The translations under genes and the position numbers were made by a program. Below are positions 1 to 64,000 of a stretch of DNA of 64,000 nucleotides, one piece after another (position 1 is the first letter of the stretch; each line of letters starts with the position of its first letter). Source of the stretch: an uncultured delta proteobacterium. Lineage in GTDB: Bacteria > Myxococcota > Myxococcia > SLRQ01. The DNA lies in the NCBI GenBank assembly GCA_963727485.1, contig CAVSGM010000011.1, forward strand, positions 608,001-672,000, given 5' to 3'. The notes beneath the pieces were generated by a model that worked only from the letters and a program-made list of their open reading frames with translations, had not been told where the DNA came from and did not search any database.

Positions 1-368
1 TGACCCGGATTCGCAACGGTCTCACGGCTCGGCACGACAAGACGGTGATGCCCGCCAGCAAGCTGAAGCTGGCCGTGGCCCAGATCCTCAAGGAGGAGGG
101 CTACATCACCGACGTCGTCAAGCACGACGAGGGCCCCCAGGGCAGCATCTCGATCATGCTCAAGTACGGCCCCGACGGCGAGCCGGCGATCCGCTTCCTC
201 CAGCGGGCCAGCAAGCCCAGCCGGCGCTACTACGTGAAGAAGGGCGAGATCCCCCGGGTCCTCTCCGGGATGGGCGTCGCCATCGTTTCCACCTCGCAGG
301 GCGTCATGGCCGGGCGGGACGCCCGGAAGAAGGGCGTCGGCGGCGAGGTGCTCTGCACCGTCTACTAG
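1..368 (+). CDS. rpsH: 30S ribosomal protein S8 (5' partial)
   Basis: Frame from base 3 reads TRIRNG...PASKLK...SKPSRRYY...IVSTSQGVM...GGEVLCTVY; start lies upstream of the window. Confidence 0.97.
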   Translation, partial: TRIRNGLTARHDKTVMPASKLKLAVAQILKEEGYITDVVKHDEGPQGSISIMLKYGPDGEPAIRFLQRASKPSRRYYVKKGEIPRVLSGMGVAIVSTSQGVMAGRDARKKGVGGEVLCTVY

Positions 369-383
369 GAAGGGCTGAAAGTC

Positions 384-920
384 ATGTCCCGCATCGGCAA
401 GAAGCCCATCGACCTCCCCGAGAAGACCAAGGCGTCGCTCGCCGGCACCATGGTCTCCGTGGAGGGTCCCAAGGGCAAGCTCACCGTCGAGGTGAGCCCC
501 AAGATGAAGATCAACCTCGAAGCCCAGGTCATCGTGGTCGAGCGGCCCGACGACTCTCGTGAGGCGCGAGCCCTCCACGGGCTCACCCGGGCGCTGCTGG
601 CCAACGCCGTTCACGGCGTGTCCGAGGGCTTCGTCCGCGAGCTCGAGATCAACGGCGTCGGCTACCGCGCCGAGGCCAAGGGCAAGCAGATCAACCTGAC
701 CCTTGGCTACAGCCACCCGGTGGTCTACGACCTCCCCGAGGGCGTGACCGCCAAGACCCCGGCCCCGACCAAGATCATCCTCGAGAGCGCCGACAAGCAG
801 GCCCTGGGGATGGCGGCGTCGCAGGTCCGGATGCTTCGCCCCCCGGAGCCCTACAAGGGCAAGGGGATCAAGTACGCCGAAGAGCACATCCGCAGGAAGG
901 TCGGCAAGACCGGTGCCTAA
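384..920 (+). CDS. rplF: 50S ribosomal protein L6
   Basis: MSRIGKKPI, GVGYRA, PEPYKGKGIKY motifs; spc operon order. Confidence 0.98.
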   Translation: MSRIGKKPIDLPEKTKASLAGTMVSVEGPKGKLTVEVSPKMKINLEAQVIVVERPDDSREARALHGLTRALLANAVHGVSEGFVRELEINGVGYRAEAKGKQINLTLGYSHPVVYDLPEGVTAKTPAPTKIILESADKQALGMAASQVRMLRPPEPYKGKGIKYAEEHIRRKVGKTGA

Positions 921-993
921 CACCCCGCGGGCCCCCGAAGATCGGCGCCCAGGCGCGCCGGTATCGGGGCCCCCAAGCGGGTAGGAGAAAGAA

Positions 994-1347
994 ATGGCGC
1001 TTTCCAAGCTCGAAGCCAGGCTCCGCCGCAAGCGGCGCATCCGCAAGAAGATGTCCGGGACCGCCGAGAAGCCCCGCCTCTCGGTGTACCGGAGCCTCAA
1101 CCACATCTACGCCCAGGTGATCGACGACGACGCCGGGGTCACCATCGTCTCCGCCTCCTCGCTGGCCAAGGGCTTCGACGGCTCCGGCTCCAAGAAGGAG
1201 AAGGCGACCCGCGTGGGTGCCCTCGTCGCCGAGCGCTGCAAGGCCAAGGGCATCAAGCAGGTCGTCTTCGATTGCGGCGGCTACCTCTACCATGGCCGGG
1301 TCCAGGCGGTCGCCGACGCGGCCCGCGAGGCCGGACTGGAGTTCTAG
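994..1347 (+). CDS. rplR: 50S ribosomal protein L18
   Basis: [38 protein letters not shown]. Confidence 0.98.
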
Positions 1348-1348
1348 T

Positions 1349-1936
<588 letters not shown>

Positions 1937-1937
1937 G

Positions 1938-2120
1938 ATGGCGCTCAAGGTCACCCAGGTTCGTTCCAGCTCCGGCGCCACCGCGCGCCAGCGTCAGACC
2001 CTCACCGGTCTCGGGCTCGGCCGTATCGGCAAGACCCGGAAGGTGAAGGATGACGCCCCCACCAGGGGGATGATCGCCAAGGTCGCCCACCTGATCCACG
2101 TCGAAGAGGTGTCGGAATGA
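1938..2120 (+). CDS. rpmD: 50S ribosomal protein L30
   Basis: MALKVTQVRS...TLTGLGL...RGMIAKVAHL; between rpsE and rplO. Confidence 0.95.
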   Translation: MALKVTQVRSSSGATARQRQTLTGLGLGRIGKTRKVKDDAPTRGMIAKVAHLIHVEEVSE

Positions 2121-2578
2121 AGCTCTCCGAGCTCAAGGCCCCCAAGGGCGCCAACAAGGACCGCAAGCGCGTCGGCCGCGGTCGGGGCTCCGGCCTCGGC
2201 AAGACCGCGGGTCGCGGCGGCAAGGGCCAGAAGGCCCGCGTGGGCAACATGAACTTCGGCGGCTTCGAGGGTGGCCAGATCCCCCTCCAGCGCCGGCTCC
2301 CCAAGATCGGCTTCCGGCACGCCGGCAAGCAGTTCACCGAGGTGAACGTTGCCGAGCTCGAGACCCGCTTCGAGGATGGCGGCGTGGTGGACCTCGACGC
2401 GCTCAAGGCCATGCGCGTGGTGCGCAAGGTCGGCGACGGCGTGAAGGTCCTCGGTCGCGGCGAGATCACCCGGAAGCTGACGGTGAAGGTGCAGGCCATC
2501 AGCGCCAGCGCCCGGGAGAAGATCGAGAAGGCGGGCGGCACCGTCGAGATCGTCGCCCTCCCCAACGCGCGCAGCTAG
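2117..2578 (+). CDS. rplO: 50S ribosomal protein L15
   Basis: RVGRGRGSGLGKTAGRGGKGQKAR, FEGGQIPLQRRLPK. Confidence 0.98.
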   Translation: MKLSELKAPKGANKDRKRVGRGRGSGLGKTAGRGGKGQKARVGNMNFGGFEGGQIPLQRRLPKIGFRHAGKQFTEVNVAELETRFEDGGVVDLDALKAMRVVRKVGDGVKVLGRGEITRKLTVKVQAISASAREKIEKAGGTVEIVALPNARS

Positions 2579-2593
2579 CAAGGCGGTCCCAAA

Positions 2594-3910
<1,317 letters not shown>

Positions 3911-3912
3911 CC

Positions 3913-4569
3913 ATGGTGACCCGACTCATCCTCTTCGGCCCTCCAGGGGCCGGCAAGGGCACCCAGGCGAGGCGCCTGGTCGAGTCCCTGGGGATCCCCC
4001 AGATCTCCACCGGGGACATCCTCAGGCAGGCCAAGGCCGAGGGGACGCCCATGGGCCAGAAGGCCGCCGAGTACATGAACGCCGGCAAGCTGGTCCCCGA
4101 CGAGGTGGTGGTCGGCATCGTCGAGGAGCGCCTGGAGAAGGACGACGCCAAGGGTGGGTGGATCCTCGACGGATTCCCCCGGACCCTGCCGCAGGCCGAG
4201 GCCCTCGATGCCATGCTCGCCGGCCGGGGCGAGGCCATCGACCGGGTCCTCTCCCTGGAGGTCCCCGACGAGCCCATCGTGGCGCGCCTCTCCGGGCGGC
4301 GGAGCTGCCCCGAGTGCAAGGCGGGCTACCACGTGACCTTCGATCCCCCCGCCAAGGAGGGGATCTGCAACGAGTGTGGCACGGCCCTCATCCAGCGTGA
4401 TGACGACCGGCCTGAAGCCATCCGCGAGCGTCTGACGACCTTCCACGATCAGACGGCGCCGCTGACGCAGTACTACGAGAACAAGGGCCTCCTGGCCCGG
4501 GTGGACGGCGAGGGGGACATCGACGAGGTGTCCCGCCGCATCCAGTCGGCGCTGGGGGGAGAAGCCTAG
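3913..4569 (+). CDS. adk: Adenylate kinase with Zn-binding lid
   Basis: [25 protein letters not shown], lid CPEC...CNEC; ATG at 3913. Confidence 0.97.
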
Positions 4570-4574
4570 AAGAG

Positions 4575-4603
4575 TTGCGTCTCTGGGGCGGGGCTGCTAT
4601 AAG
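4575..4603 (+). promoter_or_regulatory. Sigma70-type promoter upstream of rpmJ/alpha operon
   Basis: TTGCGT-17 nt-TATAAG with extended -10 TG; AT-rich spot in a GC-rich background. Confidence 0.6.
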
Positions 4604-4634
4604 CCGCCGCTTTCCAGGGGCCCGGAGTCCAGTC

Positions 4635-4751
4635 ATGAAGGTACGCGCATCAGTCCGGAAGATTTGCAACCGGTGCAAGATCATTCGCCGCCGTGGGGTG
4701 GTCCGTGTGATCTGCAGCGCCAACCCTCGCCACAAGCAGCGCCAGGGCTGA
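4635..4751 (+). CDS. rpmJ: 50S ribosomal protein L36 (Zn-ribbon form); not in the ORF track
   Basis: Hand translation [38 protein letters not shown]. Confidence 0.97.
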
Positions 4752-4785
4752 GAAGCCCGCCAACGGCGCAGACCGAGGTAGCACC

Positions 4786-5151
4786 ATGGCCCGTATTGCC
4801 GGCATCGATCTGCCGCGCGAAAAGCGGATTGAGATCAGCCTCACCTACATCTACGGCATCGGCCGCCACATGGCGGGCGAGGTGCTGAAGGTGGCGAAGG
4901 TGGATCCCAATACCCGTACCCAGGACCTCCACGACGACGAGGTTCGTCGTATCCGTGACGCCATCGAACAGACCGTCAAGGTCGAGGGCGACTTGCGGCG
5001 CGAGGTCAACATGAACATCAAGCGGCTGATGGACCTGGGCTGCTACCGGGGCTTGCGCCACCGCAAGGGTCTCCCGGTCCGCGGTCAGCGCACCCATACC
5101 AATGCCCGCACCCGCAAGGGTCCCCGCCGCGGCGTTGCCCGCAGGAAGTAG
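4786..5151 (+). CDS. rpsM: 30S ribosomal protein S13
   Basis: [28 protein letters not shown]. Confidence 0.98.
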
Positions 5152-5161
5152 GTGAGGCGAG

Positions 5162-5545
<384 letters not shown>

Positions 5546-5552
5546 GGTCCAC

Positions 5553-6179
5553 ATGGCACGTTACGTCGAGTCGGTCTGCCGCCTGTGCCGGCGCGAGAAC
5601 CTGAAGATGTATCTCAAGGGTGATCGCTGCTACAGCGACAAGTGCGCCATCGAGCGCCGCCCCTACCCGCCGGGCCAGCACGGCCAGGCGCGGCACAAGT
5701 TCTCCGAGTACGGGGTGCAGCTCCGCGAGAAGCAGAAGGTCAAGCGGATGTACGGCCTCCTGGAGAAGCAGTTCCGTGGCTACTACGTGAAGGCCGCCCG
5801 GAAGAAGGGCAAGACCGGCGACAACCTCCTCCAGATCCTGGAGCAGCGCCTGGACAACGTGGTCTTCCGCCTCGGCTTCTCCGACACCCGCGCCGAGGCC
5901 CGGCAGCTGGTGCGCCACGGGCACGTGCGCGTGGGTGGCCGCAAGGTCAACATCCCCTCGTACCAGGTGAAGCCGGGCATGGGGATCTCCATCCGGGAGA
6001 AGAGCCAGAAGAACCTCCGCGTCAACGCCGCCCTCGAGGCGGTGGAGCGCCGCGGGATCCCTGGCTGGCTCGAGCTGGACAAGGGCAACTTCGCGGGCAA
6101 GATCGTCTCGGCGCCTGCCCGCGAGGACATCACCATGCCCATCCAGGAGAGCCTCATCGTCGAGCTCTACTCCAAGTAG
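5553..6179 (+). CDS. rpsD: 30S ribosomal protein S4 (Cys-containing form)
   Basis: [33 protein letters not shown]. Confidence 0.98.
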
Positions 6180-6275
6180 GCCTCGGTCAGTCGTCCCTTT
6201 CGTCGTAACTCTCACCCTCACGTGGCAGGAGTTGCCGCGGCCACGCCGCGGAGAACGCCGTGGAGGTCACTGGAC

Positions 6276-7313
6276 ATGGCAGACGCAGTTGTCGCCAAGA
6301 ATTGGCGTGATTTGATCAAGCCCCGCGGGCTGGTGGTGGACAAGGACTCCCTCACCGGCACCTACGGGAAGTTCGTGGCGGAGCCCCTGGAGCGGGGCTT
6401 CGGCATCACCATCGGGAACTCGCTGCGGCGGGTGCTGCTCTCGTCCCTCCAGGGCGCGGCCATCACCTCGGTGCGCATCGAGGGGGTGGAGCACGAGTTC
6501 ACCACCATCCCCGAGGTCGTCGAGGACGTCACCGACATCATCCTCAACCTCAAGGAGGTCCTCCTCCGCTCCGACACCCTCGAGCCGAAGATCCTTCGGA
6601 TCGAGGCCGACGGGCCCAAGGAGATCAAGGCCGGTGACATCATCACCGACCCGGCCGTCGAGGTCCTCAACCCCGACCACCACATCTGCACCATCTCCCA
6701 GGGCGGGAAGGTGCGGATGGAGATGGTGTGCAAGAAGGGGCGTGGCTACGTCCCTGCCGACCAGAACAAGACCGAGGGCGACCCCATCGGGACCATCCCC
6801 ATCGACTCCCTGTTCTCGCCGGTGAAGAAGGTCAACTACAACGTGACCAACGCCCGCGTGGGCCAGCGCACCGACTACGACCGGCTCATCCTCGAGCTGT
6901 GGACCGACGGCTCGGTGACCCCCCAGGACGCGGTCGCCTACGCGGCGAAGATCATCAAGGATCAGCTCTCGATCTTCATCAACTTCGATGAGACCGAAGA
7001 GGCGATCCCCTACGAGATGCCCGAGGAGGGCGTGGAGCAGGACAAGCTCTACGAGACCCTGCTCCGGTCCGTCGACGAGCTCGAGCTCTCGGTGCGCTCG
7101 GCCAACTGCCTCCAGAACGCCAACATCAAGACCATTGGCGACCTGGTGCAGAAGACCGAGGCCGAGATGCTCAAGACCAAGAACTTCGGGCGCAAGTCCC
7201 TCAAGGAGATCAAGGAGATCCTGGCCGAGATGGGTCTCTCCCTGGGGATGAAGCTCGACAACTGGCCGCCGAAGAGCGGTGGCGCCCCCGAGCAGGCCAG
7301 CGAGCCTGCGTAG
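6276..7313 (+). CDS. rpoA: DNA-directed RNA polymerase subunit alpha
   Basis: [44 protein letters not shown] 6276 with upstream GGAGG. Confidence 0.98.
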
Positions 7314-7331
7314 GCGGCGACGGAGTCCCTC

Positions 7332-7682
7332 ATGCGTCACCAGAACACCGGCCGTAAGCTCAACCGGACCAGCAGCCACCGGAAGGCGATGTTCGCCAAC
7401 ATGGCCACCTCGCTCTTCGAGCACGAGCGGATCCGGACCACCGACGCCAAGGCCAAGGAGATCCGCCGAGTGGCGGAGAAGCTCGTGACCCTGGCCAAGA
7501 GGGGTGACGTCTCCGCCCGGCGGCTGGTCGCCCGCACCGTGCGGGACCCCGAGGTCCTCAAGAAGCTCTTCGACGACATCGGGCCCCGCTACGCCGAGCG
7601 GGCCGGGGGCTACACCCGGATCGTCAAGATCGGGCCCCGGGCGGGCGACAACGCCCCCATGAGCCTGATCGAGCTGGTCTAG
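7332..7682 (+). CDS. rplQ: 50S ribosomal protein L17
   Basis: MRHQ...[25 protein letters not shown]. Confidence 0.98.
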
Positions 7683-7733
7683 GGCCAACCCGGCTCCAGC
7701 TCCGGCAATCGGACCCGGCCCGCAGCGGGCCGG

Positions 7734-7776
7734 ACACAGCGGCGCCTTTCCGAGAGGGGAGGCGCCGTGTGTTTTG
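7734..7776 (+). terminator. Rho-independent terminator of the alpha operon
   Basis: Stem acacagcggcgcctttcc / ggggaggcgccgtgtgt with GAGA loop followed by a T run. Confidence 0.7.
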
Positions 7777-7806
7777 TCCGGCGGGGGGTCAAGGTAGGAT
7801 GGCGGG

Positions 7807-9675
7807 GTGCGGCTCTCGCTCCGCCTCATGGGCATCCTGGCCCTGGCCGCGGTGGTCCCCCTGGTGGTGGCCGGGCTCCTGCTCACCTCCGTGAGCCGGC
7901 GCGCCCTGGAGAAGCAGGTGCGGGCGTCCCAGCTCGCCGCCGCCACCGGGATCGCCGACGCCACCGACCAGTGGCTGGGCCAGGTCCTCGGGCGCCTCGA
8001 GCTCTCCGGAGACCTCTTCGACCTCGCCCACATGGACGCCGCCGCCCGGACCGGCGCCCTCCGGGTGGTCTACCGCCAGCTCGATTCGGTGGACGTGGTG
8101 GGCCTCTATGACGCCAAGGGCAAGGCGGTGGTGCCGCCCGTGTATCTCGCCCACGCGGTCCGCGACGATCCCCACCTGCCGGTGAGCGCCGCGGGCCTCG
8201 CCCGGTTTCGGAAGCGGGCACCCCTCGAGCGGGCCCGGCAACTGGGGCTGGGCGTGGGGCAGGCCTATCTCTCCGAGCGCCGTCACGTGGTGCTCCTCCC
8301 GGTGGCGGTGAGAGTGGGGGTCGCCGGGCAGCCCTGGGTCCTGGCGGTGGAGCTGACCCTTCGGCCTCTGGAGCGGCTGGTGGCGCGGGTCCCGGCCCGG
8401 GATGTGGGCACCGCCTACCTGGTGGACCGGCAGGGCCGCATCCTCGCCCACCCCGATGGGACGCGCTTCCTCGAGCCGAGCGCCTACCCGAACCTGGCGT
8501 CGGTCCTCGCCCGGGGCAGCGGCGGCGTCACCCGCTACGGTCACCGGGGGCACCGGCTCCTGGCGGCCTCGGCGCCCCTGCGCCAGGCGCCCTGGGTGGC
8601 GGTGGTGGAGCGGCCCGAGGCGGAGGCCTTCGCCTCGGTGAACGCCATGGGACGGCGGATCCTGCTCATCATCGCCCTGGCCCTGGGCTTCGCCCTCCTG
8701 GTGGGTCTCCTGCTCTCCAGGGGCATCTCCCGGCCCCTGGCGCTCACCGCCGACCGGGCCCGGGCCATCGCCGGCGGCGACCTGGGCCAGCGCCTCCCCG
8801 AGACCGGCGCCACCGAGGTCCGGGACCTGGCCACCGCGTTCAACGCCATGACCACCGAGCTCGCCCGCTCCCGGGCCGAGATCGAGGGCTTCAACCGCCA
8901 GCTCCAGCAGCGTGTGGCCGAGCGGACCGCCGAGCTCAAGCAGGCCCAGGCGGAGCTCCTCCAGAGCCGGAAGCTCGCCGCCATCGGCGAGCTCGGCGCC
9001 GGGGTGGCCCACGAGCTCAACAACCCGCTCACCGGGATCCTGGGGATGGCCCAGCTGGTCCTCCGCAAGCGGCCCGAGGGGGACCCGGAGCGCAAGTTCC
9101 TCGAGCGCATCGAGGCCGACGCCAAGCGCTGCCGGGAGGTGACCATGAACCTCCTGCGCTTCTCCGAGCAGGGGGACGAGTCGATCCTCGCCGACGCCGA
9201 CGCCAACGCCGTGGCCCGGAGCGCCGTGGCCCTCCAGCAATCCCTCCTCGAGCGCCGGGGGGTATCGGTGGTCCTGGAGCTCGACGAGGCCCTCCCGGAG
9301 ATCCGGGCCGACGCCGCCCAGCTCCAGCAGGTGGTCATGAACCTCCTCTCCAACGCCGCCCACGCCACCCCCGAGGGGGGACGGGTCACTGTGCGCAGCC
9401 AGAGCGACGGGGTCTTCGTGCACCTGATCGTCTCGGACAACGGCCGGGGGATCCCCAAGGCCAACCTCGATCGGATCTTCGAGCCCTTCTTCACCACCAA
9501 GGAGGACTGGCGTGGCGCCGGGCTGGGCCTCTCGGTGGCCTACCAAATCGTCCAGGCCCATCACGGCACCCTCCAGGTGGAGAGCGCGCCGGGGCAGGGG
9601 GCCACCTTCACCGTGAGCCTCCCCATCCCCGCGGCCCGGGCGGTGGCGGCCAGCGACGACGCGGCCCGGGGGTAG
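7807..9675 (+). CDS. Membrane sensor histidine kinase (Cache-like, HAMP, HisKA, HATPase)
   Basis: Two TM segments, HAMP, H-box AHELNNPL, N-box NLLSNA, G1 [18 protein letters not shown]. Confidence 0.93.
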   Translation: MRLSLRLMGILALAAVVPLVVAGLLLTSVSRRALEKQVRASQLAAATGIADATDQWLGQVLGRLELSGDLFDLAHMDAAARTGALRVVYRQLDSVDVVGLYDAKGKAVVPPVYLAHAVRDDPHLPVSAAGLARFRKRAPLERARQLGLGVGQAYLSERRHVVLLPVAVRVGVAGQPWVLAVELTLRPLERLVARVPARDVGTAYLVDRQGRILAHPDGTRFLEPSAYPNLASVLARGSGGVTRYGHRGHRLLAASAPLRQAPWVAVVERPEAEAFASVNAMGRRILLIIALALGFALLVGLLLSRGISRPLALTADRARAIAGGDLGQRLPETGATEVRDLATAFNAMTTELARSRAEIEGFNRQLQQRVAERTAELKQAQAELLQSRKLAAIGELGAGVAHELNNPLTGILGMAQLVLRKRPEGDPERKFLERIEADAKRCREVTMNLLRFSEQGDESILADADANAVARSAVALQQSLLERRGVSVVLELDEALPEIRADAAQLQQVVMNLLSNAAHATPEGGRVTVRSQSDGVFVHLIVSDNGRGIPKANLDRIFEPFFTTKEDWRGAGLGLSVAYQIVQAHHGTLQVESAPGQGATFTVSLPIPAARAVAASDDAARG

Positions 9676-9711
9676 GGCGCCAGCGACGACGCGGCCCGGG
9701 GGTAGGGCGCC
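9649..9711 (+). repeat. Perfect 30-bp tandem duplication spanning the kinase stop codon
   Basis: gccagcgacgacgcggcccgggggtagggc occurs twice, head to tail. Confidence 0.95.
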
Positions 9712-9792
9712 GGAACCGGCGTCGGTGTGGGCGCAGGGCACCGACGCACGCGCCGGCTTTCTGCGCCGGTCCGCCTGGGGTACCATGAACCC

Positions 9793-10689
9793 GTGAGCCG
9801 ACGCCTCGCCCATTGGTGGACCGGGATCTGCCTGGCCCTCGCCGCGGCGGCCGTAGGCGTGACCGCGTGGGTGTGGCCGGCCGCGGCGCCCGCCGCCGCG
9901 CCGGTGAAGACCCACGGGGTGGTGGCGGCGTCGGTGGTGGGCCAGGTCGAGGTCCGCCACGCCGGTGGCGCCTGGGAGCGCCTCAAGCCCCAGCGCCACC
10001 TGGTCCGGGGCGACGAGCTGCGCACCGGTGACTTCAGCGAGGTGGTCCTCCTCGGGCACAACGGCTCCAGCCTGGTCATCTCCCCGAACACCCGGTTCGA
10101 CATCGGCGCCGACGGCGCCGACGTCTCGCGGTTCACCCTGGGGACCGGCAAGGTCGCCGCCGACATCCGGCGGCGCAAGCGCACCTACGAGTTCGGTGCC
10201 GGTGGCGGTGAGGCCCGCGCCGACACCCGGGGCGGCGAGTTCAGCCTGACCGCCGACGGCAAGGGCCTCCTGGGCGTCGTGACCCGCCGGGGCAAGGTCG
10301 GCCTCTCCGCGAAGGGCAAGCGGGTGGTGGTCCCGGCCGGCAAGCAGGCCGTGGCCCTCCCCGGCGCCGCCCCGGGCGATCCCCTGCCCATCCCCGAGGA
10401 CGTCTTCCTCCAGGTGAAGTGGCCCAAGCGCCCCACCGACGCCGACACCGTGGCCGTCGCCGGTCGCACCGACACCGGCGCCCGGGTGCGCGTCGGGGGC
10501 AAGACCATCCCGGTCGGCCCCGACGGCCGGTTCCACCTCGACCTCCCGCTCAAAGAGGGGAAGAACCACTTCGTGGTCTCGGCGGTGGATGCCGCCGGCA
10601 ACAATCGCCGGGTGACCAGCCCCGACATCGAGCGCCGCACCAGACGGCCGAGCCTCGAGCTCAAGACCAAGGGCAGCATCTGGGAGTGA
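9793..10689 (+). CDS. FecR-domain protein with N-terminal TM/signal and C-terminal Ig-like domain
   Basis: GDELRTG...ISPNTRF...ADTRGGEF FecR pattern; C-terminal LPLKEGKNHFVVSAVDAAGN; GTG start at 9793 inferred. Confidence 0.75.
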   Translation: MSRRLAHWWTGICLALAAAAVGVTAWVWPAAAPAAAPVKTHGVVAASVVGQVEVRHAGGAWERLKPQRHLVRGDELRTGDFSEVVLLGHNGSSLVISPNTRFDIGADGADVSRFTLGTGKVAADIRRRKRTYEFGAGGGEARADTRGGEFSLTADGKGLLGVVTRRGKVGLSAKGKRVVVPAGKQAVALPGAAPGDPLPIPEDVFLQVKWPKRPTDADTVAVAGRTDTGARVRVGGKTIPVGPDGRFHLDLPLKEGKNHFVVSAVDAAGNNRRVTSPDIERRTRRPSLELKTKGSIWE

Positions 10690-11471
10690 TCTTGGCCGAC
10701 GACGCACGGGACCGGGAAGCCCTCGAGGCGGAGCTCGCGCGCTGCCGAGCCATGCTGCTCCAGTCGGCGAAGCTCGCCGAGCTCGGTCAGCAGGTGGCGA
10801 GCCTGGTCCACGAGATGAACCAGCCGCTCCTGGGCATCAAGGCCTTCGCCCAGATGCTCAAGAAGGAGCTGGACGGCGACGAGTCGGCGCGCCGCAAGGC
10901 CACCTTCATCGAGGAGCAGGCCATCGTCCTCGAGCGGATGGCCGCCCGGGTGCGCCGTCACAGCCGACGCGCCGACACCAATCCCACGGCCACCGTGTCC
11001 GTCCCCAAGGCGGTGGAGGGCGTGCTCACCCTCTTGAGCCACCGGGTGCGCAAGGCCGGGGTGCTGACCGAGGTGGACCTCGTCGAGGGCCTGCCCCCGG
11101 CGCGGATGAGCGGCCTGCACATGCAGCAGCTCCTGGTGAACCTGGTGGGCAACGCCGCCGACGCCCTCAAGGGCACCGAGGATCGCCGGGTGCGCATCCT
11201 CGGGCGCCGCGACGGCGACGGGGTGCGGCTGGTGATCGCAGACAGCGGCCCCGGGATCCCCGACGACGTGCGGGAGAACATCTTCGAGCCGTTCTTCACC
11301 ACCAAGGATCCGCAGCACGGCACCGGCCTGGGGCTGCCGATCACCTTGGAGATCGTAAGGGCCTATGGAGGCACCCTCGAGGTGCGATGCGGCGACGCCG
11401 CGAAGGCCGTGGCCGGCGACGGCATGATGACCGCGTTCGAGATCCGGCTGCCGGGGGCGGCCGGCGGCTGA
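10686..11471 (+). CDS. Cytoplasmic histidine kinase lacking a sensor domain
   Basis: [41 protein letters not shown] overlap with upstream gene. Confidence 0.9.
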
Positions 11472-11481
11472 CGGAGGAGAC

Positions 11482-11940
11482 ATGGCGGAGACCAAGCAGA
11501 TCCTGATCGTCGACGACGAGGAGGCGGTGAACACCGTCCTCGGCGAGCTCCTCGGCAGCGCCGGCTACGAGGTCACCTTCGCCACCACCTGCGGCGACGG
11601 CCTCGACCTCCTCGCCGACCGGCGCTTCGACCTGGTGATCGCCGACAAGAACCTCCCGGACCAGACGGGGATGGAGATCGTGCGCCAGGCCCGGAAGGCC
11701 GAGGACGGTCCCGAGGCCATCATGATCACCGCCTATGCCTCCCTGGAGACCGCCATCGAGGCCATGGACCTTGGGGCCCGGGGGTACATCCTCAAGCCCT
11801 TCGAGGACATCGACGAGGTGCTGGAGAAGGTCCAGAAGGTCCTCGCCGCCGCCGAGGAGCGCCAGAAGATGAAGGGGCTCATCGAGCAGCTCCGCCGGAG
11901 CAACGACGCCGCCGCCGGGAAGCGTGGGGGCGGGGACTAG
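11482..11940 (+). CDS. Response regulator (receiver domain plus short tail)
   Basis: ILIVDDE, DLVIADKNLPD, MITAYAS, YILKPF. Confidence 0.92.
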   Translation: MAETKQILIVDDEEAVNTVLGELLGSAGYEVTFATTCGDGLDLLADRRFDLVIADKNLPDQTGMEIVRQARKAEDGPEAIMITAYASLETAIEAMDLGARGYILKPFEDIDEVLEKVQKVLAAAEERQKMKGLIEQLRRSNDAAAGKRGGGD

Positions 11941-12012
11941 GAGGTCGCCCGGGGGCGGGGAGTGCGCCCGCCCGGCCCCGCCCGGCCCCGCCAGGGTCCA
12001 CCGCGGCGGGGC

Positions 12013-12480
12013 CTACCGGCGCCCGTGGAGGCGCTTGGTGTAGCTCGCCTGGGCGGTGCGCACGGTCACCGCCCGGGGCATGAAGTCCCGCCGAGGCCGC
12101 TCGGGGCGCCCCCGGGGCCCGGGTCGCTGGAACTCGGTGATGGCGAGCGACATCCCGTCGCCCGGGCGGACGTTCGCCTGGCGGTGGATCCAGCCGCCGG
12201 GGGCGAGGGTCACCGTCACGTCCTCCCAGACCGACTGGCCATGGTTCTGGATGTTGAAGGCGGTGCCGACGACGGTGGGCACCACGGTGATCGAGGCGCC
12301 GAGGTCGTTGTGCTCACCGCCGGTGAGGGCGAAGGCCACCGCGAGCGCCGAGAGCACCACCCAGCCGGACACCACCGCCACCCGCCACTTGAAGTACGGG
12401 CTCGAGCGTCGGAAGCCGCCGAGGAGCTCCCCGGCGTCTGGGCCGGCGCTGCCCGTGGCCTCGGCTGTGGGGGTCGCCAT
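12013..12480 (-). CDS. Hypothetical single-TM membrane protein
   Basis: ATG 12480 with GGAGG RBS; hydrophobic VAVVSGWVVLSALAVAFAL followed by a beta-rich domain. Confidence 0.6.
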   Translation of the reverse strand: MATPTAEATGSAGPDAGELLGGFRRSSPYFKWRVAVVSGWVVLSALAVAFALTGGEHNDLGASITVVPTVVGTAFNIQNHGQSVWEDVTVTLAPGGWIHRQANVRPGDGMSLAITEFQRPGPRGRPERPRRDFMPRAVTVRTAQASYTKRLHGRR

Positions 12481-12545
12481 GACCTCCGAGGATAGGAGAG
12501 CGGGCCGGGGCCCCGCAAGCGCCACGGTCCGCCCGGGGCCGGAGC

Positions 12546-13408
12546 TCAGCCGCCGTTGCCGGTCCCGGCGGCCCGGTCGGCGTCCTCGGCGGTGAGCTCG
12601 CCCCCGAGGACCCGGGCCAGGAGGGGGTGGTCCACGGCCCGGAGGTGGGCGGCGGGGCGGCCGTGGCGCAGCGCCACCAGCTCGGCGATGATGCTCACCG
12701 CAATCTCCTCGGGGGTCACCGCCCCGAGGTCCAGGCCCACCGGGGCGTGGACGTGCTCCAGGGCCGGGAGCCCATGGCGGGCGTGGATGCGCTGGAGGGT
12801 GCGGAACACCTTGCGACGGCTGCCGATCATCCCCAGGTAGCGGTGGGGCCGACGGAGGCAGGCGTCGAGGGCGCTCTCGTCCAGGCGGTGGTCGTGGGTG
12901 ACCACCAGGATCCAGTCGGCGTCGGTGAGGCCGAGATCCGCCACCGCCTCGTCGGCCTCGGCGAGGATCCGGCGGCACCCGGGGAAGCGATCGTCGGTGT
13001 TCAGCTCGTCCCGGTCGTCGACGACGGTGACCTCGAAGCCCACCGAACGGGCGAGGGCGGCGGTGGGCCGGGCCACGTGGCCGGCGCCGAAGACCACGAG
13101 GCGGGGGGACTCTCCACGGGCTCCACGAAGACCTCCATCCGGCCGCCGCAGCACATGCCGAGATCGCGGCCGAGGTCGAAGGGGACCAGGCGCGGGCGGT
13201 CTCCGTCGAGGCAGCCCCGGAGGGCCTCGAGGACCGCCTGCTCCACCGCGCCGCCCCCCACGGTGCCCACCTGGGTGCCGTCGGCCCGGAGCAGCAGCCG
13301 TGCCCCGGGCTGCTGGGGCACCGAGCCGCTCACCCGGACCACGGTGGCCAGGGCGCCGCGGCCCCCATCGCCGAGGAGGGCCAGGAGGGCTTCGGTCGTC
13401 TCCCGCAT
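12546..13408 (-). CDS. XdhC/CoxI family molybdenum-cofactor chaperone (one-base frameshift at the G run 13103-13108)
   Basis: N-half GSVPQQPGARL, GTVGGGAVE, CCGGRMEVFVE; C-half VFGAGHVA, VTHDHRLD, MIGSRRK, HAPVGLDLGAVTPEEIAVSI; one extra C joins the frames. Confidence 0.88.
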
Positions 13409-13454
13409 GCCTCCGGCATAGTGCCGCCGGGGCCGCCGGGTCAAACCTCGGGTG

Positions 13455-13985
13455 CTAGAGCCGCTGGGCGGGGAGGCCGGCGAACCGGTGGCCGAGGTCG
13501 GCGCAGATGGCGGTGAGCCCGGCCTCGTCGGCGGCGGTAAAGGCCGCCGGGAGGTCCGAGTCCACGTCGAGGACGCCGAGGATCCTTCCGGCGTCCCCGA
13601 AGACCGGGACCACCAGCTCCGAGCGGGTGCTGGCGGCGCAGGCGATGTGGTCGGGCCGGGCGGCGACGTCGTCGACCCGCTGGGCTGCCCCGGCCCGAAC
13701 CGCCGCCCCGCAGACCCCCCGGTCGAGGTCGATGCGCAGGCACCCGTGGCCCCCCTGGTAGGGGCCGATGACCAGGCGCTCGGGCCGGACCAGGCGGTAG
13801 AACCCGGTCCAGTGGAAGTAGGCGAAGCCGTGGTGGAGCTCGCAGGCGAGGGTGGCCATCGCCGCCGTCCAGTCGTCCTCGTCTTCGAGGATGCCGCCGA
13901 TGCGCAGGCGCAGCTCGGCGTACCGGGCGGTCCGGGCGTCGTCGTCGGCGCTGGCCGGGAGGGGCGTGAGGCCGGTGGGTGCCAT
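13455..13985 (-). CDS. msrC: GAF-domain protein, free methionine-R-sulfoxide reductase-like
   Basis: WTGFY, GPYQGGHGC, GVCG, HIAC, SELVVP, LDVDS motifs. Confidence 0.8.
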   Translation of the reverse strand: MAPTGLTPLPASADDDARTARYAELRLRIGGILEDEDDWTAAMATLACELHHGFAYFHWTGFYRLVRPERLVIGPYQGGHGCLRIDLDRGVCGAAVRAGAAQRVDDVAARPDHIACAASTRSELVVPVFGDAGRILGVLDVDSDLPAAFTAADEAGLTAICADLGHRFAGLPAQRL

Positions 13986-13993
13986 GGCCCCTC

Positions 13994-15358
13994 CTAGGAC
14001 CCGAGCTGGGCCATGAGCCGCTGGGCGGCGGCGTTGTCGGGCTGGGCCGAGAGGACCTTGCGCAGGTGCCGCCGGGCCTGGCGGGCGTAGCCGTCGCGCT
14101 GGCGCCGACCCTTGGCGAGCTGGTGCCGGCGCACCAGCAGCGCCCCGAGCGAGAGGTGGGCCGCGAGGTTGCCCGGGTCGCGGCGCAGGACCGACTCCAG
14201 GGCCGCCTGGGCGCCGTCGAGGTTTCCGGCGCCGGCGAGGACCCGGGCGAGCTGGAGCTTCGGCCCGGGGGCCTTGGGCGCAAGGCGCGACCAGCGCTCG
14301 AGGTACTTGACCGCCTCCGGGGTGTCCTCCCGGCGCATGGCCAGGCGCGCCAGCATCTGGATGGCCTCGACCATCAGGGGGTCGTGGGCCAGGGCCGCGA
14401 GGTAGGCCTTGCGGGCCTCGTCGAAACGCTGGTGGCTGTAGAGGAAGTTGGCGAGGTAGAGGTGGGGCTGGGGCAGGTCCGGGGCGAGCTTCACCGCCCG
14501 GCGGAAGTGGACCATGGCCTCGCCGCCGTTCTCGATGCGCTCGTAGGCCAGGCCCATGAGCCCCTGGGCGATGGCCAGGTCCGGGTACTGCTCGGCCACC
14601 TTGTCCAGGATGTCCAGGGCGTTCTGGGGGACGTCGGCCTTCTCCAACCAGTCGATGGCCCGGTTGAGCTGGCCCCGGACGCTGTCGGGGACGTGGCGGA
14701 AGGGATCGGTGATCCGGTCGGCGACCTTCCGGGCCTGCTTCACCGCCGAGGGGCTGGGGTCGAGGTCGAGGAGGTCCCGGAGGGCGTCGAGGGCGGCGTC
14801 GAGGTGCCCGGCGTGGAAGAGGGCCAGGGCGTAGGGCACCCGGTACCGGGCGACCTTGGGGGCCAGCGCCACCGCCCGCGCCAGGGCCTTCTGGGCCTCG
14901 GGCCAGCGCTCGGCCTCGAGGAGGATGACCCCGGCGCGGAAGGGGAAGTCGGCCTCCTGGGGCTTCAGGGCCGCGGCCCGGGCCAGGTCCTCGAGGCACC
15001 CGGGGGCGTTGGCGGTGGAGTCGGCGTAGCGGGCGATGGCCAGGCCGTAGAGGGCGTAGGGGTCGTCGGGGTGGCGCCGGAGGACGGCCTGGTAGCGGTC
15101 CTCGACCTGGGCGAGGTGGCCGAGGTTGAAGGCGGCCTCCACCAGGCCCCGGTGGGCGGCGAGGCGGGTGCGGTCGACCGAGAGGACCTGGCCGTAGAGG
15201 CGGCTCGCCCGGGCCCACTCGCCCTGGGCGCCCGCGCGGTGGGCCTCGGCGAGGCGGGCCTCCAGGCCGGCCCGTGTGGTGAGCGGCGCCGCGGCCACGT
15301 GGGCGCAGGCGGGGAGCGCCACGAGGGCGAGGAGGACGGCGAGTCGGCGCGGGGTCAT
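13994..15358 (-). CDS. Tetratricopeptide-repeat lipoprotein
   Basis: Signal peptide ending LPAC; repeated helical TPR patterns (ALARAVALAP, FRRAVKLAPD, YLAALAHDP). Confidence 0.82.
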   Translation of the reverse strand: MTPRRLAVLLALVALPACAHVAAAPLTTRAGLEARLAEAHRAGAQGEWARASRLYGQVLSVDRTRLAAHRGLVEAAFNLGHLAQVEDRYQAVLRRHPDDPYALYGLAIARYADSTANAPGCLEDLARAAALKPQEADFPFRAGVILLEAERWPEAQKALARAVALAPKVARYRVPYALALFHAGHLDAALDALRDLLDLDPSPSAVKQARKVADRITDPFRHVPDSVRGQLNRAIDWLEKADVPQNALDILDKVAEQYPDLAIAQGLMGLAYERIENGGEAMVHFRRAVKLAPDLPQPHLYLANFLYSHQRFDEARKAYLAALAHDPLMVEAIQMLARLAMRREDTPEAVKYLERWSRLAPKAPGPKLQLARVLAGAGNLDGAQAALESVLRRDPGNLAAHLSLGALLVRRHQLAKGRRQRDGYARQARRHLRKVLSAQPDNAAAQRLMAQLGS

Positions 15359-15422
15359 GCGACTCGCACCGGCGTACCACAGCTTTCTATGCGCCAAAAG
15401 GGGTGGTACCTCTCGGGAGGGC

Positions 15423-16040
15423 ATGGCGAGGAAGCGCAAGTTCATTGCGGTGGCGGGGAACATGGGCGCCGGCAAGACCGAGCTGGTCAACTTCCTGTGC
15501 CGCCGCTACGACCTCAAGCCCTTCTTCGAGCCCAACGAGGGCAACCCCTACCTCGAGGACTTCTACGAGGACATGAAGGCCTGGGGGTTCCACTCGCAGA
15601 TCTACTTCCTCACCCACAAGTTCCGCCTCCACCGGCAGCTGGAGCAGGAGCCGGGGACGGTGGTCCAGGACCGGACCATCTACGAGGACGCGGAGATCTT
15701 CGCCCGGAACCTCTTCCTCCAGCGGCGGATGTCCAAGCGCGACTGGCAGACCTACCAGGAGCTCTACCAGGTGGTCAGCGAGGCCCTCGCGCCCCCGGAC
15801 CTGATGATCTACCTGAAGGCCAGCGTGCGCACGATCCGCAAGCGCATCGGCATCCGGGGCCGCCCCGAGGAGCAGCAGGTCCCGGCGAGCTACCTCAAGC
15901 GCCTCAACGCCCTCTACGAGGACTGGTTCGAGCGCTACGACCTCTCGGAGGTGTTGACCCTGGAGAGCGACTCCATGGACTACCTCCAGGATCTCGTCGA
16001 CCGCCTCGACCTCCTCAAGCGCATCGAGCGGCATCTCTGA
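15423..16040 (+). CDS. Deoxynucleoside kinase family protein
   Basis: IAVAGNMGAGKT, NPYLEDFYEDM, QDRTIYED, RGRPEE, YLKRLNALYEDW. Confidence 0.92.
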   Translation: MARKRKFIAVAGNMGAGKTELVNFLCRRYDLKPFFEPNEGNPYLEDFYEDMKAWGFHSQIYFLTHKFRLHRQLEQEPGTVVQDRTIYEDAEIFARNLFLQRRMSKRDWQTYQELYQVVSEALAPPDLMIYLKASVRTIRKRIGIRGRPEEQQVPASYLKRLNALYEDWFERYDLSEVLTLESDSMDYLQDLVDRLDLLKRIERHL

Positions 16041-16103
16041 TCCGGTGATCCGGTGGGCCCCCAAGCCGGGGGTTTCCCTGCAGGGGCCGGATGCGCTATA
16101 ACC

Positions 16104-16598
16104 ATGGCACTGCGGGTGGGCGGAGTGCGCGCCGTGGGGGAGAAGTCAGCCAGAGCCATCGCCTTCAGCTTCGTCGAGCCTCGGACCGCGGTGCTGGTCC
16201 ACACCCGGGACACCCCGGGTGACGACGAGTGGCGCACCTATCTTGCCGCCCTCAAGGCCCGGTTGGACCAGCAGGGGAAGAGCGTGGTCTCCCTGGTGGT
16301 CACCGAGGGCGGCGGGCCCAACACCGTGCAGCGCACGGACATGAACGAGGCCCTCCTCAAGGACGGGGGGAGCTTCAGCACCGCCGTGGTCACCGAGAGC
16401 CGCGTGGCCCGGGGCATCGTGACCGCGATGTCCTGGTTCAACAGCGGGATCCGGGCCTTCGCGCCCAAGCAGCTCGACGACGCCATCGGCTACCTCGGCC
16501 TCGATCCCCGGGAGCACGCCGAGGTCCTGGAGACGCTGGGCCGCCTGCGGGCCGAGCTCGACCTCGGGCCGCTGCCCGGGACGCCGGGCCTGGCCTAG
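16104..16598 (+). CDS. Hypothetical STAS/SEC14-like small alpha/beta protein
   Basis: EGGGPNTVQR, AVVTESRVARGIVTAMSWF, RAFAP...AIGYLG; start uncertain. Confidence 0.6.
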   Translation: MALRVGGVRAVGEKSARAIAFSFVEPRTAVLVHTRDTPGDDEWRTYLAALKARLDQQGKSVVSLVVTEGGGPNTVQRTDMNEALLKDGGSFSTAVVTESRVARGIVTAMSWFNSGIRAFAPKQLDDAIGYLGLDPREHAEVLETLGRLRAELDLGPLPGTPGLA

Positions 16599-16607
16599 GA
16601 CGCCGGC

Positions 16608-17678
16608 CTAGGACGCGGCGGCATCGTCGAGGAGGTCCGGGTCGGCCTCCCGCATCTCCCGGCACCCGAGCTGGGGCTGGACGGTGACCGTGCCCCGCAG
16701 GGTGTCGAAGGTCCCGGCCTCGACCAGGGCCAGCGCGGCGTCGGCGGCCACCGGGTCGAACTGCCGGCCCCGCTCGCGGGTGAGCTCCCCGAGGATGTAG
16801 TCGGGCTTCTGGGGGCCCCGGTAGGCTCGCGGCGCGGTCATGGCCTCGTAGGCGTCGGCGACGTGGATCACCCGGGCCACCGGCGAGATCTCCTCACCGG
16901 CGACCCCGTGGGGGTAGCCCCGGCCGTCCCAGCGCTCGTGGTGGTGGAGCACCGCGTCGCGGGCGATCTCCGGGAGGTCGGCGATGGGGGCCACGATCCC
17001 GAAGCCCACCTCGGGGTGGCGCTTCATCTCCCGGAACTCGTCGTCGTCGAGGCGGCCAGGCTTGAGGAGGATCCGCTCGGGGACGCCGATCTTGCCGCAG
17101 TCGTGGAGCAGGCCCCCGAGCCGGGCGGCGCGGACCTCGTCCTCGGACATCCCCAGGCGTCCGGCCAGGGCCTCGGCGTAGCGGCCCACCAGCTCCGAGT
17201 GGCCCCGGGTGTAGGGATCCTTGGCCTCGATGGCGGCGGCGAGGGCGGAGACGGTCTGCATCAGCCCGTTGGCCAGGAGGCTGTCCCGGGCGAAGCGCTC
17301 GAGGGCCGCGGTCTCGGCGGCGCCCACCACCAGCTCCCGGAGCCCGGTGACCTCCCAGGGCTTGGTGACGATGCGGTGGACCTGGCTGCGGTTGACCGCG
17401 TCGAGGGCGGTCTCCACGTCGGCGTAGCCGGTGAGCAGGACCCGGAAGGTGTCCGGGGCGCGGTGCTGGATGGTCTCGAGGAGCTCGACGCCGGTCGTCC
17501 CCGGCATCCGGTGGTCGCTCACCACCACGTCCGGGCGGATCTCCTCGAAGGTCCGGAGGGCCTCGGCGGCGCTCCGGGCGAAGTGGAGGGTCACCGGCGC
17601 GTGGCGGAAGGTGGCGGCGAGGGCCGCGAGGATGGTGGCGTCGTCGTCGACGAAGAGGACAGCAGGCAGGTCGGCCAT
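16608..17678 (-). CDS. Response regulator with HD-GYP c-di-GMP phosphodiesterase domain
   Basis: REC (LFVDDD, VSDHRMPG, TKPW) plus KDPYTRGHS, LHDCGKIG, HHERWDGRGYP. Confidence 0.93.
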   Translation of the reverse strand: MADLPAVLFVDDDATILAALAATFRHAPVTLHFARSAAEALRTFEEIRPDVVVSDHRMPGTTGVELLETIQHRAPDTFRVLLTGYADVETALDAVNRSQVHRIVTKPWEVTGLRELVVGAAETAALERFARDSLLANGLMQTVSALAAAIEAKDPYTRGHSELVGRYAEALAGRLGMSEDEVRAARLGGLLHDCGKIGVPERILLKPGRLDDDEFREMKRHPEVGFGIVAPIADLPEIARDAVLHHHERWDGRGYPHGVAGEEISPVARVIHVADAYEAMTAPRAYRGPQKPDYILGELTRERGRQFDPVAADAALALVEAGTFDTLRGTVTVQPQLGCREMREADPDLLDDAAAS

Positions 17679-17867
17679 GGGAACTCCAGTGGGGTGGTCG
17701 TGGGCCGAGGAGGAGCAACCGCCGTGCCGAGGGCTCGAGGGCACAAAGGGCCGGGATCCCAGGGGTCGCCCCGGGGCGCCGGTGGGTCACCCGGGCCCGG
17801 CGGGTCCCGCGGGACCCGGGTCGTCGGTGCCATTGACCGCCGGGGGCCCACGCGGCAAGTTGCCCCG

Positions 17868-19052
17868 GTGACCCTGCCGAGCCTCGAGGAGCGCCGCTTC
17901 GTGGTCGGCGTCGACGGTGGCCCCACCGCCTTCGAGGCCCCGGAGGTGGTCCGCACCCTGGTGCGGGCCGGCGCCGAGGTGCGGGTCGCGGTCACCGGCG
18001 ACGCCGAGGGGTGGATTGGGGCCCTGGCCCTGGAGACGGTGAGCCGGGCCAAGGTGGCCCGCCGCCCCGACGAGGCCGCCGGGTGGGCGCGGTGGGCCGA
18101 CGCCCTGGTGGTCGCGCCCGCCGGGGCCGACCTGGTGGCGCGGCTGGCCGCCGGGCGCGCCGACGACGCGGTGGCCGATCTCTTCCTCCGCTTCGCCGGG
18201 CGGGCGGTCCTGGTGCCCGGGACCGACCTCCCCCCGGACGCCTGGGTGAAGGCGAACCTCGCGGCCCTCGGCGAGCGGGCCCTGGTGCTGCCCCCCGGGA
18301 CCGCCCCCGCCGGCGCCGCCGCCGGCCTCCGCCGGGTCCTCGGGCCCCGGGACCTCGTGGGCCGCCGGGTCCTGGTGACCGCCGGGCCCACCCGGGAGCC
18401 CCTCGACCCGGTCCGCTTCCTCTCCAACCCCTCCACCGGCCGCATGGGCTTCGCGCTGGCCGAGGCCGCCCGGCGCCGGGGGGCGGAGGTGATCCTCTGC
18501 GCCGGGCCCACCCACCTGGCGCCGCCGCCCGGGGTGCGGGTGGTGCCCTTCGACACCGCCGAGTCCCTGCACGCGGCGGTGACCGCGGTGGCCGGCGAGG
18601 CCGACCTGGACCTGGTGATCGCCTGCGCCGCGGTGGCCGACTGGCGTCCCGCCGAGGTCGCCGCCGAGAAGCGCAAGAAGGCGGATGCCGGGGCGGAGCT
18701 GACCCTGCGCCTGGTGCGCACCCCCGACGTCCTCGCCGAGCTCTCCCGGTCGGTGGCCGGTCGCGCCGACCGACCGGTGCTGGTGGGCTTCGCCGCCGAG
18801 ACCGGGGACCTGGAGGCGGGCGCCCGGGCCAAGCTCACGGGCAAGGGCCTCGACCTGGTGGTGGCCAACCGGGTGAAGGGCGCCGGGAGCGCCTTCGGGG
18901 CCGAGGACAACGAGGTCTACCTGGTGAGCGCCGGGGGGGTCGCGCACCTGCCCCGGTCGTCGAAGGCGGAGATCGCCCAGGGGATCCTCGACCGGGTGGC
19001 GCCGCTGGTGGAGGCGCGCCGCGGGGCGGCACGCCGGGAGGGGGACCGATGA
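17868..19052 (+). CDS. coaBC: CoaBC/Dfp-like protein: intact CoaB synthetase, degenerate CoaC domain
   Basis: [42 protein letters not shown]; flavoprotein N-domain lacks the PAMN and ACG motifs. Confidence 0.88.
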
Positions 19053-19849
19053 GCGACGGAGATCGCGACGCGGCGCTCGGGGAGGTCCTGGCGGACCTCG
19101 AGGCGCACCTGAAGTGGCGCCTGGAGAGCGGGCTGACGCGGGTGCCGCCGGCCGCGGAACCCGCCGTCGCGTCGCCGCCAGTCGCCGCTGCACCTCCCGC
19201 CGCCGCGTCGCCGCCGGTCGCCGCCGCAGCTCCCGCCGGCCCGGGCCCCGCGACCGGCAGCGGCCCCCACGGCTGGGAGAAGGGCGTGGGCTCCGAGGCC
19301 CTGATGGCCATCCGCACCGACCTCGGCGACTGCGTGCGCTGCAAGCTCTCGCGGGGTCGCACCAACCTGGTCTTCGGCGTGGGCAACCCCGACGCCGACC
19401 TGGTCTTCGTGGGCGAGGGCCCCGGGGCCGAGGAGGACCGCCAGGGCGAGCCCTTCGTGGGCCGCGCCGGCGAGCTGCTCACCAAGATGATCCAGGCGAT
19501 GGGCCGCGCCCGCGACGGCGTCTACATCTGCAACGTGGTCAAGTGCCGCCCGCCCGGAAACCGCGACCCCGAGCCCGACGAGGTCGCCGCCTGCGAGCCG
19601 TTCCTCAAGCGGCAGCTCGCGGCGATCCGCCCCAGGGCCATCGTGGGCCTGGGGAAGTTCGCGGTGCAGGCCCTCATGGGCGACCCGGGCGCGCGCATCA
19701 CCCGGGTCCGCGGCACCTGGTTCACCTACGAGGGCATCCCGGTGATGCCCACCTTCCACCCGGCGTACCTCCTCCGGAACCCGGCGGCGAAGGGCGACGC
19801 GTGGAAGGACCTCCAGGCGGTGATGGCGCGGCTCGAGCAGGGGGGCTAG
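19049..19849 (+). CDS. udg: Uracil-DNA glycosylase family 4 (Fe-S)
   Basis: [39 protein letters not shown]; Pro/Ala linker; ATGA overlap with coaBC. Confidence 0.94.
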
Positions 19850-19852
19850 GGC

Positions 19853-21466
19853 ATGCACCTGGAGAGCACGCTGCTCATCCTCTTCGGGGTGGCGGCGGCG
19901 GTGGCGATCATCTCCCACCGGCTGCGCCTGCCCTACACCATCGCCCTGGTGCTCACCGGGCTGGTGCTCGGCGCCATCCACGTCCTCCAGGCGCCGCACC
20001 TCTCCAAGGAGCTGCTCTTCCTCATCGTCCTCCCCGGCCTCATCTTCGAGGCCGCCTACCACATGGAGTTCCGGGAGTTCTGGGCGGCGAAGCTCTCGAT
20101 CTTCTCGCTCGCGGTGCCGGGGCTGCTGGTCGCCGTGGGGGCCACCGGCTTCATGGTGTGGCTGGGGGTGAACCAGCTCGGCTTCGGCTCGCTCACCCTG
20201 ATGGAGGCGATGGTCTTCGGGGCCCTCATCGCCGCCACCGATCCCATCAGCGTCCTGGCGATCTTCAAGACCCTGGGGGTGGACCGGAAGCTCTACGTCC
20301 TGGTCGAAGGCGAGTCCCTGTTCAACGACGGCACGGCGGTGGTGGTGTTCACCATCCTCCTGGCCATGGCCACCGGCCACGAGACCTCCCTCGGCGGGGC
20401 GGTCTACGAGTTCGTGAAGGTCACGGGGATGGCGGCGGCGGTGGGGGCGGTGATGGGCTCGCTGGGGAGCCTGGTGACCCGCACCCTGGAAGAGCCGGTC
20501 ATCGAGATCACCCTGACCGCGCTCACCGCCTACGGCAGCTTCATCATCGCCGAGCACTTCGGATACTCGGGGGTCATCGCCTGCGTGGTCGCCGGCATGC
20601 TCACGGGCAACTGGGGCGCGCGCATCGGGATGAGCGCCACCACCCGGCTGGCGGTGGAGTCGTTCTGGGAGTACGCCGCCTTCGTCCTCAACTCCCTGGT
20701 CTTCCTCCTGGTGGGCCTGGAGGTGAAGATCGGCGCGCTGGTGCGGCACGTGGTGCCGATCCTGGTCGCCTGGGTGGCGGTGGTGGTCGGCCGGGCGGCG
20801 GTGGTCTCCCTCAAGCAGCTCATCGTCGGGCGCCTGGCGCCCTCGGCGCGGATGCCCTCGGCCTGGGCGGCGGCGCTCACCTGGGGTGGGCTCCGGGGCG
20901 GGCTCTCCATGGTCCTGGCCCTGGCGCTCCCCCGGACCTTCGTCCACCGGGAGCTGATCCTCACCCTGACCTTCGGGGTGGTGCTCCTCTCGCTCCTGGT
21001 CCAGGGGCTGACCATGAAGCCCCTGCTCACGCGCCTGGGGCTTGCCGGGCGGGCCACCGATCGCGAGGCCTACGAGCGGCGCCTGGCGCGGCTCCGGGCC
21101 GCCGGGCGGGCGGTGGAGGAGCTGGAGGCGATGCACCGGGCGCGGACGGTCCCCACGGCGGTGTTCCACGACCTCCACGCGCGGTACACCGAGCGGGTGA
21201 AGCAGCTCGAGGCCGAGATCACCGAGCTCCACCTGGAGCGTGACGACATCCGCGCCGAGGAGAGCCTGGCGGTGCGCCGGCACCTGCTGGCGGTGGAGAA
21301 GGAGTCGCTCCGGGAGACCTATCAGTACGGGCTCATCGCCGAGCCGGTGCTCCGGGGGCTCACCGGGGAGCTCGACCAGCGGCTCCTCGAGCTGGAGATC
21401 GCGGCGTCCCATCCCGGCGACGCCGACGACGAGGCCAACGGGGAGAGCAAGGAGACGACGTCATGA
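19853..21466 (+). CDS. CPA1-family Na+/H+ antiporter (NhaP/NhaG-like)
   Basis: ATDPISV, VEGESLFNDG, WGGLRGG, VQGLT; many TM segments. Confidence 0.93.
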   Translation: MHLESTLLILFGVAAAVAIISHRLRLPYTIALVLTGLVLGAIHVLQAPHLSKELLFLIVLPGLIFEAAYHMEFREFWAAKLSIFSLAVPGLLVAVGATGFMVWLGVNQLGFGSLTLMEAMVFGALIAATDPISVLAIFKTLGVDRKLYVLVEGESLFNDGTAVVVFTILLAMATGHETSLGGAVYEFVKVTGMAAAVGAVMGSLGSLVTRTLEEPVIEITLTALTAYGSFIIAEHFGYSGVIACVVAGMLTGNWGARIGMSATTRLAVESFWEYAAFVLNSLVFLLVGLEVKIGALVRHVVPILVAWVAVVVGRAAVVSLKQLIVGRLAPSARMPSAWAAALTWGGLRGGLSMVLALALPRTFVHRELILTLTFGVVLLSLLVQGLTMKPLLTRLGLAGRATDREAYERRLARLRAAGRAVEELEAMHRARTVPTAVFHDLHARYTERVKQLEAEITELHLERDDIRAEESLAVRRHLLAVEKESLRETYQYGLIAEPVLRGLTGELDQRLLELEIAASHPGDADDEANGESKETTS

Positions 21467-22188
21467 CCACGGCATTCGTGGCCGGGTCGACGGGGTACAC
21501 AGGACGGGCGCTGGTGCAGGCGCTCCGGCGCCAGGACATCACCACCGTGGCCCACGTGCGCCCGGGCTCCCGGAGCCTCGCGGAGGTGGCGACGACCTTC
21601 CTCGACGCCGGGGCCGAGGTGGACACCACGCCCTGGGAGCCCGAGGCCCTCACCGAGACCCTCCGGCGGGTGAACCCGGATCTGGTCTTCGCCTGTCTTG
21701 GCACCACCCGCAAGCGGATGAAGGCGGCCCGGCGCGCCGGGACCGAAGAGGACTACCGCACGGTGGACTACGGGCTCACGGCGATGCTGGTCGACGCCTG
21801 CCTCGCCGCGGGGCTGAAGCCGCGCTTCGTCTACCTCTCGGCGGCGGGGGTGCGCGACGGGGCCCAGGGCGCCTACTACACCGCCCGGGCGGACGCCGAG
21901 GAGAAGGTCCGCGAGAGCGGGCTGCCCTACACCCTGGCGCGGCCCTCGTTCATCAGCGGCGACGATCGGGCCGAGCGCCGGCCGGCGGAGCGCATCGCCG
22001 CGAAGGTCACCGACGCCACCCTGGGGATCGCCTCGGCGGTGGCGCGCCGGTCGGCCATCAAGGACAAGTGGGGCTCGATGACCGGCGAGCTGCTGGCGCG
22101 GGGGATGGTGCAGGTGGCGCTCGACCCGGCGTTCGAGGACCAGGTCGCCGAGGCGGCGGCGCTCCGGGCGGCGTCCCAGTCGAGCTGA
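21463..22188 (+). CDS. NAD(P)-binding oxidoreductase (atypical SDR)
   Basis: AGSTGYTG, CLGTT, VDYG, YLSA, ARPSFI. Confidence 0.85.
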   Translation: MTTAFVAGSTGYTGRALVQALRRQDITTVAHVRPGSRSLAEVATTFLDAGAEVDTTPWEPEALTETLRRVNPDLVFACLGTTRKRMKAARRAGTEEDYRTVDYGLTAMLVDACLAAGLKPRFVYLSAAGVRDGAQGAYYTARADAEEKVRESGLPYTLARPSFISGDDRAERRPAERIAAKVTDATLGIASAVARRSAIKDKWGSMTGELLARGMVQVALDPAFEDQVAEAAALRAASQSS

Positions 22189-22206
22189 AGGGCCGGCCGC
22201 GCGGGG

Positions 22207-22674
22207 TCAGCCCTTGCCGCCGGAGCGGTCCTTGGCCCGCCGCGAGGCCTTCGCCCCCCGGGCGCCGGCCTTCCGGTGCCCGGCCCGGGTGGCCTTGGCG
22301 CCCTCGCCGAGGGCGTCGAGGTGCACGTCGAGGAAGTGGCGCGCCTGGCGCAGATCGTCGACGGCCTCGGCCCGGAGCCCCACGCAGGCCTCGTGGCCGG
22401 CGGCGGTGATCTCGTAGACCCGGCGCGGCGCCGCGGTGCCCCTCGCCCAGCGCCCCCGGACCAGCCCCTCGCCCTCGAGGCGCTTGAGGGTGGGGTAGAG
22501 GGAGCCGGGGCTGGGGCTCCAGACGCCGCCGGTCATCTCGGCGATGGTCGCGGCGATCCCGGCGCCGTGGGCCGGCGCCTCCTCCAACAGGTGGAGGACG
22601 TAGAGGGGCAGGAGGCCGCGGACCAGCCCTTCGAGGATCGGCCGCCGCGGGCTCTCCAGGGAACGCTGCGCCAT
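22207..22674 (-). CDS. PadR-family transcriptional regulator
   Basis: PAHG, SPGSLYPTLKRLEGEGLV, RRVYEITAAG. Confidence 0.92.
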   Translation of the reverse strand: MAQRSLESPRRPILEGLVRGLLPLYVLHLLEEAPAHGAGIAATIAEMTGGVWSPSPGSLYPTLKRLEGEGLVRGRWARGTAAPRRVYEITAAGHEACVGLRAEAVDDLRQARHFLDVHLDALGEGAKATRAGHRKAGARGAKASRRAKDRSGGKG

Positions 22675-22683
22675 GGCTCGAGT

Positions 22684-23145
22684 CTAGAAACGGAAGAGGG
22701 GGCGCGCCGCGGCCATCCCCGGCCAGGGGATGCCCACCAGGAAGAGCCCCAGGCCGACGGTGAAGAAGATCGCCGCGCGCTTGAACTTGGCCACGTCGAC
22801 GGCCGCCCGCTTGGAGAGGGCCTGGCCCAGGTGCACCATCACGATGGCGACGAGCATGATCCCGATGTGCTCCACGGCCCAGAAGCGCAGCTGGTCGTTC
22901 TTCATGGCCGCGCCGAAGTCGTGGAACGCCAGCTTGGTCGCCGGGCTCAGGGCCACGTAGAGGATGAGGCCCAACAGGAGCTGGATGTCCACGGAGATCA
23001 CCAGGAAGGTGTTGATGCGCTTCTGGGTGGGGCCCCAGGTGCGCCCGCCGAGCCAGCCGGACCAGTTGGTGATCACGGCGGTGAGGGCCAGGGCGAGGAC
23101 GATCCAGCGGAAGAGGGAGTGGACGACCAGGAAGGCGGTGTACAC
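22684..23145 (-). CDS. Four-TM membrane protein with conserved His (cytochrome b-like hypothetical)
   Basis: HSLFRW, DIQLLLGLILY, RFWAVEH, VHLG, IPWP; GTG start inferred. Confidence 0.7.
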   Translation of the reverse strand: MYTAFLVVHSLFRWIVLALALTAVITNWSGWLGGRTWGPTQKRINTFLVISVDIQLLLGLILYVALSPATKLAFHDFGAAMKNDQLRFWAVEHIGIMLVAIVMVHLGQALSKRAAVDVAKFKRAAIFFTVGLGLFLVGIPWPGMAAARPLFRF

Positions 23146-23233
23146 GGGGGGATCCTTTCGGGAGTGGGTCCCGGGGAAATGGCACGCGCCACGCCGGGCG
23201 GGAAGGGTCGGTGGGGGGATGGCGCCGCAGCGC

Positions 23234-24712
23234 CTAGGCGTGGGCCTCCTGGGCCGGGGGCTCGGCGGCGGCGTCCCCGGTGTCGCCGTGCCCCTCCCGG
23301 GCGTGGGCGGCGCGGACGGCCTCGAGCTCGCGTTGGCGCCCCTTGAGGCCCAGGGCGAGGACGGCCATGACCCCGGCGACGACCAGGATGACCATGAAGG
23401 CGTGCTGGTAGCCCTCGGTGCCGCCACCCGAGGAGGCGACCACGGCGCCGATGAGGGCGGCGCTGACGACCTGGCCCACGCCGGTGAACACGGTGATGAG
23501 CGCCTGGCCGGCGCCGCGCTCCTCGGCGGGGGCCTCGGCCAGGAGGATGTAGCGCAGCGGCGCCCCGAGGAGGCTGGCCAGCCCGAAGCCGATGAGCACC
23601 TCGGCGACGTAGAAGAGGGCCAGGTGCCCGGCGAAGCGGGCGAGGATCCAGAGGCCGGCGGTGAGGATGACCAGGCCGGTGAGGATCACGGGCTTGGAGC
23701 CGATCTTGTCGAGGAGGCGGCCGACCACCGGCGAGCCGAAGCCCATGGCCACGACCACCGGCAGCAGCATGAACGCCGCGGCGGAGTGGCCCACGCCCAG
23801 GCTGTGGACGGCGAAGCCCGGGAGGAACACCATGCCCGCCTCGCCGAGGCCGGCGCCGGCGGCGAACACGGCGACCAGCGCCACCTGCCGCGAGTTGAGG
23901 AGGCCCGGCCGCAGCACCGGGTCCTTGGCCCGGCGCTCCACCGGGAGGAACGCCACCAGGAACACCACCGCGCCGGCGAGGAGCGGCCAGACCTCGGGGC
24001 GGGCGAGGCTCTGCCACAGGTGGCTGGCGTCGATGGCGCTGACGCCGAGGGTCAGGGCGGTGAGCCCGATGCCGAGGACGATGATGCCGGCGACGTCGAG
24101 GGGCTGCTTCTCCTCGGCGGTGGTGCTCGGCAGCACCCGGGCGCTCATCACCGCGAGGATGGCGGCGACGGGGATGTTGATCACGAAGAGCCAGCGCCAC
24201 CCGAGGAGCAGCAGCACCCCGCCGATGATGGGCCCGATGAGAAAGGCGATGCCGAACACGGCCCCGATGAGCCCGAGCGCCCCGCCGCGCTTCTCGGGCG
24301 GGAAGGTGTCGCCGATGACGGCGCTGGCCACCGGGAAGATGCCGCCGGCGCCGAGGCCCTGCACCCCGCGGCCCACCAGGAGCACGGTGTAGTTCGGCGC
24401 CGCGGCGACGATGGCCGAGCCCACGCCGAAGAGGAGCACGTCGGCGACGTAGACCCAGCGGCGGCCCCAGACGTCGGAGAGCTTCGCCATGATCGGCGTG
24501 CCCACCAGGTTGAGGAGCACGAAGACGGTGAAGATCCACGACGCGGCGCGCTCGCCGATGCCGAAGTACTGGCGCAGCGCCGGCAGCGCTGGGCCGACGA
24601 TGGCGATGTCGAGGGCGCCCATGAGGACGCCGAAGAAGAGCAGGGTGAGCACGCGCTTGGTGGAAGCGGGTGCCTGGGTGTCGGGAGCCTTCGGGGGCTT
24701 GGGCTCGGCCAT
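23234..24712 (-). CDS. MFS drug/H+ antiporter (DHA2-like)
   Basis: ALDIAIV, KLSDVWGRR, GRGVQGLGAG, GPIIGG, WRWLFVINIP. Confidence 0.93.
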   Translation of the reverse strand: MAEPKPPKAPDTQAPASTKRVLTLLFFGVLMGALDIAIVGPALPALRQYFGIGERAASWIFTVFVLLNLVGTPIMAKLSDVWGRRWVYVADVLLFGVGSAIVAAAPNYTVLLVGRGVQGLGAGGIFPVASAVIGDTFPPEKRGGALGLIGAVFGIAFLIGPIIGGVLLLLGWRWLFVINIPVAAILAVMSARVLPSTTAEEKQPLDVAGIIVLGIGLTALTLGVSAIDASHLWQSLARPEVWPLLAGAVVFLVAFLPVERRAKDPVLRPGLLNSRQVALVAVFAAGAGLGEAGMVFLPGFAVHSLGVGHSAAAFMLLPVVVAMGFGSPVVGRLLDKIGSKPVILTGLVILTAGLWILARFAGHLALFYVAEVLIGFGLASLLGAPLRYILLAEAPAEERGAGQALITVFTGVGQVVSAALIGAVVASSGGGTEGYQHAFMVILVVAGVMAVLALGLKGRQRELEAVRAAHAREGHGDTGDAAAEPPAQEAHA

Positions 24713-24845
24713 GATGCGTCTCCGGGTGGGGCCCGATGCTCGGGGCCGCTAATTATCGGGGGCGATACATAGGCCTGGACGCCCCCGGGTGCAAGGGGGC
24801 ACGCGGTCGCCCGGAGTGGTCGCAGGGTCGGGTGCCGCGGCCGGC

Positions 24846-25299
24846 TCACCCGCCCGCGGGGTGGTTCGCCCGGTAGTTTCGGATGCACTTCTCCTTGACC
24901 AGCCAGATTCTGGTCGCGGCAGCCCTTGGGCAGCTTCGCGTCGGGGAAGTGGTCGAGGTCGGTGCACTCGTAGCCGATGGACTTGCGCATCCGGGGCGCC
25001 GGCTTCCCGTCGACGGAGAAGTCCAGGATCGCCTGGAGCGACAGGCCCTTCGGCCGGGTGATGCACAGCTGGTGCATCTGGTCGGTGACCAGGTCCTTGC
25101 AGCTCGCGCCGCCCTTGGGGGCGGTGGTCCCCGCGGCGAGCTGCTTGCCCAGGCGCACCTTCATCGTCGCCGGGTCGAAGCCCTTGGCGAGGTGGATGGT
25201 GTAGTGGCACGTGATCTTGGGCTTGCCCGCGGTGGCGGGCCGGAGGGCAAGCGCGGTCGTGAGGCTGGTCAGGGCCAGGAGCAAACTCTTGCGGGTCAT
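24846..25299 (-). CDS. Small secreted Cys-rich hypothetical protein (+1 frameshift at 24906-24910)
   Basis: Signal peptide MTRKSLLLALTSLTTALAL; GGAGG RBS; ATGA overlap; removing one base gives ...CRDQIWLVKEKCIRNYRANHPAGG*. Confidence 0.6.
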
Positions 25300-26711
25300 C
25301 GCTGTCCTCCCTTGGGCGGCGATCGGGTAGCGACGAGGCGAGGCCGCGTCGCGGAGCGTCGGCGGGGCTGGGTCCGGTGCCAGAGGCCATCGGGCGCCAC
25401 GGTCCCGTGCTCCAGGCTCCGCCACAGGTCCTCGGCCCAGGGGCGATCTGCCTCCTGGGCGAAGTAGACGGTCACCTCGCAGAGGTTGTCCTCGACGGCC
25501 ATGCGTCCTTCGAGGCGGAAGTGGGCCGGCCGGTCCCGGGTCGCCGCATGGTGCCGCACGGCGGCGCGGCCCAGGTGTCCCGGGCCGACATGCCACACGG
25601 ACTCGGGGGCCATGGGGACCATCGTCACGAGCTCCTCGGCGGTCCGGGGACGGGTGCCCGCGCCGCCGAAGCCCACGGTCACCAGGCGCACGGTCCGGTC
25701 CTGGAACCAGAAGACCATCCCCTCGCCCTTGCCGTCGACGCCGTCGTAGAAGTAGCCGGGCAGGTGCACCTGCCAGCCCCCCGGGAGCGGCATCCGCACC
25801 GGGCCCCGGCGGAAGCCGAGCCCCTCGGGGCGCGGCGGCGCCACGGCGGCCCCGGGGGCGAGGAGACCGGTGAGCTCCTGGAGCTCCGCCTCGGGGAGCG
25901 CGCGGCCAGGGTCCAGGGCCCGGGCCCGGGCGAAGGCGTCGAGGACGATCTGGTAGAGACCCCGCTCGCGGGCGTCGGGCGGGACGTGCCACCCGACCTC
26001 GGTCACCGCCAGGACCCGGCCCACGCCCTCCCAGAACCTCGCGTCCCGGGCCGGCTGCCACCAGGGGAGAAAGCGTGCGGCGAGCTCCAGCCGCTCGTCG
26101 GCGTCGGCCTTGGCGAGCGCCTCCACGAACGCCGGATCCCAGAGGCCGGTGACGCTCGCCACCTTCCCGGGGACCCCCGTCGGGATCGCCGCCAGGGGTG
26201 GCAGACCCACGCACAGGGCCGAGCCCTTCGGGTCCTGGCGCTGCTCCGGGAGCACGTCGTCGCGGAGGTGGCGGGCCAGGGCCGCCAGCCGGGTCGCGTG
26301 CAGGCGCTGGAGCCGGGCCAGGTCGCGGTGCGTCCGGTAGCCGGTGGGGTCGCCTCCGTGGGGCGCCTCGGCCTGCCAGGTGAACCCGAGGTGCTCCGCC
26401 AGGCGATCGAGCCACTCGACGAGGTAGACGTGGTACCCCGGCCCGGCGGCGGAGGTGGCCGCCGAGACCTTGAGCACGTCCCGACCTTCGGGGGTGAAGA
26501 TCACCGGCTCCTCGGCGGGGTGGAGCTGGAGCAGCAGCTCGCCAGGGCTCGCCTGGACCCGGACCAGCCGCGAGAGGTGAGGCTCGCCAGGGCCACGGGC
26601 GAACGCCTCGATCTCCGCGGCGACCTCGGACCAGGGCCGGCGCCGACGTGCCGACCGGCGGCCCCGCAGCTCGATGCGGATGGCGGCGCGGGGCTCGAGC
26701 GCGACGGACAT
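25296..26711 (-). CDS. Hypothetical protein, paralogue A
   Basis: ATG 26711 after GAGGAGG; shares LHPAEE, AGPGYH, GDxTGY, RFxPWW, GFRRG, LPGGW, LPGYF with the adjacent gene. Confidence 0.8.
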   Translation of the reverse strand: MSVALEPRAAIRIELRGRRSARRRRPWSEVAAEIEAFARGPGEPHLSRLVRVQASPGELLLQLHPAEEPVIFTPEGRDVLKVSAATSAAGPGYHVYLVEWLDRLAEHLGFTWQAEAPHGGDPTGYRTHRDLARLQRLHATRLAALARHLRDDVLPEQRQDPKGSALCVGLPPLAAIPTGVPGKVASVTGLWDPAFVEALAKADADERLELAARFLPWWQPARDARFWEGVGRVLAVTEVGWHVPPDARERGLYQIVLDAFARARALDPGRALPEAELQELTGLLAPGAAVAPPRPEGLGFRRGPVRMPLPGGWQVHLPGYFYDGVDGKGEGMVFWFQDRTVRLVTVGFGGAGTRPRTAEELVTMVPMAPESVWHVGPGHLGRAAVRHHAATRDRPAHFRLEGRMAVEDNLCEVTVYFAQEADRPWAEDLWRSLEHGTVAPDGLWHRTQPRRRSATRPRLVATRSPPKGGQR

Positions 26712-26781
26712 GGCCTCCTCCTCACGAGGATGGGACCACGGGGCCGACTCGTCCGCCAGGTCCTGGATCACATCTGCCGGC

Positions 26782-28084
26782 TCACCCGCTCTCGAAGGCG
26801 ACGCTGCGCCAGACCTCGAGGGCCCAGTCGCGGTCGGCCTCATCGGCGAAGGCGACGGTGAGGAAGAGCCGCGCGTCGTCCGCCGCGTCCTCGGCGACGA
26901 TCCGCCCGTGGAGGACCCACCATGCCTTCCCCTCGTCGTCGGTGTCGCGGAAGACCGAGGCGAAGCCGATGGTGCTCTCGGTGTGGTGCCACTCGGCGTT
27001 CTCGGGCGGGTCGAGCTCGCGGAGGATCGCCTCGAGGGGCCTCTGGTCCGAACCGTCCCGCGGGCTGGCCACGGCGGTGACGCTCACCTGCCGGTCGCCG
27101 AACCAGAAGCGCGCGGTCTCGTCGGGGACCGCGTAGTCCTCGTGGAAGTACCCGGGGAGGCGGACACGCCAGCCGCCGGGGAGCGGCAGGTTCACCTCGC
27201 CCCGGCGGAAGCCGATGCCGGTGGGCGAAGGCGGCGTGTCCTCGGCGGCGTCGGAGAGGAGGCGATGGAGCTCGGAGACCTCGGCCGCCGGCGGGACCCG
27301 CGCGGGGTCGAGCGCCTGGGCGCGCTCGAAGCTGTCGAGGACCAGCCGGTAGAGGTCCCGGTCGGCCTCGGTGGTCGCCGGGCGCCAGGCGACCCGGGTC
27401 CACGCCAAAGACCGCGCCACGCCGTCCCAGAACCCGGCGCCGGTCCCCCGCTCCCACCAGGGGAAGAAGCGCGCGGCGAGGAGCTGGGCGGTGTCCTCGT
27501 CGGCGACGGCCAGGGCGTGGAAGTACGCCTCGTCGAGGTAGCCGAGGCACGCCGCCAGGCCCTGGGGCGCCCGGGCGGGCTGGGGTGCGCTCGAGAGGAG
27601 GCCCAGGGCCCACGCGGGCTCCTCGGCCGGATCGCCCTGGCGCCGCGCGAGGTGCTTCGACGAGCCTCCGCGCCAGCCCCCGGAGCCACACCGCGTGCTC
27701 GGCCTGGAGGGCGTCGAAGCTGCGGTGGTCGAGGTAGCCGGTGGCGTCGCCGGCGTCGGGCCCGTCGCCGATCCAGGTGACGCCCAGCGACCGGCCGAGG
27801 TCCTCGAGCCAGCCCACCAGCCAGGCGTGGAAGCCGGGCCCGGCGACGGCGCTTCCGCCCTGGACCACGAGGGCGCCGGTGGAGTCCGGGTAGAAGACCA
27901 CTGACTCCTCGGCGGGGTGCAGGTCGACGTAGAGGACGCCGTCGGCGGCGTCGCAGCGCACCACCCGGGCCAGGAGCGGATCCCCGGTGTGCATCGTGAA
28001 GGCCTCGATGGCCTCGGAGAGCTCGGTCCAGGTGCGTTGGTTCAGGTCTTCATGCGGTACGTGCAGCTTGAGTCCAAGACCCAT
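26782..28084 (-). CDS. Hypothetical protein, paralogue B (+1 frameshift near 27657)
   Basis: N-half in ORF 26840..28084, C-half in the frame of 26782..27420; joined protein is colinear with paralogue A. Confidence 0.78.
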
Positions 28085-28213
28085 GGGTACCTCTAGGGTG
28101 CCGGCGTGCGGTCGCGTCGGCGTCTTGCCCCGCAGAGGGATTGTTTTACCAGGACCGCGGCGTCGCGACTTCGGTCACGCCTTCATGGGGTAGGCTCCCC
28201 TGATACGCCGGGG

Positions 28214-28844
28214 TCAGGCGGCGACCTTTGACCCGGTCTTCTCGCGCACCTCGTCCGCCGTCACCCCGTCGGCGGCCTCGACCAGCCGGAACCCCTCCGG
28301 CGTGCAGTCGAGGACCGCGAGGTCGGTGATCACCCGGTCCACCACGCCCCGCCCGGTGAGCGGGTAGGTGCACTTCTCGAGGAGCTTGTGCTCGCCCTTC
28401 TTGGACACGTGGGTCATCAGGGCGATGACCCGCCGGGCGCCGGTGGCCGAGATCCATGGCCCCGCCGATGCCCATGGTCCGGCCCCCGGGCACCTGCCAG
28501 TTGGCGAGGTCGCCGGCGGCGCTGACCTGCATCGCCCCGAGGACGGCCAGGTCCACGTGCCCGCCGCGGATCATCGCGAACGAGAGCGCCGAGTCGAAGG
28601 TCGACCCGCCGGGGACCACCGTGACCGTCTGCTTCCCGGCGTTGATGAGCTGCGGGTCCGCCTCGTCCTCGAAGGGGAACGGGCCCATGCCCAAGAGCCC
28701 GTTCTCGCTGTGGAACCACACGTCCTGCCCCGGGCCCACCATCCCCGCGACCAGCGTCGGCAGGCCGATGCCCAGGTTCACGACGCTCCCCGGCGCGATC
28801 TCCTTCGCCGCGCGGGCGGCCATCTCTTCCTTGGTCCAGGCCAT
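28214..28844 (-). CDS. 3-oxoacid CoA-transferase subunit B (+1 frameshift near 28449)
   Basis: VNLGIGLPT, catalytic SENG, LINAGKQ, MIRGGH, GGAMDL, CTYPLTG, ITDLAV. Confidence 0.92.
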
Positions 28845-28846
28845 GG

Positions 28847-29575
<729 letters not shown>

Positions 29576-29629
29576 GTGCGCCTCCTGAACGATTGCGCGC
29601 GAAGCGAGAAGCGAAGCGAAGAAGAGAGC

Positions 29630-30898
29630 CTAGGCGAGCGCCTCGCCCACCGCCTCGGCGAGCCCCGCGATCCCCGCCTCCAGGTCGGCGGCGGAGATCA
29701 CCAGCGGCGGCGAGACAATCACGTGCCCCATGGACGGGTACACGTGGGCGTGGATGCGCCGGGCGTGGAGCCCGGCGCGGAGCTTCTTCCACTGGGACGC
29801 GTCGGCGGAAAGATCGAAGGCCCCGAGCAGCCCCTTGCCCCTGACCGCCCGGACCCGCTCCGGGTGCCGCTCGGCCAGGCGCGTGAGCCCGCCCATCAGC
29901 GTCGTCTCGAGCGCCGCCGCCCGGGGGATGAGCCCCTCGTCCTCGTAGAGGCGCATCGCCTCCAGCCCCGCGGCGCAGCCCAGCGGGTGCGCGTAGTTCG
30001 TCAGCCCGGCGAGGAGCACCTTGTCGTCGAAGTGCCGCGCCACCTTCTCGTGGACCAGCACCGCCCCCAGCGGCGCGTAGCCGCCGGTGAGCCCCTTCGC
30101 CAGCGTGATGAGGTCCGGCGTCACCCCGAAGTGCTCGATCCCCAGCCACCGCCCGGTGCGCCCGAAGCCCGTGAGCACCTCGTCGGCGATGAGCAGCGCC
30201 CCCTCGCGATCGCAGGCCTCGCGCACCATCGGCCAGTACTCCGGCGGCGGCACCATCACCCCGTTGGCCCCGGGGATGGTCTCCAGGATCACCGCGCCGA
30301 CGTTGCCCTCCAGGCGCATCACCTCGCCGATGTGGGAGGCGCACTCGCGCGAGCACGTGGAGAGCGTCTTCCCGAAGGGGCAGGCGTGGCACCGGCAGTC
30401 CAGCGCGTGGACCACCCCGGGGATCCCCGGCTCCAGGGGCGGCCGGCGCCAGTCGCCGGAGAGCGTGAGCGCCCCCATGGTGGCCCCGTGGTAGCTGCGG
30501 TAGCGGCTCACCAGCTTGTACCGCCCGGTGACCATCCGGGCGATCTTGATGGCGTTCTCCGTGGCCTCCGCCCCGCCGAGGGTGAAGAAGACCTTGGAGA
30601 AGCCCTCGGGGGCCATCGCCAGGAGCCTGGCGGCCAGCTCGGTCTTCGCCGGGTACACCGCCGTGGGCGGCGCCAGGCACAGCTCGGCGGCCTGGCGCTG
30701 GATCGCCGCGACCATCTTGGGGTGCCCGTGGCCCAGGTTCGCCTGGTACGAGAGCGCCCCCAGGTCGAGCCACTTCCCGCCGTCGGCGGTGAAGAACCAA
30801 GCCCCCTCGCCGCCGGTGAGCTCCACCGGCCGGGCGTCCTGCTGGGCCGTCCAGGTGAAGAAGAAGGGGTGGTCCCCGGGCTGGCTCGGCCGGGTCAC
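29630..30898 (-). CDS. Class-III PLP aminotransferase (omega-amine/taurine-type)
   Basis: GGAEATENAIK, SYHGAT, IADEVLTGFGRTG, PDLITLAKGLTGGY; GTGA overlap. Confidence 0.93.
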   Translation of the reverse strand: MTRPSQPGDHPFFFTWTAQQDARPVELTGGEGAWFFTADGGKWLDLGALSYQANLGHGHPKMVAAIQRQAAELCLAPPTAVYPAKTELAARLLAMAPEGFSKVFFTLGGAEATENAIKIARMVTGRYKLVSRYRSYHGATMGALTLSGDWRRPPLEPGIPGVVHALDCRCHACPFGKTLSTCSRECASHIGEVMRLEGNVGAVILETIPGANGVMVPPPEYWPMVREACDREGALLIADEVLTGFGRTGRWLGIEHFGVTPDLITLAKGLTGGYAPLGAVLVHEKVARHFDDKVLLAGLTNYAHPLGCAAGLEAMRLYEDEGLIPRAAALETTLMGGLTRLAERHPERVRAVRGKGLLGAFDLSADASQWKKLRAGLHARRIHAHVYPSMGHVIVSPPLVISAADLEAGIAGLAEAVGEALA

Positions 30899-31962
30899 GG
30901 CGAGGCCTCCAGGGAGAAGATCTCCGGCCGGACGTGGTGGATGAGCCCCGCGGCGGCCAGCGCCTCGCCCCGGGAGAGGTCCATCACCATCGCCCCGCAG
31001 GTCGCCGACCGGTGCGGCTCCGTCGCCGTCGCCAGGTACCCGCACACCGCCCCGGGCCACCCCTCGGTGGACCCCAGGCGCCCCCAGAGGTCGTGGGCGT
31101 CGGCCAGCGGCCTCTCCGAGAGGCTCGCGGAGATGGCGTCGTAGCGCGCCTGGGTCGAGCTCACCGGCGCCACCGAGCTCACCGAGGCGACCTCGGGATC
31201 GAGGCAGTGGTCGGTGTGCACGAACCAGTCGGCGCCGCCGTCGTAGACCACCTTGCGCAGCCGCCCGCTGGTCTCGATGCCGAACGCTCCGTCCGCTCCG
31301 GCCACCAGGTAGTGGTGCCCCGAGCCCACCGGCGCCGAGAGGATGTGGTCGCGGGCGCCCTCCGCCGTGCGCGTGAGCAGCGCCCCGCGCACCAGCGCCG
31401 GCCACACCACCCCCACCTTGGCGTCGTTGGACCGCAGGTTGTTGATGGTCACCGCCACCCCGGCGTCGTTGAGGCCGGTCATGCCCAGGCAGCCCACGAG
31501 GCTGAAGAGCCAGGCCCCGGGCTGGTCCCCGGCGGACGGCACCCGGAGCATCATCACGAAGGGGATGGCGCTGGCGTGCATGTCCCAGGTCTGCCCCAGC
31601 ACCGGCCCGCTCGGCGTCCGGGCGAACGCCGCGGTGCACCCGCCGTCGTCCCCGGGCGCCGCCGGGTCGAGGTCCCGCAGGTCCGTGTAGTGGTTGAGCA
31701 CCACGATCTCCGCCGGGGTCCGCCCGCTGCCGTCGGCGATGCCCATCAGCTCGGCGTAGAGGTCGGGGTGGTAGTGCTCCAGCACCGGCAGGTGCCGCGC
31801 GGCGATCCCCAGGACCGTGGCGTCGTCGGGGAACTGGCCGATGGTCCGGGTGAGGTGCACCCGCAGGTCCACCAGGCTGCCGATCTCGTGGCGGAACGCC
31901 TCGCCGTGGATCCGCCCGCGCTCCACGGGCGGCGCGTCGTCGGGGAGCTCGAGGATGCGCAT
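30895..31962 (-). CDS. Peptidase C45 / acyl-CoA:amine acyltransferase family Ntn-hydrolase
   Basis: ERGRIHG, ELMGIADG, autocleavage GG|CT, GQTWD, GLNDAGVAV; TGATG overlap. Confidence 0.88.
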   Translation of the reverse strand: MRILELPDDAPPVERGRIHGEAFRHEIGSLVDLRVHLTRTIGQFPDDATVLGIAARHLPVLEHYHPDLYAELMGIADGSGRTPAEIVVLNHYTDLRDLDPAAPGDDGGCTAAFARTPSGPVLGQTWDMHASAIPFVMMLRVPSAGDQPGAWLFSLVGCLGMTGLNDAGVAVTINNLRSNDAKVGVVWPALVRGALLTRTAEGARDHILSAPVGSGHHYLVAGADGAFGIETSGRLRKVVYDGGADWFVHTDHCLDPEVASVSSVAPVSSTQARYDAISASLSERPLADAHDLWGRLGSTEGWPGAVCGYLATATEPHRSATCGAMVMDLSRGEALAAAGLIHHVRPEIFSLEASP

Positions 31963-34900
31963 CAGAGGACCTCCTCCAGGGCGTCGTGGAGCCGGGTGGC
32001 CGCTGACGCGTCGAAGTCGAGGGGTGGGATCACCGCGAGGTGCCCGCCGGGGAAGGGACGGAGGACGACCCCGAGCTCGGCGAGGTCGTCGAAGAGCTCC
32101 TCGCCCCGGGCGCCGGCGTGGATCACCCGGTAGAGCCCGAGGCCGTGGACCTCGAGGCCCGCGGCGACGGCGGGCTCGAGGGCCCGGTCGAGCTCGGCCA
32201 CCGCCGCCTCGAGGTCGAGGCGCCGCGCCGCCCGGAGCTGGTGGTGCTCGCGGACCAGCGACAGCTCGTCGCCGTCCCAGGTCGACACCATCGTCAAGGG
32301 CTTCTCCACGAAGAACCCGTCGGACACGTGGAGGTACCCGGTCTGGGCGCCGCCCCACCAGCCGACGATGTCCGGCGCGAAGCCCGCGCTCCCGGCGAAG
32401 GGCCCCACTCCGTTGCGGTAGGCGGCCGTGGTGGTCTCCATGAGCACCACCGGGATCCCCAGCGCCTCGCGGAGCGCCGCCAGCGCCGGCCAGAACGCCT
32501 CGGGCACCACCCGCCCGGTGCGCTCCTGCACCGCCTCCAGGTAGAGCCCCAGCACCTTGTCGGGCCCCCCGGCCGCCGTCACCGCCGCGCGGATGGCCGC
32601 CACCGTGGCCTCGACCCCGGCGACCGCCGGGTGGGGCACCCGCGGCCAGTCGAACCAGGGCGCGCCCTGGACGTGCACCGCCGGATCCGAGAGCGAGCGC
32701 GCCGCCGCCGTGGTGTGCCCGAAGTAGCCGCCCTCGAGGCCGAGGGCCACCTGCCCTGCGGGCCGGTGGTAGCGCAGGATGCGCAGGGACTTGTCCGTGG
32801 CCTCGTCCCGGCTCGAGGTGAGGTAGAGGTGCGGGTGCGCCGGCACCAGGGCCTGCACCCACTCCACCGCCCGGACGATGGCGGGCGTCACGTAGTTGCA
32901 CAGGGTGATCTTGTTCACCGTGGGCCCGAAGAGGCGCCCCTCGGCGGCGGCCTCGCGCAGGTCCACCGGCGGCGTGGCGAAGGGCCGCGAGAGCCCCGAG
33001 GCGAGATCGAGGGTGGGCAGGGCCTCGCCGCCCCGGGGCGTCGGTACCGGCGCCGCCTCCACCCCGGGCGCCGGGGGCCCCAGGGGATCCGGAAGTACAG
33101 CGCCACTCCGTCGGGGCGCCCGTACTGCCCGTGGAGCACCGTGACCAGGTGCGCCCCGTAGCGCCGGTTCAGCCGCCGCATCGCCGGGGTGTGGCCCACC
33201 CGGTTGCGCCCGCTGGAGAAGCGGTAGCGCGGCGTGCCGTCCGGGCGCGTCATGGCCCGGGCGGCCTCGAGCTGCGCCTGCTTGAGGGCGTGCCCGAGCC
33301 CCAGCCCGTGGTAGTCCGGGTCCAGGGTGACCGTGCGCGAGTAGAGGGTGTTCTCCCGGCCGAGCATGGGGTCGGCGTCGGGGCCGGGGACGTCGCCGGC
33401 GAGCTCCAGGGGGATGCCCACCGCGAAGCCCACCATCCGCCAGTCGCCGCCGTCGCGGACCTCGGCGACCACCGGCACCCCCTCGGGGTGCTCGATGGCC
33501 TCCTGGAGACGCGCGGGGGGATCCTGCCGCGCCGGTTCGAAGACCCGGGCCTCGAGGTCCACCAGGGCCTGGAACGCCGCGGACCGCTCGGCGGGATCGA
33601 GGACGCGCACCCGGGTCTCGGGGCCCGTGCGCATCCCGGCCCGGGGCGGCGGATCCTCCCAGGCCGGCGGCGTCTCGCCGGGGTGGGCGTCGAGCCAGGT
33701 CAGCGACGCGTGGATCGCCACGAAGAGGGCGTCGACGTCGGCCTCGGTCCAGGTGGCGTTGAGGCGGTAGCGGGCGGTGCGGTCCCCGGCGGCGAAGACG
33801 ATGGCCCCCCGGTAGAAGCGCTGGGCGATGTACGCGCCCAGGTGGGCCGGCGAGGGGAGGTCGAAGGCCATCGCGAACCCCCGGCACCGGGGGCGCGTGA
33901 CCAGCCCGGGCCACCGCTCGGCGAGGTGGTCGAGGCGGGGCCGGACCATGGCCTCGACGATCTCCGCGTTCTCCGGCGTCGACGCCAGCTCGGCGTGGAG
34001 GCGCCCGCGGATGAGGGACGCCGCCTGGGTGGGCGTCGGCTCCGGGTCCTCGAAGCGGCTGACCACCACCCCCACCTGTGCCCGCTTGGCGAAGACCACC
34101 GCGTCGGGGTGGTCGGGGTTCCCGTCCCGGTCGGCCAGCCCGAAGCGGCTGTGCCAGGCGAAGGGACCGCCGAGGCCGAAGCCCGTCTGCACCTCGTCGA
34201 AGATGAGCGCGACCCGGTGTCGCCGGGTCAGGAGCCGGAGCGCCCGGAAGAAGCGCCCGGAGGCGTAGCGGTCGCCCCCCTCGCTCTGCATCGGCTCGAT
34301 GATGCACGCCAGGTATTCGCCGGTGGCAAGCGCCCGGTCCACCGCCAGCAGGCTCTGGATCTCCGTGGCCAGGAGCGCCGGGTCGCCGTCGGCGCCGTCG
34401 GGGGACGCGGGCCCGTAGCGGTCCGCGAGCTCGGCGAGGCGGCCCTCGGCCACCGCGTCGAGGAAGCCGTCGGGCTCCGCCGGCTCCCGGTCCATGGGCC
34501 GGGTCCACAGGGGGAAGGGCGCAAACGTCGCCTCGTAGCCCTCGAGCTCATACGGGCCCCGCTTCGCCGGGTTCGCCGTGGCGTGGAGCGGCAGGAGGGT
34601 GCGCCCGTGGAAGGCGCCCTCGAAGGCCAGCACCCTCCGGGCCGCCGCCGGGGCCTCCTGGCGGCACAGGGCCAGGGCCTTCTCGTTGGCCTCGGATCCG
34701 CCGCTGGCGAAGGTGACCTCCGGGAGCCCGGGCACCAGCCGGCGCAGGGTCTCGGCGAAGGCCCGGGCCTCGGGGCTGTCGGGATCGGCGGTGTCCGGGT
34801 TTGCGAGCGGCGTCTCCCCGAAGGCCCCCTCGAAGAAGGCGGCGACCACCGCGTCGGCGCCGAAGCCCGCGGGGAGGGTCGCCGTCTGGCTCATCCCGTC

Positions 34901-35185
34901 GAGGACCGAGAGGGGCCTGCGGTCGATGGACACGTACCAGGGCCCGTAGGACCGGAGGTGATCGAAGACCGCCGGCTTCTTCTCCCGGACGATCCCCGCG
35001 GCGTAGAGCCGCTCGAGCCAGGCCTCGCTCTCGGGGAGCCGGCCGCCCTCGGGGAGCCGCAGCCCCAGCGGCCGCGGGCGGTTCACCAGGTCGCGGCCGG
35101 CGTCGCGGCGCTCCTCGTCCCGGTGGCGGGCTTCGAGACGATCCAGGTCGGATCCGGGGAGGGGAGAAGGGGTGCTCTGCGCCAT
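31962..35185 (-). CDS. Fusion of class-III aminotransferase (LAT/GABA-T-like), GNAT and degenerate class-III aminotransferase (-1 frameshift near 33085)
   Basis: N-domain [50 protein letters not shown]-domain [22 protein letters not shown]; one added base joins the frames. Confidence 0.82.
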
Positions 35186-35306
35186 GTCGACCTCGTGAAG
35201 GTGCCTGTAGGTAAACGCACGCTCAGCGGTCGAGTCAATTGATGCACTGCGCCGTGGCGGACCCGTGCGGTGGCCCGATCGGCGGCCCTGTTCTACGCTC
35301 GTGCGC

Positions 35307-36116
35307 ATGACGGAGCATGGGGAAAGAGACGTAAAGATCTGTCTCACCATCGCCGGCACCGACTCCGGGGGCGGCGCGGGGATCGCCGCCGACCTCGCGA
35401 CCTTCGCCGCCCACGGCTGCCATGGCACCCTGGCGGTCACCTGCGTCACCGCCCAGAGCACCCTCCGGGTCGCCGCCGTCCACCCCGTGCCCCCCGGGAT
35501 CGTCGCCGCCCAGATCGACGCGGTCCTCGAGGACCTCCCCGCCGACGCCGTCAAGACCGGGATGCTCTTCGACGCCGGGATCATCGAGGCGGTCGCCGAT
35601 CGCCTGGCGGCCCACGGCGCGGCGCACCTGGTGGTGGACCCGGTCATGGTCGCCTCCACCGGGGCCCGGCTCCTGGAGGCCTCGGCCGTGGCCCTCCTCC
35701 GAGATCGCCTCCTGCCCCTGGCGGAGGTGGTCACCCCGAACCTCCCGGAGACCGAGGCCCTCGCCGGGGGCCCGGTCGCCACCGAGGCCGATCGCCTCGA
35801 GGCGGCGAGGCGGATCCTGGAGCTGGGGCCCCGGTTCGTGGTGGTCAAGGGCGGCCACGGCGAGGGCCCGGCGGTGGACCTGGTGGTGGGCCGGGACGGC
35901 ACCACCGAGCGCCTCGAGGCCCCGCGCCTCGAGACCCGGGCCACCCACGGCACCGGGTGCACCTTCTCGGCGGCCCTCGCCGCCGGGCTCGCCCGGGGAC
36001 GCCCGGTGGCCGAGGCGGCGGCGGAGGCCAAGGCCTACGTCCACCGGGCCATGGAGACCGCCTTCCCCCTCGGCGGCGGCCCCGGGCCCCTGAACCACTT
36101 CCACCGGTGGGGGTGA
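35307..36116 (+). CDS. thiD: Hydroxymethylpyrimidine/phosphomethylpyrimidine kinase
   Basis: TIAGTDSGGGAGIAAD, KTGML, VDPVM, TPNLPE, KGGH, THGTGCT, GPLNH. Confidence 0.95.
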   Translation: MTEHGERDVKICLTIAGTDSGGGAGIAADLATFAAHGCHGTLAVTCVTAQSTLRVAAVHPVPPGIVAAQIDAVLEDLPADAVKTGMLFDAGIIEAVADRLAAHGAAHLVVDPVMVASTGARLLEASAVALLRDRLLPLAEVVTPNLPETEALAGGPVATEADRLEAARRILELGPRFVVVKGGHGEGPAVDLVVGRDGTTERLEAPRLETRATHGTGCTFSAALAAGLARGRPVAEAAAEAKAYVHRAMETAFPLGGGPGPLNHFHRWG

Positions 36117-36162
36117 CGGGGCGGTGGTGGGACGGCGCGCCTCGCGGTAGCATCGACGGTCG

Positions 36163-37524
36163 ATGCGACGACGAGGGCAGGGGGGACGACGGCAGACGGC
36201 GCTGGTGGCGCTCCTCGGCCTGGTGGCACTGGGGGCGGCCCCCTGCGGCGCCGAGAACGTCGACGCCCCCCCGGACCCCCCGGCGCCCAAGGCCACCTGC
36301 CCCTCGCCCCGGACCATCGCGCCCACCTTCTACAGCCTCCTCGACCAGGACGCCTTCGCGGGGCTGGCCGACGTGGTCCACCAGTCGCTGGCCGCCTGTA
36401 CCTACGGAGGCCAGGTGGTCAGCTGCACCGACCCCCGGGCCGAGCCGCCCCCGGCGGGGATCCTCCTCGGCGGGCTCCTCCACGACCTGGGGACCTTCGC
36501 CGACGACCCCCCCGAGGTGACCCCCGGCGCCCGCCCGGGGCAGACCGGCTACTGCGCCGGCCCGGGCGATCCCGTCCCCGACCCGCCCAACCGCCTCTGC
36601 CTCATCCGCCGGTCCCTCCACCGGCTCATCGCCCAGCGCGACCCGAACGGCAAGGTGGTCCTGGTCACCGCCTTCGACGATCTCCAGCCGCTGGTGGCCG
36701 GGATCCTCCGCTACACCGACGGCACCCTCCCCGGGGTCCAGGGCGATCACTACGCCGCGCTCCCGGCCCTGGGCCACGTCATCCGCCGCTGCGACGGCCC
36801 CGAGGTCACCGGCCTCCTCCACGGGGTGCTCACCTGGCTGAAGCCCCCCCACGGCCAGCAGGCCCTGGACGCGGTGGTCACCCTCCTGCGCAACCAGGAC
36901 CTGCAGGCGTTCCTGGGGAACGTCGACGTCCAGAACGACGTGGGGCGCGCCGGGTTCATCGCCCTGCTCAAGGCGGTCATCTCCGCCATCCTCCGGCCCG
37001 ACTTCAAGCCCTCGGACCTCGACGACCTGATGAACCAGATCGTCTACCCCTTCGTCCGGCAGAACTACCCCGACCACGGCCTGGAGGGGGACCTGAAGGC
37101 CGCGGTGGCGGTCCTCGACGGCGTCCTCGACCCGCAGCTCACCCCCAACGTCCTCCACCCGCTGCAGAACGTCCTCTCCTGCACCGAGACCGCCGACAGC
37201 CAGTCGGTGATCCTCGGCGCCGTCTACGACCTGCTCTTCCAGGCCAAGGTGGTCAGCCTCGACGACCTCCTCGACACCCTCTCGAGCCTCCTCGCCCTCG
37301 ACCCGGACGGAAGCCTGCTCCAGGCCGCCGACGTCCTCGACCAGACCGTGGCCTCGGACCCGGACACCCATGACGCCCTCGACCAGGTCCTGGAGGTGAT
37401 GCTCGAGGACCCCAACGCCAGAAAGGTGGTGCCGGTGATGGTCAAGCTCCTGGAGTCGGACGTGGTCAGCGAGGCGGTGGGCCTCGTGGACGTCCTCTTC
37501 GACGGGTGTGGTGGCGCCGGATGA
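36163..37524 (+). CDS. Exported hypothetical helical protein with several Cys
   Basis: N-terminal hydrophobic signal; coding-like codon usage; ATGA overlap with the next gene. Confidence 0.72.
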   Translation: MRRRGQGGRRQTALVALLGLVALGAAPCGAENVDAPPDPPAPKATCPSPRTIAPTFYSLLDQDAFAGLADVVHQSLAACTYGGQVVSCTDPRAEPPPAGILLGGLLHDLGTFADDPPEVTPGARPGQTGYCAGPGDPVPDPPNRLCLIRRSLHRLIAQRDPNGKVVLVTAFDDLQPLVAGILRYTDGTLPGVQGDHYAALPALGHVIRRCDGPEVTGLLHGVLTWLKPPHGQQALDAVVTLLRNQDLQAFLGNVDVQNDVGRAGFIALLKAVISAILRPDFKPSDLDDLMNQIVYPFVRQNYPDHGLEGDLKAAVAVLDGVLDPQLTPNVLHPLQNVLSCTETADSQSVILGAVYDLLFQAKVVSLDDLLDTLSSLLALDPDGSLLQAADVLDQTVASDPDTHDALDQVLEVMLEDPNARKVVPVMVKLLESDVVSEAVGLVDVLFDGCGGAG

Positions 37525-38879
37525 GGCGCGCCCGGCGCCCTCTCCTCCCGCTCGCCCTGGCGGCGCTCCTCCCCGGGGCGGCGCTGGCGAGCCCCCTGAC
37601 CACCTACGGCTTCAACCCCCGGGCCCTGTCCATGGGCGGGGCCCAGACCGCGGCCGCCGACGACGCCACCGCCACCTTCTACAACCCGGCGCTGCTCACC
37701 CGGCAGACCCGGGTGACCTTCGGCTTCGGCATCGAGTACGTGCGCCCCGAGGTCTTCGTGAAGCCGGTGAACACCCGGTTCGCCAAGCAGAACCAGCCGA
37801 GGCTCCCCAGCGACTTCACCCAGTACACCCTGGGCATCCTCTTCCCGCTGGGGGGCAAGGTGAAGAACCGCATCGCCCTGGGCGTGGGGATCTCGCTGCC
37901 CGGGGGCTACGTCGTCCGCGCCCAGTCCGTGGACCCGGCCCAGCCCTACTTCTACGTGCTGTCCACCAGCGCCCAGAAGATCGAGATCCTCCCGGCGTTC
38001 GCGGTGAAGATCACCGACTGGCTCTCCGCCGGGGCCGGGCTCCAGGTCCTGGCGGACCTCGGGGGGATCACCAACGTGCAGCTCGACCTCTTCACCCACC
38101 AGGTGAAGCGCCGGGACATGCAGATCGACCTCACCACCCGGGAGGCGCTCACCGCCGGGCTGTCCTTCGGGCCCTTCAAGGGGCTGATGGTGGGGCTCTC
38201 CTTCCGCCAGGAGCTCGGCCTCGACTACACCGTCCCGGCGAACATCGACCTCACCGACGTGGGCTACCTCGACCTCACCCTCAAGGGCACGGCGGTGTGG
38301 TCGCCCCACGAGGTGAGCCTCGGCGCCGCCTGGGACATCCCCGGGGCGAACACCACGGTGAGCTTCGACATGACCTACGCCTTCTGGAGCCGGGCCCCGA
38401 GCCCCCAGGTGATGGTCCTCCTCGACACCGGCGGGCCGCTCCTCGACGGCTTCGGCCTCGGCCAGGCCTTCGACATGTGCTCGGAGCAGGAGAAGACCGA
38501 TCCCCAGGGCCGGCCGGTGTGCACCCCCATCCCCCCGGGCTTCGTCGACGCCCTCTCGCCCCACTTCGGGGTGGAGCACCGCCTCAACCAGCACGTGGTG
38601 ATCCGCGGGGGCTACTGGTACCGGCCCACGCCCATCCCCAACCAGGTGGGCCGCACCAACTACCTCGACGCCTCCACCCACCACGTGGCGGTGGGCGCCG
38701 GCTTCACCTTCCAGGACCCCCTCGACATCTTCGAGCGGCCGGTCACCTTCGACCTCGCGGCCCAGGCGAGCTTCCTCAACCCGAGGAACGTGGACAAGGG
38801 CTCCGACGGCACCGTGGACTACCGCTTCGGCGGGCAGGTCTACGAGGTCTCGGCGGCGGTGCGCTACCAGTTCAAGTAG
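37521..38879 (+). CDS. FadL/OmpP1-family outer-membrane transporter
   Basis: RALSMGGA, DDATATFYNPA hatch motif, amphipathic beta strands, C-terminal RYQF. Confidence 0.85.
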   Translation: MRRARRPLLPLALAALLPGAALASPLTTYGFNPRALSMGGAQTAAADDATATFYNPALLTRQTRVTFGFGIEYVRPEVFVKPVNTRFAKQNQPRLPSDFTQYTLGILFPLGGKVKNRIALGVGISLPGGYVVRAQSVDPAQPYFYVLSTSAQKIEILPAFAVKITDWLSAGAGLQVLADLGGITNVQLDLFTHQVKRRDMQIDLTTREALTAGLSFGPFKGLMVGLSFRQELGLDYTVPANIDLTDVGYLDLTLKGTAVWSPHEVSLGAAWDIPGANTTVSFDMTYAFWSRAPSPQVMVLLDTGGPLLDGFGLGQAFDMCSEQEKTDPQGRPVCTPIPPGFVDALSPHFGVEHRLNQHVVIRGGYWYRPTPIPNQVGRTNYLDASTHHVAVGAGFTFQDPLDIFERPVTFDLAAQASFLNPRNVDKGSDGTVDYRFGGQVYEVSAAVRYQFK

Positions 38880-38901
38880 GCCGCGGGGTAGCATCGGGCC
38901 G

Positions 38902-40689
38902 ATGCCGGTGCTCCTCGCCGTCGAGGGCCCCAACGCGGGCGTCCGCTACGTCTTCGACTTCGACGCCGAGGCCGGGCGCTCCTCGGCGTGCCGGATCCGC
39001 GTGGTCGACGAGCGGGTGAGCCGGCGCCACGCCCACTTCACCGTGGACGAGGGGGCGGTGCGGGTCTCGGACCTGGGGAGCCGGAACGGGACCTGGGTCA
39101 ACGGCGAGCGCCTCGCCTCGCCCATGACCCTGGCCCCGGGGGATCGGGTGCGGGTGGGGGCGACGCTGCTGGTGTTCGAGCCCACGTTGGACCTGGTGCC
39201 GGCGCGGTTCACCGGCGGGGCCCTGGTGGTGGACGACACCGCGGTGAGCCTCGACGAGGCGGCGGCGGAGACCCCCGCGGCGGTGGCGGCGATCCTCGAG
39301 CTCGCCGGGCGCCTCGCCGAGGCCGGTGACGAGGCGGCGGTCCTCACCGAGGCGGTGGCCTGGACCATGGGGGCGCTGGCCGCCGACGTGGCCTGCGTGG
39401 TCACCGCCGGGACCGGGGGCCGCTTCGCCGTCCCCGGGGCGGTGGCGGGGACCAGGCGGCTGGTGACCAGCCGGGCGCTGCTGGCCGCGGCCCTGGAGGC
39501 GGGCAAGCCGGTGCGCCGGGTGGTGACCCTCGCCCCGGGGGAGGACGACGACGGGGTCGACGGCGACGGGCGCCGGTCGGTCCTGGCGGTCCCGCTCCCG
39601 GGCGCCGGCCGGACCCTGGGCCTCCTCCACCTCGAGCGGCGCCTCGCCGGCCGGCGCCCCTTCGACGACCTCCACCAGCTCCGCCTCGCCGCCGCCGCCG
39701 GGGTGGTGGCCTCGGCCCTGGCCCGGGTCCGCTGCGCCGTTCCCGGGCCCGCCGCCGCCGCCGAGCTGGTGGGCGAGAGCCGGGCCTTCCGGGCCCTGCG
39801 CCGGGCCGCCGAGGCCGCGGCCCCCACCGAGGCCCCCCTCCTCCTCGACGGCGAGTCCGGCACCGGCCGCCACCACCTGGCCCGGTGGCTCCACCGGGCC
39901 TCGCCCCGGGCCGACGGGCCCTTCGTGCGCCTCCCCGCCGGGACCCTCCGGTCGGCCGACCTCGCCGCCGCCCTCTTCGGCGCCGAGACCGCCGACCCGG
40001 AGGGCGCCGAGCGGGTGGCGGTGGGCGCCCTGGAGCGCGCCGACGGCGGGACCCTCTACCTCTCGGACCTCGACCGGCTCCCCTCGCGGCTCCAGGCGCG
40101 CCTGGTCCGGGCGCTGGCCGACGGCAGCTTCACCCGGGAGGGCGGTCGCCAGACCGTCCCCGTGGCCGTGCGCCTGCTGGCCTCCCGGACCCGGGCCCGG
40201 GGTGGCCGGGTGGGCGAGGTCCAGCGGCCCCTGGCCCGGCAGGTCCTCCAGGTGCCCGCGCTGCCGGACCGGGAGGGGGACGTGGCCCTGCTCTTCGACC
40301 ACCTCGCCGAGCGCGCGGGCCGGCACCTCGCCCGGACGCCGCTCACCCTCGGCGCCGAGGGGCGCCGGGCGGCGGAGACCTGGACCTGGCCGGGGAACGT
40401 CGCCGAGCTCGAGCTGGTGGTGCGGCGCCTGGCGCGGATCCGGCCCCCGGGGGCGACCATCGGCCCCGGGGATCTCCCCGGCGCCCTGGGGGCGGTCCCC
40501 GGCGCCGGCCCGGCGACGACCCTCGGCGAGCGGGTGGCCGCCCTCGAGGCCGCGGAGATCACCCGGGTGCTCCGGGAGGAGGCCGGGCACAAGGCGAGGA
40601 CCGCCAGGCGCCTGGGGATCAGCCGGCCGACCCTCGACCGGAAGCTCGCCCTCTACGGGATCCCGGTGGCCCCGGCCCGGGGGGACTGA
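38902..40689 (+). CDS. FHA-GAF-AAA+-Fis HTH regulator (degenerate sigma54 EBP)
   Basis: FHA GRS...VSRRHA...SRNGTWVNG; GESGTGR; WPGNVAEL; TARRLGISRPTLDRKL; no GAFTGA. Confidence 0.88.
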   Translation: MPVLLAVEGPNAGVRYVFDFDAEAGRSSACRIRVVDERVSRRHAHFTVDEGAVRVSDLGSRNGTWVNGERLASPMTLAPGDRVRVGATLLVFEPTLDLVPARFTGGALVVDDTAVSLDEAAAETPAAVAAILELAGRLAEAGDEAAVLTEAVAWTMGALAADVACVVTAGTGGRFAVPGAVAGTRRLVTSRALLAAALEAGKPVRRVVTLAPGEDDDGVDGDGRRSVLAVPLPGAGRTLGLLHLERRLAGRRPFDDLHQLRLAAAAGVVASALARVRCAVPGPAAAAELVGESRAFRALRRAAEAAAPTEAPLLLDGESGTGRHHLARWLHRASPRADGPFVRLPAGTLRSADLAAALFGAETADPEGAERVAVGALERADGGTLYLSDLDRLPSRLQARLVRALADGSFTREGGRQTVPVAVRLLASRTRARGGRVGEVQRPLARQVLQVPALPDREGDVALLFDHLAERAGRHLARTPLTLGAEGRRAAETWTWPGNVAELELVVRRLARIRPPGATIGPGDLPGALGAVPGAGPATTLGERVAALEAAEITRVLREEAGHKARTARRLGISRPTLDRKLALYGIPVAPARGD

Positions 40690-40786
40690 ACCCCGCGAAA
40701 TCCGGGGCCGGCGCACATCCGCGCACTTTCGCTGGAGGCGGATGGTCCGCCCTGGTATCCTCCGCGCCCCGACCGGGATCCCCATC

Positions 40787-41740
40787 ATGAGCGTCGCCGC
40801 CAAGCCCCCGATTCTCCTCGCCCCCGAGGTCCGAGAGGCGCTCCACAAGGAGCACCCGGTGGTCTGCCTCGAGTCCGCGGTGGTCACCCACGGCCTCCCG
40901 CACCCGGCCAACGCCCAGGCGGTGTGGCGGGCGGCGCGGGCGGTGCGCCAGGCCGGCGCCGTCTGCGCCACCGTCGGCGTCCTCGACGGCAAGGTGAAGG
41001 TCGGCCTCTCCGACGACGAGCTGCGCTACCTCGGCGGGGGCAACGCCGAGGTCCGGAAGCTCGGCGTCCGGGACCTCGCCACGGCCATGGTCCGGGGCCA
41101 GAGCGGCGGCACCACCGTGAGCGCCACCCTCTGGGTCGCCTCGCGGATCGGCGCCCGGGTGGTGGCCACCGGCGGCGTCGGCGGCGTCCACCGGGACGCC
41201 CCCTGGGACGTCAGCTCCGACCTCACCGTCCTCTCCCAGGCGCCGGTGGCCCTGGTCTCCGCGGGCCCCAAGGCCATCCTCGATCTGCGCGCCACCCTCG
41301 AGCGCCTCGAGACCCTGGCGGTGCCGGTGGTGGGCCTGGGGACCGACGAGCTCCCGGGCTTCTACTTCAACGACACCGGCATCCCCCTCGACGAGCGCTT
41401 CGACGACGAGGCCGACATCGCCCGGGTCTTCCGGGCCCACCGCGCCCTCGAGCGCAAGGGCGGGCTCCTGGTGACCTGCCCGGTCCCCGAGGCCGCGGCC
41501 CTCACCCGCGCCGAGGTCGAGCCGGTCATCGAGGAGGCCCTCGCCAACGCCCGGGCCGCCGGGGTGCGCGGCAAGGCCCTGACCCCCCGGCTCCTCGAGG
41601 CGCTGCGCGACGCCCTCGGCGAGCGGGTGCTGGCGGCAAACCTCGCCATCCTCGAGGCCAACGCCTCGGCGGCGGCGCGGCTCGCCATCCACACGGTCCG
41701 GGAGGTCCCCGGGACGCCACCGGGGCTGGAGGGCGCTTGA
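40787..41740 (+). CDS. psuG: Pseudouridine-5'-phosphate glycosidase
   Basis: LESAVVTHGLP, GTTVSAT, TGGVGGVHR, DVSSDL, AGPKAILD, GKALTP. Confidence 0.92.
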   Translation: MSVAAKPPILLAPEVREALHKEHPVVCLESAVVTHGLPHPANAQAVWRAARAVRQAGAVCATVGVLDGKVKVGLSDDELRYLGGGNAEVRKLGVRDLATAMVRGQSGGTTVSATLWVASRIGARVVATGGVGGVHRDAPWDVSSDLTVLSQAPVALVSAGPKAILDLRATLERLETLAVPVVGLGTDELPGFYFNDTGIPLDERFDDEADIARVFRAHRALERKGGLLVTCPVPEAAALTRAEVEPVIEEALANARAAGVRGKALTPRLLEALRDALGERVLAANLAILEANASAAARLAIHTVREVPGTPPGLEGA

Positions 41741-42874
41741 GCGACGACCGCCCGGTGGTGCAGGTCGAGACCGCCCGGGCCCTGGAGGATCTGCTCGAGG
41801 TCCTCGCGCGGTCGCCCCGGGTGGGCGTGGACACCGAGGCCAACGCCTTCCACGCCTACCGGGAGCGGGTCTGCCTCATCCAGAATCTCCACCGAGGCCA
41901 CCGACTACGTGGTCGATCCCCTGGCGGTGGACGTGGCGCCGCTCGGCGACCTCTTCGCCGACCCCAATCGGGAGACCATCTTCCACGCCGCCGAGTACGA
42001 CGTGAGCTCGATGAAGCGGGACTTCGGCTTCCACTTCGAGGCCATCTTCGACACCCAGGCGGCGGCGATGGTCCTCGGCTCGGGGCAGGTGGGCCTCGCC
42101 GGGCTGGTGGAGCAGTACTTCGGCATCCGGCTCCCCAAGGGCGAGACCCGCTCCAACTGGGCGCAGCGGCCCCTGACCCCGGCCCAGCTCGACTACGCCG
42201 CCACCGACACCCGCTTCCTCCTCCAGCTCCGGGCGCACCTCGCCGCCGAGCTCGAGGCCGCCGGCCGGGTCGACGAGGCGAGGGCCCAGTTCGCCCGGGT
42301 CGCGGCCACCAATCCCCACACCCGGCCCTTCGACCCCGAGGGGTTCTTCAAGATCAAGGGCTTCCGGGACCTCGACGCCACCGGCCGGGCCACCCTCCGG
42401 GCCCTCTACCTCGCCCGGGAGGCCCGGGCGGCGGAGATCGACCGGCCCCCGTTCAAGGTCATGGGCAACGACGTCCTGGTGCGCCTCGCCGACCTCCGGC
42501 CCGCGGCCCCGAAGGATCTCGACCAGGTCCGCGGGGTCCCGGCGCCGGTGAAGGCCCGGTGGTCCGGGCCCCTCCTCGAGGCCATCCGCGCCGGGGCCGC
42601 CGACCCCGAGCCGCCCCCGAAGCGCCGGCCGAGGCGCCCGGAGGACGCCCCCGACCCGGAGGCCCTCGCCCGGTTCGAGCAGCTGCGGACCTGGCGCAAG
42701 GAGAAGGCCGCGGCCCGGGGGGTAGAGGCCCAGATCATCGTCACCAGCGGGGTCCTCCGGGCCATCGCCGACGCCCGGCCCCGGACCCTCGAGGCCCTCC
42801 GGGCGGTCCCCGGGGTCGACGACTGGGCCGCGGACGTCTACGGCGCCGAGATTCTCCAGGCCCTCGAGGGGTAG
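41737..42874 (+). CDS. rnd: Ribonuclease D (DEDDy exonuclease plus two HRDC domains; +1 frameshift at 41883-41887)
   Basis: VDTEAN, CLIQ(I)S, HAAEYD, FDTQ, SNWAQRPL, YAATD; TTG start overlapping the psuG stop. Confidence 0.9.
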
Positions 42875-43080
42875 GGGCGCGCCCGGCCTCGGTGAGGCAA
42901 CGCGCCCCATGAACGGGGGGGCCCTTCCGACCGGTCGTGGCGCCGGGGGTCCGGCGGACCTGGCGGCGCTCGTGATCCCAAGCGCCTGAAACCTGTTGGG
43001 TTTCTGGCGCACCCCCCGGGCGACATCCCCAGATCGGCGCCGGCGTTGACTGCCGAATCGTAACGCGACGTGTCATCGAC

Positions 43081-43109
43081 TTGACACGCACATGCCCGGT
43101 CCCTAGACT
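43081..43109 (+). promoter_or_regulatory. Near-consensus sigma70 promoter
   Basis: TTGACA-17 nt-TAGACT upstream of the 43184 ORF. Confidence 0.72.
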
Positions 43110-43183
43110 CCGCGCGCCACTGGGGGCCCGTTCCTTGGGCCGCGGATTCCGATCGGCGGCGACAGCAGGAGGAGTGCAGGACG

Positions 43184-43420
43184 ATGAATCAGCCCAAGCC
43201 CAACCCGACGCCACTTCCCAACGTCATCAACGCGGAGTCGCGGACCGGTTCGGAAGCCATCCGCAACCTCTTCTGCCCCGACTACGAGAACTGCCTGAAC
43301 ATGGCGGTGAAGCGGGGCTGGCCGTCCTTCTCCTGCCAGGAGTGCGCCCTCTTCGCCGGCGGCGCCGACACCTGGGACCAGCAGATGGAAGGCTACGCCA
43401 CCCAGCGCCGCTTCGCCTGA
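43184..43420 (+). CDS. Small four-Cys protein (R-N-L-x-C-x2-Y-x2-C...W-x-S-F-x-C-x2-C)
   Basis: Own promoter, AGGAGG upstream, coding-like codon usage; resembles small myxobacterial conserved proteins (from memory). Confidence 0.8.
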   Translation: MNQPKPNPTPLPNVINAESRTGSEAIRNLFCPDYENCLNMAVKRGWPSFSCQECALFAGGADTWDQQMEGYATQRRFA

Positions 43421-43433
43421 GGCGGCGTGCGCC

Positions 43434-43467
43434 GCGGCGCCGTGGCCCCCCGGGCCGACGGCGCCGC
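43434..43467. terminator. GC hairpin between convergent genes
   Basis: gcggcgccgt-ggccc / gggcc-g-acggcgccgc inverted repeat; no U tract. Confidence 0.4.
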
Positions 43468-43480
43468 CCCGGGCCCCCGG

Positions 43481-44317
43481 TCAGCCGTCGCTGTCGGGGG
43501 CTTCGTCGTCCTCGTCCTCGAGGATCCCCGGGTCCTTCATGGGCCGGGCCCGGTCGTCGATCCCCTCGTCCTCGTCGTCCTCGCCCTCGGGCCGCGGCCC
43601 GGCGAAGCCGACCACGCAGGTGACGTTGTCGAGGCCCCCGGCCATGTTGGCGAGCTGCACCAGGGCCTCCCCGGCCTCGGTGGGATCCGAGGCCTGGTGG
43701 AGGACCACGCCGAAGGCCTCCGGGGGCACCATGTCGGTGAGCCCGTCGGAGCACAGGAGGAGCCGGTCCCCGGTCTTCACGTCCTCCCGCTGCTGCTCCA
43801 GGTAGAGGCCCTCGGGCATCCCCAGATGGGCGGCGAGGTAGCGGATGCCCCCCTCGACCACCACGTGGTCCCCGGTGAGCTGCTCCAGCATCCGGCCCCG
43901 GAGGCGGTAGGCCCGCGAGTCGCCGGTGTGGGCCACGAAGAGCCCGTCGGTGTGGACCAGCACCGCCACCAGGGTGCACCCCAGGCCGAACTTCTCGGGG
44001 TCCTCCTCGCCCACGGCGGCGATGGCCTCGTGGGCCTCGGTGGCCAGGCGGACCACCAGCTCGCAGAGGGCGCCAAAGGGCGCGTCCCCGGCGGCGTCGA
44101 GGACCTCGGCGGCGGCCCCGGCGTAGCCGCCCAGGTGGTCGACCGCGATCTGCGAGGCCTCCTCGCCGGCGGGGTGGCCGCCCATGCCGTCGGCGACGAC
44201 CAGGAGGACCCCGGCCTCGGGACGGGCGGGGCGGGCGATGACCATCCGGTCCTCGTTTCCGGGCCGGACCTGGCCCACGTCGCTCTTGCCGGCGGCGACG
44301 ATATCTTCCGGGTTCAC
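43481..44317 (-). CDS. PP2C-family Ser/Thr protein phosphatase
   Basis: SDVGQVRPGNED, VADGMGGH, GCTLVA, HTGDSRAY, LCSDGL, GGLDNVT; GTGA overlap. Confidence 0.93.
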   Translation of the reverse strand: MNPEDIVAAGKSDVGQVRPGNEDRMVIARPARPEAGVLLVVADGMGGHPAGEEASQIAVDHLGGYAGAAAEVLDAAGDAPFGALCELVVRLATEAHEAIAAVGEEDPEKFGLGCTLVAVLVHTDGLFVAHTGDSRAYRLRGRMLEQLTGDHVVVEGGIRYLAAHLGMPEGLYLEQQREDVKTGDRLLLCSDGLTDMVPPEAFGVVLHQASDPTEAGEALVQLANMAGGLDNVTCVVGFAGPRPEGEDDEDEGIDDRARPMKDPGILEDEDDEAPDSDG

Positions 44318-45163
44318 GCGTAGGCTCCAAGCACCCCCCGGACCGACGCCCCGTAGGCGCCGCCGAAGAGGTTCAGGTGGTTGAGGAGGTGGTAGAGGTT
44401 GAAGAGGTCGACCCGCGACCCGGCGCCCTCGGGGAGGGGCCAGGCGGCCTCGTAGGCGTCGTAGAAGGCGGGGGGGAGGCTGCCGAAGAGGCGGGTCATG
44501 GCCAGGTCCGCCTCCCGGAAGCCGTAGTGCGCCGCCGGGTCGACCAGGCAGCCGGTGCCGTCGGCCCGGGCGAAGACGTTGCCCACCCACAGGTCGCCGT
44601 GGAGGAGCGACGCCGGCTCGCCCTCGGGGAGGAGCCCCGGGAGCCGGTCCATCAGCGCCTCCACCTGCCCCAGGGTGCCCCGGTCGAGGCGCCCCCGGTC
44701 GAAGGCGAGGCGGGCCTGGAAGCCCAGGCGGTGCTCGGCGAAGAAGACCACGCCGTCGTCGGTCCAGGGGTTCGGCTGGGGAGTGGCGCCGAGGTAGTTG
44801 TCGGCGTCGAAGCCGTGGCGGTCCGAGGTGCGCCGGTGGAGGGCGGCGAGGTCGGTCCCCAGGCGGGCGGCGCCGGCGTCGTCGAGGCGCCCGGGCTCGA
44901 ATCCACGCCAGCACCAGGACCTCGGCGCCCACGTGGAGGACCTCGGGGACCGGGGGGCCGCCCCCGGCGAGGGCGGTGAGGCCCCGGGCCTCCTCGGGGA
45001 ACATGTCCGGCGGGGCGCCCCGGGCGGTCTTGGCGAAGACGGTCCGGCCGTCCTCGAGCTCCACCCGGAAGGCCTCGGCGATGGAGCCGCCGGCGAGGCG
45101 CCGGGTGCCCCGGACCCGGGCGCCGAGACCCGCCTCAACGGCGCTTCGTGGCGTTCGGTCCAC
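44314..45163 (-). CDS. Fructosamine/ribulosamine kinase family protein (+1 frameshift at 44899-44903)
   Basis: LAGGSI, VFAK, EARGL, LAALH, NYLG, LLHGDLWVGN, VDPA, READLAM, HLNLFG. Confidence 0.9.
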
Positions 45164-45656
45164 CCGGGACCTCCCGGTAGCTGCCGTCGAGGAGCCGGTC
45201 GAGGAGCACCTCGCAGGTCCGGTCGACGATCTCGAAGACGGTCTCGAAGCCCCGCTGCCCGCCGTAGTAGGGGTCGGGGACGTCGTCCCAGGGGTGGCCC
45301 TCGGGGTCGAAGGCCCGGAAGGGCACCAGGCGCGAGAGGGCCGAAGGCGGCGCCCGGTCCACCAGGTCCCCGTGGCGGTCCGCGTCCATGGCGAGGAGCA
45401 GGTCGAAGGTGTGGAAGTCGGCGTCGCCGACCTGCTCGGCCTCGCCGCCCATGTCCACCCCGTGGTCGGCGGCGGTCAGGCGCATCCGGGCGTCCGGGGG
45501 CTCGCCGACGTGCCAGGCGCCGATGCCCCGGGAGGCGATGACCAGCCGGTCCAGGACGCCGCGGGCGCGGGCCTTGTCGCGGAGGACGGCCTCGGCCAGG
45601 GGGGAACGGCAGATGTTCCCCAGGCAGACGAAGCAGACGCTTACCGGCTCGGACAT
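45135..45656 (-). CDS. Low-molecular-weight protein-tyrosine phosphatase
   Basis: P-loop VCLGNICRSPLAE, DLLLAMD, DVPDPYYG. Confidence 0.95.
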   Translation of the reverse strand: MSEPVSVCFVCLGNICRSPLAEAVLRDKARARGVLDRLVIASRGIGAWHVGEPPDARMRLTAADHGVDMGGEAEQVGDADFHTFDLLLAMDADRHGDLVDRAPPSALSRLVPFRAFDPEGHPWDDVPDPYYGGQRGFETVFEIVDRTCEVLLDRLLDGSYREVPGGPNATKRR

Positions 45657-45717
45657 GGGGCCCGTGTATCAGGCACCGGCTCCCCGCGCCATGCCGCGCG
45701 CGAGGGAGGGTGGGGGA

Positions 45718-46588
45718 CTACGCGGCCCGGAGGCCGAGGATCCGCCGGGTCTCCTCGGGGCTGGCGATCTCTCGCCCGGCGTCCCGGGCCACCTGCGCCA
45801 GCGCCGCCACCAGCGCGCCGTTGGACGACGCCTTCTCCCCGTCCGGGAGGTAGAAGGTGTCCTCGAGGCCGGTGCGCAGAATCGCCCCCGAGCTCGGCGG
45901 TCTTGCGGTGGAGGTCCCAGACCTCCTGGCGGCCGATGCCGATGACCTGCCAGTGGGTCCCCGGGACCATCTCGGCGATGAGCAGGGGCAGCCACTTCGC
46001 CTTGGCGGGCATCCCGCTGGCGACGCCCATGACCAGGGAGACGTGGGGCGGGCTCGGGACCAGGCCCCGGCGGACGTAGAGGCCCACGCTGCGGAGGATG
46101 CCGGTGTCGAAGCACTCGCACTCGGGGACCACGCCGTGCTCCTTCATGGCGGTGGCGAACTGCTCCACCTTGTCCACCGGGTTGTCGAAGAGCATCGGGG
46201 GCCAGGCCCACGCGTCGTTCGCACGGAGCTTGAGGTAGTTGAGCGACCCGGCGTTGAGCGCCGCCATCTCCGGGTGGACCCGCTCGAGGCAGGCCAGGGG
46301 ACCGGAGATGTCCGGGCCCACGACGCCGGTGCTCATGTTGATCACCAGGTCGGGGCACTCGGCGCGGATGGCGTCGATCACGGCCCCGGCGACGTCCGGA
46401 TCCCAGGAGGGCAGGCGGCCCAGGCCCGGCGCCTGGCTGCGGAAGTGGCAGTGGACGATGGACGCCCCGGCGTCCCGGGCGCGACGGGCCTCGGCGGCCA
46501 TCTCCTCGGGGGTCACGGGGACGTGGTGGCGCTCGGGGTCGGTGAGGACACCGGTGAGGGCGCAGGTGAGGATCGCCTTGTCGGACAT
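45718..46588 (-). CDS. Beta-keto acid cleavage enzyme family (BKACE/Kce, DUF849; +1 frameshift at 45879-45883)
   Basis: TCALTG, PVTPEE, VHCHFR, NMSTG, GSLN, PECECFD; corrected C-terminus RTGLEDTFYLPDG...ASPEETRRIL. Confidence 0.92.
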
Positions 46589-46723
46589 GGGGGCCTCCTT
46601 CGGGCGGGCGCCATGCTCCTCATCGTTGATTGACAAGTCAAGCGGTACGGGACCGGGCGCACCCCGGGCGCCGGCGGGCGGCGGCCGCGCCCGGGGCCGT
46701 GGGGCGGGCCCGGCGCGGGCCCG

Positions 46724-47707
46724 TCAGGTCAGCGAGAGGACCCGGCGCTCGAGGCCGTGGCCCCGGTGGACGCCGGCGACGTGGGCCCCGGCGTCGATGA
46801 GCACCTTGAGCACCGCGGTGATGACGTCGGGGGCCCGCCCCTCGGCGCCCTTGAACCGGACGACCATCTCCCGGCGCCCGGGGTCCACCGAGGCGGCGGT
46901 CACCGCCTCGAGGCCCGAGACCGCCCGGCTGAAGGCCTCGTAGCGCTCGGGGGGATCGGCGAGCTCCACCACGAACTCGGTGTCGGCGGCGGTGAGCTCG
47001 TCCATGGGCCCGGCGGCGATGACCCGGCCCCGGTCGAGGATCGCCGCGTGGTCGCAGACCGCCTCGAGCTCGTAGAGGTTGTGGGAGCTGACGACGACCG
47101 TGGTGCGGTCCTCCTTCATCTCCAGGATGAGCTCGCGGACGCTGTGGGCGCTCTTGGGGTCGAGGCCGGCGGTGGGCTCGTCGAGGAGGACCACCTCCGG
47201 GTGGCCGATGAAGGCCTGGGCGAGGCCGACGCGCTTGGCCATCCCGTGGGAGAGGCCCTGGGCCCGGACCTTGCCCCACTTGGAGAGGCCCACCAGGGCC
47301 AGGACCCGGGCCGCCTCGTCCTTGGCCGCCTTGCCGCTGAAGCCCTGGAGGCGGGCGAGGTAGGCGAGGCTGGAGAGGACCGGCGTCGTCGGGGGCAGCG
47401 TGGCGTCCTGGGGGAGGGCGGCGAGGCGCCCCTTGAGGACCGAGACCCGCCGGGGGGAGGTCCCGAGGACCTCGACCACCCCGGCGCTCGGGCGGACCCA
47501 GCCGCAGACGAGGCCGAAGGTGGTGGTCTTCCCGGCGCCGTTGGGGCCGATGAGGCCGAAGACGGCGCCCCGGGGGACGGTGAGGTCGACGCCGTCGACG
47601 GCGTGGACCGATCCGAAGTGCTTCACCAGGCCCACGGTGCGGATGGCCGGGGCGCCTTCGGGGGTCTCGCCCGGGGGCGGCGGGGCGGTGGTCTCGGCCT
47701 CGCTCAC
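46724..47707 (-). CDS. ABC transporter ATP-binding protein
   Basis: GPNGAGKTT, LSHGMAKR, LLDEPTAGLD, SSHNL. Confidence 0.95.
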   Translation of the reverse strand: MSEAETTAPPPPGETPEGAPAIRTVGLVKHFGSVHAVDGVDLTVPRGAVFGLIGPNGAGKTTTFGLVCGWVRPSAGVVEVLGTSPRRVSVLKGRLAALPQDATLPPTTPVLSSLAYLARLQGFSGKAAKDEAARVLALVGLSKWGKVRAQGLSHGMAKRVGLAQAFIGHPEVVLLDEPTAGLDPKSAHSVRELILEMKEDRTTVVVSSHNLYELEAVCDHAAILDRGRVIAAGPMDELTAADTEFVVELADPPERYEAFSRAVSGLEAVTAASVDPGRREMVVRFKGAEGRAPDVITAVLKVLIDAGAHVAGVHRGHGLERRVLSLT

Positions 47708-48585
47708 AGGTCCTTCCTCCGGAGGGTCACGTACGACAGGAGCGTGAACAGCACCGCGAAGCCCAGGTAGGCCCCGGCGCCGATGAGCTGCCGCCCCAAC
47801 GTGTGGCTGGTGAGGAACTCGTTGTAGGTGAAGGGGATGGCCCAGCGGACCCAGTGGATGGCGTCGACGTGGCCAGCGACCCAGCCGAGGATCCACGCCA
47901 CGAACATCGCCAGCAGCCCGATGATCAGCGCCAGGTAGGGCGAGCGGAAAATCGACGAGAACCAGCTCATCAGGGCCACGAAGCACAGGCCGAGCGGCAG
48001 GGTCAGAAGCCAGAAACGCAGGAGCGGGGGGAACGACTCGGCGAGGCTGAAGTCCGGGACCCGCAAGGTGGCGAAGATCAGGAGCGCCACGTTGGTGAGC
48101 ACCGTGATCCCCAGGAAGAGGGCCATGTTGCTCATCAGCTTGCCGGCGACCACCGAGCCCCGGCGCGACCGGAGGAGCACGAAGCGCAGGCCCCGGCTCT
48201 GGATCTCGCCGTCGATCTGGTCGTAGCTCATCAGGGCGATGAGCAGGGGCAGGAAGGTCCGGCTCACCCAGAAGAAGAAGAAGACGATGACCGGGATGGA
48301 GATGAGGTAGGCCGCCTGCTTCTCGTCGCCGACGAAGCGGGTGACCAGGTCGAGGTAGGCCTTGTGCTTGGCCTGGGCGATCTGGTCGGCGCTCAGCTGG
48401 CTGGCCATCTGCCCCATCTGGCTCTCGACCATCTTGGCGATCTTGGCCTGGACGGTGACCACCACCGCGCCGCTGGCAAGCGACGCCAGGGCGTAGAGCG
48501 CCAGGAGCACGATCCCCTTCACCGAGCGCAGGGCGCCCTTGAGGTCCTGTCCGGCGATGACGAAGGTCTCACGCAGTGCTTCCAC
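47704..48585 (-). CDS. ABC-2 type permease
   Basis: About six TM segments; DGEIQSRGLRFVLLRSRRGSVVAGK; coupled to the ATPase. Confidence 0.88.
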   Translation of the reverse strand: MEALRETFVIAGQDLKGALRSVKGIVLLALYALASLASGAVVVTVQAKIAKMVESQMGQMASQLSADQIAQAKHKAYLDLVTRFVGDEKQAAYLISIPVIVFFFFWVSRTFLPLLIALMSYDQIDGEIQSRGLRFVLLRSRRGSVVAGKLMSNMALFLGITVLTNVALLIFATLRVPDFSLAESFPPLLRFWLLTLPLGLCFVALMSWFSSIFRSPYLALIIGLLAMFVAWILGWVAGHVDAIHWVRWAIPFTYNEFLTSHTLGRQLIGAGAYLGFAVLFTLLSYVTLRRKDL

Positions 48586-48701
48586 TCGGCCTCCAGCGGG
48601 GGTTTCCCCGGTGCGGCGGCTACCGTGTCCGACCGCCGGCCCGGGGTCAAGGGTCCGGTGACCGCCTACGCCCGCGCCGCCCGCGGCATTTCAGGGCCGC
48701 G

Positions 48702-50201
48702 TCAGCGCCCGAGGCCGAAGATGTCGCGGATGCGGCGCATCAGCCCCGCGGTCCCGTTCCCGTTGCCGTTGGAACCGGCGTGGGTCGGCTGGCCGGCGGC
48801 CTTCCGCGCCGCCTGGCGCTTCTCGAGGATGGCGGCGAGCTCGGTGGCCACCTGCTCGTTGGCCAGGAGCACCTCCCGGAAGGCACCGCGGCCAATCTCC
48901 AGGAGGACGGTGTCCCCCTCGGCGGCCATGGTGGCCGACCGCGGGGTGCCCGTGAGCAGGGCCCCCTCGCCGAAGATCTCCCCGGGGCCGATCCGGGCGA
49001 CCACCTGGCCGTCGTCGCCGAGCATCCGGGCGCCCCCGGAGAGGACCAGGTAGCAGCGGTCGCCTTCGTCCCCGGCGGCAAAGACCCGCTCCCCGTCGCC
49101 GAAGACCACCTCCCGGCTGCGCTCGGCGAGGACCTTCTGGCCCTCTTCCCCCAGGGGTGCCAGGAGCTCGGAGCCGGCGAGGTAGCGCTCGATGTCCGCC
49201 CGCCGGCGCTCGCTCTCCCGCTTGCGGTCCTCGGCCCCCTCGGTGTGGAGCTTCACCGTGCGGATGGGGAAGGGGATCTCCAGGCCCTCCCGGCGCAGGC
49301 GGTACCAGAGGGTGGCGTTGACCCGGTCGAGGGTGGTGTAGCGCTGCTCGAAGGTGTCGACCCAGAAGCGCACCATGTAGCTCACCGACGAGTCGGCGAA
49401 GCCGGTGAGGCGCACCTGCGGCTCGGGGTCGGCGCGCACCGCCGGGTCGTCCCGGAGGACCCCGAGGACGACCTCCTTCACCCGGTTGGGCGGGGCGTCG
49501 TAGGACAGGCCCAGGTCCAGGCGCACCCCGGTGATGGTGCTCGGCCGGCTGTGGTCGGTGATCGCCTCCCGGGCGATGACGTTGTTGGGCACCGAGATGA
49601 GGTCGTGGGCGAAGTCGTCGATCTGGGTGGTGCGCCAGCCCACCTGCATGATGCGCCCGGCGAAGGTGCCGAAGGTGACCCAGTCGCCCACCTCGAAGGG
49701 CTTCTCCGCCTGGAGCGAGAGGCCGGCGAAGAGGTTGCCCAGGGTGTCCTGGAGGGCGAGGCCGAGGACCAGGGAGAGCACCGCCGAGGTGGCCAGCAGG
49801 CTCGCCAGGTCGATCTCCAGGACCGAGCGGAGGATGGCGACCAGCACCAGGACGTAGACCACCCCGAAGACCACCTGCCGGACGATCTTGGGGCTGTGGC
49901 GGCCGGTGCTCCGGCCCACCAGGAGGTCGAACACCAGGCTCGCCCCCAGGCGCAGGACGCCCCAGGCGAAGACCAGCAGCCCCGCCACCTTCACGTAGTC
50001 GGCGAGGTGGGGGCTCGAGGACTCGACCACCGCGCGCAGCAGGCGCAGCCCCAGGAACACCGCCATCGCCACGATGCTCGACACCAGGCCCCGGCGGACC
50101 TCGCGGTTGCGGACCGGGATCAGGGCCAGGGCGGCGACCACCGCGATGGCCACCGCGACCAGGGCGGTGCTGTAGGCCTCGATGAGGGGCGCCAGGTTCA
50201 C
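48702..50201 (-). CDS. MscS-family mechanosensitive channel with C-terminal cNMP-binding domain
   Basis: GLALQDTLGNLFAG, PFEVGDWV, GWRTT, IPFP; cNMP FGEGALLTGTPRSAT. Confidence 0.92.
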   Translation of the reverse strand: MNLAPLIEAYSTALVAVAIAVVAALALIPVRNREVRRGLVSSIVAMAVFLGLRLLRAVVESSSPHLADYVKVAGLLVFAWGVLRLGASLVFDLLVGRSTGRHSPKIVRQVVFGVVYVLVLVAILRSVLEIDLASLLATSAVLSLVLGLALQDTLGNLFAGLSLQAEKPFEVGDWVTFGTFAGRIMQVGWRTTQIDDFAHDLISVPNNVIAREAITDHSRPSTITGVRLDLGLSYDAPPNRVKEVVLGVLRDDPAVRADPEPQVRLTGFADSSVSYMVRFWVDTFEQRYTTLDRVNATLWYRLRREGLEIPFPIRTVKLHTEGAEDRKRESERRRADIERYLAGSELLAPLGEEGQKVLAERSREVVFGDGERVFAAGDEGDRCYLVLSGGARMLGDDGQVVARIGPGEIFGEGALLTGTPRSATMAAEGDTVLLEIGRGAFREVLLANEQVATELAAILEKRQAARKAAGQPTHAGSNGNGNGTAGLMRRIRDIFGLGR

Positions 50202-50210
50202 GGCGGGGAC

Positions 50211-51341
50211 CTAGAGGAAGGAGTAGCCGAGGCCCACGGTGAGGTGGGTGGAGACGCCGCCGCCGTAGAGCTCGAGGTCGAGGTCGGTGAGGATGGCGAA
50301 GTCCTCCCGGCCGAAGACGTGGAGGGGCCAGTCGGCGCCGAGGACCGCCCGGAAGCCCAGGGGGTTGAAGCGGATCCCAGGGCCCACGTAGAGCTGCACG
50401 TAGGGGAGGTGCCAGAGGTGGATCCGCAGGTCGATGCGGGTGGCGCCGTGGGCGAGGGTGCCGCCAAAGAGGTTGCCCTCGACCCCGACCGAGGCGGCGA
50501 TGTCGAACCAGGTCACCCGGAGGAGGCCGAAGAGGTCGAAGCTGCCCCCGGGGCCGAAGCCCGAGCCGCCGGCGACGTTCCAGAAGGCGGTGCCCCCCCG
50601 GGCGTCGAGGCCCAGGGTGAGCCGGGGCCGGCGGTGGCGCAGCTGCGGGGGCAGGGCGCTCTCCGGGGGCGGTTGGCCCTCGGCGGTGGGGGGCGTGGTG
50701 GCCGCCGGGGGCGCGGTGCCGGCCTGCCCGGTGACGGCCGGATCGCCGGCGACGAGCTGGTCGACGAGGCCGGGGATCACGTCGAGGACCGGCTCCAGGG
50801 TGGTGGCGTTCTTCACCCGGCGGCTCACCCGGATCACCGCCTCGGCCTTCTCCGTGTCGAGGAGGTTGATGCTCACCAGGACCGAGCTGCCGATCCGGGC
50901 GAGGGTGCCGTCGAGGAGGCGGCGGGCCCCGAGGGATCCGGCGATCTGGGCGAGGCAGGCGCTGTCGTCGTTGCAGCCGAGGAGCTGCTTCTGGGCCTGG
51001 AAGCCGAGGAGGGCCTTCACGTCGTCCGGAGAGAGGACCTGGTAGACGCCGCGGCCCTGGAGAGCGTCGAGGAGGTAGGCGGAGACCGCCTGGGCCTTGC
51101 CCTTGTCCACCCCGGCGAGAGGGCGCAGGCCCAGGTAGGCGAGCTTCACCCGGTGGGGCGTCGGCGGGGGCTTCGCGGGCGCGGTGGCGGTCTTGGGGGG
51201 CGCGGTGGCGGTCTTGGCGGGCGCCGCGTCCGCCTGGGTGGGCGGCGCCTCCGCCGCGGCCGGCAGGGCCAGCGCCAGGCACGCGCAGGTGAGCGTGACC
51301 CCGACGCCCCGACCTCGCCACCACCACCGTGCTTGATCCAT
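50211..51341 (-). CDS. Secreted protein with CsgG/TolB_N-like domain and C-terminal beta-strand (barrel-like) region
   Basis: Signal peptide, Pro/Ala/Thr linker, LLGCNDDSACLAQIAGSLGA, ends VGLGYSFL. Confidence 0.7.
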   Translation of the reverse strand: MDQARWWWRGRGVGVTLTCACLALALPAAAEAPPTQADAAPAKTATAPPKTATAPAKPPPTPHRVKLAYLGLRPLAGVDKGKAQAVSAYLLDALQGRGVYQVLSPDDVKALLGFQAQKQLLGCNDDSACLAQIAGSLGARRLLDGTLARIGSSVLVSINLLDTEKAEAVIRVSRRVKNATTLEPVLDVIPGLVDQLVAGDPAVTGQAGTAPPAATTPPTAEGQPPPESALPPQLRHRRPRLTLGLDARGGTAFWNVAGGSGFGPGGSFDLFGLLRVTWFDIAASVGVEGNLFGGTLAHGATRIDLRIHLWHLPYVQLYVGPGIRFNPLGFRAVLGADWPLHVFGREDFAILTDLDLELYGGGVSTHLTVGLGYSFL

Positions 51342-51485
51342 GGCAGAGGCGTACCACGCGGCCGCGGGTGCCGTCAGCACGGCGCGTGGGACCGGGGGTC
51401 CGGGGTGCGGACCGGTGACCGGGGCGCGGACCGCTGGCGACGCCGGCGCGGCGCCCTGGGGCAGGCAGACCGGCCTCGCGGCTCC

Positions 51486-51501
51486 TGGCACGGGGCTTGG
51501 A
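51486..51501 (+). promoter_or_regulatory. Possible sigma54 -24/-12 promoter
   Basis: TGGCACG-N4-TTGG (consensus TTGC), 13 nt before the inferred start at 51514. Confidence 0.45.
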
Positions 51502-51513
51502 ACGGTGCCCGGC

Positions 51514-52113
51514 GTGTCCGCGCCGCCCCCAGCCGTGGTCCCCGGGTTCCGGGCCCGGGTCCCCCGCCCGGTCGTCTCCGCCCGGGCCGAGGCCGCCGCC
51601 CTCCTCGATCGGGCCCGGGCCGAGGCCGAGGCCGTCCGCGCCGCCGCCCTCGACCGGGTCTCCGTCGCCGTCGCCTCCGCCCGGGCCGAGGCCCGCGCCG
51701 AGGCCGACGCCGCCCTCGCCTCCGAGGTCGCCGAGGCCTGCCGGGGCCTCGCCCGGTGGCGTGCCGCCTTCGAGGCGGCGGCGGTGGAGGCGGCCCTGGC
51801 GGTCGCCGGGCAGGTGTGGCGTGGGGCCGCGGTGGATTGGGGCGCCGCCGCCGCGTCCGCCGCCGAGGCCCTCGCCGAAGGCCTCGCCCCCGGGGCGCTC
51901 CTGGCGGTGCGCTGCCACCCGGGAGACCTGGCGGCGGTGGCGGCCACCGGCCTGCCGGCCCGGGCCGACGCGGCCCTCGCCCCCGGGGACTGCGTGGTCG
52001 AGGTCCCCGGCGGCGTCCTCGACGGCCGGGCGGCGGTGCGGGCGCGCCTCGCGGTGGAGGCCCTCGCCGCCGCCCTCGGCCGCGGCGCCCCGGACGGGGG
52101 CGACGGCCGGTGA
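51514..52113 (+). CDS. FliH/SctL-like stator protein (divergent)
   Basis: Ala-rich coiled N-half; C-terminal VRCHPGDL...DAALAPGDCVVEVPGGVLDGR; directly upstream of the ATPase. Confidence 0.72.
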   Translation: MSAPPPAVVPGFRARVPRPVVSARAEAAALLDRARAEAEAVRAAALDRVSVAVASARAEARAEADAALASEVAEACRGLARWRAAFEAAAVEAALAVAGQVWRGAAVDWGAAAASAAEALAEGLAPGALLAVRCHPGDLAAVAATGLPARADAALAPGDCVVEVPGGVLDGRAAVRARLAVEALAAALGRGAPDGGDGR

Positions 52114-53471
52114 CCTGCCCCCTCCTCGGCCTCCAGTCGGCGGCCGCGGCCGTGGCCCGGGCGCCCCGGTGGCGCGGCCGGGGGGCCGTGCGGGCGGTGG
52201 CCGGCCCGGTGGTCGAGGCCACCCTCCCCGGCGCCCGGGTCGGCGACGGCTGCCGCCTCCTCGCCCCCGACGGCGTCCGGCACGGAGAGGTCGTGGGCTT
52301 CGCCGACGGCGCCGCCCGGCTCCTGATCCTCGAGGGCACCGGCGGCCTGGGGCCCGGGGTCCCGGTGGTCGCCGCCCCGAAGGTGACCCTGGCCGTGGGC
52401 GAGGCGCTCCTGGGCCGGGTGGTCGACGCCACCGGCCGGCCCGTGGACGGCGGGGCGCCGGTGCCCCCGACGTCCCTCGCCCGGGTGCCCCTCGCCCGGG
52501 CCGCCCCCGAGGCCCTGACCCGCCCCCGGATCACCCGGCCCCTGGCCACCGGGGTCAAGGTCCTCGACGGCCTCCTCACCCTCGGGGTGGGGCAGCGGGT
52601 GGGGCTCTTCGCGGGCCCGGGGGTGGGCAAGTCCACCCTCCTCGGGGACGTGGCCGCCGGCGCCGACGCCGACGTGGTGGTGGTGGCCCTCGTCGGCGAG
52701 CGGGGCCGGGAGGTCCGGGAGATCCTCGAGGGGCCGCTGGCCGCGGCGCGGCCCCGGTCGGTGGTGGTGGTCGCCACCGGAGACGCCCCGGCGCTCCTCC
52801 GGGCCCGGGCGCCCCTGGCCGCCACCGCCGTCGCCGAGCACTTCCGGGACCAGGGCGCCCGGGTGCTCCTCCTGGTCGACTCCCTCACCCGCTACGCCCG
52901 GGCCCTCCGGGAGGTGGGCCTCGCCGCCGGCGAGGTGCCCGTCCGCGGGGGCTTCCCGCCCTCGGTCTTCGCCGCCCTCCCGCGGCTGGTGGAGCGGGCG
53001 GGCGCCGCGGCCACCGGGGCCATCACCGCCGTCTACACGGTGCTCCAGGAGGACGAGGCGGGCACCGACCCGGTCGCCGACGAGGTCCGGGGCCTCCTCG
53101 ACGGCCACGTGGTCCTCGCCCGGCGCCTCGCCGAGCGGGGCCAGTGGCCGGCGGTGGACGTCCCGGCGAGCCTGAGCCGGGTCGCCGGCCAGGTCACCGG
53201 CCCGGGCCACGCCGCCGCGGCCGCCCGGGTGAGGGCCCTGGTCGCCGCCTACGAGGCCCGCCGGGAGCTGGTGGTCCTCGGGGCCTACGAGCGAGGCGGC
53301 GATCCGGAGGCCGACGCGGCGGTGGACGCCTGGCCCCGGATCGCCGGCTTCCTCGCCCAGGCCCCGGGGGCGAAGGTGGCCTTCGAGGACACCCGCGCCG
53401 CCCTCGCGGGTCTCGCGGGTCTCGAGCGCGCCGCCCCCCTCGCCGGGCCCGGGGAGCCCGCCGAAAGGTGA
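52110..53471 (+). CDS. fliI: FliI/YscN (SctN) type III export ATPase
   Basis: GQRVGLFAGPGVGKST, LVGERGREV, LLVDSLTR, DPVADEVRGLLDGH, PAVDVPASLSR. Confidence 0.93.
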   Translation: MTCPLLGLQSAAAAVARAPRWRGRGAVRAVAGPVVEATLPGARVGDGCRLLAPDGVRHGEVVGFADGAARLLILEGTGGLGPGVPVVAAPKVTLAVGEALLGRVVDATGRPVDGGAPVPPTSLARVPLARAAPEALTRPRITRPLATGVKVLDGLLTLGVGQRVGLFAGPGVGKSTLLGDVAAGADADVVVVALVGERGREVREILEGPLAAARPRSVVVVATGDAPALLRARAPLAATAVAEHFRDQGARVLLLVDSLTRYARALREVGLAAGEVPVRGGFPPSVFAALPRLVERAGAAATGAITAVYTVLQEDEAGTDPVADEVRGLLDGHVVLARRLAERGQWPAVDVPASLSRVAGQVTGPGHAAAAARVRALVAAYEARRELVVLGAYERGGDPEADAAVDAWPRIAGFLAQAPGAKVAFEDTRAALAGLAGLERAAPLAGPGEPAER

Positions 53472-53854
53472 ACCGGTCCCTCCGCCAGCGCCTCGACCAG
53501 GTCCTGGACCGCCGGGTGGCCGGGGCCGCCGAAGGCCTCGCCGGGGCCCGGGTCCACCGGGACGCCACCCGCGCCGCCGCCGCCGAGGCCACCGCCCGGG
53601 TGGGGACCGAGGCCCGGGCCCGGATCCAGGCCCTGCGCCTGCCGCCCCCCGGGCCGGTGACCTCCCGGGGCGAGGCCGTCGCCCGGGGCCGCGCCCGGAT
53701 CCGGGCCCTCGACGCCGCCGCCGCCGACGCCGGAGACGCCGCCGCCGCCGCGGACGCCGCCTGCGCCGAGGCCCGCCGGGGCCTCCTCCGGGCGCTGGTG
53801 CGCCGCCGGGCCCTGGGCCGGATCCTGGGCGGGGTTGCCCGGGGCGCGCCCTAA
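53468..53854 (+). CDS. Putative FliJ/SctO-like coiled-coil protein
   Basis: 128-aa Ala/Arg helical ORF with GTGA coupling to the ATPase; assignment rests on position and size. Confidence 0.5.
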   Translation: MNRSLRQRLDQVLDRRVAGAAEGLAGARVHRDATRAAAAEATARVGTEARARIQALRLPPPGPVTSRGEAVARGRARIRALDAAAADAGDAAAAADAACAEARRGLLRALVRRRALGRILGGVARGAP

Positions 53855-53870
53855 GGGGGATCCTCGACCC

Positions 53871-55271
53871 ATGCGCGCGTGCTCCCTCGCCCTGGCCCTG
53901 GCCGCCGTCACCGCGGCCGCCGGCTGCGGGCCCAGGGTGCGGGCCGCCGACCCGCCCCCGCCGGCGCCCCCGGCCAGCGCCCCGACCCTGGGATCCATGG
54001 CCTGCGTCGACGACAGCCGCTTCTCCCTCGCGGGCACCGGCACCAGCGCCGAGGCCCGGACCCGGGCCTGGCACCTCCAGCAGTGGCAGGCCCTGGGCAT
54101 CGCCCACGTGCGCCACGACCTGCGCTGGGATCGCCTCGAGCCCACGAAGGGCACCTGGCACTGGGACCGCTTCGACCCGGGCCTCGCCGACGTCGTCGCC
54201 TCCGGGGTCGACCTCATCGGGATCCTCGACTACGGCGTCCCCTGGGCCAGCAGCCAGACCGCCACCGACCCCTTCTACCCCCCGGACGATCCCGCGGACT
54301 TCGCCACCTTCGCCGGGGCGGTCGCCGCCCGGTACGCCGGCAAGATCCACACCTACGAGATCTGGAACGAGGAGAACTCGGGGTTCCGTTTCTGGAAGCC
54401 GAGGACCGATCCGGCGGCCTACGCCGCGCTCCTCCACCAGGCCGCCGGGGCGGTCCACCGCGCCGACCCCGCCGCCCAGGTGGTCTACGGGGGCCTCTTC
54501 TACGTGCCCCAGGTGATCGAGGGGGCGGTGCCGTTCCTCCAGGAGAGCTTCGCCGCCCGCCCGGACCTGGCCCAGGACTTCGACGCCTTCGGCTTCCACC
54601 CCTACCCGCCGTACCCGCCGTCGGTCCCCCCGGAGTCCGACGAGGGGCAGGCGACCCCGGTGGACCAGATGGTCGGGGACCTCCGGGCGGTCCTCGCCGA
54701 CCACGGCGCGAAGGACACGCCGATGCTCGCCACCGAGACCGGCTGGCCCAGCTACGGCGGCGTCACCGAGGCGGACCAGGCGGCGTGGCTGGTGCGCGAC
54801 ACCCTCTGGCTCGCCGCCGAGCACGTGCCGCTGGCCTGCTGGTTCACCCTGGTCGACGGGCCCCGGACCGGGCAGTTCCCCCCGGAGGACGACTTCGGGC
54901 TCATCACCTGGGACGTGCAGGCGAACGCCCCCGGGCACCGGAAGCCCGCCTGGGACGCCCTCGAGACCCTGACCCACCAGCTCGGGGACCTCGCCGTCAG
55001 CGAGCGCCTCGATGGCCGCCTGAACCTCGGCGCCGGCCGCTACGGCTTCCGCCTGGTGAGCCGCGACCGGACCCACTGGGCCGACGCCCTCTGGGCCTAC
55101 GATCAGGCCTTCGACGCCACCGTCACCGTCCCCGAGCCGCACGGGTACACCCTCCAGGTCATCGACGCGGTGGGGAAGTCCGTCCCCTTCACCCGGGTGG
55201 GCGATGCGGTGAAGGTGGCCATCTCGCCGATGCCGGTCTACATCCTGGCGAGCCCGCGCCACACCCTCTGA
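53871..55271 (+). CDS. Lipoprotein glycoside hydrolase, clan GH-A (GH39/GH5-like)
   Basis: Lipobox [12 protein letters not shown] acid/base; FGFHPY; ATETGW nucleophile; DFGL. Confidence 0.82.
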
Positions 55272-55302
55272 CCCCCGCACCCCCCGCCCGGGAAGGCCCC
55301 CG

Positions 55303-56354
<1,052 letters not shown>

Positions 56355-56358
<4 letters not shown>

Positions 56359-57530
56359 GCCGGCGGCACCAGGCGGATCACCCCGGCGTCGAGGAACTTG
56401 CGCACCAGCATCAGCGCCTCGATCTCCTTGATGGGGCTCACCCGGATCACCTGGCTGATGGGCTTCTTCCCGTCGAAGCGCTTGAGCAGGTAGCGCTCGG
56501 CCGGGGAGAAACGCATCCGCGAGAGCTCGTCGGGGCCGGCGATGACCCGGGGGGCCAGCGGCTGGGCGAGGAGCTGCGCCCGGAGGTCGGCGAGGAGCCC
56601 GGTCTCCGCCTCCTTGAGGAGCGAGTGGGCCGAGGTGTTCTCCGGGGAGAGCTCGGTGGCCCGGGCGGCGACGAGCTTGGCCTCGGCGTACTTGCCGTCC
56701 CGGAGGAAGCCCCGGGCGCACTCGACGATCTCGCCCACCGAGGCCTCCTCGCCGAGGACCTCCGGGACCGCGTCGTAGTCGACCACCTCCACCTCGAGCT
56801 CGTCGACCTCGGTGCCCTGGGCCACCGGCTCGAGGATGCCCTTGCGGTTGAGGGCGAAGAGGCGCTGGTAGAGGGCGAAGGGGGTCGCGTGGAGGGTCAG
56901 GGCGATCTCGTCGATGCTCTGGCCCTCGAGGGCGAGGTCGATGATCCGGGCGTCGAGGGGGTGCTCGGGCTCGGCGGGCATCCGGTCGGCGTGGACGTGG
57001 AGCCCGAGGTCGCCCGAGGGGAAGATCGAGCGGATGGACTGCCAGGCGGTGCGCCGGAACTCGGCCTCGTTCTGCACCGCGGTCAGCTCCACCGCCGCCT
57101 GCACCGCCGTGCTGTCCTCGGGGACGAGCTCCTCGGCGAAGGCGAAGCGGCCGTGGTTCCAGTCGAGGACCGCCAGGAGCGACTCGCGGATCTTCACCTC
57201 GAGGGCCTGGCGGATCACCGGCTCGTCGACCAGGCCGATCATGACCAGGATCCGCCCGAGGAAGATGCCGGTCTCCTTCTGGGTTTCGAAGGCCTGGGTG
57301 AGCTGCTCCTCGTTGATGTGTCCGTAGTTGATGAGGAACTGACCGAGGTACTCCCGTGGATCGGTGCTCGACGCCTGGACCACCTTCCCGTTGCGGAGGA
57401 CGAAGGACTTCTCCGCGGTCCCCTGCTCGCACTGGAGGTGCCCCGAGAGGCTCCGCCCGGCAAGGTACCGGCAGAGGTCCGCCATCGGCATCGTCTTCAG
57501 CGAACCCTGGAGGCCGTCCATTGCCCCCAT
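56355..57530 (-). CDS. DUF4388-domain protein with TPR-like C-terminal part
   Basis: [13 protein letters not shown]...SGHL...YLGQFL...W.HGRFAF pattern; start may be 57521. Confidence 0.8.
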
Positions 57531-57585
57531 TCTCCGACACTCCACCCGAGCGGGCAAACCCGGCCGGTGCTAGGGTGCGTCCACC

Positions 57586-58176
57586 ATGAGCGAGACCACG
57601 CAGCCTGCCGTCCTCGCCCCCGCCGCCCCCCGGTGGCTCCGCATGGTCTTCGCCGGGGTGGTGGTGGCCGCCCTCGGCGGCCCCCTGGTGGGCGAGGCGA
57701 TCCAGTGGCTCCAGCCGCCACCGGCGCCCATCCCCAAGGCCCTCGACGGCCAGACCCTCGATCGGCCCGCCAAGCCCTTCACCCTGAAGGCCCTCTCGGG
57801 CCAGCCGGTGAGCCTCGCCGACTACCGGGGGAAGACCGTGTTCCTCAACTTCTGGGCGAGCTGGTGCCAGCCCTGTCGCGAGGAGCTGCCCTCCATCGTG
57901 GCCCTGAACAAGGCCATGAAGGGGCGGCCCTTCGTCATCCTCGCGGTGAGCGAGGACGACTCGGCGGGCGACGTCCGGAAGTTCTTCGGGGGCATGACCC
58001 CGGACTTCCCCATCGTCATGGACGACGGCCAGAAGGTCACCCGCGAGTACGGGACCTTCAAGTTCCCCGAGACCTACGTCATCGACGGCCACGGGCGGAT
58101 CCGGGCGAAGTTCATCGGGGGCCGGAAGTGGGACGCCCCCGAGTCGCTCGCCTGGTTCCAGGACCTCAGCAGCTAG
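57586..58176 (+). CDS. TlpA/ResA-family membrane-anchored thiol-disulfide oxidoreductase
   Basis: N-terminal TM; LNFWASWCQPCREELP; FPETYVID. Confidence 0.93.
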   Translation: MSETTQPAVLAPAAPRWLRMVFAGVVVAALGGPLVGEAIQWLQPPPAPIPKALDGQTLDRPAKPFTLKALSGQPVSLADYRGKTVFLNFWASWCQPCREELPSIVALNKAMKGRPFVILAVSEDDSAGDVRKFFGGMTPDFPIVMDDGQKVTREYGTFKFPETYVIDGHGRIRAKFIGGRKWDAPESLAWFQDLSS

Positions 58177-58237
58177 GGCCGGGTGCCGCCGGGGCGCGGC
58201 GTTTGCCGCCCTCGACGCCGGCTCTATGCTGGGCGGG

Positions 58238-60724
58238 ATGCAGCCCAAAGCGAAGACCCCCGAGGAGCCCCTGGTCCTAAGCGTCGAGGGGATGACCTGC
58301 CAGAACTGCGTGCGCCACGTCACCGAGGCCCTGGAGTCGGTGGCCGGGGTCGAGGACGCCGAGGTCAGCCTCGAGGCCGGCGAGGCCGTGATCCGGCACC
58401 ACGGGGCCTCGGTGCCGGCGATGATCGACGCGGTGGTCGAGGCCGGGTACGAGGCCCGGCGCCAAGGGGAGACCCCGGAACCGGTGCGCGAGCCCGACCC
58501 GGAGGCCGGGGCCGCTCCGGAGGAGAAGCCGGCGGCGCCCGGCGGCTTCCCCACCGCCACCGGCGACCTGGTCACCCTCGACGTCCAGGGGATGACCTGC
58601 GCCAGCTGCGTGCGCACCGTGGAGAAGGCCCTCGCCAAGGTCCCGGGCCTCGAGGGCGCGGCGGTGAACTTCGCCACCGAGCAGGCCACCTTCCACATCG
58701 CCGACCCGGCCCTCCTGGCCCAGGCGCTGGCCGCGGTGTCCTCGGCGGGCTACCGCGCCGAGCCCGCCGACGGCGGCGCGAGCACCCCCGCCCGCCGGGC
58801 CGGCGCCGCCCGGGCCCAGGTGATCCGCTTCGGGGTCGCCGCCGTCCTCACGGTCCCGGTGATGATCCTGGCCATGGCCCACCTCCCCATCCCCGGGGCG
58901 GCGTGGATCGAGCTGGCGCTGGCCACCGCCGTGGTCTTCGGCGCCGGGGGCAACTTCTTCGTCGCCGCCGGCAAGGCCCTGCGCCACGGCAACGCCAACA
59001 TGGACACCCTCATCGCCATGGGCTCGGGCACCGCCTGGACCTTCTCGGCGGTGGTCCTCCTCGCGGGCCACGGCGGCGACCTCTACTTCGACAGCGCCGC
59101 GATGATCGTCACCCTCATCCTCCTGGGGAAGATGCTCGAGGCCCGTGCCAAGGACCGGGCCCGGGACGCCCTGGGGCGCCTGGCCCGCCTGCGCCCGGCC
59201 ACCGCCCGGGTCATCCGGGACGGCGCCGAGGTCGAGGTGAGCGTGGACGCCGTCGACCCCGGCGAGGTGATGGCCGTCCGCCCCGGGGAGCGCATCCCCC
59301 TCGACGGCGACATCCTCGAGGGCGAGACGGCGGTCGACGAGTCCCTGCTCACCGGCGAGTCCATGCCCGTCTCCCGCACGGTGGGCGAGCCGGTCGTCGG
59401 CGGCGCCCTGAACACCACCGGCGCGGTGCGGGTGAAGGTCACCGCCGTGGGCGAGGGGACGGTGCTGGCCCGGATGGCGCGCCTGGTCGAGGAGGCCCAG
59501 TCGGCCCGCCCGCCGATCCAGCGCCTCGCCGACCGGGTGAGCGCGGTCTTCGTCCCGGTGATCATCGGCATCGGGGTCCTCACCTTCGCCGGGTGGATGA
59601 TCCTCGGCGGGGCCTCGGTGGCCCTGGCCCTCATCCCCGCGGTGGCGGTGCTGGTCATCGCCTGCCCCTGCGCCCTGGGGCTCGCCACCCCCACCGCGGT
59701 GATGGTGGGCACCGCCCGGGCGGCGGAGCTCGGGGTCCTGGTCCGGGACGCCGCCGCCCTGGAGCGGGGCGCCCGGATCACCGACGTGGTCCTCGACAAG
59801 ACCGGCACCCTCACCGAGGGCAAGCCGGCGTTGGTCGAGGTGGTGGGCCTCGCCGGCACCGATCGCGACGCGGTGCTGCGCCTCGCCGCCGCCGCCGAGG
59901 CCGACAGCGAGCACCCCCTGGCCCGGGCGGTCCGTGACGCCGCCGCCGCCGAGGGCGTCGAGGTCACCCGGGCCGAGCGCCTGGAGGCGGTCACCGGCCG
60001 GGGCCTGGTGGCGGTGGTCGGCGGGCGCCGGGTCGTCGTGGGCGCCGGCCGCCTCCTCGATCAGGAGGGGCTCACCCCCGACGCCGCCGCCCGGGCGCGG
60101 GCCGAGGCCCTCCAGGCGGCCGGCCGCACCGTGGCCTACGTCGCCGACGCGGGCACTCTGGTGGGCCTCCTGGCCTTCGCCGACCGGGTCCGCCCCGACG
60201 CCGCCGAGGGCGTCGCCCGCCTCAAGGCCCTGGGCATCCGGCCCCACCTCGCCACCGGCGACAACCCCCGGGCCGCCGCCGCGGTGGCCGCCGAGGTGGG
60301 CATCCCCGAGGCCCAGGTCCACGCCGGGCTCCTCCCCGAGGACAAGGTCGCCCTGGTCACCCGCCTCACCGGCGAGGGCGCCAAGGTGGCGGTGGTCGGC
60401 GACGGGGTCAACGACGCCCCGGCCCTGGGCGTCGCCGAGGTGGGCATCGCCATCGGCACCGGCACCGACGTGGCCCTGGAGACCGCGCCCATCACCCTGG
60501 CTCGGGGCGGCATCCCCGAGGTCGCCCGGGTCTTCGAGCTCTCCCGCAAGACCTTCCGGATCATCGCCCAGAACCTCGGGTGGGCGTTCGGCTACAACGT
60601 CATCGCCGTGCCCGTGGCGGCGGCGGGCCTGCTCAACCCGATGATCGCCGCCGGCGCCATGGCCGTGTCCAGCGTCTCGGTGGTGATGAACAGCCTGCGC
60701 CTGCGCCGGGTGCGGATCGACTGA
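58238..60724 (+). CDS. copA: Cu(+)-exporting P1B-type ATPase with two HMA domains
   Basis: GMTCQNC, GMTCASC, TGES, CPC, DKTGT, EHP, GDGVND, YN, MAVSS. Confidence 0.95.
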   Translation: MQPKAKTPEEPLVLSVEGMTCQNCVRHVTEALESVAGVEDAEVSLEAGEAVIRHHGASVPAMIDAVVEAGYEARRQGETPEPVREPDPEAGAAPEEKPAAPGGFPTATGDLVTLDVQGMTCASCVRTVEKALAKVPGLEGAAVNFATEQATFHIADPALLAQALAAVSSAGYRAEPADGGASTPARRAGAARAQVIRFGVAAVLTVPVMILAMAHLPIPGAAWIELALATAVVFGAGGNFFVAAGKALRHGNANMDTLIAMGSGTAWTFSAVVLLAGHGGDLYFDSAAMIVTLILLGKMLEARAKDRARDALGRLARLRPATARVIRDGAEVEVSVDAVDPGEVMAVRPGERIPLDGDILEGETAVDESLLTGESMPVSRTVGEPVVGGALNTTGAVRVKVTAVGEGTVLARMARLVEEAQSARPPIQRLADRVSAVFVPVIIGIGVLTFAGWMILGGASVALALIPAVAVLVIACPCALGLATPTAVMVGTARAAELGVLVRDAAALERGARITDVVLDKTGTLTEGKPALVEVVGLAGTDRDAVLRLAAAAEADSEHPLARAVRDAAAAEGVEVTRAERLEAVTGRGLVAVVGGRRVVVGAGRLLDQEGLTPDAAARARAEALQAAGRTVAYVADAGTLVGLLAFADRVRPDAAEGVARLKALGIRPHLATGDNPRAAAAVAAEVGIPEAQVHAGLLPEDKVALVTRLTGEGAKVAVVGDGVNDAPALGVAEVGIAIGTGTDVALETAPITLARGGIPEVARVFELSRKTFRIIAQNLGWAFGYNVIAVPVAAAGLLNPMIAAGAMAVSSVSVVMNSLRLRRVRID

Positions 60725-60772
60725 CGCGGCCGGGTGGCCTGCCGCCGCCACGGGCCCGGGGCGGCGCCGGCG

Positions 60773-61537
60773 TCAGCCGTCGTTGAGGCCGACCACGGCG
60801 CCGATGAGGCCCGCGGTCCACGCCGTCAGGTTGAGGAAGATCCCGATGGCCGGCCCCGGCTGGTAGTGGTGGGGGTTGATGGGCGGGGCGTGGAGGCCCA
60901 TGGCGTGGAGGAGGCAGACCCCACCCCAGGCGAGGCCCCCGGCGGCGATCGCCGCCTGGATCAGCCCGAAGAGCCGGGCGTCGCGGGGCTGCCTCGCCAG
61001 GCGGTACCAGGCGACCCCGAGGGCGGCCGCCGCGAGGACCAGCGAGAGGATCCCCAGGCCGCTGACCCCGGCGACGTCGTCGGTGATCCCCGCGGGGGTG
61101 ACGATGGTCTCGAAGGGGAAGACGGTGGACAGGAGCGCCACCGCGGCGCCCCCGATGCCCACCTTCGCCGGCGCCGAGAGGCCGAGGAAGTTCTGCCAGA
61201 CGTCGGTGGCGAGCTGGCTGTAGTCGTCCATGAGCTGGGACGAGGCGTCGAAGTGCCGCGACTCGGCCGCCGGGGCGTTGACCTGGGTGCCGCCGGCGCC
61301 CGGGCGGGGCGGTGCCGGGCGGGCCCGGGGCTGGGGGGCCCTTGCCGCGGCGGCGGGGGCCTTGGCGCCGGGATCGGTGTCGTCGTCGTCGAGGGCCGGG
61401 GCGGCGGCACCGGGATCGGTGTCCTCGTCGGTGGCGCCCCCGAGGTCGTCGAGGAACGAGGCGTCGATGATGTGATCGCACTTCGGGCAGATGGCGGCGT
61501 CGTCATCCACCGTCGCGGCGCAGGCTGGGCATCGCAT
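60773..61537 (-). CDS. Zinc-ribbon membrane protein
   Basis: N-terminal CPAC...CPKC, acidic/Pro linker, four TM segments. Confidence 0.72.
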   Translation of the reverse strand: MRCPACAATVDDDAAICPKCDHIIDASFLDDLGGATDEDTDPGAAAPALDDDDTDPGAKAPAAAARAPQPRARPAPPRPGAGGTQVNAPAAESRHFDASSQLMDDYSQLATDVWQNFLGLSAPAKVGIGGAAVALLSTVFPFETIVTPAGITDDVAGVSGLGILSLVLAAAALGVAWYRLARQPRDARLFGLIQAAIAAGGLAWGGVCLLHAMGLHAPPINPHHYQPGPAIGIFLNLTAWTAGLIGAVVGLNDG

Positions 61538-61611
61538 CGCCGCCATTCTAGCCGGGCGGCGATGCGGTCACCAGGGTGCCCGGACAGGGTGCCCAAGGCG
61601 GCCGCGGGGGA

Positions 61612-62061
61612 TCAGGCGAGCTGGTGGTGGCACCACAGGCAGATCTCCCCGGGCTCGCCGGTGGCGTGGGGGAGCACCTTGCCGCAGCTGGGGCAGACCA
61701 CCTGGAACACGTAGCCGCACCAGTCGCAGCGATCGCCGGGGGCACCGGTGACGTTCCGGAGCACCGCCTCGCACCCCGGGCAGGTCACGGCGGCCTGCTG
61801 GACCTCCTCGCCGGGGAGCGGCCGGGCGTGGAGGCCCTGCTTGCGCAACAGGGCGATGGCGGTCTGCCAGCGGGTGACCACCTCGGCGCCGGCGTCGAGC
61901 TCGCCCCGGGCCACCAGGTGGGCCATGAGGTCGCTCACCGTCTTCTCCAGGGTGTTGAAGGCGTCCTCGAGGACCAGGAGCTGGGTCTGGATGTCCGCCT
62001 GCTCGGCGGCGAAGTGGGCGGTGAGGCGGCGGTCCCGCTCTCCCTTGGATCCGAAGGCCAT
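61612..62061 (-). CDS. Hypothetical protein with C-terminal double zinc ribbon
   Basis: Coiled N-half then CPGC, CDWC, CPSC, CLWC. Confidence 0.72.
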   Translation of the reverse strand: MAFGSKGERDRRLTAHFAAEQADIQTQLLVLEDAFNTLEKTVSDLMAHLVARGELDAGAEVVTRWQTAIALLRKQGLHARPLPGEEVQQAAVTCPGCEAVLRNVTGAPGDRCDWCGYVFQVVCPSCGKVLPHATGEPGEICLWCHHQLA

Positions 62062-62141
62062 GGATCGAGGGTTCCACGGGGCGACCGGAGCGGTCAACCG
62101 GCCTTCCCGGGGGCGGGGCCGGCGGGGTAGGGTGCCGGGCC

Positions 62142-63107
62142 ATGGGACGACGGCAGGCGGAGACACAGGCCCCGATCCCGGTGGCCGTGGTGGGGCTCGG
62201 GGAGGTGGGGCGCGCGGTCCTCGCCGCCGCCCGGGCCCGCCCCGAGCTCGAGGTGGTGGGCGCCGCGGATCCGGCGCTGGCCGGCCGGCCCCTGGCGGAG
62301 GTCGGGGCCCCGCGCCTGGACGGCGAGGTGGCCCCGGACCTGGCGAGCCTCCTCGGCCGCCTCGAGGGTGGGGTGGCCCTGGTGTGCACCGGCAGCCACC
62401 TCGAGGAGGTGGCCCCGGTGCTCCTCGCGGCGGCGAAGGCCGGGGTCTCGGTGGTCAGCACCTGCGAGACCCTCGCCTACCCCTGGCTCTCGGACCCGGC
62501 GCTCGCCGACCGCCTCGAGGACGCCTTCCGCCGGGGCGGCGCGACCTGCCTGGGGGTGGGCGTGAACCCGGGCTTCGTCCTCGACCGCCTCCCGGCGACC
62601 CTCGGGGCGGTCATGGGCCCGGTCTCCCACGTCCTCGGCCGGCGGGTGGTCGACCTGGCGACCCGGCGCCCGGCCCTCCAGCGCAAGGCCGGCTGTGGCC
62701 TCGACCCCCAGGCCTTCGACGCCGCGGTGGAGGCCGGCACGGTGGGGCACGTGGGCCTCCCCGAGTCGGTGGGCCTCCTCGGCGAGGGCCTCGACATCGA
62801 CCTCGACGAGGTGGACGAGGAGATCGACCCGGTGGTCGCCGAGGGGCAGGTCGCGGGGATCCACCAGGTGGCCCGGGGCTTCCACGAGGGGCGCGAGGTG
62901 ATCCGCCTGGAGCTGACCCTGGTCCTGGGGGCGGAGGCGCCCATGGACGAGGTGGTCCTGAAGGGCGACCCGCCCCTGCGGCTCACGGTGCCCGGCGGCG
63001 TCCCCGGCGAGGCGGCCACGGCGAACGCGGTGGTCCGCGCCGCCCCCCAGGTCGTCGCCGCCGACCCCGGGTTGCTCACCGTCCTCGACCTCCCGGCGGG
63101 CCGGTGA
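62142..63107 (+). CDS. DapB-like / 2,4-diaminopentanoate dehydrogenase-like NAD(P) oxidoreductase
   Basis: VGLGEVG, CTGS, VVSTCETLAYP, GVNPGF, HVGLPES, GGVPGEAAT. Confidence 0.8.
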   Translation: MGRRQAETQAPIPVAVVGLGEVGRAVLAAARARPELEVVGAADPALAGRPLAEVGAPRLDGEVAPDLASLLGRLEGGVALVCTGSHLEEVAPVLLAAAKAGVSVVSTCETLAYPWLSDPALADRLEDAFRRGGATCLGVGVNPGFVLDRLPATLGAVMGPVSHVLGRRVVDLATRRPALQRKAGCGLDPQAFDAAVEAGTVGHVGLPESVGLLGEGLDIDLDEVDEEIDPVVAEGQVAGIHQVARGFHEGREVIRLELTLVLGAEAPMDEVVLKGDPPLRLTVPGGVPGEAATANAVVRAAPQVVAADPGLLTVLDLPAGR

Positions 63108-63964
63108 CCGGGCCCCGCCCCCCGCGCGCTCGGGCGGCCCGGCGCCTGGCCACCGCCGCGGGCCTCGCCCTCTGCCTCGCCAGCGCCGGCTGCCCCCCGC
63201 GCTACCACTTCGGCCCCGACGCCTACCACGACCCCGGCGACCTCCTGGTGGCCATGCGCAAGGCCCAGGCCGCCCCGGACCACGTCACCGGCCAGGCCCG
63301 GGTCGACGTGGGCACCCCCAAGGGGGCCTTCGGCGCCGACCACTTCGTCGCCGCGAAGCGCCCCGGCGAGCTCCACCTCGAGACCCTGGGCTTCTTCGGC
63401 AGCCCCCTGGCCCTGGTGGTGGTGCACCAGGACCAGCTCACGGTCTGGGACCTGGGCCACGCCCACGCCTGGCAGGGCCCGGCGACCGCGCAGACCCTGG
63501 GGATGGTGGCCCCGGTGGACCTCGGCCCCGCGGAGGTGGTGGCGCTGCTCCTGGGCACCCCGGCGCTCATCCCCACCGACGTGGTGAGCCTCCACCTCGA
63601 CCACGCCCACCACGCCTACCGCCTCGACGTGGGCACCGGGCCCGCGCGCCAGGTGCTCCTGGTGAACCCCAAGGACGACACCCTGCGCCAGGTCACCTGG
63701 TACCGGGGCGACCAGGAGGTGGCGCGCCTCACCTACGGCCGCTACCGCCGGGCGGGCAAGGGCCTGTTCCCCTACGATCTGACCTACCGGACGGCGGCCG
63801 GGGCCTCGGTGTCGGTGAGCTGGCACGACGTCACCCTCGACGGCGACCTCGACCCGGCCCTCTTCGAGGTGGACCTGCCCCCGAGCGTCACCGTGACCCC
63901 CCTCGACCGGGGTCCGCCGCCGGACGTCCCCACCGTCCTCCCGCCGGCGAAGCCGGGGACGTAA
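63104..63964 (+). CDS. Lipoprotein, LolA/LolB-fold or DUF4292-like
   Basis: Lipobox SAGC; RPGELHLETLGFFG; beta-rich; DPALFEVDLP; GTGA overlap. Confidence 0.72.
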   Translation: MTGPRPPRARAARRLATAAGLALCLASAGCPPRYHFGPDAYHDPGDLLVAMRKAQAAPDHVTGQARVDVGTPKGAFGADHFVAAKRPGELHLETLGFFGSPLALVVVHQDQLTVWDLGHAHAWQGPATAQTLGMVAPVDLGPAEVVALLLGTPALIPTDVVSLHLDHAHHAYRLDVGTGPARQVLLVNPKDDTLRQVTWYRGDQEVARLTYGRYRRAGKGLFPYDLTYRTAAGASVSVSWHDVTLDGDLDPALFEVDLPPSVTVTPLDRGPPPDVPTVLPPAKPGT

Positions 63965-64000
63965 GGGCCCGGAATCGGGTTCTCCGGCAGGTTTCCGGGA

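Follow-up and report, generated by a model that had tools for sequence, protein, structure and literature searches.

The closest described relatives of the protein considered here, by both sequence and fold, are the class III aminotransferases LAT (TIGR03251; PDB 2CIN) and eukaryotic GABA aminotransferase (PDB 1OHV). LAT forms homodimers in which each subunit carries a PLP site, with Ser329 and Thr330 described as being supplied by the other subunit (PMC9780415). A second point of reference is the arginine succinyltransferase pathway (AstA, AstC, AstD, AstE), with its cap-transaminate-oxidise-uncap logic; AstC and ArgD are enzymes that take N2-acylated ornithine. The gene at 31962..35185 on the minus strand of the window (the whole 64,000-nucleotide stretch of DNA that was analysed) encodes an active class III aminotransferase, a GNAT domain and a pseudo-aminotransferase in 1074 codons, once a break in the assembly is discounted. 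In contrast to LAT, the partner of the active half of this fusion is a fused dead copy.

The break is at a run of G at 33083..33086 where the assembly lacks one base, which creates an apparent frameshift. The sequence-only reading had made the fusion dependent on fixing one base near 33085, and the extra G is indeed present in a 597-base short-read contig (run X1; 32824-33419; depth 3.6) that otherwise differs from the window at 1 letter in 597; the correction rests on this one low-depth contig. The frame break at 33083 is an artefact of assembly. A genuine frameshift, or a pair of separate genes in this organism, would conform to the assembly as it stands and to its being bridged by a single low-depth contig, but is extremely improbable: the bridging contig carries the extra base in an otherwise nearly identical sequence, there are further one-base breaks elsewhere in the window, and the 119 short matches to the C part include no separate C-domain gene. 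Of these short matches, 58 start within the GNAT or earlier, 50 within the C-domain and 11 in the linker (ten of the last on contigs of less than 6 kb, one without a listed contig); none therefore resembles a separate gene. The sequence-only reading had seen no clear separate start for the C-domain. Uninterrupted homologues, which that reading had called for, are plentiful: both parts are nearly whole in one chain in 189 of the 239 listed homologues (the window's own protein left out), the remaining 50 being truncated or out of frame. The N- and C-domains are almost certainly encoded as one chain, and the fusion is a real and widely conserved bacterial protein. (The names that its homologues carry in databases, PutA or GABA aminotransferase for example, are wrong; a search of plasmids found distant aminotransferases only, and no RNA dataset is listed as carrying the gene.)

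All of the motifs quoted in the sequence-only reading (FHGRT, DEVQTG, FAKRAQVG, GNAT motif A and the C-domain threonine loop) are where it had placed them, on the minus strand. In the first part of the protein, Pfam recognises Aminotran_3 (PF00202) at 111 bits and Acetyltransf_1 (PF00583) at 21.7, with a cut-off of 20.7; in the second part Aminotran_3 reaches 28.5, under its cut-off of 30.5. Family scores fall short of their cut-offs: 124.2 against 520.8 bits for LAT and 56.5 of 609.95 bits for the AstC model. The three motifs of the LAT-like N-domain (33686..35038, minus strand) contain R195, D330 and the PLP lysine K367 (34085..34087, minus strand), respectively. G163, F192, R195, E297, E302, D330, Q333, K367 and R474 are conserved in 189 of 189 N-domains and match, in that order, LAT Gly128, Phe167, Arg170, Glu238, Glu243, Asp271, Gln274, Lys300 and Arg422. 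Thus all the PLP residues that a LAT subunit supplies to its own site are retained by the N-domain in the 189 single-chain homologues, and E302, R474, R195 and Q333 correspond to the LAT Glu243/Arg422 switch, Arg170 and Gln274. (R195 is required for 2-oxoglutarate in any case, and this was weighed against the substrate reading.) The S/N-T-W-x-G loop that an N-domain would donate to a partner was said to be lacking, and the alignment specifies how: it is 8 residues shorter than that of the C-domain in all 189, and the spacing from the lysine to the helix arginine is 26 in 189/189 N-domains versus 34 in 189/189 C-domains.

The C-domain (31965..33017, minus strand) is the complement of this. It is homologous to the N-domain (profile comparison: probability 98.9, E 2e-16), so that the chain consists of two homologous halves, one of them without the PLP lysine. 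The loss of the aspartate and lysine that had been noted in the one sequence is general, with G, A, S, P or D at the lysine position in 186/189 and V, I, S, F or M at the aspartate position in 176/189. The phosphate cup is missing as well. Arg replaces LAT Gly128 in 174/189 and Asp replaces Ala129 in 184/189; the substrate arginine, LAT Arg170, is replaced by His in 182/189. What the C-domain retains is the two partner-donated segments, KxTxxN and STWxGDE. The first, NKITLCN (32895..32915, minus strand), has K60, T62 and N65, and the second, STWDGDE (32265..32285, minus strand), has S269, T270, W271, G273, D274 and E275, all nine invariant in 189/189; T270 is the counterpart of LAT Thr330, and in the window the loop reads MVSTWDGD, with its T at 32280-32282. 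The invariant N65 aligns with an Asn of ArgD and AstC, at a position where LAT has Asp.

Structure prediction puts the two halves together. An intact homologue (P0028) modelled by AlphaFold2 as one chain gives pLDDT 96.2 and pTM 0.95, and the best fold match of the model is LAT. Predicted as a complex, N(10-512) and C(20-375) score 0.94, against 0.00 for the best of 3 controls (a score that could stem from resemblance to class III homodimers of solved structure; of 78 solved complexes 51 reach the mark applied, as against 2 of 108 mismatched pairs), with at least 90% of contacts shared between runs and a partner pLDDT of at least 90. The predicted interface comprises N 160-165, 194-198 and 366-367 and C 63-69, 264-265 and 267-271, and holds both the PLP lysine and the threonine loop, so that in the model the C-domain loop is placed at the N-domain lysine, as the sequence-only reading had anticipated. 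In all, the one-chain pseudo-dimer with complementary loss that it proposed is supported by family-wide residue counts, the fixed 8-residue loop deletion, a confident one-chain model and the predicted interface. The halves very probably pair as the subunits of a class III homodimer do, forming an intramolecular pseudo-dimer with one PLP site, if the models are a guide; a domain-swapped dimer of two chains may exist instead.

The GNAT domain in the linker (33089..33625, minus strand) has the acyltransferase fold and its motif A ([10 protein letters not shown] in the [17 protein letters not shown]), with G109 and G111 of this acyl-CoA motif conserved. It matches PF00583 and not PF04958, and is thus not AstA-like; among the NCBIfam matches of 34 GNAT domains the AstA family is absent. 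As to specificity, sequence searches gave no PDB match under E 0.4 and weak NCBIfam matches only, and the best fold matches are tied at ~15% identity. Of the two roles first suggested for this domain, channelling and acyl-CoA sensing, channelling may be one that it has, and sensing can be extended to a GNAT that is non-catalytic in the pathway, sensing acyl-CoA or acetylating protein, next to a C-domain that is mainly scaffold or regulator. The nearest folds, which are protein N-terminal acetyltransferases (Ard1: Z 18.4, rmsd 2.5 over 151 residues), are compatible with such a role, as is the existence of stand-alone relatives of the GNAT, but it is made very unlikely by 14 invariant columns in 34 GNAT sequences, by C-domain conservation that falls exactly on the partner active-site segments, and by a deacylase-type enzyme in 37 of 38 genomes, with an MlrC-type amidohydrolase beside the fusion in a locus that lacks C45. 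Sensing found no support, while a deacylase and a CoA-transferase inherited together with the fusion suggest that the GNAT carries out a catalytic capping step.

Those genes lie immediately downstream on the same strand, in an operon pathway that the sequence-only reading missed. The start of a C45 Ntn amidohydrolase/acyltransferase, the predicted deacylase (30895..31962), overlaps the fusion stop; then come a second, ordinary class III aminotransferase of the PRK06062 / taurine and beta-alanine:2-oxoglutarate type (29630..30898; best structure match, taurine:2-oxoglutarate aminotransferase) and 3-oxoacid CoA-transferase subunits A (28847..29575) and B (28214..28844, a family call from relatives). 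Subunit B is interrupted near 28447 by a frame break that is likely to be a further error of assembly and that no short-read contig bridges. The order of the five genes holds at ~30% identity. C45 enzymes are present in 37/38 fusion genomes and 40/401 in all, and the MlrC-type amidohydrolase that adjoins the fusion at the locus without C45 is unrelated to them. The second aminotransferase is found in 127/401 genomes, so that its presence is unspecific; a 39% relative is located in a pyrimidine-breakdown operon. Most relatives of the fusion also have an N-terminal AstD-like aldehyde dehydrogenase, which the sequence-only reading had not seen. AstD is its best family (335-352 of the 514-bit cut-off), the motif GQRCT is present in 118 of 120 long forms, and it is the sole AstD-like enzyme in 5/5 genomes tested. 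In ALDH7, Arg and Thr on either side of the catalytic Cys are described as binding the aminoadipate product (PMC11362210). Both genomes without the fused dehydrogenase carry astD adjoining astA; in the window's own genome an AstD-like dehydrogenase is encoded beside astA.

A route can be drawn from these parts. The GNAT would cap the alpha-amino group of lysine with succinyl-CoA, yielding N2-succinyl-lysine, and the pseudo-dimer would move the epsilon-amino group onto 2-oxoglutarate, the succinyl cap presumably preventing cyclisation of the aldehyde. The AstD-like dehydrogenase, fused or encoded beside astA, would oxidise the semialdehyde; the C45 enzyme would take off the cap, releasing 2-aminoadipate and succinate; the second aminotransferase could remove the remaining amino group and the CoA-transferase convert succinate to succinyl-CoA. 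The downstream steps are probably shared by N2-succinyl-ornithine that the arginine succinyltransferase route supplies. It is likely that the fusion anchors an undescribed route in which lysine or ornithine is capped, broken down and uncapped, and the logic of cap, transaminate, oxidise and uncap is itself probable. Lysine with a succinyl cap as main substrate has a little less than an even chance of being correct; the overall reading, a pseudo-dimer with one PLP site and a GNAT that caps the lysine alpha-amino group with succinyl-CoA at the start of AST-like catabolism, stands evenly poised.

The main substrate might instead be N2-succinyl-ornithine, the fusion acting as the AstC (and AstD) step in a rewired form of the arginine succinyltransferase pathway, with ornithine succinylated by the GNAT and glutamate released by C45 in place of AstE. 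The dehydrogenase is a probable orthologue of AstD, and N65 is shared with AstC and ArgD. AstA is in 5/5 fusion genomes tested, although its occurrence in 35/41 relatives means that its presence says little. AstE (PF04952) is in 0/5, and in 2/5 no ArgD/AstC passes the cut-off; these absences, like N65, count for the succinyl-lysine reading too. In one single-contig genome (G078), AstA and AstB are present, but a separate AstD, any AstE match and ArgD/AstC above cut-off are all missing. We consider ornithine rather unlikely nevertheless: with AstA already there a second acyltransferase is redundant, the conserved second aminotransferase is left jobless, AstB is in only 1/6 genomes tested, and both aminotransferase domains group with LAT and not AstC (in a quick tree, several rows of which are of odd composition). 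It also leaves unexplained the absence of canonical LAT, which is found in 23/401 genomes overall and 0/38 fusion genomes (p 7.6e-5, overstated because the genomes counted are related). The second aminotransferase raises another candidate, since its omega-amino-acid family fits a diamine route better than 2-aminoadipate. Putrescine or cadaverine would receive the cap and, after transamination, oxidation and uncapping, yield GABA or 5-aminovalerate; the second aminotransferase and CoA-transferase would convert these to succinyl- or glutaryl-CoA, in a CoA-dependent counterpart of Puu. This employs two omega-aminotransferases on two omega-amines and suits the retained five-gene order, but we hold it to be unlikely: the dehydrogenase is nearer AstD (238-293 bits) than PatD, PuuC or GabD (134-191 bits) and has Arg before its catalytic Cys, where PatD has Asp, and an Orn/Lys/Arg decarboxylase of PF01276, the sole decarboxylase family searched, is in only 1/5 genomes. 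Two further candidates were rejected. A BKACE gene, for a beta-lysine route with a keto-acid cleavage enzyme, lies 10 kb off in the window but is near the fusion in none of the loci compared and was not found in G078 or in a second genome (G057); KamA-like genes are in 5/5 genomes and therefore do not discriminate. For beta-alanine as end product, methylmalonate-semialdehyde dehydrogenase is above cut-off in only 1/5 small genomes.

To return to the succinyl-lysine reading: it would make of the fusion a one-chain pseudo-heterodimeric class III aminotransferase, the first of its kind, and with its acyltransferase and dehydrogenase a multi-step N2-succinyl-lysine machine that stands in for LAT throughout whole families of predatory bacteria and also does the work of AstC/AstD, a proposal that we advance tentatively. 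The fusion suggests that a catabolic route for lysine/ornithine has been overlooked in Myxococcota and related predators, and C45 enzymes gain from it a candidate role in core metabolism. The family-wide counts show how duplication followed by reciprocal loss can make an asymmetric one-site PLP enzyme out of a symmetric two-site one. Because separate stretches of the gene encode the cofactor half and the specificity-donating half, either can be mutated without the other; this is impossible in a homodimer and of use in studies of half-site reactivity and in transaminase engineering. A search of the open-access literature (subscription papers and preprint supplements being outside it) found no single-chain class III pseudo-dimer, nothing on the Haliangium fusion or on succinyl-lysine catabolism with C45, and nothing relevant on ArgD Asn79.

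Other PLP families do include one-chain pseudo-dimers. In serine palmitoyltransferase one of the two subunits is without the PLP lysine, and GcvP, the glycine decarboxylase P-protein, has a single PLP site for its two homologous halves, which may be fused or separate. The former differs from the fusion in PLP family and reaction and, to our knowledge, has no inserted catalytic domain; the latter is a decarboxylase of another family. A coccolithovirus serine palmitoyltransferase is described as a single chain, its two subunits (LCB1/LCB2) fused in one gene (PMC5371807), and the Synechocystis P-protein as a homodimer (PMC4767401). Compared with the arginine succinyltransferase pathway, the proposed route has the same logic, a dehydrogenase that probably belongs to the AstD clade and AstA in the same genomes, but its acyltransferase is not AstA-like, its aminotransferase is LAT-like, its deacylase is a C45 Ntn enzyme, and it has an extra second aminotransferase and CoA-transferase. 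With LAT the fusion shares the Glu/Arg switch, the PLP residues and the grouping of both domains; it differs in having Asn for the partner Asp, Val or Ile for Asn328, and a fused GNAT, often with a dehydrogenase too.

The fusion begins at 35185 on the minus strand with a class III aminotransferase, next to which comes a GNAT. A degenerate aminotransferase occupies a second frame on the same strand from ~33089 to 31962; the apparent frame break lies inside a four-G run (33083-33086). A 597-base contig from short-read run X1 spans the break with a fifth G and otherwise differs at one letter (one contig, depth 3.6), and both parts lie on one chain in 189 of 239 listed homologues, the other 50 being truncated or out of frame. 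The 119 short matches to the C part all have the look of fragments. The frame break is an assembly error and the fusion is real: the sequence-only reading had made the fusion depend on correcting one base, and the contig and the uninterrupted homologues bear the fusion out. All motifs quoted in that reading are present at the locus. Further one-base breaks, near 28447 in the CoA-transferase B gene (28214-28844, minus strand) and near 45890 in a gene for a beta-keto acid cleavage enzyme (45641-46636, minus strand; in two pieces), show the assembly to be error-prone. Named homologues of the fusion come from Myxococcota and kin, which makes that phylum the probable source of the window. A divergent thiD-like phosphomethylpyrimidine kinase gene lies beside it (35316-36116, plus strand).

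The active site of L-lysine epsilon-aminotransferase (LAT) takes Gly128, Ala129, Phe167, Arg170, Glu238, Glu243, Asp271, Gln274, Lys300 and Arg422 from one subunit and Asn328, Ser329 and Thr330 from the other (PMC9780415). These positions were mapped by alignment onto the fusion and counted in the 189 one-chain homologues, which are related and not independent sequences. Gly, Phe, Asp, Gln, Lys, the two Arg and the two Glu are retained in 189/189 N-domains. The partner loop of the N-domain is shortened, with 26 residues between the lysine and the helix arginine in every N-domain vs 34 in every C-domain. In the C-domain, G, A, S, P or D replaces the lysine (186/189), V, I, S, F or M the aspartate (176/189) and His the LAT Arg170 (182/189), and the phosphate cup reads Arg (174/189) and Asp (184/189); STWxGDE and, before it, a KxTxxN segment do not vary and give a gap-free alignment with LAT. 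The C-domain is the mirror image of the N-domain in what is lost and what is kept. The fusion is one chain with complementary loss, as had been proposed; the STWxGDE loop had already been noticed, and what is added here is the second donated segment and the filling of the phosphate cup.

P0028, an intact homologue that shares 56% and 61% identity with the two parts of the fusion, gave a structure model with pLDDT 96.2 and pTM 0.95 over 1054 residues, whose best fold match is LAT. When the window's own N- and C-domains were modelled as two chains they scored 0.94 vs 0.00 for the best control, with at least 90% of contacts agreeing between runs and partner pLDDT of at least 90, a mark reached by 51/78 solved complexes and 2/108 mismatched pairs. 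The predicted interface (N side, residues 160-165, 194-198 and 366-367; C side, 63-69, 264-265 and 267-271) takes in the lysine, the HGR motif and the phosphate cup of the N-domain and the two donated segments of the C-domain; the C-domain Thr loop is thereby predicted at the N-domain site. Pairing of the halves into one PLP site is predicted. The score supports it short of proof, since the duplicate halves of one enzyme can reach such a mark through likeness to solved homodimers, and a domain-swapped dimer is a possible alternative to intramolecular pairing. A quick tree sets N-domains, C-domains and two LAT proteins apart, with support 99, from the second aminotransferase of the operon and from ArgD, AstC, GabT, PuuE and PatA. 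It also joins N-domains with C-domains at support 88, as would fit halves that arose by duplication of a LAT-like gene.

The C-domain is present in 38 of the phylum's 401 genomes, concentrated in a few families. A longer form of ~1550 residues carries an N-terminal aldehyde dehydrogenase; of the 25 loci in named genomes that extend as far as the C-domain, 24 have it. Some lineages (P0098, L039, L041, L048) have an extra insert of ~100-150 residues between active aminotransferase and GNAT. Closely packed behind the fusion in the window are the genes of a C45 Ntn enzyme (a predicted deacylase), a second class III aminotransferase and both subunits, A and B, of a 3-oxoacid CoA-transferase. At the 25 named loci C45 occurs in 20 (17 directly adjoining), the second aminotransferase in 19 and the CoA-transferase in 19; linkage is looser with distance, since these counts fall to 9, 5 and 3 among 17 mostly more distant loci picked from the phylum search. 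Genome-wide, C45 is co-inherited with the fusion (37/38 fusion genomes vs 40/401 overall); the second aminotransferase family is in 33/38 but also in 127/401 overall (a tally including genome G199, which is marked as unpublished). The gene order is kept at ~30% identity in low-GC metagenome loci. In low-GC relatives the fusion is immediately preceded by a D-Ala-D-Ala ligase gene at 4/4 loci (L052, L053, L054, L056), probably as lineage synteny. At another locus (L061, 1008-16939) the four-domain fusion sits, without C45, in a different operon with a peptide ABC transporter, an MlrC-type amidohydrolase, a flavin amino-acid oxidase that has iron-sulfur subunits, a further aminotransferase and a CoA-transferase in fused form. 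At 25296-28084 of the window (minus strand) lie two ORFs in tandem, alike in appearance, each 400-500 residues long and neither matching Pfam; the upstream one seems to be frameshifted.

We propose that the GNAT would succinylate lysine at its alpha-amino group, the pseudo-dimer remove the epsilon-amino group, an AstD-like enzyme oxidise the aldehyde, C45 uncap the product, the second aminotransferase deaminate 2-aminoadipate and the CoA-transferase recycle succinate; the middle steps would probably be common to succinyl-ornithine. The invariant C-domain N65 aligns with an Asn in ArgD and AstC and with an Asp in LAT. This Asn may leave space for an N-acyl group, a point on which our literature search found no paper. 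Canonical LAT is in 23/401 genomes and 0/38 fusion genomes; outside the window's class, with 118 genomes, ~7 overlaps were to be expected, although kin are not independent. Across 34 GNAT sequences 14 columns are invariant, and the GNAT fold is most like N-alpha acetyltransferases, tied with many GNATs; a non-catalytic GNAT is a rival reading. Stand-alone relatives of 170-200 residues exist, and giant proteins of 3319 and 6147 residues carry repeated copies (P0314-P0345, P0354, P0365 set).

The fused dehydrogenase has AstD, of the arginine succinyltransferase (AST) pathway, as its closest family, with a score under the cut-off, and is nearer to it than to PatD, PuuC or GabD; GQRCT occurs in 118/120 long-form dehydrogenases, and in ALDH7 the Arg and Thr flanking the catalytic Cys bind aminoadipate (PMC11362210). 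The fused dehydrogenase is the only AstD-like enzyme in 5/5 genomes tested. In all four dehydrogenase-fused genomes whose astA region was read astA stands without astD; the two adjoin in the window's genome (L034 8194-10673, G000:C3) and in genome G002, both with fusions without the dehydrogenase domain. No astB was found in the window's genome, and AstA without AstB recurs in 4/5 others, hinting at a different succinylarginine hydrolase or at ornithine entry; ornithine as main substrate is a rival to lysine. G078, assembled in one contig, has AstA and AstB, with no ArgD/AstC above cut-off and no AstE match. The lysine reading is weakened because the second aminotransferase belongs to an omega-amino-acid family, AstA is frequent in relatives without the fusion too (35/41) and no family score is above its cut-off; a diamine is a further rival substrate.

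In its working the fusion system resembles both the AST pathway and LAT, yet by membership tests it belongs to neither. Serine palmitoyltransferase subunits are known as a one-chain fusion (PMC5371807). Our open-access literature search found no description of the fusion family and no class III case of an active/inactive one-chain fusion. One serine palmitoyltransferase subunit lacks the PLP lysine, and in glycine decarboxylase too an active PLP subunit is fused in one chain with an inactive one.
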